DNA of 64,000 nucleotides from Candidatus Latescibacterota bacterium (GCA_965203175.1 OZ241867.1:3232001-3296000), one strand, 5' to 3'; positions 1 through 64,000 are shown, numbered from the stretch's first letter. Notes: generated from the sequence alone by a model not told the origin. Translations and numbers: made by a program.

Positions 1-127
1 CATCGGGCAAGAACGCGCGCACGACCCATCCCTCGTCTAAAGGGTGCATACCTAAGGCCGCGAACACATCGGCGCATTCGCCGTGCACAAGGGCCTCTAT
101 GGTCTGCGGATCAAGTGTTACCTGCAT
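1..127 (-). CDS. glgB: 1,4-alpha-glucan branching enzyme, N-terminal fragment (gene runs off the window start)
   Basis: Not in the ORF track. Manual translation from ATG at 127 gives MQVTLDPQTIEALVHGECADVFAALGMHPLDEGWVVRAFLPD, matching the GlgB N-terminal pattern (LGMH...VVRAFLP). Confidence 0.7.
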   Translation of the reverse strand, partial: MQVTLDPQTIEALVHGECADVFAALGMHPLDEGWVVRAFLPD

Positions 128-318
128 GGTTGCATTTGCTCAGAGTTGAACATTTGGAAGAAAATAGGTCAATTTGGGGAAAAGGTATAGGGCGGCCACT
201 AGGAGGGCAGGCTGTACTGGGCGGCGGAATGGCGCGACAGGTGATCAGGACGCTCACAACTTTTTTGGAGATAGGTTATATTTTTTAAAACTGACGTTAC
301 GCACGGGGCTTTAGGTAT

Positions 319-351
319 GAGATGCTTCGACTCCGCTGCGCTCAGCATGAC
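319..351. repeat. REP-like palindromic element, half copy
   Basis: GAGATGCTTCGACTCCGCTGCGCTCAGCATGAC; near-identical to arms of the elements at 29317-29422 and 49443-49540. Confidence 0.8.
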
Positions 352-384
352 CATAACAGGCAGCTTCCCGACCTACTTTGGCTA

Positions 385-1716
385 TTGGACAAAAAAATCG
401 CCACTAGCGGCTGGGGGCTGTACCCGCTCGTCGCCGCCTCGGTTCAGCGCGCGCGCTACCTAAGCGACCTCGGTCGCGCCGCCGCGACCCAGATTTTACC
501 CCAGGGCAATTGTCGCTCCTACGGCGACGCCTGCCTATACGAGCGCGTCGTTTCCACCCTGCCCCTCAAGCACCTGCTCGACTTCGATCCGCAGCGCGGG
601 CTGTTGCGCGCGCAAGCCGGCATTACTTTCGCGGAGATCATCCGCTTTGCCCTGCCCCAGGGCTTTTTCCCACCCGTTACGCCGGGGACCAAGTTCCCCA
701 CGCTCGGCGGTTGTATTGCCGCGGATGTGCACGGCAAAAACCATCACGCCGAGGGGTCCATCTCCGCCTTTGTCGAATCGCTGGACATGGTGTTGGCCGA
801 TGGCTCGCTAGTGCGCTGCTCGCGCAACGAGTGCGCCGATCTGTTTTGGGCCACGCTCGGCGGCATGGGCTTGACGGGATTTATCTATGCGGCGACGCTG
901 CGGCTGAAAAAGGTGCCGTCGGCGTACATCCGGCAGCGCGCTATCAAGACGGCAAATTGGGCCGAGACGTGTAGCGTCTGCACGGAGACCCAGCATGAGT
1001 ACACCTATTCAGTCGCGTGGATCGACGGGCTGCAAACGGGACGGAAGCTAGGGCGCGGTCGCGTGCTGCTGGGGGAACACGCGGATGAACGCGAACTCAA
1101 AGGCAAGTCGCCCTTTGCCATTCACGGCGATGGCCGCTGGGCCGTGCCGTTTTTCTTGCCCGGCGGCGTGCTCAATGCCAAGTCGCTGAAGGTGTTTAAC
1201 TCCCTCTACTACCATCGCCAAGTGCGCCGGGCAGCCGATGCGCTCATCCACTACGATCCGTACTTCTATCCGCTCGACGCCATCCGCGGCTGGAACCGCC
1301 TGTACGGTCGCCGGGGCTTTTTGCAGTACCAGATCGCCGTGCCATACACCGATGGCGCGGAGGTGATCGCCGATCTGCTCGGGCGCATCGCCCGCCAGGG
1401 CGTGGCTTCGCCCTTGGCCGTGCTCAAGACGTTTGGGCCGCCGAGCGAGGGCTTGCTTTCTTTTCCCATAGCGGGTTATACCCTCGCGCTGGACATCCCC
1501 TTGCGCGACTCCGGGACGATCCCCTTCTTGCGTGAACTGAACAAGATCATCGTCGAGGCCAAAGGCCGCGTCTATCTGGCCAAGGACGCCATTTTGGAAA
1601 GGGAGGATTTCGCCGCCATGTATCCGCAACTAAGACAATTCAAAGCGGTCAAGCGCAAATACGATCCCGAATGCCGCTTCCGCTCCTGTCTGTCCGACCG
1701 CTTGGGGATTACGTGA
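385..1716 (+). CDS. FAD-binding oxidoreductase, decaprenylphosphoryl-beta-D-ribose oxidase (DprE1)-like
   Basis: Motifs GNCRSYGD, TPGTKFPTLGGCIAADVHGKNHH, YGRRGFLQYQ, GRVYLAKD. The ORF-track ATG at 322 lies inside a REP element; TTG at 385 is the likelier start. Confidence 0.85.
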   Translation: MDKKIATSGWGLYPLVAASVQRARYLSDLGRAAATQILPQGNCRSYGDACLYERVVSTLPLKHLLDFDPQRGLLRAQAGITFAEIIRFALPQGFFPPVTPGTKFPTLGGCIAADVHGKNHHAEGSISAFVESLDMVLADGSLVRCSRNECADLFWATLGGMGLTGFIYAATLRLKKVPSAYIRQRAIKTANWAETCSVCTETQHEYTYSVAWIDGLQTGRKLGRGRVLLGEHADERELKGKSPFAIHGDGRWAVPFFLPGGVLNAKSLKVFNSLYYHRQVRRAADALIHYDPYFYPLDAIRGWNRLYGRRGFLQYQIAVPYTDGAEVIADLLGRIARQGVASPLAVLKTFGPPSEGLLSFPIAGYTLALDIPLRDSGTIPFLRELNKIIVEAKGRVYLAKDAILEREDFAAMYPQLRQFKAVKRKYDPECRFRSCLSDRLGIT

Positions 1717-2444
1717 GGGCCTTGGTTTTGGGGGCTAAGTCGGCGATTGCCCAAGCCATCGTCGAGCGCCTCGACGGGTACGACTTCGCGCTGGCCGCCC
1801 GCGGGTGTAGCGAGTTGGAGCCTTTTGCCGCGGACTTGCGGCTCAGGCACTCGTGCGAGGTGGAACTGTTCGAGTTTGACGCCTTGGACTTTGCAGCGTT
1901 GGCGCGTTTGCCGCAGCAGGTGCACGAGCGCGGCGGCCCCTTCGACTTGGTCGTCCTCGCCTTCGGCTATCTCGGCGACGAACGCGCTGCGCAGCGCGAT
2001 ACAGATGAGCTAGCCCACATCCTCAACGCCAACTTTACCGGCGCGGCCATCGCGCTGGCGCATTTGGCCAATTATCTGGAGGAAAGGGACACTCCGACTG
2101 GCATCATTGCCATTTCGTCTGTGGCTGGCGACCGAGGCCGCCAGGGCAACTACGCGTATGGATCGGCTAAAGGGGGGCTGGCGATTTTCTTGCAAGGGCT
2201 GCGCAACCGGCTGGCTGCGACGTCTGTACATGTCTTGACCGTCAAACCCGGGTTTGTAGATACGCCTATGACGGAGGGGCTTGACGGGCTTTTTTTGGTT
2301 GCTCCACCGGAGCGAGTGGCCGCGGACATTGTGCGCGCCTATCGGCAAAAGAAAGACGTGCTCTACACGCCGTTTTTTTGGCGCTGGATTATGCTCGTGA
2401 TCAAGAGCATCCCCGAGCGCATTTTTAAGAGGCTGAAGTTGTGA
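1713..2444 (+). CDS. SDR oxidoreductase, DprE2-like (decaprenylphosphoryl-2-keto-pentose reductase-like)
   Basis: LVLGAKSAIA Rossmann start; SSVAGDRGRQGNYAYGSAKGG (YxxxK); VKPGFVDTPMT. The GTG start overlaps the TGA of the upstream gene (GTGA, 1713-1716). Confidence 0.85.
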   Translation: MRALVLGAKSAIAQAIVERLDGYDFALAARGCSELEPFAADLRLRHSCEVELFEFDALDFAALARLPQQVHERGGPFDLVVLAFGYLGDERAAQRDTDELAHILNANFTGAAIALAHLANYLEERDTPTGIIAISSVAGDRGRQGNYAYGSAKGGLAIFLQGLRNRLAATSVHVLTVKPGFVDTPMTEGLDGLFLVAPPERVAADIVRAYRQKKDVLYTPFFWRWIMLVIKSIPERIFKRLKL

Positions 2445-2466
2445 CGCGCTAGCCGTCCGCCGTTGT

Positions 2467-4974
2467 TCACGAACGGGAGGACCGAATACCGCGCGTGGTA
2501 ATGAAGTCCCGATACCGCGCGAATGCGGCATTGACCTCCTCTGGGGTAAGGCCGTAATCCTCCAGGGTGTAGCGATGCCGCTTCTCCTGTCGGCGTTGCT
2601 CTGCCTGCCGGAACTGCCAGTCTTCCATGGCGTCGATAGCTGCTTGTTCCAAGGTCCAGCCGAAGTGTTTATAGATGCTGCGAACTACACCAAACGGATC
2701 CTCGATCAGATCGACGTAGTTCACGTCCATCCAGCGGTGCTCCAATTCGGGATGGGTTTCCCGGAAGTGCACGGCTCTATCCATCATGCCGCTCATTAAA
2801 GCCAGCTGCTCGGCACCGAAGGTTTCTCGCGGTTGTGACTCGTAGACAAGCGAATGCGCTCGTTCTACAAAGCTATTCCAGGACCCCATAAATTGCGTAG
2901 GTTCGCGATGGGTCTGGATGAAAAGGGCATCGGGATATGTCTCGACTAGAGTTTCCAGTTCCATGAGATGAAAGGGCATCTTGAATAACCACTGTCCTTG
3001 GTGTTCAGGCTGACGCTGCCGGTGCTGCCAGGTAATATTCTGCATGGTTCGGCGGTGGTGGGCGTAGGCATGCTGCGAACCGGTGGCGGCCAGCCAACGT
3101 CCAAATTCCGGGATCCGGAATCGGACGATAAGGGTCCACGACCCGAAGGCCATACTCAAGATCGGGAAATCCTCCGACGGTTCGTCCACGTCGAAATCGT
3201 GAACCCCCTCGAAAAGCTCGAGGGCATCCGAAGAGTTGAGCAAATCTTCGACCCACGCGCGACGAGGGTCGTCCGGGGTACACCCTATCGTGGCATATTC
3301 ACCCTTTGACAGGCGTGGCGCCGTGTACTCGTAGCCCCGCAGGGCCCAAAACCGCTGGTCGCGGGACATGAGGCGGTGCAGGTAGGTCGTGCCGGTGCGG
3401 TTGATTCCGACAATGAAGACCGGATTGATGATCTCCTCCTGTTCGATCTCCGGATACCGTTGCCGTTCGCGGGCAAACCCAGCGTTGATAATCAAGAGAC
3501 GGCTCAGGTCGAAGACGACATCAACGACCTTGTTCTCCAATAGTTTGGCATCGGATGTTTGAAAAGCCTGAACCAACTGCTGCAGGTTTTGACGCATCCA
3601 CGTGGGATAGGTCTGTTCGAAAGAGACGTTGTAGTTCTCGGCATAGTGTTCAGCCCGCGCGATCAGGCGGTCGAAGTCCAGACGACCGGGCGATGCGGGA
3701 TACGGCCAGTGTTGCGGATTGTCCTGACCCAGTTGGTAGGAGCGCCTAAGCTTGGTCAGCACGCCCGCCCACTTGATCGGGTGCGGACAATCTTCACGGA
3801 AGGCCCGGTCGCAAATGGGCAGCCTGTCATCCGGCTTTTCCTTGCTGAACCAGTATTTCCCAAAGTGATCGAGTACCGCCCAGCGTCCGTGCAGCGGTGA
3901 GTTTTCGCCACGAGCTTGGCAAGCACGCTTAAATGACTCGTAGGAGACTTCGGGAAAATAGACTCCGAAATCGGCGAGCTCGAGGTCGTAGTAATCGAGC
4001 TGCGGCTTGCAGCAGTGATAGATTGTGAAACGTCGTTCGGGATTCAGGGAAATGGCCGTACAGGCTTGACTCAATGTATCGACTGCCTCGTGGTTGGAGC
4101 GAAATGTGAATCCTTCTGGCATGGATTCACAATCGGGCACTGCGGCTAAAATCTGCATGGTAAGATCGTTCAGTTGGATATGTCCCGTAGTAGATACAGC
4201 AGTTTGCGGCAGCCGAAAAATCGCCAACGGCATGCCGGCTTGTTGGGCAAACAGCAGGACCTGTTCAGATGTCAGTTTGCTCCATGGGTAGCCAAGCAGA
4301 CCGATTGGGAACGTTTTCTTCATGCTGGCGAGGTCCGGCTGCATCTGGTGGTCGATGCCGCAGTGCTTAAATTCGCGGGCGAATGCAAAAAAGTACTGTG
4401 GAAACACGGCCATGGTCGAGGCATAGAACAGGTGCTTGAAGCGTTGGCGCAAACACAATTCGAGCACGTTGTGTAGGCTAAGCGTATTGAGCTTGCGTAT
4501 GGCGTTATAGGAAGTAGCGAGGCTTATATCGGCAGCTAGATGGTAGACTGCGTCGATCCGCTGACAGAGATCGTTGAAGTCCGCGTCGCTCAGACCGAAT
4601 CGGGCTTGGCCAATGTCGCCGACCACCACGCGAATGCGCGGCGCGAATTCCTCATCCCAGACTTCAGCATTCTGCAGGGCATCGCGCAGGCGCTCGAACC
4701 CGTGGTCTGCATTGTTGCCCCGGACGACGCAGTGCACTATTAGGTCGGCATGCTGTTGCAAAAGGTCGCGCAGGAGGAAACGACCGATGAATCCGGTTGC
4801 CCCGGTCAGCAAAACCTCGCGAAAATCAGCCGGGGACACCGGAGCAGCCGGCGATTCCTGACTGACAGATGTATGGACGAATCGACGCAGGGTATCGACG
4901 TCTCTCTGGCAATGGGGTGGCAAAGATCCAACAAGCGGGGCCACCGCTGTGTCGGCAACGGTTTTTTCGGTCAT
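2467..4974 (-). CDS. swfB: Thioester reductase (NAD_binding_4) - sulfotransferase fusion, SwfB-like
   Basis: N-half LLTGATGFIG, HLAA, YPWSK (R-domain YxxxK). C-half FIVGINRTGTT (PAPS 5'-PSB loop), WLFKMPFH, IQTHREP. Lies downstream of the PKS and radical SAM genes. Confidence 0.85.
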   Translation of the reverse strand: MTEKTVADTAVAPLVGSLPPHCQRDVDTLRRFVHTSVSQESPAAPVSPADFREVLLTGATGFIGRFLLRDLLQQHADLIVHCVVRGNNADHGFERLRDALQNAEVWDEEFAPRIRVVVGDIGQARFGLSDADFNDLCQRIDAVYHLAADISLATSYNAIRKLNTLSLHNVLELCLRQRFKHLFYASTMAVFPQYFFAFAREFKHCGIDHQMQPDLASMKKTFPIGLLGYPWSKLTSEQVLLFAQQAGMPLAIFRLPQTAVSTTGHIQLNDLTMQILAAVPDCESMPEGFTFRSNHEAVDTLSQACTAISLNPERRFTIYHCCKPQLDYYDLELADFGVYFPEVSYESFKRACQARGENSPLHGRWAVLDHFGKYWFSKEKPDDRLPICDRAFREDCPHPIKWAGVLTKLRRSYQLGQDNPQHWPYPASPGRLDFDRLIARAEHYAENYNVSFEQTYPTWMRQNLQQLVQAFQTSDAKLLENKVVDVVFDLSRLLIINAGFARERQRYPEIEQEEIINPVFIVGINRTGTTYLHRLMSRDQRFWALRGYEYTAPRLSKGEYATIGCTPDDPRRAWVEDLLNSSDALELFEGVHDFDVDEPSEDFPILSMAFGSWTLIVRFRIPEFGRWLAATGSQHAYAHHRRTMQNITWQHRQRQPEHQGQWLFKMPFHLMELETLVETYPDALFIQTHREPTQFMGSWNSFVERAHSLVYESQPRETFGAEQLALMSGMMDRAVHFRETHPELEHRWMDVNYVDLIEDPFGVVRSIYKHFGWTLEQAAIDAMEDWQFRQAEQRRQEKRHRYTLEDYGLTPEEVNAAFARYRDFITTRGIRSSRS

Positions 4975-5014
4975 GTTTCCTTTCCTTAAAATCGTGCAAA
5001 TTCGGATTTATTCG

Positions 5015-6739
5015 TTACATCGCCGCCAAGTGTTCTGCCTGTGCATTCACGGCAAACCGGAAGGTCGCCAAAGCATGCTCAATTCCATCTTCATTGTAGC
5101 GAAATTCATTGGGTATTGATTCGTAACGCGCATGGACTCGCGTGAACAACGCTTGCCTCTGGTTGCTGAATTCTTCCCCATCCTGAACTCGTGCTTGCTT
5201 GAACATCTCCAACTCGGCTGACAGAAATTCCTTAAAGCCATAGATAGCATCCTGCTGACTGGTGATTTTTTCAAAGTGGTAGCCTAGGCCAGCTAGCCGG
5301 ATCGCTTTTGAGAGCATTGGAGGATGATTCTTGGCCACTTTGGCGATGAAATTCATGTAGGCGGGAACTTGATTGGCAGAAAGCCGCCCGCGCACACCCA
5401 TAAGCTCTGCATAAATCGCGTTCTTACTCCTCGGTTTCAGCAGATGCGGGACTGGCTTGAGGTGCTCAAACAACGTCAAGCAGCGCTTGAAATAGTTCTC
5501 GAGCGTCGGATCATAGAGCGTGGTGGTCACGCGTCGATATCCCTCAATCAATATCTTGGGATCCATCTCTGGCTTGAAGTTCAGGGTCATAGCGTTACCC
5601 CCGATGGAAACCTCCAAAATCCGGTTTTCCGACTTTAGACGGTTGTACATATCCGTGCCCTTCACAGCAGTCAACATATAGATTGGGGCCACGGGAATGC
5701 CCACCTCTTGGATAAACTCGATCTGGGCATCAAACACACCCTCATCATCATCATCTAGGCCCAAGATGAATCCTCCCTGAACCTGCATCCCTTTCTGCTG
5801 GATTTTGCGAACGGCATTGAAGAGATAATGCTCTTCCCGCTTGCTGATATTCTGCGGTTTCTTAGTCTTGAGCAATGCCTTGGGATTGGGGGTTTCAATG
5901 CCCAGGAACACAGTATCGAAACCCGCTTCGACCATAGCATCCATCAATTCATCCATGCGGGCGAGATTCACACTCGCTTCAGTGGTCAATGTAAAGGGAT
6001 ACCTATGTGTCCTTTGCCAATCGGCGAGCACCGGCAGCAGATTCATCGCATCTCGTTTGTTGCCGATGAAGTTGTCGTCAACCAGGAAAACTTGACCTCG
6101 CCAGCCCAGTCGATACAGCAATTCAAACTCGTTCACCAGCTGATCCGGCGTCTTGGTGCGGGGCACGCGACCATAGAGCTTGGTGATGTCGCAGAATTCA
6201 CAGTCGAATGGACACCCACGCGAGAACTGCACGCCCATTATGTCGTAATTTTTCATATCGATGAGGTCAAAGCGTGGGACCGGCGTCTGGGTAACATCCG
6301 GTTTGCGCGGCTCCCGATAAATCGCTTTGGCCTTACCGCTTGCCAGATCTCGCAGGAACTCTGGAAAGATTTCCTCAGCCTCATCCAGCACAAAATGATC
6401 TACGCCTTCAATCTCATCGTGAAATGTGGTGGGGTGGGGCCCCCCGGCCACCACGGGAACGCCAGCCTGATTACATCGCTCGATAACGGCCTGCAGAGAG
6501 ACTTGCTGAATAATCATGGTGGATGTAAACACCATATCAGCCCACTCCAAGTCCGACTGCTTTAGGGAAGTCACATTCATATCCACGACGCGGAGGTCGT
6601 ATTCCGGTGGAAACATCGCGGCGATAGTGAGCAGACCCAGAGGTGGAAAGGCCGACTTTATTCCCACAATCTCCAGCGCAAAATTTCCCCCCCAGTAGGT
6701 TGGTGGATGTTCGGGATAAACCAGTAGAGCATTAGGCAT
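5015..6739 (-). CDS. swfC: B12-binding radical SAM protein (class B methyltransferase-like, DUF4070-type), SwfC-like
   Basis: PPLGLLTIAA and GGPHPT cobalamin-binding N-terminus; SRGCPFDCEFC (CxxxCxxC); FLVDDNFIG; FLGIET. Confidence 0.85.
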   Translation of the reverse strand: MPNALLVYPEHPPTYWGGNFALEIVGIKSAFPPLGLLTIAAMFPPEYDLRVVDMNVTSLKQSDLEWADMVFTSTMIIQQVSLQAVIERCNQAGVPVVAGGPHPTTFHDEIEGVDHFVLDEAEEIFPEFLRDLASGKAKAIYREPRKPDVTQTPVPRFDLIDMKNYDIMGVQFSRGCPFDCEFCDITKLYGRVPRTKTPDQLVNEFELLYRLGWRGQVFLVDDNFIGNKRDAMNLLPVLADWQRTHRYPFTLTTEASVNLARMDELMDAMVEAGFDTVFLGIETPNPKALLKTKKPQNISKREEHYLFNAVRKIQQKGMQVQGGFILGLDDDDEGVFDAQIEFIQEVGIPVAPIYMLTAVKGTDMYNRLKSENRILEVSIGGNAMTLNFKPEMDPKILIEGYRRVTTTLYDPTLENYFKRCLTLFEHLKPVPHLLKPRSKNAIYAELMGVRGRLSANQVPAYMNFIAKVAKNHPPMLSKAIRLAGLGYHFEKITSQQDAIYGFKEFLSAELEMFKQARVQDGEEFSNQRQALFTRVHARYESIPNEFRYNEDGIEHALATFRFAVNAQAEHLAAM

Positions 6740-6770
6740 GGCAAAATTCCCTCTATCCCTCTTTTTAGGG

Positions 6771-9700
6771 TTAGCGCACAGGGAAGGTGCTCAATTCGGC
6801 ACCGTCCCCCTGTGGAAAGTGATCTGCGAGTGGGTTGGCGAAAGCCGATGGTGCGCGGCGGACGCGCTGCTGGTCAGCAAGGGAGTCAGCCGCTAGTTCG
6901 GTCGCATCCATCTCGGCTTGGTCCTCTTCAGCATCCTTCTTGCCGTGGATGATGTCTTGGGCCAACGACAGCGAGGAGGCCGTAGTCATCAATTCGAGGG
7001 CGCTGACCTGATAGTTGAACTGCATGCGGATGAACCCCCCCAGTTCGGCGACCGAGATCGACGTGAGTCCGAAGCTGGACAAGGGTTCCTCCACGCCACC
7101 TTCGTCGTGTCCGCACAGTTCGGCGACCTTGCTGGCGATCTGATCCACCACGGTGTCCAGAGTGAGTTGGCCACCGGTATCGACCGCGAATGCATCCGGG
7201 TTGTTGAGCACGCGTCCGGTGCGCATGTAATCGGGCGAGTCAACCGTCAATGGTGGGCGGGCGAACAGGGCGGTGATCAGGTGATCCTGGTCGTCCATGC
7301 TGCGCATGGCGTAATCGAGGTTGGTAATGGCAAAATCGGCGCTGATCGGCGGCATACCCGACGACCGCGTTATGCGCAGCACGTGCAGATTGCGCGAGGC
7401 CATGCCAGCCTCGGCGACCGCGGCGAGGTTGTAGCATAGTGCGGGCAGCCCCTGGCGGCGGCGGAAGGCCGCCAAGCCGTCCAGAAACCCGTTGGCGGCG
7501 CTGTAGTTGATCTGTCCCGGGTTGCCCAGCGTCGAGGCGATGGAGGAGAACAGCACGAAGTGGTCGAGGGGGCAGTCGGTCGTCGCCAGATGGAGATTGA
7601 GGGCACCGCGCGCCTTGGGTGCAAATACCTTGGCCAGCGATTCGTTCGTCAGGTCGGTTAGCAGGCAATCGGCCAACGTGCCCGCGAGGTGGAATACGCC
7701 CTTCAGCGGCCGCTGCAACCCGGCGATACAGCGCCGGACGTCTGCCTCTTCGGCGACGTCGCCTTGGACGATGTCGATGTCGATCTGTTCTGTGAGGTAC
7801 CACAGAGCACTGGTTTTCCGCACCCAGTCCGCGCTGCGGCGGCGCTGCGGGTCGCGGTCCAGCAAGGTGAGATGCCGCGCACCAGCGGACGCCAGATAGG
7901 GCAGCAACAGCTTGCCGAATCCGCCCATGCCGCCGGTGACTAGGTAGGTCGCGTCGGGGTCGAGGAATGGGCGCAGATCGACAATCGGGAGTGAGTGATT
8001 GCTCGGTTCCCCCAGTGCCTGTAGGACCAGTTTTCCGGTGTGCTGGCCGGTGGTCATCAAGCGCAGTGCTTGGGCATAGTCGCGGTAGGAGAAGGAGGTG
8101 ATCGGCAACGGTGGCACGGCACCCTGCTCCAGCAGGTTTATGCACTCCTGCGAAAGCTCGTGTGCCAGCACTGGGTCGTCGCTCATCATGCGGTCGATGT
8201 CGATCGCTGCAAAGCGCAAGTTCTTGCGGAAGACACTCAGGCTGAGCGCGTTGTCGGAGTAGATATCGACCTTGCCGATCTCGCAGTGCCAGCCGCCGGG
8301 CCGCAACGCCTCCAGGCACAGCGTGATGTGGCGGCCGGCTAGAGAGTTCAGTACCACGTCAACTCCTTCACCGCTGGTCGCTGTCATCAGTTCGTCGTAC
8401 CAGTCGTAGCTGTGCGAATCGAATGCCGCGCGCACGCCTAGCGCGAGCAGTTGCTCTCGCTTGCTCTCGCTGCCGGCCGTGGCGTAGATCTCCGCTCCCG
8501 CGTGCTTGGCTAGGGCGATGGCCGCTTGGCCGACGCCACCCATGGCCGAGTGGATGAGGACGCGCTGGCCCTTGCGCAGGCGAGCCAGATGAATCAGCGA
8601 ATAGTACGCGGTGACGTAAACCGACAGTACTGAAGCGGCCTCCTCCATGCTCAGGGATGCGGGTTTGGCGAACACTAGGTGTTCGTTGACCACGGCGCGA
8701 TTGGTGATGCACCCGCCTTGGGTAAAGGCCACGGCATCGCCGACGCGGCACGCGCGCACGGCATCGCCAACGCGGCGGACGATTCCGCTGGCCTCCATCC
8801 CCACTGTGCGGCCCAGCGCCGAGCGTTCGTAGGACAGGGCCGGCAGCAACCCCAACGTCACCATGACGTCGCGGAAGTTGAGCGCCGCGGCTGCCACGTC
8901 GATCTCTACATCGTGCGGTCCTAGAGATGCGGGTTGGTAGGTCTTCATCTGTAGGCCGCCGATTTGCCCTGGATTGTCTAGGGTCAGCCGGTACGGGGTT
9001 TCCTCGTCCGCCGGCACGAGCGGAGACCGCTCCCGGATACTGATCAGCCTCGGCGTCCATACCTGTTTGTGGCGCACTGCCAGCTCGCGTTCGCGCAGGT
9101 CGCAGGTGCCGAGCCAGGCCAGCGTCTGTAGATCCTCCGGGGCGTCCAGATCGACCAACCGGAAATCAATTTGCGCCTCCGTACCTACGTCCGCGGCGAT
9201 CTCTTGGCTTATGCTGCGGACCGCTCCCCACGCGGCACTTGCGCGCGGGTTCGCCACTTCTAACGCGGCGCGGCGCGTCACCACGGTCAAGCGGCAGGGG
9301 CAGCGCGCCTGCGCCACCCGGAAGGGTATCAGCGCCTTGACGAAGGCGACTAGGCGCGCTGCTAGCTTTTCGCCGGTCGGGTCGTGTGGGTCAGAGCCGC
9401 AGAAGATGTCGATGGCCTGCAGGTCGGCTGCCGCTGGCCAGTCGGCAAGTGCGTCGATGCGGTCGTCTGCCAGGTCCGCACAGGGAATGGCGGACACCTC
9501 GGGCGAGTCGAGGAGCGCCAGCCACTGATCCGACAGGCTGTCTGGCTCGCCGATTACCCAGCGGGGGCCGGGTAGTTGTTGCGGTTCGGGAGTATCCTCG
9601 GCGGTGTACGGGGCTTGCAGCAGGGTAGTGTGCCGGTCGGCGCGCACTGTAGTCCAGCCGGCGTCCGGCTCAAAGGCTTCGCTTTCGGCGTGCGCGACTA

Positions 9701-12700
9701 GTGCTAGGCCACCGGGGACCGCTAGATGGCGCAGCAAGCGCCATTGCTCCGTTCCCAACTCCGCGGCGTCTTCATGGAGCAAGAGAATTTCGGCGGCGTG
9801 CGGCCGCAGCAAGCCGGTACCTAGTTCCGGTGTCTGCTCCGTGGCGAGGTCAAGGCAGGCAAAGCGCAGGGCGGCATCGTGGCTATGGAAGGCGTCGTAG
9901 TGGGCGCGGGTCTGCTCCTGTGTATCGCCGATCAGCCAGAATTCGGTCTGCGCATCGGCACTCCCGAGGTAATCGAGGCATTGATTGAGGATGGTTTGCT
10001 CAGGGCGGCGTCCGCCCGCGAACTCGACGACGTGGCAGGCGTAGCGGTCGCCGTCGCCGGGCTGCTCGAGGGCGGCGATCAATGCAGCGGGTTCGATCTC
10101 GCCATCCGGCAGGCGGTGCAGGAAAGACTGCGCGTCGGCGACGAACTTGGGCTGCCAAGAGACGATGTGCTTGCTGTGCGGCAGGTCGTTCCAGCGTGGA
10201 TTGGAATTGAAGGAGACGTACGCGTCAATGCACAAGACGAGGTCGCCCGTAGCGCCGTCGTAGAAACGGATGCTGCCCCCAGATCGCTCGCCGCGCCGCT
10301 CCGTAAACTGCCCCAGTTCGTTCACATCCGCCCAATCAGGGTCTTTCTTCACGTGGCAGGTGAGACGCGGTCCGGTCGGCGGCCGCAGAAACGTCACACC
10401 TTGGGCGCGCTGCGGGAGGGCGAAGATGTCCGTCGCGCGCAGCAAATGATAGAGGAAGATCTGCAACCCGCCGTCGAGCAGCGCGGGGTTGGCGACGTAT
10501 CCTTCCTCGCGACCAGTTGTCCATAACTCCTCATCCATCTCCACGTCGAACAGATAGTCGCCCGTGCTGTTGTCGCTTAAAACGCGCTGGATGTTCTGGA
10601 AATAAGGACCGTACTGGAAGGTTTCGCCGAGGCTGGCATCCACGCGCTCGTAGAAATCGCTTTCGCCCACAAAGTAGTAGGGCGCGAACGGAGTGGTGTC
10701 GATATCCGCTAGGCGCAGTGGCACGTTTACTGGGTGATCGCTGCTCACCAGGCGCACCTTGCCGCGGGAGTGCAATTCGCTGTGCGCCTCAGTCTCGTAG
10801 GAGCGGGACGAGATGGTGAAGGTGAATTCGTCCGGCGCGTTGGCGACCGGGAACAACTCGGTATGCAGCCGCACCGGCGTCTTGGGGATCGGACACGGCT
10901 GGAGGAATTCAAGCGTTTCGACATGCAGTGGAACGCCCTCGAACGCCTGCAGGAGCAGTTCGATGTACCCAGCCGCCGGCATGATCGAGGCATGGTGCAC
11001 GCGGTGCTCTGCCAGCCAAGGAAAGTCCCGCTCCGACAGCCGCGCTTCAAACAGCAGGTGTTCACACGGGACCTGATGGCCGATCAGCGGACCGTGGGCG
11101 TACTCGCCCAGATTGAGGAACATCTCGTCATCGCTCATCTCGTCGGCCTCCCCCTGATCGTCGCGCGGATAGCCGGGCAGCAGGTGGACAATCGGTTCGG
11201 GGCGCAGGTACTGCGCGGCGAAGTCTAGTTCTACTCCAGCTCTGAATAGCGCTCCTAGGGCTTCCTGGAAGCCGAGGCAGACATCGGAGTCGCGCATCAG
11301 CGTCGGAATGCAGGCCGCTCCTTGAGCGTTGCCTTCCAGACACTGCGCGATAGTGGGTTGCAAGGCGCTGTGCGGCGCGACTTCCAAGACGACATCGGGC
11401 CGATAATCCCGCATGATGGTTTCCATTGCCGCGGCGAACCGCACGGGCTGGCGGATATTTGCCCACCAGTAGGCACCATCCAGCCGCTCCGTTTGCTCAC
11501 TGGTCACCGAGGAAACCATCGGCACGTCAACATCGAAGTTGCAATCGTTCAGGAAGGACAGGGCCGTCACTGCGTCGTCTTTGAGCGGATCCATGGCGCT
11601 GGAATGGAAGGCGATATTGCCGGGAATCAGCCGATTCTGCAGGTTGCGCCGCTCCAATTCTTCCACGATGGGCTGTAAAGCGGTCTCCTGGCCGCAAATG
11701 ACGGTGCTGGCCGGTGCGTTCTCGCAGGCGATTTCAACCTGCGTTGCCCGGTCGTTTTCGGGCCGAAAGGAGACCTGCAACGCGTCGAGCAGTTCCTCCA
11801 AACCCGGCCGGTCGAGGCCGATTGCCAGCATGCGGCCGGAACCGGCTCTGCGCTGCTGCAATGTAGCGCGATGGAAAACTAGATGCGTCGCCTCCGCTAG
11901 GGACAGTGCCCCGCAGGCGTAGGCGGCGGCTACTTCGCCGGAGCTATGGCCGACGACGCAGTCTGGATAGACTCCCCAAGTCTTGAACAATTCTACCAAG
12001 GCGCACTGGATTGTGAAGATGACGGGCTGGGCTAGCTGGACCTCATTGAGCGCCTCTTGGGGGGCGGAGAAACAGGCCTCGCGCAGCGAGATATCCGAGT
12101 GCTTCCGCCAGTGTTCTTCAACAGCATCAATAACGCGGCGGAAAACCGGGTCGGCGTCGTAGAGGGCGCGGCCGCAACCGGCCCACTGCGTGCCCTGGCC
12201 GGAAAATACCATCGCTATCCGCCGCTCGCCCTCATCGACCGTGGCGATGGGTGTTGGATCTTCGGCAAAGCCCTTTAGTGCCTCAATTAGTTCCTGTTGG
12301 GTGCGCACGGCAAATGAGGTACGCGCGGCGAAGTGGGTGCGGCGACGGCTGAGATTGCCCGCTAGCGCATAGAGGTCCAGCTCCTGCTCAGCGAGCGTTT
12401 CCCCTAGCTGTTGCGCGCTCTTTTCCAGCGCGCCGGACGTGCGCGCCGACAGGGGGATCATGAAGCCGGCCTTGGGTGCCAGCGGCACCGACCATATTCG
12501 GGGTTGCTCGGGGCGGTATTCGCGCACCACGCAGTGCCCGTTGGACCCGCCAAAGCCGAACGAGTTGATGCCGACCACCACCGGGTGATCGGGGAACGGT
12601 TCGCAGTCGGTCTGCACCTGCATCGGACAACTTTCGAAGTCGATCTCCGGATTCGGCACTAGGTAATTCTTCGAAACCGGCGCGAAAGTACGCCGCTGCA

Positions 12701-13832
12701 TCATCAGCACGATCTTGAGCAAGGCGCAACTGAACGCGGCAGCTTCCATGTGCCCCACGTTGCTCTTGACGCCCGAAACCCGCAGCGGCGCGGCGCGCTC
12801 GCCGCTGCCGAACGCTTCGGCGATGGCGTTGCCCTCGATGCGGTCGCCGACCACGGTGCCGGTGGCATGGGCTTCAATATAGTCGAACTCCTGCGGCGTG
12901 CGGCCCGCACGGGCATAGGCTGTGCGCATCAACTCCACCTGTGCATGGCGGGTCGGTGCGGTGATGTATCTCCCCTGCGCTAGGCCGGCGCTGCCGTCGG
13001 CGGCACCGGCCGAATTGACTGCGGTCGCCTCCACTACGGCGTGGATGGGGTCCCCGTCCCGTTCGGCCGCGGCTAGGGGTTTGAGCGCGAAGACAAACGC
13101 CCCTTCCGAGCGCATGTACCCATTGGCTTCCGCGTCGAAGGAGTGGCACTTCCCGTCCGAACTGATCACCCCCAACGCATTGAAGCCTGTGCTGAGCCGG
13201 GCCGATCCGAGGTAATTGGCCGATCCGAGGAAGGCTTGGTCGCAGTCGCCGGAGTGCAGCGCATTGATCGCCGTGTGCAACGCCGTCAGGCTGGCGGAAC
13301 AAGCCGTGCAACAGGCGAGCGACGGCCCCATCAAGTTGAAGTGGTAGGAGATGCGGTTGGCCAGCATGGCCACGCTGATACTGGCGATGGAAAACTCAGT
13401 TGCCCCCAGCGGCCTGCGCCAGTTGGACGTCGCTGGAACTTGCGCGCCGATGAACACGCCCGTGCGGCTGTTGCGCAGCGACTGTAAGTCCCAGCCAACC
13501 CGCTCGCAGGTCTCCCAAGTGCAGGTCAACAGCATCCGCACGTGCGGATCGGCTGACAGCATTTCGTGGTGCGACATCCCGAAGAGACTGCGATCGAAGC
13601 TCTTTTCTCCATCCTCGCGGATCAGCCCCTCATAGGGACTGGCAAACCGCCCTGGGCCGGAGAAGTCGCCGATTGGCCGGTAGCCTCTGCCGTAGCGCTT
13701 GGTTACGGGTTCCTGCACAATCTCGCGTTCGCTGAGCAGCCGCCAGAAATCGTCGTCGGTGTCGATTTCGCCTGGCATGCGGTAGCTGTATCCTACGATG
13801 GCAACGGCATCTTCGGACTTTGGTGAATTCAT
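6771..13832 (-). CDS. swfA: Mono-modular type I PKS/FAS (KS-AT-DH-pseudoMT-ER-KR-ACP), SwfA-like
   Basis: KS: TACSAS, EAHATGT, KSNVGHME, NSFGFGG. AT: GQG, GHSSG, AFHS. DH: HRVHHASIMP, DGGLQ. ER: LIHSAMGGVG. KR: LVTGGMGGFG, GQINYSAAN. ACP: FGLTSISVAEL. No TE domain. Confidence 0.92.
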   Translation of the reverse strand: MNSPKSEDAVAIVGYSYRMPGEIDTDDDFWRLLSEREIVQEPVTKRYGRGYRPIGDFSGPGRFASPYEGLIREDGEKSFDRSLFGMSHHEMLSADPHVRMLLTCTWETCERVGWDLQSLRNSRTGVFIGAQVPATSNWRRPLGATEFSIASISVAMLANRISYHFNLMGPSLACCTACSASLTALHTAINALHSGDCDQAFLGSANYLGSARLSTGFNALGVISSDGKCHSFDAEANGYMRSEGAFVFALKPLAAAERDGDPIHAVVEATAVNSAGAADGSAGLAQGRYITAPTRHAQVELMRTAYARAGRTPQEFDYIEAHATGTVVGDRIEGNAIAEAFGSGERAAPLRVSGVKSNVGHMEAAAFSCALLKIVLMMQRRTFAPVSKNYLVPNPEIDFESCPMQVQTDCEPFPDHPVVVGINSFGFGGSNGHCVVREYRPEQPRIWSVPLAPKAGFMIPLSARTSGALEKSAQQLGETLAEQELDLYALAGNLSRRRTHFAARTSFAVRTQQELIEALKGFAEDPTPIATVDEGERRIAMVFSGQGTQWAGCGRALYDADPVFRRVIDAVEEHWRKHSDISLREACFSAPQEALNEVQLAQPVIFTIQCALVELFKTWGVYPDCVVGHSSGEVAAAYACGALSLAEATHLVFHRATLQQRRAGSGRMLAIGLDRPGLEELLDALQVSFRPENDRATQVEIACENAPASTVICGQETALQPIVEELERRNLQNRLIPGNIAFHSSAMDPLKDDAVTALSFLNDCNFDVDVPMVSSVTSEQTERLDGAYWWANIRQPVRFAAAMETIMRDYRPDVVLEVAPHSALQPTIAQCLEGNAQGAACIPTLMRDSDVCLGFQEALGALFRAGVELDFAAQYLRPEPIVHLLPGYPRDDQGEADEMSDDEMFLNLGEYAHGPLIGHQVPCEHLLFEARLSERDFPWLAEHRVHHASIMPAAGYIELLLQAFEGVPLHVETLEFLQPCPIPKTPVRLHTELFPVANAPDEFTFTISSRSYETEAHSELHSRGKVRLVSSDHPVNVPLRLADIDTTPFAPYYFVGESDFYERVDASLGETFQYGPYFQNIQRVLSDNSTGDYLFDVEMDEELWTTGREEGYVANPALLDGGLQIFLYHLLRATDIFALPQRAQGVTFLRPPTGPRLTCHVKKDPDWADVNELGQFTERRGERSGGSIRFYDGATGDLVLCIDAYVSFNSNPRWNDLPHSKHIVSWQPKFVADAQSFLHRLPDGEIEPAALIAALEQPGDGDRYACHVVEFAGGRRPEQTILNQCLDYLGSADAQTEFWLIGDTQEQTRAHYDAFHSHDAALRFACLDLATEQTPELGTGLLRPHAAEILLLHEDAAELGTEQWRLLRHLAVPGGLALVAHAESEAFEPDAGWTTVRADRHTTLLQAPYTAEDTPEPQQLPGPRWVIGEPDSLSDQWLALLDSPEVSAIPCADLADDRIDALADWPAAADLQAIDIFCGSDPHDPTGEKLAARLVAFVKALIPFRVAQARCPCRLTVVTRRAALEVANPRASAAWGAVRSISQEIAADVGTEAQIDFRLVDLDAPEDLQTLAWLGTCDLRERELAVRHKQVWTPRLISIRERSPLVPADEETPYRLTLDNPGQIGGLQMKTYQPASLGPHDVEIDVAAAALNFRDVMVTLGLLPALSYERSALGRTVGMEASGIVRRVGDAVRACRVGDAVAFTQGGCITNRAVVNEHLVFAKPASLSMEEAASVLSVYVTAYYSLIHLARLRKGQRVLIHSAMGGVGQAAIALAKHAGAEIYATAGSESKREQLLALGVRAAFDSHSYDWYDELMTATSGEGVDVVLNSLAGRHITLCLEALRPGGWHCEIGKVDIYSDNALSLSVFRKNLRFAAIDIDRMMSDDPVLAHELSQECINLLEQGAVPPLPITSFSYRDYAQALRLMTTGQHTGKLVLQALGEPSNHSLPIVDLRPFLDPDATYLVTGGMGGFGKLLLPYLASAGARHLTLLDRDPQRRRSADWVRKTSALWYLTEQIDIDIVQGDVAEEADVRRCIAGLQRPLKGVFHLAGTLADCLLTDLTNESLAKVFAPKARGALNLHLATTDCPLDHFVLFSSIASTLGNPGQINYSAANGFLDGLAAFRRRQGLPALCYNLAAVAEAGMASRNLHVLRITRSSGMPPISADFAITNLDYAMRSMDDQDHLITALFARPPLTVDSPDYMRTGRVLNNPDAFAVDTGGQLTLDTVVDQIASKVAELCGHDEGGVEEPLSSFGLTSISVAELGGFIRMQFNYQVSALELMTTASSLSLAQDIIHGKKDAEEDQAEMDATELAADSLADQQRVRRAPSAFANPLADHFPQGDGAELSTFPVR

Positions 13833-13866
13833 TTTCTTGGAATCTCCTCGACGATATAGAACGCAA

Positions 13867-13982
13867 AAGCCTTCTTAAAATTCCTGAGTAGACGCACTCG
13901 CCTTACACGTCGCTTTTGCACCACCTGAAGTCGGCGGGTATGCGCTCGCGTTCGGGGCGTACTGGGAATTTTAAAAAGGCTT
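13867..13982. mobile_element. MITE-like element with ~23-bp imperfect terminal inverted repeats
   Basis: AAGCCTTCTTAAAATTCCTGAGTA (13867-13890) versus TACTGGGAATTTTAAAAAGGCTT (13960-13982), with a non-coding interior. Confidence 0.55.
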
Positions 13983-13994
13983 CTTAGGGCGGTA

Positions 13995-14279
13995 TTACTT
14001 CTTATCGACTACTTCATTGAGCGTCTCTTCCGCTAAGTTGAATATCGTTTCCAGAATTTGCTTGCGCCGCAATCTCATTTCCTCAACCCTGTTCCACAAT
14101 GCGTCCTTTATCTTCTCGACTGCTTCTGCACGTATCTCGGGAGAGAGGGTGCTGTCAGTCCTAAACTCGTATTTCTCAACTGTGAAATCAGCAATATCTA
14201 GTATGTTCTCCCCCAAGACATTTAAATCGACTGAGCTTCTAATCTGTCCGATTTTTTCTTCGTTGTTGATGTCGCTCAT
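13995..14279 (-). CDS. Small acidic, helical hypothetical protein (94 aa)
   Basis: Clean ORF with a GAGGAG RBS, co-oriented between the STAS genes and the PKS; no recognised motif. Confidence 0.7.
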   Translation of the reverse strand: MSDINNEEKIGQIRSSVDLNVLGENILDIADFTVEKYEFRTDSTLSPEIRAEAVEKIKDALWNRVEEMRLRRKQILETIFNLAEETLNEVVDKK

Positions 14280-14324
14280 CTTTGTTACTCCTCGTGTGAA
14301 GTGGTTGTTGGGATAGGGGTCTGC

Positions 14325-14672
14325 TTAATTCTTCTTAAATTCGCCAATTGCCGCATCCCGAGACTCGTAAATCGAAATGATCTCATCAAAGCCGCTGGCG
14401 GCGATAATTTCGCGCACTGGATCAGAGAGCGAGCAAATGCCAAATTGCTTGCCTGGTTCGTTGAACTGCTTAGCCATTACCAGGCCAATTCGAAGGCCTG
14501 CGCTGCTGATGTAGGAAACTCGCTCAAAGTCCAAGAGTAAGGCTTGGTCGGCGGAATTTATTTCAGCCTCCAAGACCTTTTGAAATTCATCGGCGTTGCT
14601 GCTGTCGATACGACCGAGAATTATCGCGATCAGAATACCTTGTATGCGCTCCCACTTGACATCGAATCCCAT
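14325..14672 (-). CDS. STAS domain protein / anti-sigma factor antagonist
   Basis: GRIDSSNA, LLLDFERVSYISSAGLR (phosphoacceptor-Ser region); AAGGAG RBS. Confidence 0.9.
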   Translation of the reverse strand: MGFDVKWERIQGILIAIILGRIDSSNADEFQKVLEAEINSADQALLLDFERVSYISSAGLRIGLVMAKQFNEPGKQFGICSLSDPVREIIAASGFDEIISIYESRDAAIGEFKKN

Positions 14673-14826
14673 TTTGAATCTGTCTCCTTTAAAATTGTCT
14701 CATACGTTTCGGCCGATGGGCCTTACGCCAAATAATTGCCGTATTGGACATGGCTGCTTTCGCAAACAACCCACAAACTAAAAAATACTCCCCAATGGTC
14801 AAACGATTTTTACACCAAGACGTAGC

Positions 14827-15174
14827 TTAACTGTTCTCGAATGCGTCGATTGCCGCGGCCCGAGAGTCATAAATCGGGATGACCCGATCAAAGCCGCTGA
14901 TTGCGAGAACATTGCGGATCGGATCAGAGAGGGTGCAAACGCCAAATTTCTTGCCCGATTCGTTGAATTTCCTGGAAAGTACTAGACTAATCCGCAGCCC
15001 TGCGCTGCTGATAAAGAATACTCGCTCAAAGTCCAAGATTAAGGCCTGGTCTTCCGCATCAATTCCAGATTCTACGATACGCTGGAATCTATCGGCGTTG
15101 TTACTGTCGATGTGACCGATGAGCATCGCAATCAAGATGCCGTCTTTTCGTTCCCACTTAACTTGTACGCTCAT
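14827..15174 (-). CDS. STAS domain protein / anti-sigma factor antagonist (paralog of 14325-14672)
   Basis: GHIDSNNA, LILDFERVFFISSAGLR; same length (115 aa) and visible DNA similarity to its neighbour. Confidence 0.9.
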   Translation of the reverse strand: MSVQVKWERKDGILIAMLIGHIDSNNADRFQRIVESGIDAEDQALILDFERVFFISSAGLRISLVLSRKFNESGKKFGVCTLSDPIRNVLAISGFDRVIPIYDSRAAAIDAFENS

Positions 15175-15198
15175 TTGAATTTCCCTCTTTCTTTATAG

Positions 15199-18093
15199 CT
15201 AGAAGCGCAGCCCCACCTGCCCGAAGACGAGGCGGCCCACCGCCGGAGCGCCGACGAACGACTGGTAAGCTTGGTTCAGCACATTGCTCGCGTCGATCTG
15301 TAGCACTAGGTCTTGCTCCAAGGGCAACCGGTAGGTCAGGTTGAGATCCAGCACTGTGTAGGAATCTACCTCGCCCACGTATACCCCCGAACTCATTGGG
15401 AAAGAATCGATGTAACGCATCTGACCACCTAGCGCCAATCCCCACTCGGCAAAATTGTAGTCCATTCCCAGCTTGACCTTGTGTCGGGGTGCGTTCAGGG
15501 CTATGTCAGCACCTGCTTCGCCATGGGAGTACTGCAGATTCTCGAAGAAATTGTCGTTGACAAAGGAATAATTCCCCGTGAGCCGCCAGTGATCGGCGGG
15601 GAAGTAGGCCAAGCTCAGGTCTAGCCCGCGAATGGTCACATCTTCAAAATTGCGATAGCTCATAATCATCGCGTAGGGATCGGAAGCCTGTTCAGGCGAG
15701 ACCGTGCCGTAGGGGATGGCCGCCGCCCCCTCAGTGAGGATGCTGGTCAGTTCGTCCACCGGCGAGCCGTTGTTGTTGCCCTGCGCCACATCCAACGCTG
15801 CCAAGGCTCCGGCCAGTTGCTCATTGGCCGGATCGGACAAGGCTGCGCCGATGCTCTCGCCAAGGGCCGCACCCAGAGTCTGCGGATCGAGGAAGACCGT
15901 GGGAGTTACCACTGAAATGGCCCCGACGAAATCCTCGATCTTAGACTGGTACAAATCTGCGGCTACTACCAATTTGTCGGCCACTATGCCTTTGTAGCCT
16001 AACTCGATAGTCTGAGTAATGGCCGAGTGAATGCGCGGCACATCATAGGCTGTAATGGGGGTGGTGCCGTCCGCCTCTACGAAGAAGAAAGGCGGTCGAT
16101 TCGGATCGGGCTCTACGCCGAGCGGCTCCGTCTCGATGTTCAAGCGGCCCATGACATTGCGCAGGCCGGGCAATTGCTCGGGCACGATGCCGGGCAGTTG
16201 GGCACCGGTTGCCAATTCCTGGAAAGCAGGTCCAAACTGCGCTAGCACCGCCTGCCTGCCGATTCCCCACATCACGTTGGTGAACAGTGGGTCGTCCAAA
16301 GGCAGGTACTGGTCGGCTGGCAGACCGGCCATTGGGGCAAAGGGCGAGCGGAATAGGGGGTGGCCCGCCTCGTCTCGCCGAAAGGTGAAACCGTAGCCAT
16401 TGTTCCTGTAATTCCCTTGGGTCCAGACATCGATGGATTTGAACTCCCCTAGGCCGAGCGCCGAAAAGAGGGGCGAGAAATTTGGGTTCAGTCCGAAGGG
16501 ATCTCTGGCCGTTTGCAGGTCGAGGTAGAGATTGTTCGAGGTGGGCGTGCTGAACGCCCGGTTGTAGGTCAGCCGCAATGTCTGGGTCACCTGCGGCTTG
16601 AACACCAAGGCGGCCCGAGGCGATAGCTCGGGATCTTCGAGACGGCTGTGGTAGTCGTAGCGCAGGGCCAGCACCAAGTCCAGCATGTCGCTCAGAGCGG
16701 TCTCGCTCTGCAAGTAGCTGCCGTACTCGTTGAGATCGTCGTCCGACTCGTTACTGCCCATGATGGTGCCGTCGGTATCGGGCCGCGTCAACAGGGCATC
16801 GAGGCCGTAGGTGAAGCGCTGGCGTTGACCTAAACTAGACGTGTGCTGAGCTTGGAACACAGTCAAGGACGACCTATCGACGACGGGATCGCCCGTGCGC
16901 AACAGATATGTGTCACCCGCGTCGTTCCAGTTGCGGAAGGTCTGGAAGAACCAGTCGCGGTACAGCAGCCGCAACTGGGCGTAGTTGTACTGCCAGTCTA
17001 TCGTCTGCGACGCCCCCACGCCGGTCCCCCCGATTATGTTCGCCTTGTTGTGTCCCGCCGCCAAGATGGCCGTCAAGTCGTCCGCGGCCCGCCAGTCTAG
17101 GCGCGCTTCGACACTTTGGTTGCTGGTGGCGGGATCGCGCGTTTTGAGGGGCGGCAAATCCGCTCCTACATCTATCTCCGCCTGCCTCAGTGCTTGGGCT
17201 TTTACTTCCTCCGGGTCGGTGTACTCCCACTCCGTCCCCGTATAGTACTGGCCCGAAATCTTGTAGCCCAAGCGATTTCCAGCCACGCCGGCATGCCGGA
17301 TTGTGGTATGGCGCAGATTGCGCTCCCCCATCCCCACGTGCACGTTCGTGCCCTGCGAGGTAAAGGGGGAATGGGTGATGATGTGCATGACCCCATCGGC
17401 ACTATTGGGGCCGTACAGGGCCGACCCTGGTCCTAGAACGACCTCTATGCGCTCCACGTCGTCGTTGGTGAGCGGAATGAAATTCAGGGCGTTGACTCGT
17501 AGCGAGGGCACGCGGGCGATGCGGTTGTCCGTCAGCGTGAGCAGGGAGCCGGAGAATATATTGTTGAAGCCGCGCACCACCACGTTGGCGTTGGCCAATC
17601 CTCTCTTTGCAATGTCCACTGCCGGCAGATTCTTGACGTGGTCGGAGAGACTTAACGCTGGATTGTTGCGGATTTCGCTACCCTCGACCACGGATACCGA
17701 GGCCGGGGCGTCGAGAATTTTCTCCTGTCGGCGGGAAGCGGATACCACGCTTTGCGCGAGAAAAATGACCTGTTCCATCAAGGCTGCATCCAGCCGGGTG
17801 GTCTGGCCGGCCCGCACCTGCACGTTTTTCCGCAGGTCGGACTTGTAGCCGACAAACGTGATTTCGACTTGGTAGTTTCCCGCTGGAACGGCGATGCGGA
17901 ACTGCCCATCTGCAGCCGCTGTAGTTCCAGCTTTGTAGCCCTCCACCGGCGAGCGCACGGCGATATTGGCACCGGGCAGGGCCTCCCCCGCCTCTCCTGT
18001 AACCGTCCCCTTGATAAAGCCATCCGACTGGGCCCAAACGGCTCCACAGCCCAAGGTTGCCCATAGGCACATCAGCCTAGCCATTTTGCCCAT
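15199..18093 (-). CDS. TonB-dependent receptor with N-terminal carboxypeptidase-regulatory-like domain
   Basis: Signal peptide; VVSASRR TonB-box region; ERIEVVLGPGSALYG plug motif; C-terminal Phe. ATG at 18093 follows a GGGAGGG RBS. Confidence 0.9.
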   Translation of the reverse strand: MGKMARLMCLWATLGCGAVWAQSDGFIKGTVTGEAGEALPGANIAVRSPVEGYKAGTTAAADGQFRIAVPAGNYQVEITFVGYKSDLRKNVQVRAGQTTRLDAALMEQVIFLAQSVVSASRRQEKILDAPASVSVVEGSEIRNNPALSLSDHVKNLPAVDIAKRGLANANVVVRGFNNIFSGSLLTLTDNRIARVPSLRVNALNFIPLTNDDVERIEVVLGPGSALYGPNSADGVMHIITHSPFTSQGTNVHVGMGERNLRHTTIRHAGVAGNRLGYKISGQYYTGTEWEYTDPEEVKAQALRQAEIDVGADLPPLKTRDPATSNQSVEARLDWRAADDLTAILAAGHNKANIIGGTGVGASQTIDWQYNYAQLRLLYRDWFFQTFRNWNDAGDTYLLRTGDPVVDRSSLTVFQAQHTSSLGQRQRFTYGLDALLTRPDTDGTIMGSNESDDDLNEYGSYLQSETALSDMLDLVLALRYDYHSRLEDPELSPRAALVFKPQVTQTLRLTYNRAFSTPTSNNLYLDLQTARDPFGLNPNFSPLFSALGLGEFKSIDVWTQGNYRNNGYGFTFRRDEAGHPLFRSPFAPMAGLPADQYLPLDDPLFTNVMWGIGRQAVLAQFGPAFQELATGAQLPGIVPEQLPGLRNVMGRLNIETEPLGVEPDPNRPPFFFVEADGTTPITAYDVPRIHSAITQTIELGYKGIVADKLVVAADLYQSKIEDFVGAISVVTPTVFLDPQTLGAALGESIGAALSDPANEQLAGALAALDVAQGNNNGSPVDELTSILTEGAAAIPYGTVSPEQASDPYAMIMSYRNFEDVTIRGLDLSLAYFPADHWRLTGNYSFVNDNFFENLQYSHGEAGADIALNAPRHKVKLGMDYNFAEWGLALGGQMRYIDSFPMSSGVYVGEVDSYTVLDLNLTYRLPLEQDLVLQIDASNVLNQAYQSFVGAPAVGRLVFGQVGLRF

Positions 18094-18254
18094 CGCAGTT
18101 TCCCTCCCACAGACGCCCAAGGCCCCATGCCCTGAAAGCGCGGTTTGCTAGAACAAAAAATTCCCGGATCGCCCTAGGGATTCTATTATATGACAAGGGT
18201 TTCTATCTAACAATTGAATAGCCGCCGCCGCAACTCCTCTTCATCATTCGGCGC

Positions 18255-19490
18255 TTACAGCAGGATCCCGGCTACGCAGGCGGTCATAAAGCAGGCTAGG
18301 GAGCCGCCCAGCATAGCGCGAAAACCCAACCGCGCCAAATCGCGCCGCCGCTCGGGGGCAATGCCGCCGATGCCGCCGATCTGGATGCCAATGCTGCTGA
18401 AGTTGGCAAAACCGCACAGAGCATAGGTCAGGATGATCACCGAGCGCTGGCTCAGCTCCACGCCCGAGTCGGGCTGGATCCACTGGCTCAGTTGGACGTA
18501 CGAGACAAATTCGTTGGCCACCATTTTCTTGCCCAACAGCTCGCCGGCCAGCAAACAATCCTTGGCCTCAATACCCATCAACCAAGCAAAGGGCGCAAAC
18601 AGATAACCCAGCGCCGCGGACAAAGACCACTCCAGACCCTCCATGCCTAGAATGTAGCCCACGCCTTGGCCCAACAGGCCCAGCGCCCCGTCCACTAGGG
18701 CGATCAACCCCAGTGCCGCGATGAGCATGGCGGCCACGTTCAGGGCCAGCCGCAAGCCGTCCAAGGTCCCGTTGGCCGCGGCTTCCACCACATTGGTGGC
18801 CGTGCGCTCTACCTCAATCGATACCCGCCCTAGCGTTTTGGACTCTTCTACTTCGGGCTGCATCACCTTGGCCACTAACAACGCCGCCGGAGCCGAGATC
18901 ACCGAGGCGGCTACCAAGTGACCGGCATCAATCCCCAGGCCCACGAAGGCGGCCAATACGCCTCCGGCAATGGTGGCAAAGCCGCCGACCATCAAGGCCA
19001 TCAGTTCTGACCGGGTCATGCTGTCCACGTACGGGCGGACCACTAGCGGAGCCTCGGTCTGGCCGACGAAGACGTTGGCTGCCGCGGCTAGGCTTTCCGC
19101 GCCCGAGGTGCGCAGGGTGCGCTGCATGACCCAGGCGAAGGCCGCTACCACGTACTGCACCAGTCCCAGGTGGTAGAGCACGCCCATTAGGGCGGAAAAA
19201 AAGATAATGGTCGGTAGGACCTTGAAGGCGAAGAAATGTTCGCCGAACGAGTCGCCAAAGACGAAGCTGGAGCCGGCATCGACGTAGTTGAGCAAGGCAG
19301 TGAAAAAAGCGCCAATATAACCGAAAAGCGCCTGTCCGGGTCCGGTCTTGAGAACGAGCAGGGCGAGGAGAAATTGCAGGCCCACGCCGGCCGCTACCAA
19401 GCGGAGATCTACTTTGCGGCGCTCGGCGCTCATGGCGAAGACTAAGGCGACCATCACCACAAGTCCGAATAGGCTGATCAGCCGTTCCAT
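18255..19490 (-). CDS. nupC: Concentrative nucleoside transporter, NupC/CNT family
   Basis: FAFKVLPTIIFFS, ANVFVGQTEAPL, GGFATIAG, NEFVSY, ALCGFANFSSIGIQIGG. Confidence 0.92.
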   Translation of the reverse strand: MERLISLFGLVVMVALVFAMSAERRKVDLRLVAAGVGLQFLLALLVLKTGPGQALFGYIGAFFTALLNYVDAGSSFVFGDSFGEHFFAFKVLPTIIFFSALMGVLYHLGLVQYVVAAFAWVMQRTLRTSGAESLAAAANVFVGQTEAPLVVRPYVDSMTRSELMALMVGGFATIAGGVLAAFVGLGIDAGHLVAASVISAPAALLVAKVMQPEVEESKTLGRVSIEVERTATNVVEAAANGTLDGLRLALNVAAMLIAALGLIALVDGALGLLGQGVGYILGMEGLEWSLSAALGYLFAPFAWLMGIEAKDCLLAGELLGKKMVANEFVSYVQLSQWIQPDSGVELSQRSVIILTYALCGFANFSSIGIQIGGIGGIAPERRRDLARLGFRAMLGGSLACFMTACVAGILL

Positions 19491-19539
19491 CGGTACCTAC
19501 TTTTTGTGCGAGAGTTGGAAAATACCGGGGAAAGTATAT

Positions 19540-19566
19540 AAAAAAACGGCGGGGGAAGCCCCGCCG
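19540..19566 (-). terminator. Intrinsic terminator
   Basis: Minus strand CGGCGGGG-CTTC-CCCCGCCG followed by T7, downstream of the PhyH gene. Confidence 0.7.
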
Positions 19567-19623
19567 AGAAGGTCAAAGCCCGAGTCCCGCATGGGAGCCG
19601 AAGTGTACCGAACTATCTATTCC

Positions 19624-20487
19624 TCACTTTAACTTCTCACCCGGGATCCACTGTATCGCTATCGGCTCGGCCTCGCCAGCGTACGCGATTCTGAGCGGTT
19701 CCATCAGAGCTTGGATCTCTGCAGACGATGAGACCGCGTCGCCGGTGTTGGCTTCTGCTAGAGCAACTGTGGCCTGCGTGCGCTCAGGTAAGGCAACGAA
19801 GTCTGGATAGTACCACATCGTGAGCACAGTCCGGCGCTGATCGGTCTGGTTGGCATGGGAAGCGTGCAACAGGCTGCCGTACCCCATCACGAGATCGCCA
19901 GCTTTTACGGGGACGTTGATCTCGTCATCTACCCGCGAAAACCCCGGATCGTCGGGATTGGCAAATGTTCTGAGCTCGTCTGTATGGCTTGGTGAGATTT
20001 TGTCGTGTAGGGCATGGCGCTTGAGGTGCGACCCCGGGATCACGCGCAGGCACCCGTTTTGCGGCGTGGTGTCGGTGAGGTAATACATCAAAAAGCATTG
20101 GATGGGCTGCGTCGTATAGCTCACCGGATCGTCCCAGAAACGACCGTCTTCATGCCAGAACAGGGGTGGGCTGTGGGATGGTTTGCTGATGATGCGTCCG
20201 TGGCCAAACTTGGGGTCGTCGAACCCGAGCTGTTGCAGCGCGGCGAGTGCGTTGGGGTGGGCGATGAGTTCGGCCATTACTGGATGCTGATAGGCCATAG
20301 CCCAATCGATCATCACCATGCTGCCGGTCGTGCGCTGTTTGGCAAAATGCTCTGGGTCCTGTTGGGCGAGCACGTCATCGCTGAAGCGCTGTAAGCGCTC
20401 CAACATGGGGGAATCGAGAATATTTTCGAATATGTAAAACCCGTCGCGGGCGAATTGTTCTCGCTTTTTATGGGCTCCATCTTGCAT
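19624..20487 (-). CDS. Phytanoyl-CoA dioxygenase (PhyH) family Fe(II)/2OG oxygenase
   Basis: FARDGF, WHED (HxD), GCLRVIPGSH, LLHASHAN...R; likely start ATG at 20487. Confidence 0.88.
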   Translation of the reverse strand: MQDGAHKKREQFARDGFYIFENILDSPMLERLQRFSDDVLAQQDPEHFAKQRTTGSMVMIDWAMAYQHPVMAELIAHPNALAALQQLGFDDPKFGHGRIISKPSHSPPLFWHEDGRFWDDPVSYTTQPIQCFLMYYLTDTTPQNGCLRVIPGSHLKRHALHDKISPSHTDELRTFANPDDPGFSRVDDEINVPVKAGDLVMGYGSLLHASHANQTDQRRTVLTMWYYPDFVALPERTQATVALAEANTGDAVSSSAEIQALMEPLRIAYAGEAEPIAIQWIPGEKLK

Positions 20488-20523
20488 GCTGATTAGTTCT
20501 TTGTTCGAATGGCCGGCGAGCAA

Positions 20524-21168
20524 TCACGGACGCCAAGCTGCTTTCAGGCTACCCCAGGTGGTTGCGGCGACCGCACTGAAGTCATCAATGGGGTGGAGTT
20601 CCCAGATTGTAACCCTGGTCCCCCTCGTGGTCGTGAGGAACAGGGTGTCTCCCTCAATGGCATACGTGCTAATCCCCCACTTATTGAGTACAGCGAGAAA
20701 CTGCACCTTATCGAGTTCAGCGAAAAACGCGTCGATAAATTCTTGTTCAAAAGCTGGGTAATTCTCTTCAGGGATTTCGTGCGAGTCTGCTACATACCGG
20801 GCGAAGTCGCGGGCCACTTGGGTGAAGAAATCGACGAAGCTTTCACCGTCAACGGATAGGTCTAAGGCGGCTATATCGACCAAGAGATTGTCGTCCGAGA
20901 CGCCATAGGTGCCGGTGCCGTGGGCAACAATCGTCTCCATGGTGGGAGGTTCCGGGACTTGGATATCGGCGAGGAAGTCGTCTTTCACCTGAATGACTTG
21001 GTTGATCTCAAAGGCTCCATCTTCCTCGAAGGTCAGGCGAATGGTAATCTCGCCGATTTGCTCATCGACGATAGTGCCCCCCCAGGTGCCGTACAGCGCC
21101 TCTTTCTGGGCGGCGAGCGGCGGAACGAGCAGGCAGAGTAAGAGGACGGACGACAGGAGCTGGCGCAT
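20524..21168 (-). CDS. Secreted hypothetical protein with C-terminal TWGxxK motif
   Basis: Signal peptide MRQLLSSVLLLCLLVPPLAA; acidic body; ends SAVAATTWGSLKAAWRP. Confidence 0.75.
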   Translation of the reverse strand: MRQLLSSVLLLCLLVPPLAAQKEALYGTWGGTIVDEQIGEITIRLTFEEDGAFEINQVIQVKDDFLADIQVPEPPTMETIVAHGTGTYGVSDDNLLVDIAALDLSVDGESFVDFFTQVARDFARYVADSHEIPEENYPAFEQEFIDAFFAELDKVQFLAVLNKWGISTYAIEGDTLFLTTTRGTRVTIWELHPIDDFSAVAATTWGSLKAAWRP

Positions 21169-21178
21169 AAGGGCTTCC

Positions 21179-22174
21179 TTACTCGTACAAGTGGGCGACG
21201 TACTCTGCGTAGCCGTTGTAGGGGAGGGTATCGCGTAGTTCGGTTGGGTTCACATCGGTGGTGATGAAGCGCTCCCTGGCTTGCGACCAGCGGGGATGGG
21301 GGACTTGAGGCTCGACGTTGGAGATAAAGCCGTACTCGTGGGGCGCTAGGGTATTCCAAAACGTCGCCGGCTGTTCGCTGGTGAATTCGATTTTAGTGAT
21401 CGACTTGAGACCCTTATAGCCGTATTTCCAGGGCGTCACTAGGCGCAGGGGAGCACCGTGTTGCTTGGGCATTTCGTGGCCGTAGACGCCCGTCACCAGC
21501 AGAGTCAGTTCATTGGTCGCTTCGTCCATGGTCAGGCCCTCGGTATAGGGCCAAGGCCAATCGGAGCGATCCCATTGTACTGGGGCCACCTCGGGATTGA
21601 AGAAGGAGATCATGCGCACGTAGCGGGCCGATGACAGCGGTTGCACGAAATTGATGAGGTCCCGCATGGGAAAGCCCGTCCACGGGATGGCCATGGACCA
21701 AGCCTCGACGCAGCGGTGGCGGTAGAGGCGCTCTTCCAGATCCATAATGCCGATTAGGTAGTCGATATCGTACGTCTTGGGCTCCGGCACTAGGCCACTT
21801 ATTTCCACCGTCCAAGGGGCAGGCTCAAAATTGTCTATGAAGCGCCACACATCCTTGGAGGTGGAGAATTCATAGAAGTTGTTGTACTTGGCTGCCACGG
21901 CCTCGTCGGTGAGCGGCCGGTCGAGCGTGGAAAACTCATCGTTTGTGGGAGCTGGATACCACTCTGAAGGTGGGATTGGCTCGATGATCGCGGGGGGGAG
22001 GTATTTTGTTGTATCGACGAGTTTTTCTGGATTGAGGAGCTTTTCTGGAATGCATCCCGCAAGCAGGCCGATGGAGCCCAAACCGGCCCGCCGGATGAAC
22101 TTGCGGCGGTTGAGATAGACGTCTTCGTCGGTGGCCTGGCACTCGGGGATCTCCCATTTTTTGCGCGGCATCAC
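21179..22174 (-). CDS. msrP: Protein-methionine-sulfoxide reductase catalytic subunit MsrP (YedY)
   Basis: Tat motif NRRKFI; YNNFYEF; HRCVEAWSM (Moco Cys); GAPLRLVTPWKYGYK; PHPRWSQA. Confidence 0.92.
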   Translation of the reverse strand: MMPRKKWEIPECQATDEDVYLNRRKFIRRAGLGSIGLLAGCIPEKLLNPEKLVDTTKYLPPAIIEPIPPSEWYPAPTNDEFSTLDRPLTDEAVAAKYNNFYEFSTSKDVWRFIDNFEPAPWTVEISGLVPEPKTYDIDYLIGIMDLEERLYRHRCVEAWSMAIPWTGFPMRDLINFVQPLSSARYVRMISFFNPEVAPVQWDRSDWPWPYTEGLTMDEATNELTLLVTGVYGHEMPKQHGAPLRLVTPWKYGYKGLKSITKIEFTSEQPATFWNTLAPHEYGFISNVEPQVPHPRWSQARERFITTDVNPTELRDTLPYNGYAEYVAHLYE

Positions 22175-22235
22175 AACCTCCTTTCAATGGAAGTACGATC
22201 AAAATATAACAGATTGGCTCTGCAGCCGCGATTTT

Positions 22236-23207
22236 TTAGCGCTTGAAAGCCAGCCCCACGGCGTAGGTCGTGCCCGCTGCGGTATTGCAGCCAGCCGCGA
22301 TGTGGAATAGATCGACGCCGATTTCCAGGTTCTTACTGAGAGACCAGATCAACCCCGGGGCCAGCTTGAGGATATCTTGGTCGCCGACGAGACCGCCCTG
22401 TCCCATAGCACCGCAATCGCCCATGGTGCGCATCCCTTCGACCACGCCTTTGACTAGCAGGCGATTATAGGTGACCCCGGCCTCTAAGCCATAGAAGAAT
22501 TCGTCGCTGAAAGCCCCGCCTCGCTTGCGATAGCCGACTGTGCTCGTCAAGTAGCCTGGGAGTGGGTACAGCGATTTGCCTACCAACAGCCGCATGTCGA
22601 TGTCCCGCTCACCTGTGCCCAAGGGAATCTTATTGTCGGCCCCATCCACTGGACTCAACCCCAAGCCAAGTCCGCCCGCGTCTAGGGAGCCAATGCTGTC
22701 TTGATCTATGTCGTAGCCCAAGGGGAATTTGCCCCCCAGCGCTAGGGAGACCACTGCCGGATTGCGCAGCAAGCGCCAGCGCAGGCGCAGTTCTAGGTCG
22801 GCTAGGCCTGATTGGACTTCGTCGGGGTGGATGCGGGTTATGGTGGTATCGAGAACGTCGCTTTTGAACTCCCTCACTTCGGTATTCTTGTACACCAAGC
22901 GCTTATAGGGCAGGGTGGCCACCAAGGTCAAGCGCTCCTGCAAACCATATTCTAGGTAGGCCGATATACTCTCGTCGCTCAATTCTTCCATGCTGGGTTT
23001 TGCCACCCGCTCCCGCCGCTCGCCAGCGGCGTCCAGATAGTCTTGGGAGTGGAAGGAAAGTCCGGCGATTTTGAAGTACATGCCGCCTGGAGCTTGCGTC
23101 CAAGCACCGGCGTGTAGTTGGGTGGGGGCAATCGCTAGCAGGATGGCCACCAGTGGAATCCAGCGCCGCAGTGGGCGGGGCGAATTCGGTCGAGTGTTGT
23201 GATTCAT
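22236..23207 (-). CDS. Putative outer-membrane beta-barrel / exported protein
   Basis: Signal peptide ending LHA-GAWT; amphipathic strands (YLEYGL, LATLPY); lies downstream of a TonB receptor. Likely start ATG at 23207. Confidence 0.65.
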   Translation of the reverse strand: MNHNTRPNSPRPLRRWIPLVAILLAIAPTQLHAGAWTQAPGGMYFKIAGLSFHSQDYLDAAGERRERVAKPSMEELSDESISAYLEYGLQERLTLVATLPYKRLVYKNTEVREFKSDVLDTTITRIHPDEVQSGLADLELRLRWRLLRNPAVVSLALGGKFPLGYDIDQDSIGSLDAGGLGLGLSPVDGADNKIPLGTGERDIDMRLLVGKSLYPLPGYLTSTVGYRKRGGAFSDEFFYGLEAGVTYNRLLVKGVVEGMRTMGDCGAMGQGGLVGDQDILKLAPGLIWSLSKNLEIGVDLFHIAAGCNTAAGTTYAVGLAFKR

Positions 23208-23314
23208 AGAAATCTCTCGGAAAGTGTTGGAGTTGAGCGGTTCTCGGACTATTCTGTCGATTTTGTACCGACCACTCACAAATAGCAACGTTCCCAGTCC
23301 TGTGGCAACACCAC

Positions 23315-26300
23315 TCAATAGACGTAGCGCAAGCCGACCTGCACTTGGCGCGGATCGCCCAAGCCCGATTGCACGGTGCCGTCGAAATTGAACAGGAGGC
23401 CGACGCTGGAGGGATCGCGGAAATTGTCCGTGTTGAGCAGGTTGAAGACCTCGACGATGGCCTCTAGTTGACCGCGGCCCACTAATATGGGCCGCGATAG
23501 GCGCACGTCATAGGAGAAAAAGTCGTTGTCCTTGCGCAGCGTGTTGCGCGTCGTGATGCTACCATCGTCGCAGATCCGGTCGGAGGCCGCGCCCCACGGG
23601 TTGGTCGAGCGGCCGCCCGCGCAGGAGGCGGAGACCGGCTGCGCCGAATAGTAGCTCAGGCGCTGGTTGAACAAGATTCCGCCGGGCAATGCGGCCAAGG
23701 CCCACGCATTGAAGCGGTGGCGCTGGTCGCGGTCCGAATAGCCCCATTCGCGCTCCAGTTGGGTCGCATTGACGTAGCGGAAGGTAAAGGGATCGCGCTC
23801 GTTGTCGTCGTCGGATTTGTCCCACGACAATGTGTAGTTGAGTTGGAATTGCAAGTCGTTGTGCACCATCTGCCGCAAGCCGAAGCTGAGGCCGTGGTAG
23901 CGCGATTTGGCCGTGCTTTCGACCACGGTTAAATCGCCGATGCCATTGCTGCCATCGGCCCCCAGCCCCGTTGCCCACGGAGAGCCGAAGATGGCGTCGT
24001 TGCGGTTGACAAAGCGCGTCAGCTTGTCGGTGCGGGCGTAGGTGTACCCGAAGGAGCCGACCAAGCCCGACGCATGTAATTCGCGTTCAATGCCGACGTT
24101 TGTGCTGATGGTGCGCGGGTTTTCGAAATTCTGGTCGAAGACAAAGATGTTGGGCCGGAAGGGATCGCCTTGGGGCGCGGGCAACAGTTCGCCGTAGGTC
24201 GGCGGCGGTCCCAAAATGGGCGTCAGGGCGCTGGAGCGGAAAATGGATTGCCCACGCGAGCCGTTGGTCGAACGCGTACTGGCCAAGTTCAGACCCGGGA
24301 TGCGGGCGTAGAACACGCCGGCGCTGCCGCGCAGCAAGGTTTTGTTGTCGCCGTGCACATCGTAGGCCACCCCTAGGCGCGGCTGGAACATGTCCCAGTC
24401 CGAGGGAATGGTGCCGTTGGAGGGGAATTCGTAGGTGCCCGTCTCGTTGGTCACTGTTTTACCAATGAAATCGGCGAAGAATACTTCGTCTGGATCGGTG
24501 ATCACGTCGGGCTGAATTTGCGCCTCCCAGCGCAGGCCGTAGTTGAGCGTCAGCTTGTTCGAGGGCTGCCAACTGTCCTGCACAAATAGGGCCAATTCGT
24601 GCTGCGGGATACCCTGAGTGCCCGCTTCTTCCACGGTTAGGCCGCCGACGCCGGACTGCTGCAAATAGAGCAGAACCGGTCCGGTAATATCCGTCCCGTC
24701 GGGGCAAGCTCCAGTGGTGCTGGTGCTGCCGTCGGCGCACTCGACGTAGCCGTTGCCTTGCTCGACGAAGTTGAGAAAGCCATCTAGCGAGCTGAAGATG
24801 TAGCGGCCATTGGCAAAACCAATGAAGGTCTGCACGGATTCGACGCGGTTCCACTCGACTCCGGCTTTGATTAAGTGATCGCCCTTGGCCACGGAGATGT
24901 TGTCGAGCGCCTGGATGCGGGTGTCGTAGTACTCAATCGGAATGAAGAACGGCATGCCAAAGCGATAGCCGTGGACAAAATCCATGCCCGTATCCGGGAA
25001 GGGCCGGCCGGTGTTGGGGTTGTCCGGGCCAATGTACGGACGCGGGCGATCTTCGCGGGAAACCTGGAAGCGAAACTCGTTGGTGGCGGTCGGGGACAGC
25101 AGCGATAGCAGGCTGCCGTTGAAGGCGTGGAACCAGTCCCGTTCTACGGCATTGGCGCTGCGCGCCCACGAGTCCACGTCAAAGGTGCCGTTTTCCTGTT
25201 CGGACCAAGTGTAATTGTATTTGAAGGTGGCGTAGTGCGCATCCGACAGGCGGGCGTCGATTTTGGCGAGGAAGGCGCGGGCGTCGTTGGTGCGGTCAAT
25301 CGGCCCGTAGTCGCCAGCCAATGCTCCGTTGAATTGCTCGTCCATAAACGCGCGCAGGCGGGTATCGATGCGCGCGCTATCGCTCTGCTTGGTGTCTCTA
25401 AATACCTGTTGGTCGTAGGCGGTAAAGAAAAAGGCCCGGTCCTTTATCAGCGGCCCACCCATAGTGAAGCCGAACTGCCCTTGGCTAAAATCCGGAGCGC
25501 GCTCTATGCCTTCGTGCCGCGCCGTGCCCGACAGGGCGTCGTTTTTGCCGAAAAAATGCACTGAGCCGTGCAACTGATTGGTGCCCGATTTGGTGATGAC
25601 GTTGACAAAACCGCCGCTGGAGCGGCCGAATTCCGCGTTGGCCCCCTGCGGCACCACCACCATTTCCTCGACCGCGTCCAAGTTAAAGGTGAAGGCCGGG
25701 CGCTGTCCGCCGCGCTGCTCGCCAAAGAAGGGATTGTTAAAATCAGCGCCATCCACCGAGATGTTGTTGTGAATGCCGCGCTGCCCGCCAATGCTCAGTT
25801 CGTCGCCGTCGGGGCCTTGGACGATGGCTACGCCCGGCGTCAACAGCGTTAAGTTGAGGAAGTTGCGCCCGTTGTTGGGCAGGTCCTGCACTGCCTCTTC
25901 GGGCAGGCGCGTAGCCGGTTCGCTCTGCGTTATATCCACTGTGGACAAGGCCGCCTCGACGACCATTTCCTCCATCTGCGGCAGCATTTTGACGATCAAC
26001 TCCACGGTCTCGCCGACTCGCACTTTCACCCCGGTCTGCCGCACTTCGGCTTGTCCGGCCGCCTGTACTGTCACGTCGTAGGAGCCGAGGGGCAGCAAGG
26101 TCGCGGTAAACAGCCCTAAATCGGACGAGGTGAGGGTGCGTTCGTAGTTGGTGCGGGTTTCCTTGAGCTCGATGATGGCATTGGCGATGGGGTTGCCAAA
26201 CTGATCCCAGACAGAGCCACGAATAACGCCGGTGGTTGCTTGGGACTGTGCCCAAGCTCCGTTGGGCAGGACGACCCAGAGTAGGATGGTCAGAAAAGGC

Positions 26301-26326
26301 AGAAAGCGAAGTCGATGCGTCGGCAT
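23315..26326 (-). CDS. TonB-dependent receptor, Oar-like (carboxypeptidase-regulatory-like N-domain)
   Basis: LPNNGRNFLNL, AEFGRSSGGFVNVITKSGTN, QDSW, NYGLRWE, PRLGVAYD; C-terminal PRQVQVGLRYVY. Confidence 0.9.
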   Translation of the reverse strand: MPTHRLRFLPFLTILLWVVLPNGAWAQSQATTGVIRGSVWDQFGNPIANAIIELKETRTNYERTLTSSDLGLFTATLLPLGSYDVTVQAAGQAEVRQTGVKVRVGETVELIVKMLPQMEEMVVEAALSTVDITQSEPATRLPEEAVQDLPNNGRNFLNLTLLTPGVAIVQGPDGDELSIGGQRGIHNNISVDGADFNNPFFGEQRGGQRPAFTFNLDAVEEMVVVPQGANAEFGRSSGGFVNVITKSGTNQLHGSVHFFGKNDALSGTARHEGIERAPDFSQGQFGFTMGGPLIKDRAFFFTAYDQQVFRDTKQSDSARIDTRLRAFMDEQFNGALAGDYGPIDRTNDARAFLAKIDARLSDAHYATFKYNYTWSEQENGTFDVDSWARSANAVERDWFHAFNGSLLSLLSPTATNEFRFQVSREDRPRPYIGPDNPNTGRPFPDTGMDFVHGYRFGMPFFIPIEYYDTRIQALDNISVAKGDHLIKAGVEWNRVESVQTFIGFANGRYIFSSLDGFLNFVEQGNGYVECADGSTSTTGACPDGTDITGPVLLYLQQSGVGGLTVEEAGTQGIPQHELALFVQDSWQPSNKLTLNYGLRWEAQIQPDVITDPDEVFFADFIGKTVTNETGTYEFPSNGTIPSDWDMFQPRLGVAYDVHGDNKTLLRGSAGVFYARIPGLNLASTRSTNGSRGQSIFRSSALTPILGPPPTYGELLPAPQGDPFRPNIFVFDQNFENPRTISTNVGIERELHASGLVGSFGYTYARTDKLTRFVNRNDAIFGSPWATGLGADGSNGIGDLTVVESTAKSRYHGLSFGLRQMVHNDLQFQLNYTLSWDKSDDDNERDPFTFRYVNATQLEREWGYSDRDQRHRFNAWALAALPGGILFNQRLSYYSAQPVSASCAGGRSTNPWGAASDRICDDGSITTRNTLRKDNDFFSYDVRLSRPILVGRGQLEAIVEVFNLLNTDNFRDPSSVGLLFNFDGTVQSGLGDPRQVQVGLRYVY

Positions 26327-26497
26327 AAGCTAGCTCATTGTGAAGGGGGAGGGCGCAGGGAGCGTGGCTTCTTAGGACCACTTTTGCCTAGATTTATGGA
26401 TGGACTATTTTTACAACATCAGCCAAAATTTAAGCTCGGTCAACTCTCCACCCGGCGACTTCTTGCCACCCGACAAAGCCAAAAAACACAGCCCGCC

Positions 26498-27211
26498 ATG
26501 CCCGCCCTGATTGCCTTTGACGCAGACGATACCTTGTGGGAAAACGAGATCTACTTTGAAACGGCCAAAGACCGCTTTATAGATCTGTTGGCCTCCGACC
26601 GCGATCCGGAGTGGACTGAGCGGGAGCTATACGAGGCCGAAATGCGCAATCTAGCCCACTATGGCTACGGCATAAAAAGCTTCACCTTGTCCATGATAGA
26701 GACGGCCCTCGATCTGACAAAGGGAGAGGCAACGGGGCAGCAAATCCGCCAGATTTTGGACTATGGCAAAGAGATGCTGCAAACGCCCATCGAACCGCTG
26801 CCTTACGTCGAGGAGGTGCTAACCCACCTGTCCCAAACACATCCTCTGATGCTGTTGACCAAGGGCGATTTATTTGACCAAGAGGCCAAGATCGCTCGCT
26901 CTGGCTTGGCCGGTCACTTTACGTATATCGAAATCGTTAGCGAAAAAAACGAGGAAATCTACGCGGCCCTGTTGCAGCGCCACGACATCCAGCCAGCCGA
27001 CTTTTGCATGGTGGGCAATTCGCTCAAGTCGGATATTCTGCCCGTCGTCGCCTTGGGCGGACACGCCGTCTATGTGCCGTACTACACCACTTGGCTCCAC
27101 GAACGCGTCGAGCCTTCGGAGGCCGAGCGCCAGCAATACCACCAAATAGCCCACCTAGGTGAACTGCCCCGCCTGCTCGCCGAGCAGTTTGCTTGTACTG
27201 TCCAAAACTAA
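26498..27211 (+). CDS. HAD-superfamily hydrolase
   Basis: IAFDADDTLW (motif I), LTKGD, MVGNSLKSD. Start ATG at 26498; the upstream ORF extension is non-coding-like. Confidence 0.9.
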   Translation: MPALIAFDADDTLWENEIYFETAKDRFIDLLASDRDPEWTERELYEAEMRNLAHYGYGIKSFTLSMIETALDLTKGEATGQQIRQILDYGKEMLQTPIEPLPYVEEVLTHLSQTHPLMLLTKGDLFDQEAKIARSGLAGHFTYIEIVSEKNEEIYAALLQRHDIQPADFCMVGNSLKSDILPVVALGGHAVYVPYYTTWLHERVEPSEAERQQYHQIAHLGELPRLLAEQFACTVQN

Positions 27212-27252
27212 AACTGTGACTTTGTCCGGCCTTCCTTCAAAGCGGATCTGCA

Positions 27253-29298
27253 ATGCCGGCGACCGATCCTACCACACCTGAGTCGGGCAGGGTTGGCCGT
27301 CTGCTGCCGGCTGCCTTTCGCTCGCGGCTGGATCTGGAGCCACCCGACCCAGAACCTGCCGTAGAAGAGGCCGGCTCGGCCTTTACGCTTAGGGCTTTTG
27401 CCCTAGGCACTTTTTTGGCCGCTTTTATCGGCGGCGGCGTGGCCTATAGCACCTTGTACTTGCAAGGCTCCTTCATGGCCTTGGGTTTTAGTACGGTCGG
27501 CGCGGTTTGCCTGCTGGCCCTGCTGACGGGGCTGATCAATCCCCTGCTCAAGTTGTGCGGGACGCAGGGTTTGCGCCGGGGCGAATTGCTGCTGGTCTAT
27601 GTTATGATGGTGATGGCCTCGCCCATCCCCATTGTTTTTACCTCGAAGATCATCAGCCAGCTCGCCGCTCCCTTTTACTTTGCCACGCCCGAAAACGATT
27701 GGCAGAGTCTCATCCACCCCCACATCCCGCACTGGATGATGCCGCGCCAACTCGGCGACGCCCAGTTTTTCTTTGAGGGGATGGGTGCCGACTACGCGGT
27801 GCCGTGGGAAGCTTGGTTGTTGGCGTTGGCGGCTTGGCAGCCCTTTATCTGGTCTCTCTTCTTGGTGATGATCGCCATCATGGTCGTTTTGCGGCGGCAG
27901 TGGATCGACAACGAGCGCCTCGTCTATCCGCTGGTGCAAGTGCCGCTGGCCATGACTGCGATGGGAGAGGCTAAAGAGCGCTGGCCGCCCTTTTTTAAAA
28001 ATCGGGGAATGTGGATCGGTTTTGCGCTCGCTGCCACTTGGAGTACGCTGCACGGCTTGTACGCCTATTTCCCGGAAGGCGTGCAATTCGCTAGCAGCGT
28101 CGATTTGTTCCACCAACAACTGTCAATCATGCGCGGCACATCTACGCTGTATGTCATCTTCCGTTTCAACATCTTCGGTTTTTTTTACTTCCTCAAGACT
28201 GAAGTCGCGCTCAGCCTGTGGGTTTTCAATCTGTTGGCCAACCTCTTGCGCGGCACTTTCGCCATCCTCGGCATTGGCAATACGCCCAGCTTGGGCGGTG
28301 GCCACGGCATCCCACACACGCTGCAGGTCTATCACGCTATGGGCGCGATGGTGGTCCTCTCCCTCGGTGGCTTGTGGGCCGCTCGCCGCCATCTGGCCGC
28401 AGTCTGGCGCAAGGCTTGGTCCGGCGACCCGGCCATTGACGACGCCGATGAAATACTGTCTTACCGAGCGGCGGTGGCCATCCTCATCGTCGGCACGGCG
28501 ATCATGATCGGCTGGCTGTGGCTGGCTGGATTGCCGCTGTGGGCCGGCGCGGCGTTGCTGTTTCTGGCCGGTGCCCTTTTTGTCGCTTTCACCCGGGTGG
28601 TCGCCGAGGGCGGTCTGTCGGACGGCGCTCCGCCCGTGGTGCCGGCCGGCATCCTCATCTCCGCGGTAGGGTCGTCGGCTTTGGGGGCGCCGGGCTTGGT
28701 CTTGCTGGCCAGTACCTACATCTGGACGGCCAATGTCCGCAGCTTCGTCATGGCCTCCTGCGCCAACAGTCTGAAACTGGGCCAGGAACTAGGCCGAGGG
28801 CGTCGGCCTTTGTTCTGGGCTATGGTCGTGGCCATAGCTGTGGCGCTAGCGGCTTCGATCTGGATGATTTTGGAGCTGAGCTACGAGCACGGCAACCTCA
28901 ATTTGCGGGCTATGGTCAGCCGCGAAGCGCCCTACCGCTATGTCGAGGGCCTGCTGCGCTATCCGAGTGAGGTGCATCTGTGGGGCTGGATCAATATGGG
29001 CTTGGGCGCGGCCATTATGTTGGGCTTGACCGTGGCCCGGTGGCACTACGCCTGGTGGCCCCTGCACCCTTTGGGCTATCCCATTGGGCCGACGTGGATT
29101 ATGGACCATCTGTGGTTCAATATGTTCTTGGCTTGGTTCGTCAAAGTCCTAGTGCTCAAGTACGGCGGTGCCGATCTCTACCACCGGACTAGGCCGTTTT
29201 TTATGGGCCTGATCTTGGGGCAACTGCTGCCGGGCGGCATCTTCCTCGTCATCGACCATTTTACCGGCACGGTCGGCAATGTGATTTTCTGGGGTTAG
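27253..29298 (+). CDS. Polytopic membrane protein, DUF6785/DUF6784-type (OPT/peptide-transporter-like)
   Basis: Many TM segments; LRRQWIDNERLVYPL, RVVAEGG, WWPLHPLGY, KYGG...RPFFMGLILG. Confidence 0.75.
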   Translation: MPATDPTTPESGRVGRLLPAAFRSRLDLEPPDPEPAVEEAGSAFTLRAFALGTFLAAFIGGGVAYSTLYLQGSFMALGFSTVGAVCLLALLTGLINPLLKLCGTQGLRRGELLLVYVMMVMASPIPIVFTSKIISQLAAPFYFATPENDWQSLIHPHIPHWMMPRQLGDAQFFFEGMGADYAVPWEAWLLALAAWQPFIWSLFLVMIAIMVVLRRQWIDNERLVYPLVQVPLAMTAMGEAKERWPPFFKNRGMWIGFALAATWSTLHGLYAYFPEGVQFASSVDLFHQQLSIMRGTSTLYVIFRFNIFGFFYFLKTEVALSLWVFNLLANLLRGTFAILGIGNTPSLGGGHGIPHTLQVYHAMGAMVVLSLGGLWAARRHLAAVWRKAWSGDPAIDDADEILSYRAAVAILIVGTAIMIGWLWLAGLPLWAGAALLFLAGALFVAFTRVVAEGGLSDGAPPVVPAGILISAVGSSALGAPGLVLLASTYIWTANVRSFVMASCANSLKLGQELGRGRRPLFWAMVVAIAVALAASIWMILELSYEHGNLNLRAMVSREAPYRYVEGLLRYPSEVHLWGWINMGLGAAIMLGLTVARWHYAWWPLHPLGYPIGPTWIMDHLWFNMFLAWFVKVLVLKYGGADLYHRTRPFFMGLILGQLLPGGIFLVIDHFTGTVGNVIFWG

Positions 29299-29316
29299 CT
29301 ACTGCCGACCGAGGCT

Positions 29317-29422
29317 TGTCATGCTGAGGAAGCCGATAGGCTGACGAAGAATCTCCTACCTACAGGGTCTCGCCCGTAGGTAGGAGATTCTTCGACTCCG
29401 CTGCGCTCCGCTCAGAATGACA
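29317..29422. repeat. REP-like palindromic element, full copy
   Basis: Outer arms TGTCATGCTGAG / CTCAGAATGACA; perfect 19-bp inner inverted repeat CGAAGAATCTCCTACCTAC (29345-29363) / GTAGGTAGGAGATTCTTCG (29376-29394). Confidence 0.85.
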
Positions 29423-29445
29423 GAGCAATTAGATGTCTAACTGGT

Positions 29446-32400
29446 ATGAATAACTTAGGGCGATATCTAGCGATCTGGTTGGGGCTGCTGCAAACGCCTT
29501 GCTACGGCGAGGTGGCTGCTTTGCGCGCCACCATCGAAGCCTTAAGCGCTGTCGAATCGCGCTTGGCTGGCTATCCCGGTGCTGAAGCGGGTGCCGCGTT
29601 GGTGGAACGCGAATTGGTCGCGGCTGGCGTCGAAGCGGTGCGGCGCGACTCGTTTGCCGTGGTGGTGCCCGTAGATCGCGGTGCTCACCTGCGCTTGGAG
29701 CAGAGTGGGGAAGAGGTGCCGCTGTGGGGCTTGTGGCCGAATCTGGCGCGGACGGTCACGCTGCCGCCAGAGGGCCTGCGAGCGCCGATGATCTACGGCG
29801 GCCGGGGTGAGTGGCGCGACTTCGACGGCCACGCCATGGACGGGCGCATTGTCCTGCTGGAATTCGATAGTTGGAACCACTGGCTGCGCGCCGCGTCGCT
29901 GGGTGCCCGGGCCGTGGTATTTATCGCGCCCGAGCAGACCAACCGCCACCAAGCCGCGGCCAAATACGCCCACGTGCCGCTCGACATCCCCCGCTTCTGG
30001 ATCGAGCGAGAAGCGGGCCTCGTGTTGCGCCAGCGCCTGCAGGTTGGAGAGCTGTTGGTACACTTGCAGGGCCGCATGGACTGGCAACAGCGACCGGCGT
30101 GGAATATCTGGGGCGTAATCCCTGGTGCCGATCCCGAGTTGGCCGCCGAGCGCGTCGCCATCGAGGCGTACTACGACGGGATTTCCGTGGTGCCGGGCCG
30201 GGCACCTAGCGCTGAGACTGCCTGCGGCATTGCCGCTTTATTGGAATTGGCCCGCCATCTAGTAGTCCATCCACCAGCGCGTACCATCATTCTAGTGGCG
30301 ACCTCGGCTCACTTTCAAGGTCGCCAGGGCATGGCCGAATTTCTCGCTCGCCACGCCCGGCCTTTGGAGGAACCGCTCCACATAGACCTGTTCATCGGTC
30401 TGGACCTATCGAGTCGCACCGATCAAGTCGGCATCTGGAACAATACTGCTAGGCCCGAATTGCGGCGCTTTTTCGCCCCATTCGGTCGCCGCTTCAGCGG
30501 CTACGCCAGCACCCTAGACTCGGCGGTAGTCGGCAGTCTGGTCAACGGCATCACCCCCATCAAGGGCTTGGACTGGTCGGCGTACATGCCCGGCAGCATC
30601 GCTGCCAACAGCCGGCTCGCTCTCGAAGGCGGCTTGATCTCCTTGGGCCTGATTACCGTGAACGACGCCCGCCTGCAGATTGATTCGCCGCTGGACCAGC
30701 CAGACGCGGTCAACTACGACAATCTGGCGCGCCAAGTCGCCTTGATAAACGGCGTGCTGCAACAGGCCCTAAACGATCCGCAACTGTTGGAGGAGAAAGC
30801 GGCCTTTGGGCCGGTATTGCAGGATCGCTTGCGCGACTTGCGCCTCAAGGTGCGGACCTTTCCGCGCCGCTCGCAAACGCCGGACCGGCCAGTGGCCGAC
30901 GCGGTGGCCGTAGTGCGACGGCAATGGGCGACTGCTGGCAAAGCCGTCAAAGGGGTGCGCACGGCCCAAGTCCATCTCAGCGACGACGAGGGGGAGTTGC
31001 TCATAACGGGGCTGCCGCAGGCCCAATACCGCACCAACGTGTACGTCTTGGACCCGCAAGACGGAACCATTACCTATGCCGCTGATCTGAGCAAAAGGGC
31101 GGAAGGATTCCACGGGAAACCGCTGCCCGACGGCTCCATTCCCATCACCGTCCAGTGGGCACTCACCGAGAAATCGGTGGTGGTTTTCCCCTGCCTGAGC
31201 CGCCCTTTTTACGGCCTCATTAATCCGCGCTCGCTCAATTTCTTAAGCGGCATCACTGTGGTCAATCGATACGACACTGCCCCGCGCCAATATGGCTACG
31301 CGCTGGGTAGCGGCCTCGACGAAGCGGCTGGGATGGTATTCGGGCCGCAGGCCGCCGATCCGCAAAACCGCATCAAAATACTGGCGGGCCGGCAACTGTT
31401 GTTACTCAACAACGGTATCCCCGACAGCCGACCCAGTGGCGAGGGTTTTGATCTGGCTGAAGAGCGACTAGTGCCGACGCTGTTGCAGGCCGCTTGGGAT
31501 ATGTGGCGCCTCGACGAGGATCGGCTGCAGACCATGCGCGACCACGCCATTGAAAACCACTACCTGCAGCGCCTGCACCAGCGCACTGCCCAAGTCCTCG
31601 AAGCCGCCCAAGAGGCCGCCCAGCGCAAAGAGTGGAGCCGCTACGTGGCCCATCTGCGGGTGGCGCTGGGATTGGAAAACCAGGTCTATCCCGAGGCCAT
31701 GGCGACTTTAAACGACGTCATAAAGGGCATGGTATTCTTTTTGGCGCTGCTCATTCCCGCGGCCTTTTTGGGCGAGCGCCTGCTGTTGGGGGCAACGCAT
31801 ATTACGCGACAGTTAGCTGGTTTTGGCGCGTTATTGGCCGTAGTCTGGCTCGCGATTTCTCAGGTGCATCCCGCCTTTGCCATTGCCCATCCGCTGGTCA
31901 TCCTGCTGGCCTTTGCCATCATGGCTATGGCCAGTCTCGTCCTCGTCCTCATCAGCAGTCGCTTCAACAGTTTTATGAAGGAACGCGGCGACCGGATCCA
32001 CCACGTTGAGATGCGGCGTTTTAGCGTCGCCCATGCCGCGTTCATGCTGGGCATATCCAACATGCGGCGGCGCAAACTGCGCACCGGCTTGACCTTGACG
32101 ACTCTGGTCCTGCTGACGTTTACGGTGCTTTCCTTTGCCTCGTACGAGAGCCGGGCACGCTTTATCTCGCTGCCTCTCGAACACGAGGGAGGGTACGAGG
32201 GCATCTTGGTCCGCAACCGGGCTTGGAATCCCTTGGGCCAGCCCACGTTGGATTACATCCGCTCCCACTTTGCCGCAGTCGGCCCGATCAGTTCGCGCAA
32301 CTGGTTCATTTTGCAGGAGGACAAAAAGACGTATCTGGAAGCCGCAGCTGGCCGGCAATTGGTGCGGACCTATGGCTTGCTCGGCCTAAATCCCGAGGAA

Positions 32401-33801
32401 ACCGACATAACAGGCGTTGACCAAGCTCTGACGGCTGGCCGCTTTTTCACCGCCGCGGCTGAGGCTAGTTGTCTGCTGCCTTTGCCGATGGCTGAAGCCT
32501 TGGGCTTGGATGCCGGCGACTTGGGACGCGCGCAAGTGCGGGTGATGGGTAAAACACTGACCGTGGTGGGCTTGTTCGATCCAGAGGTCTTCAACGACAT
32601 CCGCGATCTAGACGACGGGCCGCTGACGCCGGTGGACTTTGAGTTATCCCAAACCGCCGGCAGCACCTTTCAGATCAACCAGAGCGCGGCCACGACAGCT
32701 ACCGCCTCCCAGTATCGCCCATACGTGCACATACTGCCGGACAACGTGCTGATTGCGCCCTATGAGATCGTCCGCCAAATGGGGGGGCGGCTGCGCTCGG
32801 TGGCCGTCGCCTTTGACCGGGAGCGATTGGACGCCGGGGCGGGCCAAGCGCTGTTGGAAGACTTCCTGCTGCGAGTGGCCGTCAGCCTGTTCGTCGGCTT
32901 GCGGCAGGACGGGACTTCGACCATTGGCGTCTGGGCCTATTCGTCGATTGGGGCGACGGCGATAAAGGGTCTAGGAGTGCTGATCGTACCCATGCTTATC
33001 GCGGCCTTCATCGTCCTCAATACTATGCTCGGGACGGTGTACGAGCGCCTCAAGGACATTGGCATCTACGCGGCTGTAGGGCTGGCCCCGTCCCACATCG
33101 CCCTGCTGTTCATTGCCGAAGCCTGTGCCTATGCGGTTCTGGGCATTACGCTGGGGTACTTGGGCGGCCAAGGGACGGGTTTGGTGCTGAACTACTGGGA
33201 CATGCTGAGTGGACTCAATTTGAACTATTCGTCTCTAGCGGCTGTGTTTTCTGCGCTCATCGTCATGGGGGTGGTCTTGCTGTCTACGGTGTATCCGGCT
33301 CGGGTGGCCGCTCGCACTGCTGTGCCCGATCTAGTGCGGCGCTGGCAGCCCGAGCCGCCAGTCGGGGCCGAGTGGGAATTCCGCTTCCCCTTCTTGGTGT
33401 CGGCGGCCGAGGCCAAGGGTCTGTGCGGCTTTTTGTTGGATTACCTAGCGTCGTACGGCGAGGCGTCGATTGGCTCGTTTTACACCGAGGGAACCTTGCT
33501 TCAGTCCTTTGCCACGCCCCAAGGCACGGCCTATGCCCTCGAAGCCAAGGTGTGGCTGGCACCGCTGGATTTGGGCGTGAGCCAGCACGCAGTACTGTGC
33601 ATCTGCCCCGAGGAGCAAGCCAATATTTACGGCCTAGTGTTCTATCTGCGCTGCCTCAGCGGCGACAACGATTCGTGGCGTCGGGCCAACCGCAGCTTTT
33701 TGCAGGCGATCCGCAAAGAGTTGCTGATCTGGAATACGCTCAAAGCAGCGGAGCGGAGTACTTTTCAGCAGCGGGCGGAGGAACAACTTCAGCGGCAATA
33801 A
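29446..33801 (+). CDS. Large membrane protein: M28-peptidase-like extracytoplasmic region plus FtsX/MacB-like permease
   Basis: Signal peptide; PA/M28-like region (NIWGVIPG, EAYYDG, GIAALLELAR, IGLDLSS); TM bundle; NMRRRKLRTGLT; VYERLKDIGIYAAVGL (FtsX). Confidence 0.8.
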   Translation: MNNLGRYLAIWLGLLQTPCYGEVAALRATIEALSAVESRLAGYPGAEAGAALVERELVAAGVEAVRRDSFAVVVPVDRGAHLRLEQSGEEVPLWGLWPNLARTVTLPPEGLRAPMIYGGRGEWRDFDGHAMDGRIVLLEFDSWNHWLRAASLGARAVVFIAPEQTNRHQAAAKYAHVPLDIPRFWIEREAGLVLRQRLQVGELLVHLQGRMDWQQRPAWNIWGVIPGADPELAAERVAIEAYYDGISVVPGRAPSAETACGIAALLELARHLVVHPPARTIILVATSAHFQGRQGMAEFLARHARPLEEPLHIDLFIGLDLSSRTDQVGIWNNTARPELRRFFAPFGRRFSGYASTLDSAVVGSLVNGITPIKGLDWSAYMPGSIAANSRLALEGGLISLGLITVNDARLQIDSPLDQPDAVNYDNLARQVALINGVLQQALNDPQLLEEKAAFGPVLQDRLRDLRLKVRTFPRRSQTPDRPVADAVAVVRRQWATAGKAVKGVRTAQVHLSDDEGELLITGLPQAQYRTNVYVLDPQDGTITYAADLSKRAEGFHGKPLPDGSIPITVQWALTEKSVVVFPCLSRPFYGLINPRSLNFLSGITVVNRYDTAPRQYGYALGSGLDEAAGMVFGPQAADPQNRIKILAGRQLLLLNNGIPDSRPSGEGFDLAEERLVPTLLQAAWDMWRLDEDRLQTMRDHAIENHYLQRLHQRTAQVLEAAQEAAQRKEWSRYVAHLRVALGLENQVYPEAMATLNDVIKGMVFFLALLIPAAFLGERLLLGATHITRQLAGFGALLAVVWLAISQVHPAFAIAHPLVILLAFAIMAMASLVLVLISSRFNSFMKERGDRIHHVEMRRFSVAHAAFMLGISNMRRRKLRTGLTLTTLVLLTFTVLSFASYESRARFISLPLEHEGGYEGILVRNRAWNPLGQPTLDYIRSHFAAVGPISSRNWFILQEDKKTYLEAAAGRQLVRTYGLLGLNPEETDITGVDQALTAGRFFTAAAEASCLLPLPMAEALGLDAGDLGRAQVRVMGKTLTVVGLFDPEVFNDIRDLDDGPLTPVDFELSQTAGSTFQINQSAATTATASQYRPYVHILPDNVLIAPYEIVRQMGGRLRSVAVAFDRERLDAGAGQALLEDFLLRVAVSLFVGLRQDGTSTIGVWAYSSIGATAIKGLGVLIVPMLIAAFIVLNTMLGTVYERLKDIGIYAAVGLAPSHIALLFIAEACAYAVLGITLGYLGGQGTGLVLNYWDMLSGLNLNYSSLAAVFSALIVMGVVLLSTVYPARVAARTAVPDLVRRWQPEPPVGAEWEFRFPFLVSAAEAKGLCGFLLDYLASYGEASIGSFYTEGTLLQSFATPQGTAYALEAKVWLAPLDLGVSQHAVLCICPEEQANIYGLVFYLRCLSGDNDSWRRANRSFLQAIRKELLIWNTLKAAERSTFQQRAEEQLQRQ

Positions 33802-33954
33802 GCTCGTATAGCAACCCATTATCGCTACCGGCGCAGACCTTTCTCTCACAACATTCTATTGCACAGTCTGCGGAAAAAGGGTTGATTGATTTACTCCTGC
33901 CCCCCTTTCCTGCAAGTAAGGGAACCGTCGCTTAGAGCAAAAAAGGGTGGAGTA

Positions 33955-36900
33955 ATGAACGACGCGAGTGAATCCGCAAAAATCCCGAGTCAGAAAAAAT
34001 CCTTTGATCACATCCTCGGACAGCACTACACGGTCTTCGACGGGCTGGCTGGGATGCACGTGGAAGACATCTACCAAGACCGGCGCGGCCTGCTCTGGAT
34101 CGCCACGGCCGACGGCGGCGTAAGCCGGTTCGACGGGGTGCATTTCGATACTTTTGGCCTGTCGAACGGGATGCCCCATCTCACGGTAATGACGATTGCC
34201 GAGGACCAAGACGGGCGGCTGCTCTTCGGGACGCTCGGCGGCGGGCTGGCCGCGTATAACGGACGTAGCTTGCAGGTGTACACCACCGAGCATGGGCTAC
34301 CGTCCAACAAGATCCTGAGCTTGCAACCGCAGACCGATGGCTCGATGCGGGTGCTGACCGACGCAGGAGTCGGCCGGTTTGCCGACGGGCAGTGCGTAGA
34401 GTGCGTGACAGACATTGAGGGTCAGCCGCTAGGCGCGGTGTACGACATAGCGACTGACGCGGCGGGAACGACGTGGCTGGCGACGCGAGAGCGGGGGGTA
34501 ATCAGCCTTGATGGTCGCCACCTGAGCATGGACTTCAGCGCGGAAAACGGCGCGATGCAGTGGCCTTGGAAATTCGCCCAGGGCACCTCCGGCCCGCTTT
34601 GGATCGCCTTTCGCTATGTTGGTACCGAACCCGTTATAGGCTGCTATGATCCAGTTAGCCAACAGCTCGAACTCATCAAGGCGGGCGATCGGGTCGAAGG
34701 GGCGGATATCGTACAGCACGGCACGCGGCATGTGCGCTTGGACGATAGAGGCTGGCTGTGGATGACCCGCCGAGGCGTCCTGGTGTACGACGGGCAGGCT
34801 TGGCATCCATTCTACACCCGCTTGCCGGATAGCCACTTTTCGGATACGCGGCTGACGTACGAGGACCGCGAGGGGAATATCTGGGTGGGGCTTTGGGGCG
34901 GCGGGCTGGTTTTTTGCGATCCGGTCAGTGTCCAGTTATACACCGAAGCCGACGGCCTACCCGACTGCGAGGTCCGGTGTCTGGACGAAGACCGCGAAGG
35001 TCGGCTATGGATCGGTACGATGGGGGGCCTAGCCTACCGCGAAGCCGACCGGATTCGCCCGGTGGCTCCAAGGCGGACGGTCTCGACTCTGGTGGTAGAT
35101 CGACAGGGGCAGGTCTGGAGCGGAGGGCCCACAGGACAGGTGTTCAGGGAGACGGGTGGAGAGACCCAAGCGATTGAGGTAGCCGAGACAACCCACGCCG
35201 AAGGAATCGCCGGGCTATGGGAAGACCAAGCAGGAAACCTAAGCGTCTGCACGTCCAAAGGGCGATTGGGACGGATCGCAGAAGATCGCTTTATGGAGCG
35301 CAAGGAGTGGTTGCCCGGCGATTGCACCGTCGCGTTGCAGGACGGTGCGGATGCCTTCTGGATCGGCCTCAGTAGGAAAACGTCGGCCCTATGCTATTGT
35401 AAAGATGGCCATTTCCACACGCCTGATATGGCCGGCTTGGAAGCCATCGCGGATGTGAGTGCTTTGTGCGAGTATCAGGGCGTACTCTGGGTGGGGACAG
35501 AAAACTACGGCCTGTTCGCCTTGGATTACGCCTCTGGGGAGATCCGCCGGTTTACGGTGGATCAGGGGGCACTGTCCGTCAATGGCATTTTGGCGCTGGT
35601 AAAAGACCCGCAGGGCGGTATGTGGATTGGGACTAGCGGCGGAGGCGTACTGAAGTACGATGGCCAGACCTTCCAGTGCATCCGGCTGGGGCCGGGCGCG
35701 TTGGAGAATATCGTCGAGGCCATCCTGCGCGATAGCCAAGGCCAGTTGTGGTTTGGGACGCGGGCCGGTCTCATTGCCTATCAGCCTGGGGAGACGCCGC
35801 CCCTCATCCGAATTCGCCAAGTCGTGGCCGGGCGAACTTGGGACGAACCCCAAGCCGTGTCCTGCCCGGAGAGCACCCCCGAGATTCAGTTCCACTTCCA
35901 AGGCATCAGTTTCAGGAGCGGGGCCGAGCAAATGCGTTACAGCCATCGGCTCGTCGGCTACGGCCCGGCCGCAGAGTGGAGCGCGTTCACGCTCGCCAAT
36001 AACGAGACGTACAACGGCGTGCCAGCCGGCCCATTTCGCTTTGAGGTGCGGACCATGGACCGGGATGGCTTGGTGTCAGAAGTAGCCAGCGTAGATGTGC
36101 GGGTAGTCCCCGACGCCCAAAGCGCCCACATCCGGCTCCTAGAGCAAATGCTGCGGATCCCGGGTCGGGAATTTCTCAGCCAGAGCCCGGCCATGGCCCA
36201 GCTCTTGGAGCAGGTCGCCCGGATGGCCGAGACCGATATGACCGTGCTGGTGCTGGGCGAGACCGGCGTGGGCAAGGGAGTGCTGGCGCAGATCATCCAC
36301 AGTCTGAGTCCGCGGCGAGAGCACCCCTTTGTCGCCGTCAATTGCGGGGCCTTGCCCTCCGGGTTAGTCGAAAGCGAGTTGTTCGGCCACGAGAAGGGCG
36401 CCTTTACCAGCGCGGTGAACCGGCAGATCGGCTATTTTGAACGGGCGAATGGCGGCACTTTGTTCCTCGATGAAATCGGCGACTTGTCCCCGGACGCTCA
36501 ACGGGTGCTGCTCCAAATCTTGGAGGAGGGCTACCTGACCCGCATCGGCGGCGAGAAGTCCATTCCGGTGGATGTGCGGGTGGTTGCGGCAACCAACCGC
36601 GATATGAAAAAGGCCATCCGGGAGGGGACGTTTCGGGATGATCTATTCTATCGCTTGGACGTGTTCACCGTGACGCTGCCGCCGCTGCGGGACCGCCGGG
36701 AGGACATCCCGGTCTTGGCGGCGCATTTTGCGAGCCGATATGCCCAAAACCTGCGGCAGCCGGTGCCGGTTCTGAGCGACGAGGTGATAGCGCACTTGCA
36801 AGGGTATTCTTGGCCGGGGAACGTGCGCGAGCTGGAGCACGTGATCCAGCGGGCGGTGGTGCTGTGCGAGGATGATGTCATTCAGGTGGCGGATGCGCCG

Positions 36901-37101
36901 CTTGAGCCGCTGACCTCTGCTGCGCCGATTGCAGGGGCTGAGATCGAGGACGAGAAACAGCAAATAGTGGCGGCCCTGCAAGCGACCAACTGGAGGATTT
37001 ATGGCGAGCGGGGCGCAGCGCACTTGTTGGGTATGCACCCGGAGCGGCTGCGTTCCCGCATGCGCGTGTACGGGTTGCAACGACCCAAGAAATCCTCTTA
37101 A
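33955..37101 (+). CDS. Sigma54 enhancer-binding protein with N-terminal two-component-regulator beta-propellers and a Y_Y_Y domain
   Basis: Repeats DGLA..VEDIYQDRRGLLWIAT, EDREGNIWVG, DSQGQLWFGT; Y_Y_Y-like YSHRL...FEVR; GETGVGK, ESELFGHEKGAFTSA, LFLDEIG, WPGNVREL; C-terminal HTH. ATG at 33955 follows GGAG. Confidence 0.92.
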   Translation: MNDASESAKIPSQKKSFDHILGQHYTVFDGLAGMHVEDIYQDRRGLLWIATADGGVSRFDGVHFDTFGLSNGMPHLTVMTIAEDQDGRLLFGTLGGGLAAYNGRSLQVYTTEHGLPSNKILSLQPQTDGSMRVLTDAGVGRFADGQCVECVTDIEGQPLGAVYDIATDAAGTTWLATRERGVISLDGRHLSMDFSAENGAMQWPWKFAQGTSGPLWIAFRYVGTEPVIGCYDPVSQQLELIKAGDRVEGADIVQHGTRHVRLDDRGWLWMTRRGVLVYDGQAWHPFYTRLPDSHFSDTRLTYEDREGNIWVGLWGGGLVFCDPVSVQLYTEADGLPDCEVRCLDEDREGRLWIGTMGGLAYREADRIRPVAPRRTVSTLVVDRQGQVWSGGPTGQVFRETGGETQAIEVAETTHAEGIAGLWEDQAGNLSVCTSKGRLGRIAEDRFMERKEWLPGDCTVALQDGADAFWIGLSRKTSALCYCKDGHFHTPDMAGLEAIADVSALCEYQGVLWVGTENYGLFALDYASGEIRRFTVDQGALSVNGILALVKDPQGGMWIGTSGGGVLKYDGQTFQCIRLGPGALENIVEAILRDSQGQLWFGTRAGLIAYQPGETPPLIRIRQVVAGRTWDEPQAVSCPESTPEIQFHFQGISFRSGAEQMRYSHRLVGYGPAAEWSAFTLANNETYNGVPAGPFRFEVRTMDRDGLVSEVASVDVRVVPDAQSAHIRLLEQMLRIPGREFLSQSPAMAQLLEQVARMAETDMTVLVLGETGVGKGVLAQIIHSLSPRREHPFVAVNCGALPSGLVESELFGHEKGAFTSAVNRQIGYFERANGGTLFLDEIGDLSPDAQRVLLQILEEGYLTRIGGEKSIPVDVRVVAATNRDMKKAIREGTFRDDLFYRLDVFTVTLPPLRDRREDIPVLAAHFASRYAQNLRQPVPVLSDEVIAHLQGYSWPGNVRELEHVIQRAVVLCEDDVIQVADAPLEPLTSAAPIAGAEIEDEKQQIVAALQATNWRIYGERGAAHLLGMHPERLRSRMRVYGLQRPKKSS

Positions 37102-37142
37102 CGGGCAAAGGAACCGCAGCCGACGGGCCGGGGTTGTTGATG

Positions 37143-37195
37143 AAAAATCGTATAAAAGTCGTATAAAAATCGTATTTATACGGCAAAAGTCGTAT
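37143..37195. repeat. 11-bp tandem repeats AAAA(A/G)TCGTAT, candidate enhancer (UAS)
   Basis: Units at 37143, 37154, 37165 and 37185, plus an inverted half-site (CGTAT-TT-ATACG) at 37171-37182. Confidence 0.75.
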
Positions 37196-37286
37196 AAATC
37201 CACGACAAAGATCGCGGAAAGTCTTGCGCCGATGGCGAGACGGTGCCTCATAGAAATCCCCATCCCATAATTTTAAGTATCATGTT

Positions 37287-37322
37287 TTTCAATCCTTTAG
37301 GTACGTCCTAAAGGATTTTTTT
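37287..37322 (+). promoter_or_regulatory. IHF-like site overlapping an 11-bp hairpin with T-tract (possible terminator of the EBP gene)
   Basis: TTTCAATCCTTTA resembles WATCAANNNNTTR. AATCCTTTAGG-TACGT-CCTAAAGGATT is followed by Ts. Lies between the UAS repeats and the sigma54 promoter. Confidence 0.5.
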
Positions 37323-37339
37323 GTGTATGGCCTGACCGT

Positions 37340-37355
37340 TGGCACACAATTTGCA
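37340..37355 (+). promoter_or_regulatory. Sigma54 (-24/-12) promoter
   Basis: TGGCAC-ACAAT-TTGCA is a perfect TGGCAC-N5-TTGCW consensus, about 240 bp downstream of a sigma54 EBP gene. Confidence 0.85.
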
Positions 37356-37526
37356 TGCTCTATATCGTCGTTGAGGGTGAAGCCGATGCAGAAGAAAGGA
37401 GGCGATTTCAAACTGACACAGCACTAGGTGGGGGCCTACTCCCCTGGGCCTCCCCACCGTCCGTTAGGGCTGCTGCGGCCCTACCGATGATAGTTCCTTT
37501 AACCCGATAACCCGAGGAGGGTTGCT

Positions 37527-37655
37527 ATGTTGTTACCACATCACTCGAAGGACTGGATAGGGGCCGTGTGCTGGATCTTGGGCTACGTCGGCCTCGTTTT
37601 GCTATACCACTTGGTGGCAGGTGGTACATTAATTTCAGGTTCAATAACGAGATAA
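37527..37655 (+). CDS. Small hydrophobic peptide (42 aa), possibly 3'-disrupted
   Basis: GAGGAGG RBS then MLLPHHSKDWIGAVCWILGYVGLVLLYHLVAGGTLISGSITR; one TM-like stretch; overlaps the 3' end of the convergent gene. Confidence 0.45.
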   Translation: MLLPHHSKDWIGAVCWILGYVGLVLLYHLVAGGTLISGSITR

Positions 37656-39679
37656 CTAACGCTCCTTGCTTCCATCTCAATTGGAATCTCAATGTTGTAA
37701 TATCGGTCGATTTTGTAGCATTTGGATTCTCCTTCTTTTTCACGAACCTTGGCAATTTCAGACAACCCGGTATAATAGAGTGGTAATTTCAAAGTCATCC
37801 GTTGTACCGTTCGCGTAGGATTATAGAGCATCGCGAGTCCACAGGGATTGATTTGCGCGTTGGCATGGAGGACACAATCAATAGAGCGGCCATCTGGGCG
37901 GCGCACGTGAATGAGGTCAGAATCCAATATTGGGCGATACTTTTTGTAAAAGTCAACCCATTTCTTAACGATGGTTTTTGTCTGTTCAGTATCAAAAAGT
38001 CGAGGACCGCGATAGCACGCAATCACACCGCTGCCGAAGTTCTGTGCGAGATGTGATTCGTAGTCATCAAGGTGTTCACAAAGCGGCTCAAACGTTGCGG
38101 CTGCTCCGCCGCCGTGGTACTCCACCAACGGGACGAACATCCAACCCATACTGGGTGTCTTTTCATACGTGGCATCGTAGATATTCTGCCGGGCAATTAA
38201 AATTTGCCGCTCGCGGGGCAAGCTGAAGTTCGTTTCGCGATAGCCCATCCCACATTTGTTTGAACCGTTGAAGTAATACTGATCTGGCGAATTGATATAG
38301 ATACCGCGTTTTCGACATTCGTGGTAAAAATGAACGCACGCTTCCCACTGACGCAACTGCGAATCCGCTAAACCGTTATGATGCTCGTGCGTCGTTGCAG
38401 CACAGATGTCACCATGATACGGACCGTCAGTCTCTATGATATCCATTCCGGTTGCATCCATGAAATTCAGCACTCGTTGGAAATAACCATCTGCCCATCT
38501 GCTCGCAAGACAAGCACTCTGTCCAAACCTACTTCCGGGTTGCCCGGTGTCTGGGTCAACACAGTTGAAATCTTCACCCGCATTCCGCGAAGCACACATC
38601 AGTGTATAACCGCCGAGTTGAATACCTTTGTGGTGGGCATAATCGGTCAATTCTTTCATTGTGGTTATGTATTCCGGATCTTCGCTCTCAATATTGAATC
38701 CACTTCCAAAGGTCATAATCACCATTTCAAATCCGACTGCGGCGCACTGATCTATCGCTAAACGGACAGCATCTGGCTCGGCACTCCGAACGTGCATGAA
38801 AATTGGATTCTCCGTGACCTGTGGCGCGACCGTGCGATACATCTTGCGGCGTGCGAGTCCTTTTCGCTCACGCGAATCACTATCATGTAGAATCTCGAAG
38901 GTGCGGAAGCTCTTGAAGGTCTCACCCGGTTGAAGAAGGACTCCCGGACCGAGTGGATAGCGGCTTGTCATCAACAGTGGCATCTGATAGTTATAATCGA
39001 CTTGCGTCTTGTAATCTGCATCTGGTCCCCAGTGTGTCGTTTCCATTCCGCTGAAGGCATAATCGCTCTCGACATGTAGCCGATGCTTTTCCTGCTCGTT
39101 GACAGCAAGGATTTCACAGTTTAAGGCATCGAGTTGAATCGGTTCTTGACTCTCATTGTGAATAGTGATCCACTTGGACAGTGCTGGAATGCCTTGGTAT
39201 AATTCATAATGCGCGCATACCTGAAGGGAGTTAGCGGATGGCGGCGGTGAGAACACAACCGTCAGTTTCACACCTTCTGGTGGATGGACTGATGATGTCG
39301 TAGAACGCCTGTGTACCCACGGATAGCGGATTTCAGGTGTACCGACCCTATATTCGCGAAATTGAAATGCGTTCTCGTCACTGGTCAAATCCGCGATCCA
39401 ATCCGAATCAAGATAGGCGTAGTCGGGCTGTCCTTTCAAACCACCCACTTCATATTCGTTTCCGTTAATTGCAAGTACCGCCTCTGGTTTGATGGCGCGA
39501 AGAAGGGTATTACCGGTAATTTGATTGGTATAATCAACCGTTGCGAAATTAGGTGTGGTAGCGAATGTTCGGCGAATGAGTCCATTGTTGAGAATAAGTT
39601 GACTGTCCTTTTCTTCTACTAAAGCGGGTTGGCGAAAGGGCTGAACCAACCAATCATTTTGTTGTGATGTGTATTGCAT
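37583..39679 (-). CDS. Putative glycoside hydrolase (alpha-galactosidase/GH36-like TIM barrel)
   Basis: APQVTENPIFMH, AIDQCAAVGFEMVIMTFGSG, IETDGPY, PSMGWMFVPL, YRGPRLFD. Visibly more AT-rich than its flanks. The family call is from pattern recall. Confidence 0.55.
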   Translation of the reverse strand: MQYTSQQNDWLVQPFRQPALVEEKDSQLILNNGLIRRTFATTPNFATVDYTNQITGNTLLRAIKPEAVLAINGNEYEVGGLKGQPDYAYLDSDWIADLTSDENAFQFREYRVGTPEIRYPWVHRRSTTSSVHPPEGVKLTVVFSPPPSANSLQVCAHYELYQGIPALSKWITIHNESQEPIQLDALNCEILAVNEQEKHRLHVESDYAFSGMETTHWGPDADYKTQVDYNYQMPLLMTSRYPLGPGVLLQPGETFKSFRTFEILHDSDSRERKGLARRKMYRTVAPQVTENPIFMHVRSAEPDAVRLAIDQCAAVGFEMVIMTFGSGFNIESEDPEYITTMKELTDYAHHKGIQLGGYTLMCASRNAGEDFNCVDPDTGQPGSRFGQSACLASRWADGYFQRVLNFMDATGMDIIETDGPYHGDICAATTHEHHNGLADSQLRQWEACVHFYHECRKRGIYINSPDQYYFNGSNKCGMGYRETNFSLPRERQILIARQNIYDATYEKTPSMGWMFVPLVEYHGGGAAATFEPLCEHLDDYESHLAQNFGSGVIACYRGPRLFDTEQTKTIVKKWVDFYKKYRPILDSDLIHVRRPDGRSIDCVLHANAQINPCGLAMLYNPTRTVQRMTLKLPLYYTGLSEIAKVREKEGESKCYKIDRYYNIEIPIEMEARSVSYLVIEPEINVPPATKWYSKTRPT

Positions 39680-39724
39680 GTTAAGTGCTTATTCTATTGG
39701 CTTCCAATTTGGCAGATCGCGTTG

Positions 39725-41623
39725 TTATGCGGGGTAGAGGCCGCTGCGGGCTAGGGATTCCCAACATCGCATGGGTGATTCTTCAAGTAGCGCCGAGACT
39801 TCCGCCTGGAGGTCGCTCGCGATTTCGCCCTCGGGACGCAAATGGGCTAGGCGACCCAGCGCATCCATGGCAAAGCCGACGCAGATGGCGTTCTCGTCGC
39901 TGCGGATGACTTCTTGCAAGGCCCGGGCGGTCGACTCCAGCGCCGGGCCGGCAATCGCGGTGCCGTGGGAACAGAGGATGACCATGGACCACAGCGCATT
40001 CTCGCGCACGGCCGAGCGCACCGGCTTGAACTGCTCGAGGCCAAAATCGACGCCACCGCCTTCGCACACATCGCATTCATCGGTGGGCCGCACGAACTTT
40101 ATGCTCCGCCCTTGCGCCCGGTCCATGGCCAGCCGGTTTTCCTCGCGGCCCAGACTCTGCACCAGCGCTTTGAGGCAGGCGGGTATCAGTGCTCGGCCGA
40201 CCCCAGTGGCGACGGCGCGGCGGCCGAGGCAGCCAAGAGTGCCAGCGGCGACGGCCCGGACATATACCGATGGATCTTCACGCAGGCGCGTTGCCACGGT
40301 CTGCAAAACTGCGTCGTTGAGGGGACTGGCGTCGCCCAAGCCGTACACGCCGGCCTTGCGGACCCATTTGATGGGGGAATTTGCCGCTTCTAGCAAAGTG
40401 TCGGTCGCCTCAGCACCGACGGCAATTAGGCCATAGGCGGCAGCCCGCCGGACGCTCTCTCGGTCGTTGTATAGAGCTTGACCGAGCAGCCGCACGGCCA
40501 GCGCCGGGTCGCCGATGGAGGCCAGCTTGTACGCCGCGCCAATACGCGCTGGCTCGGCCTCTTCGCCTTTGGCGAGGAGCTGGGTAAATAAGCGGTTGGA
40601 TTCCGCTTCCCGGTCTGCCGACGATAGGGCGGCGGCTTCGGGTCGCGGCGGCGGCGTTTGGCCCGTCTGCATCCAGTGGTGGTGATAGCGCCAGACCGAG
40701 GTTACGTCGTCGCTGGCTGCGGAGCGGTCGATGTGGGTCAGCGGGTCCACGCCAAGTCCGTTCCACTGCACTGCGGCTGGTGAGCCATTGTCGCCGGAAG
40801 GGTCCGTGGTGCGATAGATCCAGAAACGCCACATGAAGCGCGGGTTGTCTTCCCAAGTGCGCCAATCGTCGCGGCGGTGGTTGCCCCGGTGGAAGGTGTT
40901 ATGCGAGTACAACACGACGCTGCCGGCGCGCAGCGGAGCCGCTTCAAAAGGCTGTACGAGCGGCCACTTTAAGTTGGTGACCGCCTCCCGCATGCGCACG
41001 TCGTGTGCGGTGCGGCGATGGACGATATCGCTGGGGTCGTATTGCGAGTCGGGGCCGCTGACCATCTGGCCCTCCATGCCGCTGAGTTGGTAGGCGAAAT
41101 CGAGGTGGTCGGCCCCGGCGAAATTGTCGTGGTTTTCTTCGTGGTTGAAGGTCCAGTAGTGGGAGTAAGGCACGGTCGCCGTCGGGCCCATGTCCTCGCG
41201 CACGGCCTGCGGATAGTACAGCATTTCGATTTGCACGGCTTGGTGGTGGCGCTGTTTGCGGCCGTTGAACGGGCCGTTGTCGTCCTTGTGCCAGTGCTGG
41301 TCGCGGCCGCCGCTGGTGAAGGTCGCATTGTGGGTGAACGGCACAATGGCCCAGTTTTTGCCGACCAGTTGGTTGCAGGCCGCGACGACGCCAGGGGCGT
41401 TGATGACTTCGAGCACGTCTGGAATGAGTTCGGGCGTAACGCGCTCGCCAGTGCCGACCGCCTGCTTTTCGCGCTGGTAGATCCGCTCGTGGACTGCGGC
41501 TGGAATGCCTAGGCTTTCCGGGGAGAGGACGACTAGTCCGCGGCTGGCGAAGTCCTGTACTAGTTGTTCTGGCTCGCTGTAGGCTAGTTGGGCTGGGGCA
41601 GAAGAAAGCTCTTTCGCGGTCAT
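39725..41623 (-). CDS. PhyH-like Fe(II)/2OG dioxygenase fused to HEAT repeats
   Basis: FASRGL, WHKD, GPTATVPYSH, HNTFHRG; C-terminal repeats SVRRAAAYGL, WVRKAGVYGL, YVRAVAAGTL, AVRENALWS. Confidence 0.78.
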   Translation of the reverse strand: MTAKELSSAPAQLAYSEPEQLVQDFASRGLVVLSPESLGIPAAVHERIYQREKQAVGTGERVTPELIPDVLEVINAPGVVAACNQLVGKNWAIVPFTHNATFTSGGRDQHWHKDDNGPFNGRKQRHHQAVQIEMLYYPQAVREDMGPTATVPYSHYWTFNHEENHDNFAGADHLDFAYQLSGMEGQMVSGPDSQYDPSDIVHRRTAHDVRMREAVTNLKWPLVQPFEAAPLRAGSVVLYSHNTFHRGNHRRDDWRTWEDNPRFMWRFWIYRTTDPSGDNGSPAAVQWNGLGVDPLTHIDRSAASDDVTSVWRYHHHWMQTGQTPPPRPEAAALSSADREAESNRLFTQLLAKGEEAEPARIGAAYKLASIGDPALAVRLLGQALYNDRESVRRAAAYGLIAVGAEATDTLLEAANSPIKWVRKAGVYGLGDASPLNDAVLQTVATRLREDPSVYVRAVAAGTLGCLGRRAVATGVGRALIPACLKALVQSLGREENRLAMDRAQGRSIKFVRPTDECDVCEGGGVDFGLEQFKPVRSAVRENALWSMVILCSHGTAIAGPALESTARALQEVIRSDENAICVGFAMDALGRLAHLRPEGEIASDLQAEVSALLEESPMRCWESLARSGLYPA

Positions 41624-41705
41624 GTCAATTTATTCACCTTCCTTTTTGGTTTTATCCAATCTAACCAGGGGTTCTTTCCCGTTCAATTAGGCTACAGGAG
41701 TCATT

Positions 41706-42443
41706 ATGGCGCAAAAGAAGACGCTCAGACAACGGATGCGAGATGGTGAAGTGCTAACCGCCTTGCGCGGCTCGCTGACCACGACCAAGGAGGAATTGGC
41801 CGATATATGGTCAACCGGCCAGTTCGACTATATCTGGATCGACAGCCAGCACACCCCCTTCAGCGAAGAGCAATTGGTCGCCTACTGCCGGGCGGCCGAA
41901 GAGCTGGATATCGACGTGCAATTGCGCATCCCGCACACCCGGCAGGCCTACATGGTCGGGCGCTATTTCGACTTGGGTCCCAGCGCGGTTTTGATCCCCG
42001 AGGTCATGGAGCCGGAGACCGTAGATGACGCCATTGCCTATGCCTATTACGGCCCCATTGGACGGCGCAGTTGGGGGGGCGCAAATCGCCGCGGCCTGCA
42101 CGGCTCGACTCAAGGGATAGACCGACTCGCCTATGCGGCGTGGTGGAATGACTACGTGATTTTGGCGATCCAGGTGGAATCCGTCGAAGCGGTGACCAAT
42201 ATTCGCAGCTTGGCCAAGCCGGGCGTGAGCGTGGTCACGTTTGGGCCCAACGACCTTTCCTTTAGCTTGGAGGATCATCCGGACTATCCGCTGCGCACGG
42301 TCGATGACTGTATGCGCAATGTCGCCGCGCAATTGGCTGGTACTGGCATCAGTCTGGCCATGGGAACGGGTACTAGCCCCGAAGAACGCGACAAGTATCT
42401 GGATATGGGGTTTACGCTGTTCCAAGGAGATGCGCCGAGCTAG
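41706..42443 (+). CDS. HpcH/HpaI aldolase/citrate lyase family protein
   Basis: YIWIDSQH, YGPIGRRSWG, IQVES, FGPNDLS. Confidence 0.85.
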   Translation: MAQKKTLRQRMRDGEVLTALRGSLTTTKEELADIWSTGQFDYIWIDSQHTPFSEEQLVAYCRAAEELDIDVQLRIPHTRQAYMVGRYFDLGPSAVLIPEVMEPETVDDAIAYAYYGPIGRRSWGGANRRGLHGSTQGIDRLAYAAWWNDYVILAIQVESVEAVTNIRSLAKPGVSVVTFGPNDLSFSLEDHPDYPLRTVDDCMRNVAAQLAGTGISLAMGTGTSPEERDKYLDMGFTLFQGDAPS

Positions 42444-42505
42444 TTTTTGGCCGCTAGCCGTATGTTAATCGTCCATTACTAAACCGACCTTTCGGAGGAT
42501 ACGCT

Positions 42506-43489
42506 ATGTACATTGGATCGCAATTTGGGGAACAGACCGACGAAGAAATGAAGGTCTTGTCGCAACTCGGCATCAAGAACGTCGATCAGACTCCTTCCGC
42601 GCCGTGGCGGGAATGGAGCACGGAGATGCTGCAGCGGATGAAGGAGCGGTGGGCTAAACACGACATCAGCATGGAGATGATCCACATCCCCTTGGGCTCG
42701 CGCAGCGCCTACCAAAACGAGGCCGGGGCGATCTTTCTCAAACCGAGCGACGAGCGCGACCGCCAGATCGACTGGATGAAAGAGACGGTGCGGATGGCGG
42801 GCGAGGCCGGCATCCGCGGCCTCAACTACAATATCACCATCTTGGGCCATCTGCGGACGCCTTCGAAGACGGGGCGCGGAGGGGCCACGGTATCGACCTT
42901 TGAGTTGGACAAATTGGACCAGTCGCTGGGCGAGTTTGAAGACGGGCCAGCCGATGAAGACGAAATGTGGGAGCGCATTGACCACTGGCTGCAGGAGATC
43001 ATACCCGTGGCCGAAGAGTACAAAGTCCAGATGGCCTGCCATCCGTCCGACCCGGGCATTGGCGTGGGCAATACGTATCGGGGCGTGGCGCGCCCCCTGG
43101 GGATGGTCGAGGGTTTCAAAAAGCTCATCGCGCTCTACGATAGTCCGTACAACGGCCTGAATTTTTGCCAGGGCTGCATGTCCGAGGCGCTGGCCAATCC
43201 GGCGGAGGAAATTTTTGATGTCATTCGCTACTTCGGCGAGCGCAAGAAGATTTTCAACGTCCACTTCCGCAATATCAAAGGGGGCTTGGGGAGCTTCGTC
43301 GAGGTCTTTCCCGACGAAGGCGATGTCAATATGATCCGGGCGCTGAAGGTGTACAAGGAGGTCGGCTACGAGTACATGATCATGCCGGATCACGTCCCCG
43401 GGATCAGTGGCCCCGAGCCGGGCAAAGTCGGGTTTGCCTATACCTTTGGCTATATCCACGCGGCCTTGCAGGCGGTGGAGGAGTTCTAA
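42506..43489 (+). CDS. uxuA: Mannonate dehydratase family protein
   Basis: PVAEEYKVQMACHPSDP, NGLNFCQG, KIFNVHFRN, EVFPDEGDVNM, IMPDHVP, YTFGYIHA. Confidence 0.8.
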   Translation: MYIGSQFGEQTDEEMKVLSQLGIKNVDQTPSAPWREWSTEMLQRMKERWAKHDISMEMIHIPLGSRSAYQNEAGAIFLKPSDERDRQIDWMKETVRMAGEAGIRGLNYNITILGHLRTPSKTGRGGATVSTFELDKLDQSLGEFEDGPADEDEMWERIDHWLQEIIPVAEEYKVQMACHPSDPGIGVGNTYRGVARPLGMVEGFKKLIALYDSPYNGLNFCQGCMSEALANPAEEIFDVIRYFGERKKIFNVHFRNIKGGLGSFVEVFPDEGDVNMIRALKVYKEVGYEYMIMPDHVPGISGPEPGKVGFAYTFGYIHAALQAVEEF

Positions 43490-44277
43490 TGCAAAGAAAA
43501 GGCGTTTCCTTTTCCGTTTTTACCAAAATGTGGCAGGACAAATCTCCAACCGAACTCGGAGAGTTTGTACTCGATTTGGGCTTCGACGGCATTGAACTGC
43601 CCGTGCGTGCGGGTTATCCAGTGCCCCCCGAAAGTGTTGGACGCGATTTGCCCAAAGCGGCACAGGAACTCAGCGCCTTGGGTGTTGCCATTACCAGTGT
43701 GGCCGGACCGACGGACGAAGCAACCATTGTGGCTTGCGGCGCTGCCGGAGTTTCAGTCATTCGCACCTGCCCAGCTATCATTTCTGAAGGGTATTTAGCC
43801 AGCATAGAAGGTCACCAGCGAGCCTTTGACGCCCTGATTCCCTTGCTCGACAAACACGGGGTGGCTTTGGGCATCCAAAATCACGAAGGCCAATGGGTGT
43901 GCAATGCCATGGGTATAAAACACCTAATTGACCGCTACGATCCCAGCCATATCTGCGCCATACCCTGTGCCGGGCACACGGCTCTCAACGGAGAATCCCC
44001 CGAGATGGCGATCGATATCGTCTGGTCGCATCTGTCCCAGTTCAAGCTCAAGAATGCGTACTGGCGGCGGCAGACCGGACCGGAAGCGGAAAACGTGGAA
44101 TGGCGTCCTTATTGGACCACGGGACGGCAGGGCTTGGCGTCGTGGCCGCGGTCGGTCGCGGAACTGAAACGAAGGGGTTTCAGCGGTGTCGTCTGCATGG
44201 ATGCCGAATACCACGATGCAGCCTCCACAGAACGACTCCTCGCCGAAGACCTGGCCTTTGCCAAATCTCTGTTTTGA
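43489..44277 (+). CDS. Sugar phosphate isomerase/epimerase (AP-endonuclease-2 TIM barrel)
   Basis: SVFTK, GFDGIELPVR, IQNH, GH, LKN, AEY; translationally coupled (TAATG) to the uxuA-like gene. Confidence 0.8.
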   Translation: MQRKGVSFSVFTKMWQDKSPTELGEFVLDLGFDGIELPVRAGYPVPPESVGRDLPKAAQELSALGVAITSVAGPTDEATIVACGAAGVSVIRTCPAIISEGYLASIEGHQRAFDALIPLLDKHGVALGIQNHEGQWVCNAMGIKHLIDRYDPSHICAIPCAGHTALNGESPEMAIDIVWSHLSQFKLKNAYWRRQTGPEAENVEWRPYWTTGRQGLASWPRSVAELKRRGFSGVVCMDAEYHDAASTERLLAEDLAFAKSLF

Positions 44278-44280
44278 GGG

Positions 44281-45282
44281 TTATCCGGCGCGAAATCCCA
44301 CTTCGACCCCATCCCCTACATCGACCGTGGCTCGCAGCACCCGGGGCCGCACTAACTCCGCGGTCTGCGCTACGCCATCGACCCATATGCGGGGAAAGTT
44401 GCACCAGGCCGCCGGCACTTCCGCTTCAAAGGTCAGCTCCTTGCAAGCTACGCCGGCGGGCAGATCGGTGAAAGAGATTTGATACCGTCGCTCATCGACG
44501 CTGTCGCCAACAACGTCAATGGCGGCGTGACGCCGGCTCAGATGATAGAACACGACTTCTTCGGGCACGGCGCACCAGACTTCGTCACCGCCCTCTGCAA
44601 GGACTATCTCCAAGCGCTTGCGAAGCTGGACTGCGGAGCAATCCTTATTGATGTGGATGGGCTCTTCGATCGGGCAGTGGCAGTAGTCGATGACCCAACC
44701 GCGGGACTGGCGGGCGGGGAGAATATTGCGGAAGGGGTCGTGTTTGCTGAAGAAAGGAGGGGGGTATTCGTGGATCAGAGGACTGCGGTCGAGCCAATAG
44801 CACTCGTCTGCGGGGCGATTGATTCCCTCTCTGATACTCATCGCGCCCAAATAGCCGAGTTGGCGGCAGGCATCGAGAATGTGCGGGGCCATATTGCGGT
44901 TGCTGCCGGGGGCACAATACAGTGGCACCGGCGCGTCAATGGCTTGCTCTAAAACCTCCCTGGCCACGCGCAGCTCCTGATCGACCATCTCGGGTTTGAT
45001 AAAGACGTGCGTCCACGAGTGATTGCCAACGCCCCAGCCGCGCGCCATCAGGTCTTTTAGCTCATCGGCATTCATGTGCCGGTAACCATTGAAGCTCGAC
45101 CCGTCGATCTGGCGCACTTCTCCCATTTGCCCGACGACCACTTCCAAGTGCCCGGGAATGCCGAATTCTTCGTGATAGGGCACGGCAAAGCGGTGCAGAT
45201 CGATTAGGGCCTCGTCGTAGGTAATGGAGTAAACCCAGCGTTTGCCGTATTTCCAATCGCAAATGCGCAGCGACATAATCAA
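44281..45282 (-). CDS. Polysaccharide deacetylase (CE4/NodB-like) family protein
   Basis: YSITYDE, GWGVGNHSWTH, YCAPG, WVIDYCH. Confidence 0.78.
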   Translation of the reverse strand: MIMSLRICDWKYGKRWVYSITYDEALIDLHRFAVPYHEEFGIPGHLEVVVGQMGEVRQIDGSSFNGYRHMNADELKDLMARGWGVGNHSWTHVFIKPEMVDQELRVAREVLEQAIDAPVPLYCAPGSNRNMAPHILDACRQLGYLGAMSIREGINRPADECYWLDRSPLIHEYPPPFFSKHDPFRNILPARQSRGWVIDYCHCPIEEPIHINKDCSAVQLRKRLEIVLAEGGDEVWCAVPEEVVFYHLSRRHAAIDVVGDSVDERRYQISFTDLPAGVACKELTFEAEVPAAWCNFPRIWVDGVAQTAELVRPRVLRATVDVGDGVEVGFRAG

Positions 45283-45341
45283 TCCTTCGCATCAAACGGT
45301 TTTTAGGCAGTTGTTGTACTGCGACCTACTACTTATCTAAC

Positions 45342-46343
45342 TCAGGAAGTTAAAGGACGAAACTGTAACTCCGTCCCGTCTTCCACCTCCACCGTCGTCC
45401 GCAGCAGGCGAGAGCGCACCACAGAGGCCGACTGGGGCACCCCGTTTACCCACACTCGGGGAAAATTGCACCAAGCCGTTGGCACCTCCACTTCAAAGGT
45501 TAACTCCCGACGCTCAACCCGGCCAGGCAATGCCTCATAGCGGATCCGGTATCGCTGTTCGCAAGCCGTTGCGGCCACGGTTTCGACCACGGCGTGCCGT
45601 CGGCACAAGTGATAGGAAATGACCTCTTCGGGCACGGCGCACCAGACTTGGTCGCCGCCCTCTTCGATGATCGTCTGCAAACGCAGGCGCAATTGCGCTT
45701 CCGAACAGTCTTTGTTGGGGTGAACGGCCTGTTCCAACGGGCAGTGGCAGTAGTCTATAATCCAGCCCTTGGACTCTTGGGCCAGCAGAATATGGCGGAA
45801 CGGGTCGTAAGCGCTGTAAAAGGGCTCCTCATAGCTTTCGTGCAACGGCGTGCGATTGAGGTAGTACAGTTCATCGCTCGCCGCGTTCACCCCATCCGTT
45901 ATGCTCATGGTGCCCAAGTAACCGAGTTGGCGACAGGCATCCAGCACGTAGTCGGACATATTTTCAATGCCGTTGGGGGCGCAGTACAACAGCACAGGAG
46001 CGCCGATAGCCTGTTCTATAACATCGCGAGACAGGCGGATTTCTTGGTCGACCATATCGGGCCTGATAAAGTGGTGACTCCAGCCGTGGTTGCCCACGCC
46101 CCAGCCACGGGTGAGCAAATCCTTGAGCTCATCGCCATTCATGTGCCGATAGCCGTTGAAGCTGGAAGTGCCGATATTGCGGATTTCGCCGATCTGCTGG
46201 CCCACGACCTCTACGTGTCCGGGAATGCCGAATTCCTCGTGATGGGGAATGGCAAAGCGGTGTAGATCGGCCAGTGCCTCGTCGTAGGTAATCGAATAGA
46301 CCCAGTTCTTGCCGTATTTCCAGTCGCAGATGCGCAGGGCCAT
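45342..46343 (-). CDS. Polysaccharide deacetylase family protein (tandem paralog)
   Basis: YSITYDE, GNHGWSH, YCAPNG, WIIDYCH; collinear with 44281-45282. Confidence 0.78.
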   Translation of the reverse strand: MALRICDWKYGKNWVYSITYDEALADLHRFAIPHHEEFGIPGHVEVVGQQIGEIRNIGTSSFNGYRHMNGDELKDLLTRGWGVGNHGWSHHFIRPDMVDQEIRLSRDVIEQAIGAPVLLYCAPNGIENMSDYVLDACRQLGYLGTMSITDGVNAASDELYYLNRTPLHESYEEPFYSAYDPFRHILLAQESKGWIIDYCHCPLEQAVHPNKDCSEAQLRLRLQTIIEEGGDQVWCAVPEEVISYHLCRRHAVVETVAATACEQRYRIRYEALPGRVERRELTFEVEVPTAWCNFPRVWVNGVPQSASVVRSRLLRTTVEVEDGTELQFRPLTS

Positions 46344-46358
46344 AGTTCTGTTGCCTTT

Positions 46359-47165
46359 TTATTTGTCTATCGTTGCAACGGCGGCTTGGAAGTCCGCCCA
46401 TGTGGTGGAATAACCTACGGCTATTTCAAAGCGGTGAATGCCATAGCGCGTGGCCAGACGCTCGGGAAAGGTATCGGGCGTTTCCACGCCCACTGTGCCG
46501 TCCCGCATGAGAATACAGCGGTAGCCCGCTCGCAGCATGGGGCGGCCTCCCCCCTCTGAGTTGAGAATGCACATATCCGCGGCAAAGCCCGTATAGATGA
46601 GGGTCTCAACGCCGCGCTCTTGCAGGTAGGCGTCGAGCTGGTCGGTGTAAAAGACGAGGGGCTCGTCCCCTATTGGCTCGACGATTTTGGCCCTTTTCAT
46701 GCGCGCAGCGGGCGATTTGGCCAGATCGACGCCGGTCGATCTTTTTTCAATGGTTTGCAATTCGCCGGTGCGGACGATGGTCCAGCGGTCCGACTGGGTC
46801 TGCAGAGAGGCCGCGCGGCGCTGGTTTTCCGGGGTGCGGCGAGAGGGCACCTGGGGGTAGTGCTTGTCAAAATCATCGGGCTCGACGTGGCACACCGGCA
46901 TACCGATCCGCCGGGCAATATCCATGGCTGGCCGGATCACTTCTTCCATGACGCGCCAAGACTCTTCGGTGGCCTGAGGCCAGCCCATGCCCGTGACGTA
47001 GTTGACGTCGATCTCAGGGCCATCCGGCAGCCCCACATTCCAGCAGTGCAAACCAATGAGCGCCGTGCGCTCCACTGGCAACTCGAAGACGTCCTCTGCG
47101 TAGCCGGCTTTGTCTATGGGCAGGGCGCGGTAATGGCGAGTCTTGAGTTTAAGCGTCTTACTCAA
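46359..47165 (-). CDS. Isochorismatase / cysteine hydrolase family protein
   Basis: RTALIGLHCW, TLIYTGFAADMCI, GYRCILMRDGT. Confidence 0.7.
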   Translation of the reverse strand: MSKTLKLKTRHYRALPIDKAGYAEDVFELPVERTALIGLHCWNVGLPDGPEIDVNYVTGMGWPQATEESWRVMEEVIRPAMDIARRIGMPVCHVEPDDFDKHYPQVPSRRTPENQRRAASLQTQSDRWTIVRTGELQTIEKRSTGVDLAKSPAARMKRAKIVEPIGDEPLVFYTDQLDAYLQERGVETLIYTGFAADMCILNSEGGGRPMLRAGYRCILMRDGTVGVETPDTFPERLATRYGIHRFEIAVGYSTTWADFQAAVATIDK

Positions 47166-47170
47166 TGGAC

Positions 47171-48430
47171 TTATCCCACCCGATTGCGGTCCGCCACTTC
47201 TGCGACGATGGCCGCGATCATCTCTATGTGTTCATCTTCCCATTTTTCGGAAATCGAGCAGGTGCGGACCCAGTTTTCGAGAAAAGCCCAGGCCGTGGGG
47301 CAAGTAGCGGAACTGTAGTGGTACACATGCGAGGCCGGTGGCCGCGAAAACGGGTACTTGTTGGCGTCCACGTATTCCTGGAGAAAGGGAAGGGCGGCAG
47401 GCATCAGGTAATACTTGCCCTGGCCCGCTCCATTTACTCCAGCTTCTAGTACCTGGGCGGCAAACTCCTCACCCGTGCATTTGAAGGCCTCTGGATCGAT
47501 GCTGAAGCTGGACATCCAGGCAGAATATTTGGTGACGTAGTCGGGAATGGGCAATGGCGTAATGCCGTCAATAGAGGAGAGCTTGTCCGTGATCAGCCGC
47601 ACGGTGCGGTCGATCTTGGCTACCTGAGCGCGGATGGTCTCCAGTTGACCCAGGCACAACGCCGCGGTCATGCGGCTCATATCGTAGGCATGACCAAAGG
47701 CCGTGTGGGTGCGGCCGAAGTGGGGCACATCCACCCCGGCGCGGCCCGAACTGAGGAAGCGCACTTTTTCCGCTAGTTCGTCATCGTCCGTAGCGATGCA
47801 ACCTCCTTTATCCGAACTGAAGGTTTTCTCCGAATCCAGCGAGAAGGCCGAAGCCGTTCCGAGGGTGCCGACGACGCGCCCCTTGTATTCGCTGAATATG
47901 GCCTGACAGATGTCCTCGTAGACGATCAGTCCGTGTTTGGCGGCCAATTCGTTGATCGGATCCATATCGTTGGGCAGGCCACATTTGTGTACCGCCAAAA
48001 TTGCCCGCGTGCGATCGGTGATGCAGGGCTCTATGGTCTCAGCACTGAAATTGACCGTGCCCGGTGCCGTATCGGGGAAAACGGGAATATAGTTGTGCAT
48101 GAGCACGCCGTACACAGTGCCGTAATCGGTGAGCGGGCTGATGATGACCTCGTCGCCGGGATCGAAGTCAAAGGCCAGCGCTAGGGCGGCCATGGCCGTG
48201 GTGCAGGTGGGGGTGGCGATGCAGTGCTTGACGCCCAGTTCCGCGGCGAACGCCTGCTCGAACTTGCCCACTGAATCGAGGGTTAGCCCCGAATCCAATA
48301 CCTCCTGGACGTACTTTAGACTATTGGGGCCTATGGTGCGGGGAAAGAGAGGGGGCACGATGCCTTCGCTGCTGTGGGCTTCGGCCCCGCGCTTGATGGG
48401 TTTGTGAACCAGTGCTGGTTGCTGGGACAT
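47171..48430 (-). CDS. DegT/DnrJ/EryC1/StrS PLP-dependent aminotransferase
   Basis: GKFEQAFA, PGDEVI, RTRAILAVH, VYEDICQA, AFSLDSEK (PLP Lys), GGCIATDD. Confidence 0.88.
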   Translation of the reverse strand: MSQQPALVHKPIKRGAEAHSSEGIVPPLFPRTIGPNSLKYVQEVLDSGLTLDSVGKFEQAFAAELGVKHCIATPTCTTAMAALALAFDFDPGDEVIISPLTDYGTVYGVLMHNYIPVFPDTAPGTVNFSAETIEPCITDRTRAILAVHKCGLPNDMDPINELAAKHGLIVYEDICQAIFSEYKGRVVGTLGTASAFSLDSEKTFSSDKGGCIATDDDELAEKVRFLSSGRAGVDVPHFGRTHTAFGHAYDMSRMTAALCLGQLETIRAQVAKIDRTVRLITDKLSSIDGITPLPIPDYVTKYSAWMSSFSIDPEAFKCTGEEFAAQVLEAGVNGAGQGKYYLMPAALPFLQEYVDANKYPFSRPPASHVYHYSSATCPTAWAFLENWVRTCSISEKWEDEHIEMIAAIVAEVADRNRVG

Positions 48431-48560
48431 TAGACTCTCCTGTGGGAGCTAAACATTTATTATTGATTTGAATCGCCGCATTTTTTCAGTCGTTGCGACC
48501 CAACCTATCCCTTTTGTCTATTGGGTGTCAAGTCTTGCCGATTGCAAGTGGGGCTCGGCC

Positions 48561-49400
48561 CTATGGCTGTTCGCGCTCGGCTTGCTTTAGATGTTGAAAA
48601 TCCCGCAGTAACCGCTGCCCTTCTTCCCGGCGTCCCTGTTTGAGATAAAGCTGAGCTAGACGGTAGTGGGTGGGAATGTGGTGGGGATCTTTTTTGAGCG
48701 CTTGCTGGTAGAGATAAGCGGCCTCTGTTGGCTCTCCTTGCTTCTCTAGGACGGCGCCTAGACGGCAATAGGGGTCGGCAAAGTCGGAATTCACCTGAAT
48801 AGCCTGCTGGAAATAGTTTCTGGCAGCTTCCAATTCGTTTTCTCGCTCACTGACCACCCCTAGATCGTAGTAGATTTTTGCCCGTTTTACTCCCAACTCA
48901 AGAGCGCGTCGATAGGCCTTCTTGGCTTCGGCATAATCGCGAAGGTCCATGTAGCTTTTTCCGAGATGCATGAGGAAAATCCCATTCTCGGGTGCTTGGG
49001 CGATGGCCCTTTTGTAGTACGGAATGGCTTCCCCCGATCTTCGCTGCAGCGTATAGGCCAAACCGATCTGGTCCAGGGCCAGGGCAAAGTCTGGCTTCAG
49101 ATGCACGGCCCGGCTGAATTCTCCAATCGCTTCTTCATACTGACCATTTTGCAGGTAGCGACGACCGCGACGATAGTAAATCTCGGCAGCAAGCTGCTCC
49201 TCTTGTTCGACTTTTAGCGGTTGGGGTTTGCCTTCCTTTTGCGCGTTGGGTGACGGCTCATCAGCCGGTGTTTGTCGTTCTTTCTCATCGCAGCCGATCC
49301 ATCCCCAACTGCTCACAAAAAGAGCTAGGAGCAGCCCCAGCAGACGGTCGCGTCCGGTATGGTTCCGCGATGCGCTTAGAAGCCGTTGCTGATGCGCCAA
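48561..49400 (-). CDS. Tetratricopeptide repeat protein (probable lipoprotein)
   Basis: Hydrophobic segment ending WIGC; several TPR units (YYRRG...A...F..A..L.P). Confidence 0.85.
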   Translation of the reverse strand: MAHQQRLLSASRNHTGRDRLLGLLLALFVSSWGWIGCDEKERQTPADEPSPNAQKEGKPQPLKVEQEEQLAAEIYYRRGRRYLQNGQYEEAIGEFSRAVHLKPDFALALDQIGLAYTLQRRSGEAIPYYKRAIAQAPENGIFLMHLGKSYMDLRDYAEAKKAYRRALELGVKRAKIYYDLGVVSERENELEAARNYFQQAIQVNSDFADPYCRLGAVLEKQGEPTEAAYLYQQALKKDPHHIPTHYRLAQLYLKQGRREEGQRLLRDFQHLKQAEREQP

Positions 49401-49442
49401 GGGTTACGCTCCTGATACTCGACAACTTAGTACACGACAGTA

Positions 49443-49540
49443 GAGCGGTATGGGATGCTTCGCTCAGCATGACAACATGAGGCGTCATCACCTGTCATGC
49501 TGAGCGGAGCGAAGCGGAGTCGAAGCATCTCAAACCGCTC
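49443..49540. repeat. REP-like palindromic element, inverted arrangement
   Basis: GATGCTTCGCTCAGCATGACA ... TGTCATGCTGAGCGGAGCGAAGCGGAGTCGAAGCATCTC, flanked by GAGCGGT/ACCGCTC. Confidence 0.85.
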
Positions 49541-49697
49541 GTGCCGAACGTCCATTGTAGTACTAGCGTGTACTTAGCTCGACAATATAGCGCAAAAATC
49601 TAAAGACTCCGGCGGTCGGCTCAAAAAGTCGACGCGCTGAGCTGGTAAAGAGCCGACCGCTTGCACCCGATACCTCTACAGAGTATCTATATTTCTC

Positions 49698-51239
49698 ATG
49701 TGGACATTGAACTGGGTTAAATCGACGCGGGCCGTCCTCGCTCTGATAATCGCTCTGACCACGACTGTTGGTGCCCAGCCGCGCGCTCCGACCGATACCA
49801 CTATCGCGGGCCGCAGCTACACCCTGCTTGAGGCCGGGGAATTAATGGATCTCCTAGGCTCGGCCAAGGACCATAGCCGTCTTGCTTTGCGGCAAACAGC
49901 CGTAAATGGTCGCCTGTCCAGCTTAGCGGCTAATCTCGACACCGTGCGGGCGGCGCTGGAATTGGCCGATGTGCTTTTCCTCGACGAAGTTTTGCTGGCC
50001 GAGGTTGTGTTTCTCGGTCCAGTGATATTTTCTCGCACTACCTTTGCCGCTGACCTTTCTCTAGCTGAAGCGCAATTCTTGCAATCCTTTGCCCTGCGAG
50101 AATGCGAGATAAGGCAAAAAACCAACCTTAGAGATGCGCGCTTCACCGCCGCGGCCGACTTCACCCAAAGTCACCTCGCCGCCGCATTTTCCTGCGCCGG
50201 AGCCCACTTCAGCGACGCTACTTTCGCGCGCCTGCGCTGCGAGGGCGGGGCCTATTTTGAGGACGTTCTCTTTACCGGCCAGGTCGATTTCAGCGACGCC
50301 CGCTTTGCCGGTGTCGCCTCGTTCAAGACAGCGCGCTGGCGCGCTCCCGTCTCCTTTGCCGGGGTGCGCTTTCTGGACCGGTCTTTTTTTTGGCAAGCCC
50401 AATTCGCTGCCGCCGATTTTTCCAGCGCCCGCTTTGCTAGGGAAACCTCGTTTAAGCAAGCCGCTTTCGCGCATCGGGCGACTTTTGCAAATATCGCTTT
50501 CGCCCACTCTGCCCACTTCGAACAAGCCCGTTTTGACGACGGGGCCGTCTTCGCCGGCAGCATCTTCGCAAAAGAAGCGGTCTTTACTGGTGTCCACAGC
50601 GATGACGACCTCCTGCTCAATGCCCTTTTTCGCACCAGTCTCGACTTGCGCCATCTAGTCACTCCCAGCCTAGATCTGCGGCCTTCCGCCGCCATGCCCG
50701 ACTCGCTGCTGGGCCCCGGAGCCCAACTCTTGCTGCAAAACGCGCGTTTCCAGCGCCTGTTCTCCACCTGGGATCATTTGCGCGGCCACTTAGCCCAGCC
50801 CCCAGAGCAGGCCAACTACGATCTGGATCGCGTCTATGCCGGCCTGCGCCACCAGTTCCTCATCTCCGGCATGGCCGCGGATGCCCGCGGCTGTTATATA
50901 GAATCGCTGGATCGCCGTCGCCACCACCTGCCCTGGACCTCTATCGAGCGCTACGCTCTCATCGCCTTTGACCTGAGCTCGCGCTACGGCACCGACTTGG
51001 GGCGCCTAGCCCTAGTCGCTTTGGTTTGGGTGGCGCTCTTTGCCCTGCTGTACCGTTGGTTGCTAATAGATGACCTGATGGAGTGCCTGCTTTTCAGCTT
51101 GCATACTTTTTTTATTGCGGGCGCAGCATCAGTGAGTCCTCATGGCAAAGTGCGCTACTTGGTCCTGTTTCAGGCCCTTTCCGGCTGGCTCTTCTGGGGC
51201 CTTTGCACGGCCGTCTTGGTCTCCTTTTTACTGCGCTGA
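49698..51239 (+). CDS. Pentapeptide-repeat protein with C-terminal ion-channel-like TM segments
   Basis: Signal peptide; many AxF/xxF repeats (ARF, ADF, ATF); SRYGTDL; TM-pore-like FSLHTF-TM. Confidence 0.75.
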   Translation: MWTLNWVKSTRAVLALIIALTTTVGAQPRAPTDTTIAGRSYTLLEAGELMDLLGSAKDHSRLALRQTAVNGRLSSLAANLDTVRAALELADVLFLDEVLLAEVVFLGPVIFSRTTFAADLSLAEAQFLQSFALRECEIRQKTNLRDARFTAAADFTQSHLAAAFSCAGAHFSDATFARLRCEGGAYFEDVLFTGQVDFSDARFAGVASFKTARWRAPVSFAGVRFLDRSFFWQAQFAAADFSSARFARETSFKQAAFAHRATFANIAFAHSAHFEQARFDDGAVFAGSIFAKEAVFTGVHSDDDLLLNALFRTSLDLRHLVTPSLDLRPSAAMPDSLLGPGAQLLLQNARFQRLFSTWDHLRGHLAQPPEQANYDLDRVYAGLRHQFLISGMAADARGCYIESLDRRRHHLPWTSIERYALIAFDLSSRYGTDLGRLALVALVWVALFALLYRWLLIDDLMECLLFSLHTFFIAGAASVSPHGKVRYLVLFQALSGWLFWGLCTAVLVSFLLR

Positions 51240-51242
51240 TTC

Positions 51243-52901
51243 ATGTTCCGCTCTGTCTGTGCCCTTTTGCTGTTCCTATTGCTGGTGGCCTGTATCCGGG
51301 AAGAACCGACGCAGTCCCTGCGCTTTGTCGATGTCGCCCAGACGGCTGGTCTTGACTTTGTACACTACAACGGTGCCCAAGGCGACTATTTCTACGTAGA
51401 GACTTTTGGCTCAGGAGCTGCTTTCTTGGACTACGATGGCGACGGCTGGCAGGATATCTATTTGGTCAACTCCACGTATCTCACCGGACTGGCTCCCGAG
51501 CCTCTGCCGACCGATAAACTCTACCGCAACCGGGGCGACGGCCGCTTTGACGCCGTTCCCGGCAGTGGCGATAGCGGCTACGGCACGGGTGTGGCCGCTG
51601 CCGACTGGGACAACGACGGCGACCAGGACTTATACGTGACCCGCTTTGGCCCCAACGCTTTATACCGCAACGATGCGGGAAAATTCGCCGACAGCGACAG
51701 TGCCAAACGGGCGGGCGTTGACGATGGCCGCTGGGGTGCCAGTTGCGGTTTTCTAGACTACGACCTGGACGGTGACCTCGATCTGTTCGTCGCTAACTAC
51801 GTGGACTTCACTACGGCCAACAACATCATCTGTAAGCGGGGCGATATCCGCACCTATTGCGACCCGGACGAGTATGGCCCAACGAGCGATTTGCTCTACC
51901 GCAACGACGGCCAAAGCCAATTCACTGACATCACCTATGAGGCGGGCATCACCTTAGAGGGCCCTGGTTTGGGCGTGGCCTTTTCTGACTACGACTGGGA
52001 TGGGGATACCGATATCTACGTGGCCAACGACGGCACGCTAAACTTCCTTTATGAAAACCGCCAGACCCACTTCGTCGAAACAGGTCTGACGGCTGGGGGC
52101 CGCTACAACCAGGACGGTCGCGCCGAGGCCGGCATGGGCGTGGATTTTGGCGACTGGGACAACGACGGCAACCAAGACCTGTTCGTCACCAATTTTGCCC
52201 ACGAGACCAATACGCTCTACCACAACGACGGCCAAGGCCAATTCGCCGATATCAGCGCTGAGGTCGGCCTTTTCGAGCCCAGCTACAATCCCCTGGGTTT
52301 TGGGACTAAATTCTTCGACGTCGATCTGGACGGCGACCTCGATTTGTTCGTCGTCAACGGCCACGTCCTCGACATCGTGGAACAGATCGACTCTACGCTT
52401 AGTTATGCCCAGACTAACCAGATTTTGCGCAACGAGGCCAACGCTTGGGATGCAGTCTCCAGCGAGCCGAATCCCAGAAAATTTGTCGATATTTCCTCCA
52501 CTTTGGGTCCTAGTTTTGCCACTCCCAACGTCGGTCGTGGCGCGGCCTTGGCCGACTACGACAACGACGGCGATCTCGATCTGCTGGTTTGCTCTGTGGC
52601 CAGCCCCGCGCGCCTGTTGCGCAATGACGTCGACAAACAAAACCACTGGCTCCTAGTCGAATTAATCGGCCGCCAGCAGCGCGACGCAATCGGCACCCTA
52701 GTCGCCGTCACGGCTGGTGGCCACCGCCAAGTGCGGGAACGCCAGTCCGGCGGCAGCTACCTTTCCAGCCACGATCACCGCCTGCACTTTGGTTTGGGCG
52801 CTGTTGCTAAGGTGGATATGGAGGTGCGCTGGCCCGATGGCACTGTGCAGACGCTTGCCGATGTCGCAGCCGATCAGATTTTGCGCCTAGTACAGCCGTA
52901 G
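51243..52901 (+). CDS. CRTAC1 family protein (FG-GAP/VCBS repeats plus ASPIC/UnbV), lipoprotein
   Basis: LVAC lipobox; repeated DYDGDGxxD; GGSYLSSHDHRLHFGLG; VRWPDG. Confidence 0.92.
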   Translation: MFRSVCALLLFLLLVACIREEPTQSLRFVDVAQTAGLDFVHYNGAQGDYFYVETFGSGAAFLDYDGDGWQDIYLVNSTYLTGLAPEPLPTDKLYRNRGDGRFDAVPGSGDSGYGTGVAAADWDNDGDQDLYVTRFGPNALYRNDAGKFADSDSAKRAGVDDGRWGASCGFLDYDLDGDLDLFVANYVDFTTANNIICKRGDIRTYCDPDEYGPTSDLLYRNDGQSQFTDITYEAGITLEGPGLGVAFSDYDWDGDTDIYVANDGTLNFLYENRQTHFVETGLTAGGRYNQDGRAEAGMGVDFGDWDNDGNQDLFVTNFAHETNTLYHNDGQGQFADISAEVGLFEPSYNPLGFGTKFFDVDLDGDLDLFVVNGHVLDIVEQIDSTLSYAQTNQILRNEANAWDAVSSEPNPRKFVDISSTLGPSFATPNVGRGAALADYDNDGDLDLLVCSVASPARLLRNDVDKQNHWLLVELIGRQQRDAIGTLVAVTAGGHRQVRERQSGGSYLSSHDHRLHFGLGAVAKVDMEVRWPDGTVQTLADVAADQILRLVQP

Positions 52902-52923
52902 GAACTTTCACAGGAAGAATGCT

Positions 52924-53700
52924 ATGGGCACACTGAACATCCCCGTCCGCTACTGGGCTATGCACAGTGGCTCGCCGGAAGAAAATTTGGAGTCCAATGT
53001 CCACTACGTGGAACCCGTATGGGATATCGAAACCGCGGAAACCGCCCTAATTATGGTAGATATATGGGGTTCGCACGCCTGGAAAAGCCACATGGATCGG
53101 TCCATGGACATCACGGCGAAAAAAATCGCGCCGCTGGTGGAAGCGGCCCGCACGGCGGGTGTGACCATCGCCCATGCCCCTGCGCCCCTAGCGGCGAAAA
53201 AATATCCGCAGTGGACGCGATTCGCCGCCGATGCCGACATCGATCCGCCATTAGAGCAGCCCCCGCCTTGGCCTCCCGAAGATTTTCGTCTGCGCACGGG
53301 AGTCTATGAAAAATACGCGCTGGTGCCCCCGCAAAAACTGCCCCATGTCCGGGAGGCGGAAGACATCGCCGACTTGGTCGCCCCCCAGCCGGAGGATCTG
53401 GTTGTCGCCACGGGCAACCAACTCCACAGAGCCTTGAGCTACCGGCGTATTCTCCATCTGTTCTACGTCGGCTTTGCCACCAATTCCTGTGTTATATTGC
53501 GGGATTACGGCATGCACGCCATGCGCCGTTTGGGGTACAATACCGTGCTGCTGCGCGACTGCACTACGGCAATCGAAAATAGCCAAACCGTCGCCGATGT
53601 GGGCATGACTCGATTTGCCATCATGGACATTGAGCGCAGCAGCGCCAGTGCCACATCCGCTGATTTTATCAAAGCCTGTGAAACCCGTCTCGAAGTATGA
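52924..53700 (+). CDS. Isochorismatase / cysteine hydrolase family protein
   Basis: TALIMVDIW, LFYVGFATNSCV, GYNTVLLRDCT. Confidence 0.78.
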   Translation: MGTLNIPVRYWAMHSGSPEENLESNVHYVEPVWDIETAETALIMVDIWGSHAWKSHMDRSMDITAKKIAPLVEAARTAGVTIAHAPAPLAAKKYPQWTRFAADADIDPPLEQPPPWPPEDFRLRTGVYEKYALVPPQKLPHVREAEDIADLVAPQPEDLVVATGNQLHRALSYRRILHLFYVGFATNSCVILRDYGMHAMRRLGYNTVLLRDCTTAIENSQTVADVGMTRFAIMDIERSSASATSADFIKACETRLEV

Positions 53701-53710
53701 GGAGCGAAAT

Positions 53711-54655
53711 ATGCCAGCGCTAGAAACGAGAGCTTTTGCCAAAACTGGGATGCAGCCCAAATCTCTGGGACTAGGCGGGGCTTGGTGGGGCAGCGGGAGT
53801 GAGGCCGAGTGCATTGCCGGCATCCACCGAGCCCTTGAACTAGGCTTTAATTACTTGGATACATACCCCGAATTGGAAACGTGGTGGGGCAAAGCTCTAG
53901 CCGGCGGCAGAAGGCACAATATATACCTGCAAGCCAAGGTCACTACTAATGGCCCCAAAGAGACGATTTCAGATCACTCGGGGCCGCAAACGCGCCGCAG
54001 CGTGGAAGCTAGTTTAAAGCGCTTGAGAACGGACTATCTCGACAATGTCCTCATCCACGGCTACGACGAGCCCGAGGACGTTGGCAGCAAGGAAGGCATG
54101 GTGGATCCGCTGGGTCCTGGCCATGCCCTAGATGAATTGGTAAAGATGAAAGAAGAGGGCTCAATTCGTCACATCGGCATTGGAGCGCGCAATTCGGCCG
54201 TGCACCGCCGGGCGATCGAGACCGGCCAAATAGAAATTTGCCTCACTTACCTAGAGTACAACTTGTTCAATACGGCCGCAGCTGTTGATCTATTTCCCCA
54301 CGCCCGCCAGCGCCAAGTAGGTCTCATTCTCGCCAGTCCTCTCGGCATGGGGCTGTTGACAGGCGATGAAGAAGTATTCGAGCGCTCAGCGGCCTACTTA
54401 GACAACCGCGAATACCCCGCACGCGGACTCCATCCGGCGGTCCGCGCCCGGGCCATGTGGGACTGGTGTCGGAAACGAGACGTGAACATCCGCCATCTGG
54501 CCATCCAGTTTTGTCTGGCGGCGCCCATCAGCAGCATTGTCCTGCCCGGTGCGGCCTCAAAGACGCAGGTTGAGGAAGCCTACGAGGCGGCTACGGCGGA
54601 TATTGCTCCCGATATATGGCGCGATTTCGAAGTGGAGTTCGGGGTGGGAATTTAG
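53711..54655 (+). CDS. Aldo/keto reductase
   Basis: LGLGG, GFNYLDTYP, SLKRLRTDYLD...H, ASPLGMGLL, LPGA. ATG at 53711 follows GAGGAG. Confidence 0.88.
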   Translation: MPALETRAFAKTGMQPKSLGLGGAWWGSGSEAECIAGIHRALELGFNYLDTYPELETWWGKALAGGRRHNIYLQAKVTTNGPKETISDHSGPQTRRSVEASLKRLRTDYLDNVLIHGYDEPEDVGSKEGMVDPLGPGHALDELVKMKEEGSIRHIGIGARNSAVHRRAIETGQIEICLTYLEYNLFNTAAAVDLFPHARQRQVGLILASPLGMGLLTGDEEVFERSAAYLDNREYPARGLHPAVRARAMWDWCRKRDVNIRHLAIQFCLAAPISSIVLPGAASKTQVEEAYEAATADIAPDIWRDFEVEFGVGI

Positions 54656-54658
54656 GTG

Positions 54659-56044
54659 CTAGGGTCTCTCCGCCAATACCCGGACTGAGAATTTCTGTCG
54701 CAGGGCATCCACGTGCCGGCGCTCTTTTTCCTCTCTGGCCAGCCGCTCGGCCCGCCGTTGCGAAGCCCGATCCCATCGGCCCCCTTCCCGCGCTTTTTCC
54801 ACTACGACAAATACGGAGAACTTTCCGGCCCACTCCACCGGCCCGTCGACGGCGTTGATCTCCATACCTTTGGCGCGCTCGTAGCGCATTGATGGTGTGG
54901 TATATGGGCTGAGCTTTACGCGCCCTGCGCTTGCTCCGACGTCTTGGGAGAATATGGGGACCAGTAGCGCCGGATCGGCTCCCCGCGTTATTGCTAGGCG
55001 CAAGTCTTGGGCCAATTTGCGATTGTGGACCACAATCTCGGTGATGGTGATGGCCTCATAGGCGGAAAATTGATCGGGATGACGCGCAAAATAACTTCGC
55101 GCCTCTGCTGGGGATACGTCGATCTGTTCCAGATAATAGCTCAGGAGTACATCCTCGGCGATGGTTCTGAGTTTTGCCTGTAGCTCGGGTTCTTCGTCGA
55201 TACCACTTTGCCGTGCTACGGCATAATAGAGATCGGAGATACGGGCACTGTCGGGCCCAACGGACGAGGAATCGAACTTGCGCAAACCAGATGGATTGTC
55301 CTTAGCACTGCCGATGGTGTATTTATCGCTCAGAGAGATCCCGAGCGCCCGCTCCATCTTTGCCCTGATACGGGAGTGCAGGCGGCGTTCAATAAGCTGC
55401 TGCACGGCGATGAGAGGGACGTGCTTTTCATTGAGGACTTTAAAAGCCACAAAGACGGTATCCGCTTTGATCGGCAGAGGGAGAGCTGGGGAAATGGATC
55501 CCACGGGCAGAGCGAATAATTCGTCGGCTATTTGCTCATTGACCTGTCCTTTGAGCACGTAACCGGGGAGACCCAAAATGGATTTTTTCGCGGCCAAGTC
55601 CTCTACCGCGGCGGCTTTTGTCGCTCTTGCAGAATAGATGAACTTGAGACCGCGATTCCCGTTTGCATCATAGTATTCCTGCAGAATATCTTCTGCGGTC
55701 ACGACGATTTTCGCGTCGACCTGGTGCTCGAGATAAGATGCAATCACCGCATCTCGCCGCTGCCGCTCCAACCGGCGCACAAAAACCGAGTCAGCGGCCA
55801 TACCGACCTTGCGGGCCTCTAGCAGCAACAGCCTTCTGGCGATGAGCTGTTGCAGCGGATCGCTCGTATCGGAGATTGCAGTGCCGGCTCTTATAGCTCT
55901 TTTTTCCCTCCGCTCTGCAAAGTCGCGAAGTTCTGCCGCCGTGATCTTTTCGTCCCCGACCAAGGCGATGACCTCGGTCTCGGGCTGGCCGCAGCTAAAA
56001 AAGAGCGGGCAAAGGAATGCGATTAAGCGTTTTAATTTTATCAT
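54659..56044 (-). CDS. SurA/PrsA-like peptidyl-prolyl isomerase / chaperone lipoprotein (degenerate)
   Basis: FFSC lipobox; VIALVGDEKITAAEL; LLLEARKVG; PpiC-like halves. Likely start ATG at 56044. Confidence 0.65.
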   Translation of the reverse strand: MIKLKRLIAFLCPLFFSCGQPETEVIALVGDEKITAAELRDFAERREKRAIRAGTAISDTSDPLQQLIARRLLLLEARKVGMAADSVFVRRLERQRRDAVIASYLEHQVDAKIVVTAEDILQEYYDANGNRGLKFIYSARATKAAAVEDLAAKKSILGLPGYVLKGQVNEQIADELFALPVGSISPALPLPIKADTVFVAFKVLNEKHVPLIAVQQLIERRLHSRIRAKMERALGISLSDKYTIGSAKDNPSGLRKFDSSSVGPDSARISDLYYAVARQSGIDEEPELQAKLRTIAEDVLLSYYLEQIDVSPAEARSYFARHPDQFSAYEAITITEIVVHNRKLAQDLRLAITRGADPALLVPIFSQDVGASAGRVKLSPYTTPSMRYERAKGMEINAVDGPVEWAGKFSVFVVVEKAREGGRWDRASQRRAERLAREEKERRHVDALRQKFSVRVLAERP

Positions 56045-56136
56045 TACAATAAGGTCGGCGGAGCGACTCGTCTGGTGAATAAACGGTACACACCCTACCG
56101 GGCCCATAGACCAATTAAACTGCATAGGTTGCCATT

Positions 56137-58677
56137 TTGAGCCACGGTGCCCACATCGTCCTTCTCGTCCTGTTCTTCCTTTCTGGTGCCTGTACCTTGG
56201 TATATCAGGTGGTATGGGTGCGAATGCTCGTCCTCGTATTCGGCACCGGGGCTTTTGCGGTCAGCACGGTCCTAACAGCTTTTATGGCGGGGTTGGCGCT
56301 GGGCAGCTTCTACTTCGGGCGTCTGGCCGACAAGAGCAAGAACAACCTGCGCTTCTACGCCTTCCTCGAGTTGGGCATCGCCGCCTTTGCCCTAATTTTC
56401 CCCTTAATCCTGAGCGGACTGGACGAAATCCACACTTGGCTCTACCTGCAACTGGAGGCGACGCCCTATGTCTTTGCACTCATGCGCTTCCCACTTTGTT
56501 TTCTCGTCCTGCTCATTCCCACTACGCTAATGGGGGGCACCCTGCCGATTCTAATCCGCTTTGCAACTCGGCACATGTCGCAGGTGGGTTGGAGTGTGGG
56601 GACCTTGTATGCCGCCAATACGTTTGGAGCCGCCTGCGGGGTTGGGACCGCGGCTTATCTGACTATCGAGTATTTGGGTGTCAGCGGCACGACTACAGTC
56701 GCCGTTGTTGGCAATGTTCTCATTGCGATTTTTTCTCTGGCGTGGTGTCGCCGTTTGTCAGACTCAGCCGAGCCACACCGGGTGAGTCTAGGCAAGAGAA
56801 ACAACGCGCAGCAAAAGAGTCCTCCAGCACTACCGAACTGGCTGGTGCAATTGACGCTTTTGGTCTTCTGCGCATCGGGCTTCACCGCTCTGGGATACGA
56901 AGTGCTGTGGACGCGGGTGCTGACCATGATACTGGGGCTGAGCACGGCCCAAAGTCTCAGCATCATCCTGATCGCCTTCTTGTTCGGTCTGGCGCTCGGA
57001 GGGGCTATCGCCTCTCGTTTTGTCGGCCGCTGGCCGGATCTGCTCATTGCATTCGGCGCTGTTGAGATACTCCTGGGCCTGTTTGGTCATATCTCCATCG
57101 GCGCATTCGGCATTAGCACTCATTTCATTCCGTATCTCAGTGCGCTTACCTCGTGGACGGGCTATCTTTTCGCAACAGCTACCTTGGTGTTCTCGATTGC
57201 GCTCATTCCCACCTGTCTGATGGGATTGCTCTTTCCTCTTGTAGGACAACTCAACACTACGCATTTAAAGACCTTGGGCACAAAAATCGGCAAGGTCTAC
57301 GCCGTCAATTCACTGGGATCTATCGCTGGCGCCTTTGGCGCTGGTTTTTTATTGATTCCGCTATTGGGCACAGAGCGTGCGGTACAAGCCTTGGCCTGGA
57401 CCAATATCGCCTTGGGGGCGGTGCTGCTGCTGGCCCATCCAAGCGCCAGTAGCCGTTTTAAGCTGCAAGCCATAGGCCTGCCTGTCAGTGCGGTACTGCT
57501 GCTGACTTGGGTCATGCCGAGTAATCTTTTTATCGCGCTGTTTACAAATACAGAAAAAGACAGCGAGCTTGTCTATTATCGCGAGGATACTGCTGGGACG
57601 GTAACGGTCCAGCAAATGAGCCACGGCAACCGCATCCTCAAAGTAAATGGCATGGGAGAAGTGCCGACAGACCACGCATCAATCAAGATTTTTCGACTGC
57701 TGGGCAATCTGCCGATGATCCTGCACAGCGACCCCCGGCAAGTCTTGGTGATTGCCTTCGGGGGCGGCATTACCCTCAATTCGGTCTTGCTCCACCAACC
57801 CGAGCGGGTGGATTGCGTCGAAGTCGTACCCGGTGTGGTCGAGGCTGCCGATTTTTTTGCCCGCTACAACAACTACGTCTTCAACAGGGTGGGCACGGAT
57901 CACCTCCGACTAATCCACGGCGACGGCAGAAACCACGTGATGCGGACACCAGAGCGCTACGATATCATTATCGCCGACGCGACCCATCCCGGCACGGCGG
58001 ATAGCTGGGTGCTGTACACGGAAGAATTCTACCAGCTCTGTCGCCAGCGACTCAAGAAAGAAGGCTTCATAGCTCAGTGGATTCCCCTGCACGGGCTGGC
58101 CGTAGCCGACTACGAGATGCTCTTGCGAACATTTCGCGCGGTTTTCCCCCACGCGACCCTGTGGCTGACCGACAAATACTCCATTGTGCTGGGTGCAAAC
58201 CAGCCGCAACACATCGACTTTGAATTATTGGCACAACGGCTGTCAGCAACGGCTTTGCAAGAATCTCTGCAAGAGGTAGATCTGGCCGATCCAGTTTCTT
58301 TCGCAGGGACCCTAGCTTTGGATGAGCGTGCTTTTTCAGACTATGCCGGCCATGGCCCTTTGAACACCGACGACCGGCCCTATATAAGCTTTACCGACCG
58401 CAGGCGCAGGGATACGGGCGCGGGTCTGCCCGCTCTGTCAAGCCTGTTGCCCCACCTAGTGGTGGAGGCAAACGAGTCTCTTTTCGCCATGGACGAAGAG
58501 GAGAAACAAAACATTGAGCGCCGCCTCCGATCTCGCAAATACTCAATCCAGGGCGCGGTGTCCCTGCTAAACGACAAAACAGGCGACGCGATTTGGCACT
58601 ACAGACAGGCCCGCAAAATCGATCCGGCCGAAAGAATGGCCCTGCGGGCCCTGAGAAGGTTAGAAGGGGCCGACTAG
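56137..58677 (+). CDS. Fused MFS-like membrane domain / spermidine synthase-like SAM-dependent transferase
   Basis: FFLSGACTLVYQVVW, PTTLMGGTLP, LYAANTFGA; VLVIAFGGG, VEV, GDGRNH, YDIIIAD, LYTEEFY, NTDDRP. Confidence 0.88.
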   Translation: MSHGAHIVLLVLFFLSGACTLVYQVVWVRMLVLVFGTGAFAVSTVLTAFMAGLALGSFYFGRLADKSKNNLRFYAFLELGIAAFALIFPLILSGLDEIHTWLYLQLEATPYVFALMRFPLCFLVLLIPTTLMGGTLPILIRFATRHMSQVGWSVGTLYAANTFGAACGVGTAAYLTIEYLGVSGTTTVAVVGNVLIAIFSLAWCRRLSDSAEPHRVSLGKRNNAQQKSPPALPNWLVQLTLLVFCASGFTALGYEVLWTRVLTMILGLSTAQSLSIILIAFLFGLALGGAIASRFVGRWPDLLIAFGAVEILLGLFGHISIGAFGISTHFIPYLSALTSWTGYLFATATLVFSIALIPTCLMGLLFPLVGQLNTTHLKTLGTKIGKVYAVNSLGSIAGAFGAGFLLIPLLGTERAVQALAWTNIALGAVLLLAHPSASSRFKLQAIGLPVSAVLLLTWVMPSNLFIALFTNTEKDSELVYYREDTAGTVTVQQMSHGNRILKVNGMGEVPTDHASIKIFRLLGNLPMILHSDPRQVLVIAFGGGITLNSVLLHQPERVDCVEVVPGVVEAADFFARYNNYVFNRVGTDHLRLIHGDGRNHVMRTPERYDIIIADATHPGTADSWVLYTEEFYQLCRQRLKKEGFIAQWIPLHGLAVADYEMLLRTFRAVFPHATLWLTDKYSIVLGANQPQHIDFELLAQRLSATALQESLQEVDLADPVSFAGTLALDERAFSDYAGHGPLNTDDRPYISFTDRRRRDTGAGLPALSSLLPHLVVEANESLFAMDEEEKQNIERRLRSRKYSIQGAVSLLNDKTGDAIWHYRQARKIDPAERMALRALRRLEGAD

Positions 58678-58697
58678 CGGCCGAAAAAATAAAGAAG

Positions 58698-60419
58698 CTA
58701 ATTGTCGGCCTGAAATTTTCCGTCTTTGATCATGTTGGGAATATTGGCGGGGAAAATTTCCACGTCGTATTTCTCCCGCAAAGCGCTCACGAACTCCACG
58801 TAGCCGTGCTTGGCCTTGTTGATCCTGACATAGGCGGTGGCGCGTTTTTTTGAAGCGGCATTAAACGGTTTGGGCTTGGCCGCTTCCCGGTCGACTATTT
58901 TAAATACGGAATACCCTTCCGCTACCTTGATGGGTCCGCCGACTTGGCCTATTTCCATATCTTGGGAGAGATCGTATATATGGGGGTAGTGAAGTCGCTT
59001 GTAGGCGTCGAGACGAACAAATCCCCTTTTTTCTCCATGGACCCCGCGAGTGTTGTATTTTGCGATCAATTGCTCTGCATCGGCTCCCTCTTGCAATTGC
59101 TCTTTTACCCGCTGAGCTTCCTCTTCGTTGGACAAAAGAACCTCTGCGGCTATGGTGGCTTCGAGATAGCGAAATTTTGCGGGGTTTTTGTCGTAGAAGG
59201 CACGGGCTTCTTCTTCTTCAACCCTGATATAGGCGTCAACATTGATCTTGCGCAGCAGACTCACGAGTAGATTTTCGCGCTCGTTTTCCACGCTGGCAGC
59301 CAAGGTAGAATCCCGATCTAAGCTTAGGGCGTAGGATTCTTTGAGTAGCATCTGGGCCGTGAGCAGGCTGCGGACCTTGGCCGCTACTAACGCAGTATCG
59401 GCGAGCTGGTGCCGGGTCTCTGGTCCGGCTTTGTGTAGCACGACGGGAAGAAATTCGCCAATGGTCAGATCGCCGTCTCGATAGGAGCCCAATCGCATAG
59501 TGCCTTCCGCCTCGGACACATTGATTTGGCCGCCGGCTGACCGCTCGGCCAAAAATGCCACCCCATCGGCATCTACTAAAGGCTTGTACACGCCTGCCAG
59601 CGAATCGGTCAATGCCGCTCTGCGGGCAATTCGTTTGGAGCCGAAAATTTTCTCCTCGAGGACCCCTTGCACCTCGTTTAAGGCAATGGGCATCTCGTCC
59701 AGCACTTTGAATACGGCGTAGTGCTTTTTCCCTTTATAGGCGAAGGGCATCGGCTTTGATAGGTCACCTACCCGTAGGGTCAATAATTCTTGCAGGGATT
59801 CGTCGGCTGTGTCTCTGGACAAATAGCGTCCCGTGTCTCCACCCCAGGCTTTGGTCGTCTCATCGACAGAATAGGCGTCGACGAGCTGGCGGAACGCCTT
59901 GCCGCTGTTGAGCTCGGCTACTAGTTCGTCGGCTTTTTCCCGCGTCTCGACCACGATGGCTGCAAGGCGCAGCGCTTTGTTCCAAGCCTCGTTCTGGTAG
60001 AGTTCGATCAGTTCCTCTTGCGAAATCGAAATCTGCTGGTCCACTTTGAGATGGTTGTACAACTTCATCATTTCCCGATCTTTGAAGGCGGATAAATCGA
60101 GGATAAAGCCCGGATCGCTGTGCAATTGCTGTGCCTCTGCTTCGGCTAGCAGCACTTTTTTGTCGATCAGCGCATTCAAGACCATGATATTGGCCTCACT
60201 GTCGCTTTTGCCTTCGTGGATGCCGTCCGGCAGGCGGGCGGCGAACGCTTGCAGTTCGACCGTGGTGATTTCTTGCTCCGCTATCCTTGCGACTGCACGG
60301 CTTTGGGGTTCTGAGCCGCACCCGATCTGCAAAGTTAGAACAAAGCAGACGGACAAAATGGTCCAGTCAGTATCGCACTTGGCCGTTCGAGCAAAAACGG
60401 GGAAATACATTAATAGCAC
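58698..60419 (-). CDS. Peptidyl-prolyl cis-trans isomerase (two PpiC/rotamase domains), lipoprotein
   Basis: QIGC lipobox; AVARIAEQEIT; YSVDETTKAWGGDTG; GQVGGPIKVAEGYSVFK. Start uncertain. Confidence 0.75.
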   Translation of the reverse strand: MLLMYFPVFARTAKCDTDWTILSVCFVLTLQIGCGSEPQSRAVARIAEQEITTVELQAFAARLPDGIHEGKSDSEANIMVLNALIDKKVLLAEAEAQQLHSDPGFILDLSAFKDREMMKLYNHLKVDQQISISQEELIELYQNEAWNKALRLAAIVVETREKADELVAELNSGKAFRQLVDAYSVDETTKAWGGDTGRYLSRDTADESLQELLTLRVGDLSKPMPFAYKGKKHYAVFKVLDEMPIALNEVQGVLEEKIFGSKRIARRAALTDSLAGVYKPLVDADGVAFLAERSAGGQINVSEAEGTMRLGSYRDGDLTIGEFLPVVLHKAGPETRHQLADTALVAAKVRSLLTAQMLLKESYALSLDRDSTLAASVENERENLLVSLLRKINVDAYIRVEEEEARAFYDKNPAKFRYLEATIAAEVLLSNEEEAQRVKEQLQEGADAEQLIAKYNTRGVHGEKRGFVRLDAYKRLHYPHIYDLSQDMEIGQVGGPIKVAEGYSVFKIVDREAAKPKPFNAASKKRATAYVRINKAKHGYVEFVSALREKYDVEIFPANIPNMIKDGKFQADN

Positions 60420-60444
60420 CTTTTTTTAGTTCAGCGCTCCATCC

Positions 60445-61269
60445 TTACGGCACGGCTAGGTCGTGGTCTTCGAGATCGGTGACAAAGCCGTGTCCCGACG
60501 AATGGGTTATCATGAATGGAATGGCGGAAGCCTGCGCCACCGTCTGAGGCGTAACACTACAGGCCCAAAATAGCGCTACATCGCCGGCGGGGATGCCGTT
60601 GGGGGGCGCGGGGCCAATGGTTTGCGAAAGGTCGGTGATGCCTATGGTGGCTGGATCGCCAATGTGTATCGGGGCCCCGTGCGTGGCCTGGAATCGCGAA
60701 GTCACCTGCACGGCGCGCGCGACCTTTGCCGCCGGCAAGGTTTGCATGGTCACTACCATCGGCCCGGCAAAGCGCCCCGCTGGTTTGCACATGATATTGG
60801 TTTTATATAACACGACGCCAACCGAACTGACGCACCCGGCGTCGGCCAGAGCTTGCAAAAAAGTCAGGCTCGACCCTAAAAAAAAGGCTACGAAATCCTC
60901 CTGCCACAACGGCGCAATATCGGTCACTTCTTCGACCAACTCACCGTCGCGCCAGACCGAGTATAGCCCGACCTCATGGCGAATATCCGCGCTCGGGGCC
61001 AGTGTTTTCGGCGTCGGACAACCCGGGTCTGTCACTTCGAGCAGCGGACACGGCTGCGGGTTGCGCTGGCAGAAGACGAGAAAATCGTAAGCCTCGGCCT
61101 TGGGGAGAATGACTAGGCCGGTCTGCACATAACGCCCCGCTCTGCCAACGGTCGTACCACGCCATTCGCCGGTACTAATCTGGCGACGAATTGTTTTAGC
61201 ATCCAGCATTGTTGAATCTGGTGATCGTCTGCTGTCCATCCGGGTGGCAGCACTAGTGCCTATGGGCAT
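60445..61269 (-). CDS. D-glutamate cyclase family / putative hydro-lyase (DUF1445)
   Basis: AYDFLVFCQRNPQPCPLLEV, FFLGSS, HGAPIHIGDP, FWACSVTPQ, ITHSSGH. The true start may be ATG at 61209. Confidence 0.82.
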   Translation of the reverse strand: MPIGTSAATRMDSRRSPDSTMLDAKTIRRQISTGEWRGTTVGRAGRYVQTGLVILPKAEAYDFLVFCQRNPQPCPLLEVTDPGCPTPKTLAPSADIRHEVGLYSVWRDGELVEEVTDIAPLWQEDFVAFFLGSSLTFLQALADAGCVSSVGVVLYKTNIMCKPAGRFAGPMVVTMQTLPAAKVARAVQVTSRFQATHGAPIHIGDPATIGITDLSQTIGPAPPNGIPAGDVALFWACSVTPQTVAQASAIPFMITHSSGHGFVTDLEDHDLAVP

Positions 61270-61313
61270 AAGTAACTTCCTAGTTTGCGGGGAAGGATTT
61301 CTGTCTAGAGATG

Positions 61314-64000
61314 CTAGTAGGCGACCGCTACCGTGCGGGTAAGATCACGCGCGTCCAGGCCAGCTCCCTCAGTATTGGCATCAATTTTGAGCAGGACGAT
61401 GTACACTCCGGGTGCCACGAGATTTCCAGCATGGTCTCTGCCGTCCCATTCGAATTCATGGGCACCAGTGACCACTGGACGCCGCGCGGAAATGCTTCTC
61501 ACCTGGCGACCGCCCAGGTCGTGGATATGGATTTCGATGGCACTGCTCTGACGGATCAACACGACGTCGAATGTAAACCTCACCGCATCGTTTATATCGT
61601 CCCCATTGGGCGTGAATACCTGCGGCTCGATTGCTAAGTTGCGGAAAATTTCCTTGCGCCTCGGTACCGCGACCAGCGTTAGATCGTTGTCGGTGATTTG
61701 CGCGGCCGCGTCTCCCGCGTCCACGCGCTGCCACCAACCGTCGTCTCCTCGCCGCAGGGCTGCTCTCAGCGGTGCACTTACCGTGAAAAGAGAGGTGGCG
61801 AAATCGAGGCGGAACAGTTCAATATCCGACTCCGACAGTACGGCCGGAAAAGTCAGATGCAGGCTATCCGAGTGATCGCTGCGGATCTCGACATCTGCGA
61901 TCTTCAGAGACGCCAGATCAGCGGCCGGCGAAAAATCGCTGCCTTTGCCCCCGTATAGCCCTCGATAGGTCAGACGCATCTGGGGGGGAGCTGCGAGCAA
62001 GAGCTGATCGAATCCGCCGGCACTGACGGTATCCGGTCGGATGTATACCGAAAAAGGACGCTGGACGCCGAGGCTATCGACCCGTGTAGGGGTAACTTCG
62101 CCCAACAGGTGCCGAGCTACTGGCTCGGCAAAATTGAGCCGGACCTCTTTGAGGGTGGGGTAAACTTCTGGATCGTTAGAGAACAACGTGGAGCGAATGC
62201 GGACAAATTGGCGTGGCGAGGGCGAGGTGATGGGGCTGCCGGCGGCGTTTGCGTACGATGCACTGAAGGACTTTTCCCACTCCGGCCCATCGACCCAGAT
62301 GCCTATTTTGTTGCCTCTGTCGCGCCGGTTTTTGCGCGCGTAGTATTCTGCAGCACCTCCTTCGTAGAGTCTTATATTGTCGCCGTGATAGTAGAGCGTA
62401 TCCGAACTGAAGGTGTCCCCCGTCCGCGTCTGTAGCTCTACCTTGGTGCCGGGAGGCGTATCGGCATCCCATTCGATAGACACTAAATTTTTGCTGTTTC
62501 CGAGAGGTATACGCCCCGATGTCAGCTCGACTTGGGGTTGAAAGCCGGCGCCGAAAAGCTGGAACTCACTCAGTGCGGTCAGGATCCTTGCGGCGATGGG
62601 TTGGACATTCCACTGGATTTTGAAAAAACGGCCAACGACGGGATCGAAGTTATTGCCCTCTGTGATCTTGCCGATCAAACCGCCCAGGGTTTCGGTCTGT
62701 CTGCGATCTACGGCGATGGACCACTTGAGGCTGCCATCGGGCTCTCTGCTGCCATCCGAGACTTCTAGGGTATAGTTGCCAAAGGTGTGGGCGTCGTTAT
62801 CGATGAATGTATAAGTCATCCTTTGCGCGTCGATCCAGAAAAACGATCCTAGATCTAAAGTCACCGTGCCGATGGGACTCAAATTGAATTTGGGATCTCT
62901 GTAGAGGTCGAGAAAATGAGCGGAGTCCACATCGCTATCGAGGAGGATCGCTCCATTGCGGGGATCGGGCGAGCTTATGGTCCCGCCCCGTCGCAATATC
63001 CCGTGGAAGATATCATCTCCTTCAATCCAGACATTGAGCTCGGCTAAGCGCGGGCGCTCGCGGATATAATAGCGGATGTCGCCGCGCTTTTCCTCTGCGA
63101 GGCGGTCGAAATAGACTTGCTTCGACACTTGCAACTGGCCGCCGTCTGGCAGTTTTTTGTAGTAATCAACCGCGCCCGTATCGGCCGGGGCGAGTTGCTC
63201 GAATTCCGCTTTTGTGATCTGGCGGCCTCGGTTCAGGTCGCTGCCTCTTATGACGACTTGGACAAAACGTCCAACCAGCGTCGCCATGTCTGTTGTCGGA
63301 CCAGACTCCTCTGCCAAATCCTCAAATTGGATCTGTTCCGCCAGAAACTCATCCTGCTCGCCGCCCAATTCTCTGCGACCCGTGATGCCGCGCAGGTCCA
63401 CCTCGACGCTGCGTTGGGTCTTATTGGGCTTGAGCGAGATCAGGACGGGAAAAAATTCGGGTGGGGCGTTTCCCGATTGGGCGGCAATGGGTTTGCGCCC
63501 GTCCGATACGAGGACATCGTACAACAAGAAGGGGTCGCCCAGATCTTCATCGACGAATTTCAGTTCGATTTTCTTGAGGAAAACCAGACGTCCCAGATCC
63601 ACCGTAAACCACCAAAGGGCACCGATATCCACATCCGCCGCTACACCCGCCGGCAGCGGCGCTGGTTCCCAAAAGGTAGTGGGGTCGCCGTCGAGGACAT
63701 TGGTTACTCCGGCGGGGTTCGAACCTGCTTCCACGACGGCATCTCGCAGAGAGATTTCAGCGGCCTCCTTGCCCTGCAGGCGCTTGGGAATTTTGAATAG
63801 CGTGGGATCGCGCCGTGACGCTTCGATCTGGAAGCGCAGAAAATCGACAATGTCCTCAGTGGCGTCTGTATTGCGATTCCAGCGGCGCGGCCGTACTTCC
63901 CCCTGGGGAGCAATCTCAAGAGTGCCGGCTGGAAAGTCCCAATCCTCCCAATGCCTCTGGGCGTTCACAACGACCTGGTTCGGTCGGGTGCGAAACTCGT
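61314..64000 (-). CDS. Large secreted protein with discoidin-like repeats and C-terminal FlgD Ig-like domain (5' partial)
   Basis: VLDGDPTTFW, TVDLG, LSEFQLFG; C-terminal FTPNGD...IHDLGGRQV...WDGRD...VAPGVY. The frame appears open to the window end. Confidence 0.75.
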   Translation of the reverse strand, partial: EFRTRPNQVVVNAQRHWEDWDFPAGTLEIAPQGEVRPRRWNRNTDATEDIVDFLRFQIEASRRDPTLFKIPKRLQGKEAAEISLRDAVVEAGSNPAGVTNVLDGDPTTFWEPAPLPAGVAADVDIGALWWFTVDLGRLVFLKKIELKFVDEDLGDPFLLYDVLVSDGRKPIAAQSGNAPPEFFPVLISLKPNKTQRSVEVDLRGITGRRELGGEQDEFLAEQIQFEDLAEESGPTTDMATLVGRFVQVVIRGSDLNRGRQITKAEFEQLAPADTGAVDYYKKLPDGGQLQVSKQVYFDRLAEEKRGDIRYYIRERPRLAELNVWIEGDDIFHGILRRGGTISSPDPRNGAILLDSDVDSAHFLDLYRDPKFNLSPIGTVTLDLGSFFWIDAQRMTYTFIDNDAHTFGNYTLEVSDGSREPDGSLKWSIAVDRRQTETLGGLIGKITEGNNFDPVVGRFFKIQWNVQPIAARILTALSEFQLFGAGFQPQVELTSGRIPLGNSKNLVSIEWDADTPPGTKVELQTRTGDTFSSDTLYYHGDNIRLYEGGAAEYYARKNRRDRGNKIGIWVDGPEWEKSFSASYANAAGSPITSPSPRQFVRIRSTLFSNDPEVYPTLKEVRLNFAEPVARHLLGEVTPTRVDSLGVQRPFSVYIRPDTVSAGGFDQLLLAAPPQMRLTYRGLYGGKGSDFSPAADLASLKIADVEIRSDHSDSLHLTFPAVLSESDIELFRLDFATSLFTVSAPLRAALRRGDDGWWQRVDAGDAAAQITDNDLTLVAVPRRKEIFRNLAIEPQVFTPNGDDINDAVRFTFDVVLIRQSSAIEIHIHDLGGRQVRSISARRPVVTGAHEFEWDGRDHAGNLVAPGVYIVLLKIDANTEGAGLDARDLTRTVAVAY

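Follow-up and report, generated by a model that had tools for sequence, protein, structure and literature searches.

Known pairs of an activator and a small RNA include GlrR–GlmY and LuxO–Qrr, and crcZ is located directly downstream of cbrB. Regulators may also command small single-helix membrane proteins, as with MgrB under PhoP, and PspG under PspF and sigma-54. In Bacteroides, hybrid two-component systems with Reg_prop/Y_Y_Y sensors are encoded beside the loci that they control. CbrB binds and activates the sigma-54 promoters of the small RNAs crcZ and crcY through several subsites (PMC6296734), and at GlmY a sigma-54 promoter under an enhancer-binding protein yields a short transcript (PMC7073468). 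An enhancer-binding protein, several subsites, a sigma-54 promoter and a short transcript in place of an operon are the points on which CbrB–CrcZ/CrcY resembles the locus considered here. On this likeness of layout, it is the closest known analogue of the idea put forward in a preliminary description of the locus, namely that a large sensor-activator is devoted to a short structured RNA or micro-ORF rather than to an ordinary operon.

The locus lies within a 64,000-nucleotide stretch of a Candidatus Latescibacterota bacterium genome (GCA_965203175.1 OZ241867.1:3232001-3296000), referred to throughout as the window. The genome of the window is designated G000, and the two sister species that carry the orthologous locus are G010 and G041. 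The promoter, the adjoining activator and the missing operon of the preliminary description all stand; a structured RNA or micro-ORF as their output finds no support. There is little doubt that the locus belongs, in truncated form, to a multi-copy family of activator/sigma-54 cassettes distributed across the genus, and the main value of the analysis is this correction, in which an "activator devoted to structured RNA" becomes a truncated copy of an ordinary activator–promoter–operon cassette. Among the papers listed in a literature search, none combined Latescibacterota, sponge and sigma-54; the cassette family is not claimed here to be unpublished.

The activator gene and the cassette family

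The left part of the locus comprises the following features.

33886–37101, plus strand: gene of a sigma-54 enhancer-binding protein (TTG start at 33886; the first ATG, at 33955, gives 1048 aa)
37145–37207, plus strand: repeats constituting putative activator binding sites (UAS)
37223–37290, plus strand: conserved cassette blocks, namely CTTGCGCCGATGGC (37223–37236) and an AT-rich block ending ..AAGTATCATGTTTTTC
37291–37324, plus strand: intrinsic terminator of the activator gene, AATCCTTTAGG-N5-CCTAAAGGATT and then a T-run, located by terminator scan
37340–37355, plus strand: sigma-54 (-24/-12) promoter TGGCACacaatTTGCA, that is TGGCAC-N5-TTGCA, with a predicted +1 near 37366

The promoter adjoins the gene of a sensor-activator of ~1050 aa, as had been described. 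Pfam matches divide the protein into a sensor of Reg_prop repeats (4.6e-37) and Y_Y_Y, an AAA+ sigma-54 interaction domain (Sigma54_activat, 1.9e-67), AAA_lid_14 and HTH_8, and the GAFTSA loop and Walker B motif LFLDEI are present, as they are in sister copies with intact targets. The Bacteroides hybrid systems have the same sensor domains, many paralogues, and a position for each paralogue beside its own secreted-protein targets. Their sensors are, however, fused to kinase, receiver and AraC domains, whereas that of the window activator is fused to the sigma-54 AAA+ domain and HTH_8, and no membrane helix is predicted in the protein (highest 19-residue Kyte-Doolittle mean 1.32). G000 encodes rpoN (Sigma54_DBD match, 1.3e-60) and has 26 strong sigma-54 activator matches, about a dozen of which are of the long type.

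Window positions 37185–37406 have 12 matches in G000 and as many as 16 in relatives. Cassette matches were obtained in 20 of the 41 genomes searched, all within the genus (19 of its 24 other genomes, against none of 16 from other families). By blastn, G000 holds 13 cassette copies with an architecture common to all, consisting in order of the 3' end of the activator gene (..YGLRRPKK), repeats, the CTTGCGCCGATGGC block, the AT-rich block, the terminator hairpin and GGCAC-N5-TGC. Activators of the sister cassettes are 60–70% identical to that of the window at the amino acid level; at nine loci fetched from relatives they measure 1044–1067 aa and are 60–63% identical to it, with the exception of the G010 counterpart (91%).

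Within the UAS, TCGTATAAA occurs three times (37148, 37159 and 37190) and a near-palindrome, CGTATTTATACG, lies at 37171–37182. Every sister cassette has two to three repeats of the form TCG..CG in this position, with a copy-specific centre; the activator presumably binds the repeats. The UAS is 96% identical to that of G010, and its cluster of sites is single in G000. Clusters of CGTATTTATACG or TCGTAT elsewhere in G000 were considered as targets in trans and dropped, since the two partial matches both lack a promoter in their vicinity.

The blocks at 37223–37290 are conserved in the 13 G000 copies and in relatives, and they are at the core of the match that recurs in many copies. A role in DNA bending, as an IHF-like site, is possible for the AT-rich block. 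The terminator has a folding energy of -14.3 kcal/mol (z = -4.40, equalled by 1 of 200 shuffles) and is 94.5% identical to that of G010 and 100% to that of G041. Among 36 copies, 29 of them distinct, variants of the stem change on both arms (AACCC/GGGTT, AATTC/GAATT, AAGCC/GGCTT and AATATTTT/AAAATATT). The terminator insulates the sigma-54 promoter from read-through.

The strict sigma-54 pattern has one match in the window against 0.10 expected, with at least one match in 8 of 100 shuffles of the window, and occurs 15 times across the 6.58-Mb G000. The GG and GC elements of the promoter are one helical turn apart and fit TGGCAC-N5-TTGCW exactly. TGGCAC and TTGC are identical in G000, G010 and G041, the substitutions being located elsewhere in the block, which as a whole is 77–91% identical to G010/G041. 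This exact pattern, together with a conserved multi-copy cassette, makes the promoter at 37340–37355 convincing.

GGCAC-N5/6-TGC is found in 12 of the 13 G000 copies. In 11 of these 12, an ORF of 302–1086 aa begins 20–112 nt past the -12 element, and all 11 downstream genes (at least 302 aa) are signal-peptide genes; the window copy is the lone exception, without a long downstream gene. Eight of 11 downstream proteins scanned in relatives carry FG-GAP_3 and FlgD_ig, the other three being a PD40/DPPIV_N propeller, a peptidase A24 and a 93-aa protein without family, and FG-GAP genes follow related leaders wherever the fetched flank is long enough to show them. The cassette is thus a soluble beta-propeller-sensor sigma-54 activator with private repeats, a terminator and a promoter that normally drives secreted-protein genes.

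An uncharacterized and expanded family of soluble Reg_prop/Y_Y_Y sigma-54 activators is thereby exposed, each member with its private site variant and each driving secreted FG-GAP or beta-propeller proteins. The family may serve symbiont sensing of host or polymer cues, and its invariant promoter architecture provides a handle for predicting the regulon genus-wide.

The replaced downstream region and the convergent gene

Past the promoter, the following features are distinguished.

37359–37406, plus strand: Leader A, the remaining 5' third of a leader (~140 nt) with genus-wide conservation, holding the micro-ORF start and an SD-like box
37407–37526, plus strand: Leader B, holding hairpin 1 (37427–37458), hairpin 2 (37465–37483) and the SD GAGGAGGG (37514–37521)
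37527–37655, plus strand: ORF42, MLLPHHSKDWIGAVCWILGYVGLVLLYHLVAGGTLISGSITR, a predicted single-helix small membrane peptide of 42 aa
37583–39679, minus strand: convergent 698-aa ORF, not part of the cassette
37632/37633, unstranded: junction, to the right of which the module of the 698-aa gene starts

The sister cassettes share with the window copy the activator architecture, repeat layout, blocks, terminator and promoter and, in 19 of them, Leader A. The complete leader of ~140 nt, common to these 19 cassettes of nine related genomes, opens with ..GAAGGCGAGGCCGATGCGGAAGAAAGGAGG.. and runs to the SD and ATG of an ORF for a Cys-rich protein with a signal peptide (~93 aa; 91–109 aa in most). 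An ORF of 91–136 aa follows the leader in 18 of the 19, and in six it is continuous with the frame opened by the leader ATG. The window copy and that of G010 align with the 19 related leaders up to AAAGGAGG only and are unrelated beyond it; past about +55 the window copy is unrelated in sequence to sister cassettes. Truncation is indicated by this stop in the alignment, by the same state in G010 and G041, and by a search of G000 for a homologue of the 93-aa Cys-rich protein, which found none. In all likelihood, everything past the first ~50 nt of the leader was replaced in the common ancestor of the three species. Along with the remainder of the structured leader, the ~93-aa Cys-rich ORF and the FG-GAP genes were lost in this event.

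There is indeed no long plus-strand ORF ahead of the convergent 698-aa ORF, as first reported. The preliminary description had reasoned that a normal long gene at this place in relatives would mean that the target was simply deleted. To a large extent this is what is seen, in 11 of 12 copies within G000 itself and, as an ORF of 91–136 aa, after 18 of 19 leaders. Three species nevertheless share the loss, and the activator has been kept together with its sites and promoter, so that simple deletion is not the whole story. The locus represents a clean natural case in which a whole sigma-54 sensing module outlives its operon, and it brings within reach of testing what becomes of orphaned regulators and whether a micro-protein may have arisen. 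When all neighbouring and target proteins were compared with 37340–37700 by tblastn, no pseudogene remnant of the lost targets was detected; the matches returned in this interval were to the overlapping 698-aa gene and to spurious frames over the shared leader.

Window positions 37404–37635 are shared by G010 (87%) and G041 (94%) only. Three more genomes match just the last ~30 bases of this query, within the 698-aa gene. The module containing that gene is 97–100% identical over the matched stretches in five species (G000, G010, G022, G003 and G021), with differing left contexts, and its protein is 97.5% identical to that of G010, with a dS of 0.064 vs 0.14–0.30 for neighbouring genes. The last ~16 codons of the 698-aa ORF are read from cassette-side DNA. 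A native stop codon shared by the module was considered and dropped; in G010 and G021 the C-terminus consists of ..VIEPE plus a genome-specific tail. In G041 the 698-aa gene is absent from this position and the next gene is a convergent orthologue of the PhyH/HEAT gene of the window (94% amino acid identity), an arrangement indicating that a convergent gene stood opposite the promoter even prior to the arrival of the 698-aa module. About 104 nt present at the junction in G010 have been lost in G000, and this loss extended the small ORF from 36 to 42 aa and the 698-aa ORF from 687 to 698 aa. The convergent gene had been called a hydrolase. The one support for this name is a weak Pfam match to Glyco_hydro_36N (E 0.0085, below cut-off), and the ORF matched no NCBIfam family.

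The leader, its micro-ORF and its hairpins

The elements from which an RNA or leader-peptide output had been deduced are all present. They comprise a 13-codon micro-ORF (ATG..TAG, 37386–37427) reading MQKKGGDFKLTQH, an SD-like box AAAGGAGGCGA at 37395–37405, the GC hairpins GGTGGGG..CCCCACC and TAGGGC..GCCCTA at 37427–37458 and 37465–37483, and a second GGAGG at 37516–37520. Neither a conserved structured RNA nor a conserved leader peptide is to be seen in the micro-ORF, SD-like box and pair of hairpins, a conclusion drawn with high confidence.

Were the locus an attenuator, translation of the 13-codon micro-ORF would govern the hairpins downstream of it. The micro-ORF is indeed present in both G000 and G010 (15 codons in the latter, after a 3-nt in-frame insertion), and its ATG is kept in 17 of the 19 related leaders, being absent in G014a and G020a. 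In G041, however, it reads ATG TAG, with the stop at codon 2. Its frame and length vary among related leaders, ending at different places, and in 6 of 19 the frame is fused with the 93-aa ORF. Neither hairpin is followed by a U-run, and there is no structural gene downstream whose expression could be attenuated, which brings this explanation close to refuted. Leader A as a whole is 87% identical in the comparison of orthologous loci. The SD-like box, at AAAGGAGG, aligns over the Shine-Dalgarno boxes of sister copies, and its GGAGG reads GGAGA in G041.

Leader B was found in G000, G010 and G041 only among the genomes of the genus, and neither it nor the ORF DNA that follows has another match in G000; a repeat or REP element is ruled out by this single copy. 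Leader B is 91% identical to G010 and 97% to G041, corresponding to Jukes-Cantor (JC) distances of 0.09 and 0.03, respectively, vs a dS of 0.11–0.14, and at least five indel events separate the 170-nt leader from that of G010. The SD GAGGAGGG sits within a small AACCC/GGGTT stem.

As a whole, the 175-nt leader folds at -57.2 kcal/mol, no better than its shuffles (z = +0.11; 103 of 200 as good). Hairpin 1 alone gives z = -1.42 (16 of 200 shuffles as good) and hairpin 2 alone folds at -14.2 kcal/mol (z = -2.78; 4 of 200), the latter being lost in G010 through a 5-nt deletion (-5.9 kcal/mol, z 0.08). Hairpin 1 is intact and invariant in all three species and thus offers no covariation to test. 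RNAalifold on 17 related full-length leaders returned 20 pairs, none with a compensatory change, lending no structural support. An Rfam scan at permissive E-values, suggested earlier, yielded no family at threshold; its matches were three sub-threshold eukaryotic snoRNAs (E 1.5–7.6), and the best scores were 15–19 bits vs gathering thresholds of 45–70. With a leader fold equal to that of shuffles, hairpin 2 lost in G010 and no covariation, the structured-RNA reading finds no support. For the proposed CsrA decoy no partner was found: CsrA (PF02599) had no match in G000, a single contig estimated to be 93% complete, nor did Hfq (PF17209), in searches whose controls scored. The leader-peptide or attenuator proposal sits badly with a micro-ORF that is not conserved and has no structural gene downstream.

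A non-coding RNA output, the idea of the preliminary description, is improbable. The ~270-nt transcript might use hairpin 1 as the basis of a decoy or a trans-acting small RNA, or it could be an antisense or collision transcript against the convergent gene. Such a role would be consistent with Leader B being the most conserved transcribed part of the locus, with the preservation of hairpin 1 in three species, and with the lack of a terminator between promoter and convergent gene, and it has a known precedent in the activation of the crcZ and crcY promoters by CbrB (PMC6296734). One RNA-library contig adds a single base at 37445, inside the hairpin, a change also counted in favour of this explanation. 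It is weakened by the folding and Rfam results, by the missing covariation in hairpin 1, by the GGAGA of G041, and by the failure to find CsrA or Hfq genes in G000, and the transcript bears a good SD and an ORF. A specific antisense target is argued against by the convergent gene itself, which differs in G041 from that of G000 and G010 while the cassette is unchanged.

CrcZ, GlmY and the Qrr RNAs are non-coding, end in terminators, carry repeated protein-binding motifs and act through Hfq/Crc or RapZ. The locus differs from them in that an ORF led by an SD is present, a conserved terminator and repeated motifs are missing, and no Hfq or CsrA gene was found. The defining features of activator-dedicated small RNAs that were tested were not found.

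The small ORF as candidate output

Overlooked in the preliminary description was the ATG at 37527, which lies 6 nt past the second GGAGG (GAGGAGG, 6 nt, ATG) and opens the 42-aa ORF. On the other strand, the convergent ORF overlaps it with its final 73 nt. In the mechanism proposed here, the promoter would now transcribe a short RNA of at least ~270 nt with a ~160-nt 5' leader, and this RNA would carry an SD-preceded ORF of 36–42 codons encoding a single-helix membrane peptide, which would be the present output of the cassette. The view that this output is a short mRNA for a functional 36–42-aa membrane peptide is the one we tentatively adopt, with a chance judged to fall a little short of even, and promoter firing, translation and usefulness of the peptide are all presumed in it. 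That the output is small, and most likely the overlooked ORF, is plausible.

The small ORF is intact at all three orthologous loci, with 36 aa in G010 and G041, and its first 35 codons align without gaps. The peptide has a hydrophobic helix (19-residue Kyte-Doolittle mean of 2.05 at residues 13–31), within which G041 has the changes G12R and V14A. The SD is weaker in the relatives (GGAGAGGG in G041, AGAGGA in G010). The C-terminus varies freely and was rewritten by the deletion in G000. At the DNA level the ORF is 90–91% identical to its orthologues (JC 0.10–0.11, vs an activator dS of 0.11–0.14). Pairwise dN/dS values are 0.26, 0.58 and 0.26, each on 9–10 changes, and a hand count over the three species gave six synonymous and eight non-synonymous changes, a ratio not significantly lower than expected under neutral evolution.

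When 1.84 billion protein representatives were searched with a profile, just two clusters were recovered. They comprise 18 distinct sequences, encoded on ~33 metagenome contigs drawn from the ENA, Logan and JGI assemblies. In the 17 metagenome variants read, the WIGAVCWI core is invariant, changes cluster at positions 4, 7, 9 and 32–36, and those in the helix are conservative (S/G, V/A, L/I); two variants have an in-frame insertion of four residues. These variants are gene calls, among which broken copies would not show. Within the genus, the search for the small ORF was significant in G010 and G041 only, 14 other genomes giving E values of at least 0.19, and ORF42 matched no family in Pfam or NCBIfam. 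A scan of GTDB genome contigs returned the G010 and G041 records only, a divergent 40-aa lineage (P0002) not being visible there as DNA. Eight weak loci from a JGI metagenome scan with the ORF alignment (41–73% over 15–32 residues) were judged chance helix matches and rejected.

The nearest parallels to such a product are MgrB and PspG, with which ORF42 would share a length below 50 aa, one hydrophobic helix, an SD and a signal-controlled promoter, the peptide here being a predicted one. It differs from that class in being lineage-restricted, in having no similarity to any family, and in lying within sequence that replaced an older operon. The only terminator-like hairpin past the promoter (37605–37626) is inside ORF42 and is weakened in G010 and G041, and past the small ORF the three species have no terminator in common.

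Restriction to a narrow clade, a non-significant dN/dS, a Leader B more conserved than the ORF, the two helix changes of G041, the freely varying C-terminus and the missing conserved terminator are points against the peptide, and the first two of these also favour a locus that has no function at all. In such a relic, the promoter and its transcript would be useless and ORF42 a chance frame, and the activator would have been kept for sister promoters that share CGTAT/ATACG half-sites, for mixed rings with paralogues, or merely through slow decay. The activator has a dN/dS of 0.30 between G000 and G010 (197 substitutions, no stop or frameshift) and of 0.165 against a partial G041 copy (334 codons), vs 0.086 for one sister activator with an intact target; constraint 3.5 times weaker than in that one paralogue fits a partial loss of function, on a single comparison. 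Loss of function would also agree with the near-neutral nucleotide rate at which the small ORF diverges, and with the free rearrangement of the region to its right by module insertion and the 104-nt deletion. Sites that could employ the activator elsewhere exist, in that TCGTAT-N2-6-ATACG occurs in three other cassettes (spacers of 3, 5 and 5 nt vs 2 nt here) and the closest paralogue in G010 uses CGTAT-N3-ATACG. Useless elements should drift, yet the UAS, terminator and -24/-12 core are the best conserved parts of the locus (96%, 94.5–100% and unchanged), the window-type cluster of sites occurs nowhere else in G000, and the ORF has stayed open, with in-frame changes only, in three genomes and 17 variants. 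We regard a functionless relic as rather unlikely.

Conservation of the activator, UAS, terminator and promoter core suggests that the regulatory hardware has been maintained, under relaxed constraint. The stronger claim, that the sensor-activator has been retained for one newly arisen 36–42-aa peptide or for its ~270-nt RNA, is possible but doubtful. If true, the locus would document, in a Latescibacterota lineage that is uncultured and associated with sponges, how a complete sigma-54 signalling module was put to new use for a micro-gene specific to that lineage, and the event would be datable.

RNA-library contigs (Logan; two studies) cover 37430–37627 (X1) and 37433–37597 (X8); they are unstranded and could reflect DNA carry-over, and give a weak hint of transcription of the locus. 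In four runs there was no depth in 37313–37413, and in three of the four none in 37111–37312, a gap that proves nothing in data consisting of contigs. The sources are labelled organism A and coral metagenome, and the variants resemble G010/G041. The indels listed in these contigs, at 37445 and 37513, both fall in the leader.

Activator cassettes and their repeat sites

Soluble sigma-54 activators of the Reg_prop/Y_Y_Y type form an expanded family in the source genome (G000), with 13 copies of the cassette, and a search of 41 genomes confined the family to the genus of that genome. Each activator has behind it a private version of the repeat sites, in which TCG..CG ends enclose a centre or spacer peculiar to that copy, then a terminator and a -24/-12 promoter that hardly differs between copies. 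Genes for signal-peptide proteins (FG-GAP plus FlgD_ig, and PD40 propellers) are the predicted targets of these promoters.

Window 37102-37356: window copy of the cassette
C1:2250751, 3383534, 1366545, 4984108 and 1064886: examples of copies on contig C1 of the source genome
C1:1357627, 1366492/1366513 and 3383480/3383501, and window 37170: cassettes with CGTAT/ATACG half-sites

CGTAT/ATACG half-sites are common to four cassettes with unequal spacers of 2, 3, 5 and 5 nt, suggesting that specificity among the paralogous activators may reside in half-site spacing.

The activator in the window

The activator ORF is listed with a TTG start at window 33886; its first ATG, at 33955 (MNDASES.., 1048 aa), is probably the true start, and alignments of relatives to this protein begin near residue 39. 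The sigma-54 contact loop (residues about 830-836) reads GAFTSA in place of GAFTGA, as it also does in the activator of the related genome G010, in one sister from the same genome (C1:1061493) and in one activator of G007, another relative. Since the C1:1061493 and G007 carriers have normal target genes, GAFTSA is a natural variant within the family. On the same strand, ending 84 nt before the activator ORF, is a 1451-aa ORF (window 29446-33801) with FtsX-like permease and peptidase M28 matches.

A conserved leader in related cassettes

A leader of approximately 140 nt is kept in 19 cassettes from nine genomes (alignment A2/A3).

L006:1659-1828, L007:1673-1842 and L008:1757-1926: examples of the leader in loci of relatives

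Arms GCCGAU and AUCGGU flank the SD-like AAAGGAGG, and CCAGUAC/GUACUGG makes up a second stem; compensatory changes were found at none of the 20 predicted pairs. The leader is followed directly by a Cys-rich signal-peptide ORF of about 93 aa, for which no family was found in Pfam or NCBIfam.

The convergent 698-aa gene and its junction

Window 37633-39679, minus strand: conserved stretch of the 698-aa gene

The preliminary description had called the product of this convergent gene a hydrolase, a name whose sole basis is a sub-threshold GH36 N-terminal match. Its DNA is 97-100% identical to that of G010, G022, G003 and G021 over matched stretches, with differing left contexts; against G010, dS is 0.064 for this gene, compared with 0.14-0.30 in the neighbouring genes. 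At the corresponding place in G041 the gene is absent. Conservation stops precisely at ..VIEPE, the final codons and stop being genome-specific. The gene looks recently mobile. About 104 nt that lie between the small ORF (ORF42) and the 698-aa gene in G010 are missing from G000 at about window 37632, and the G041 spacer after the small ORF is similar to that of G010. The deletion in G000 lengthens both ORFs, so that their ends, read from opposite strands, share 73 nt (37583-37655).
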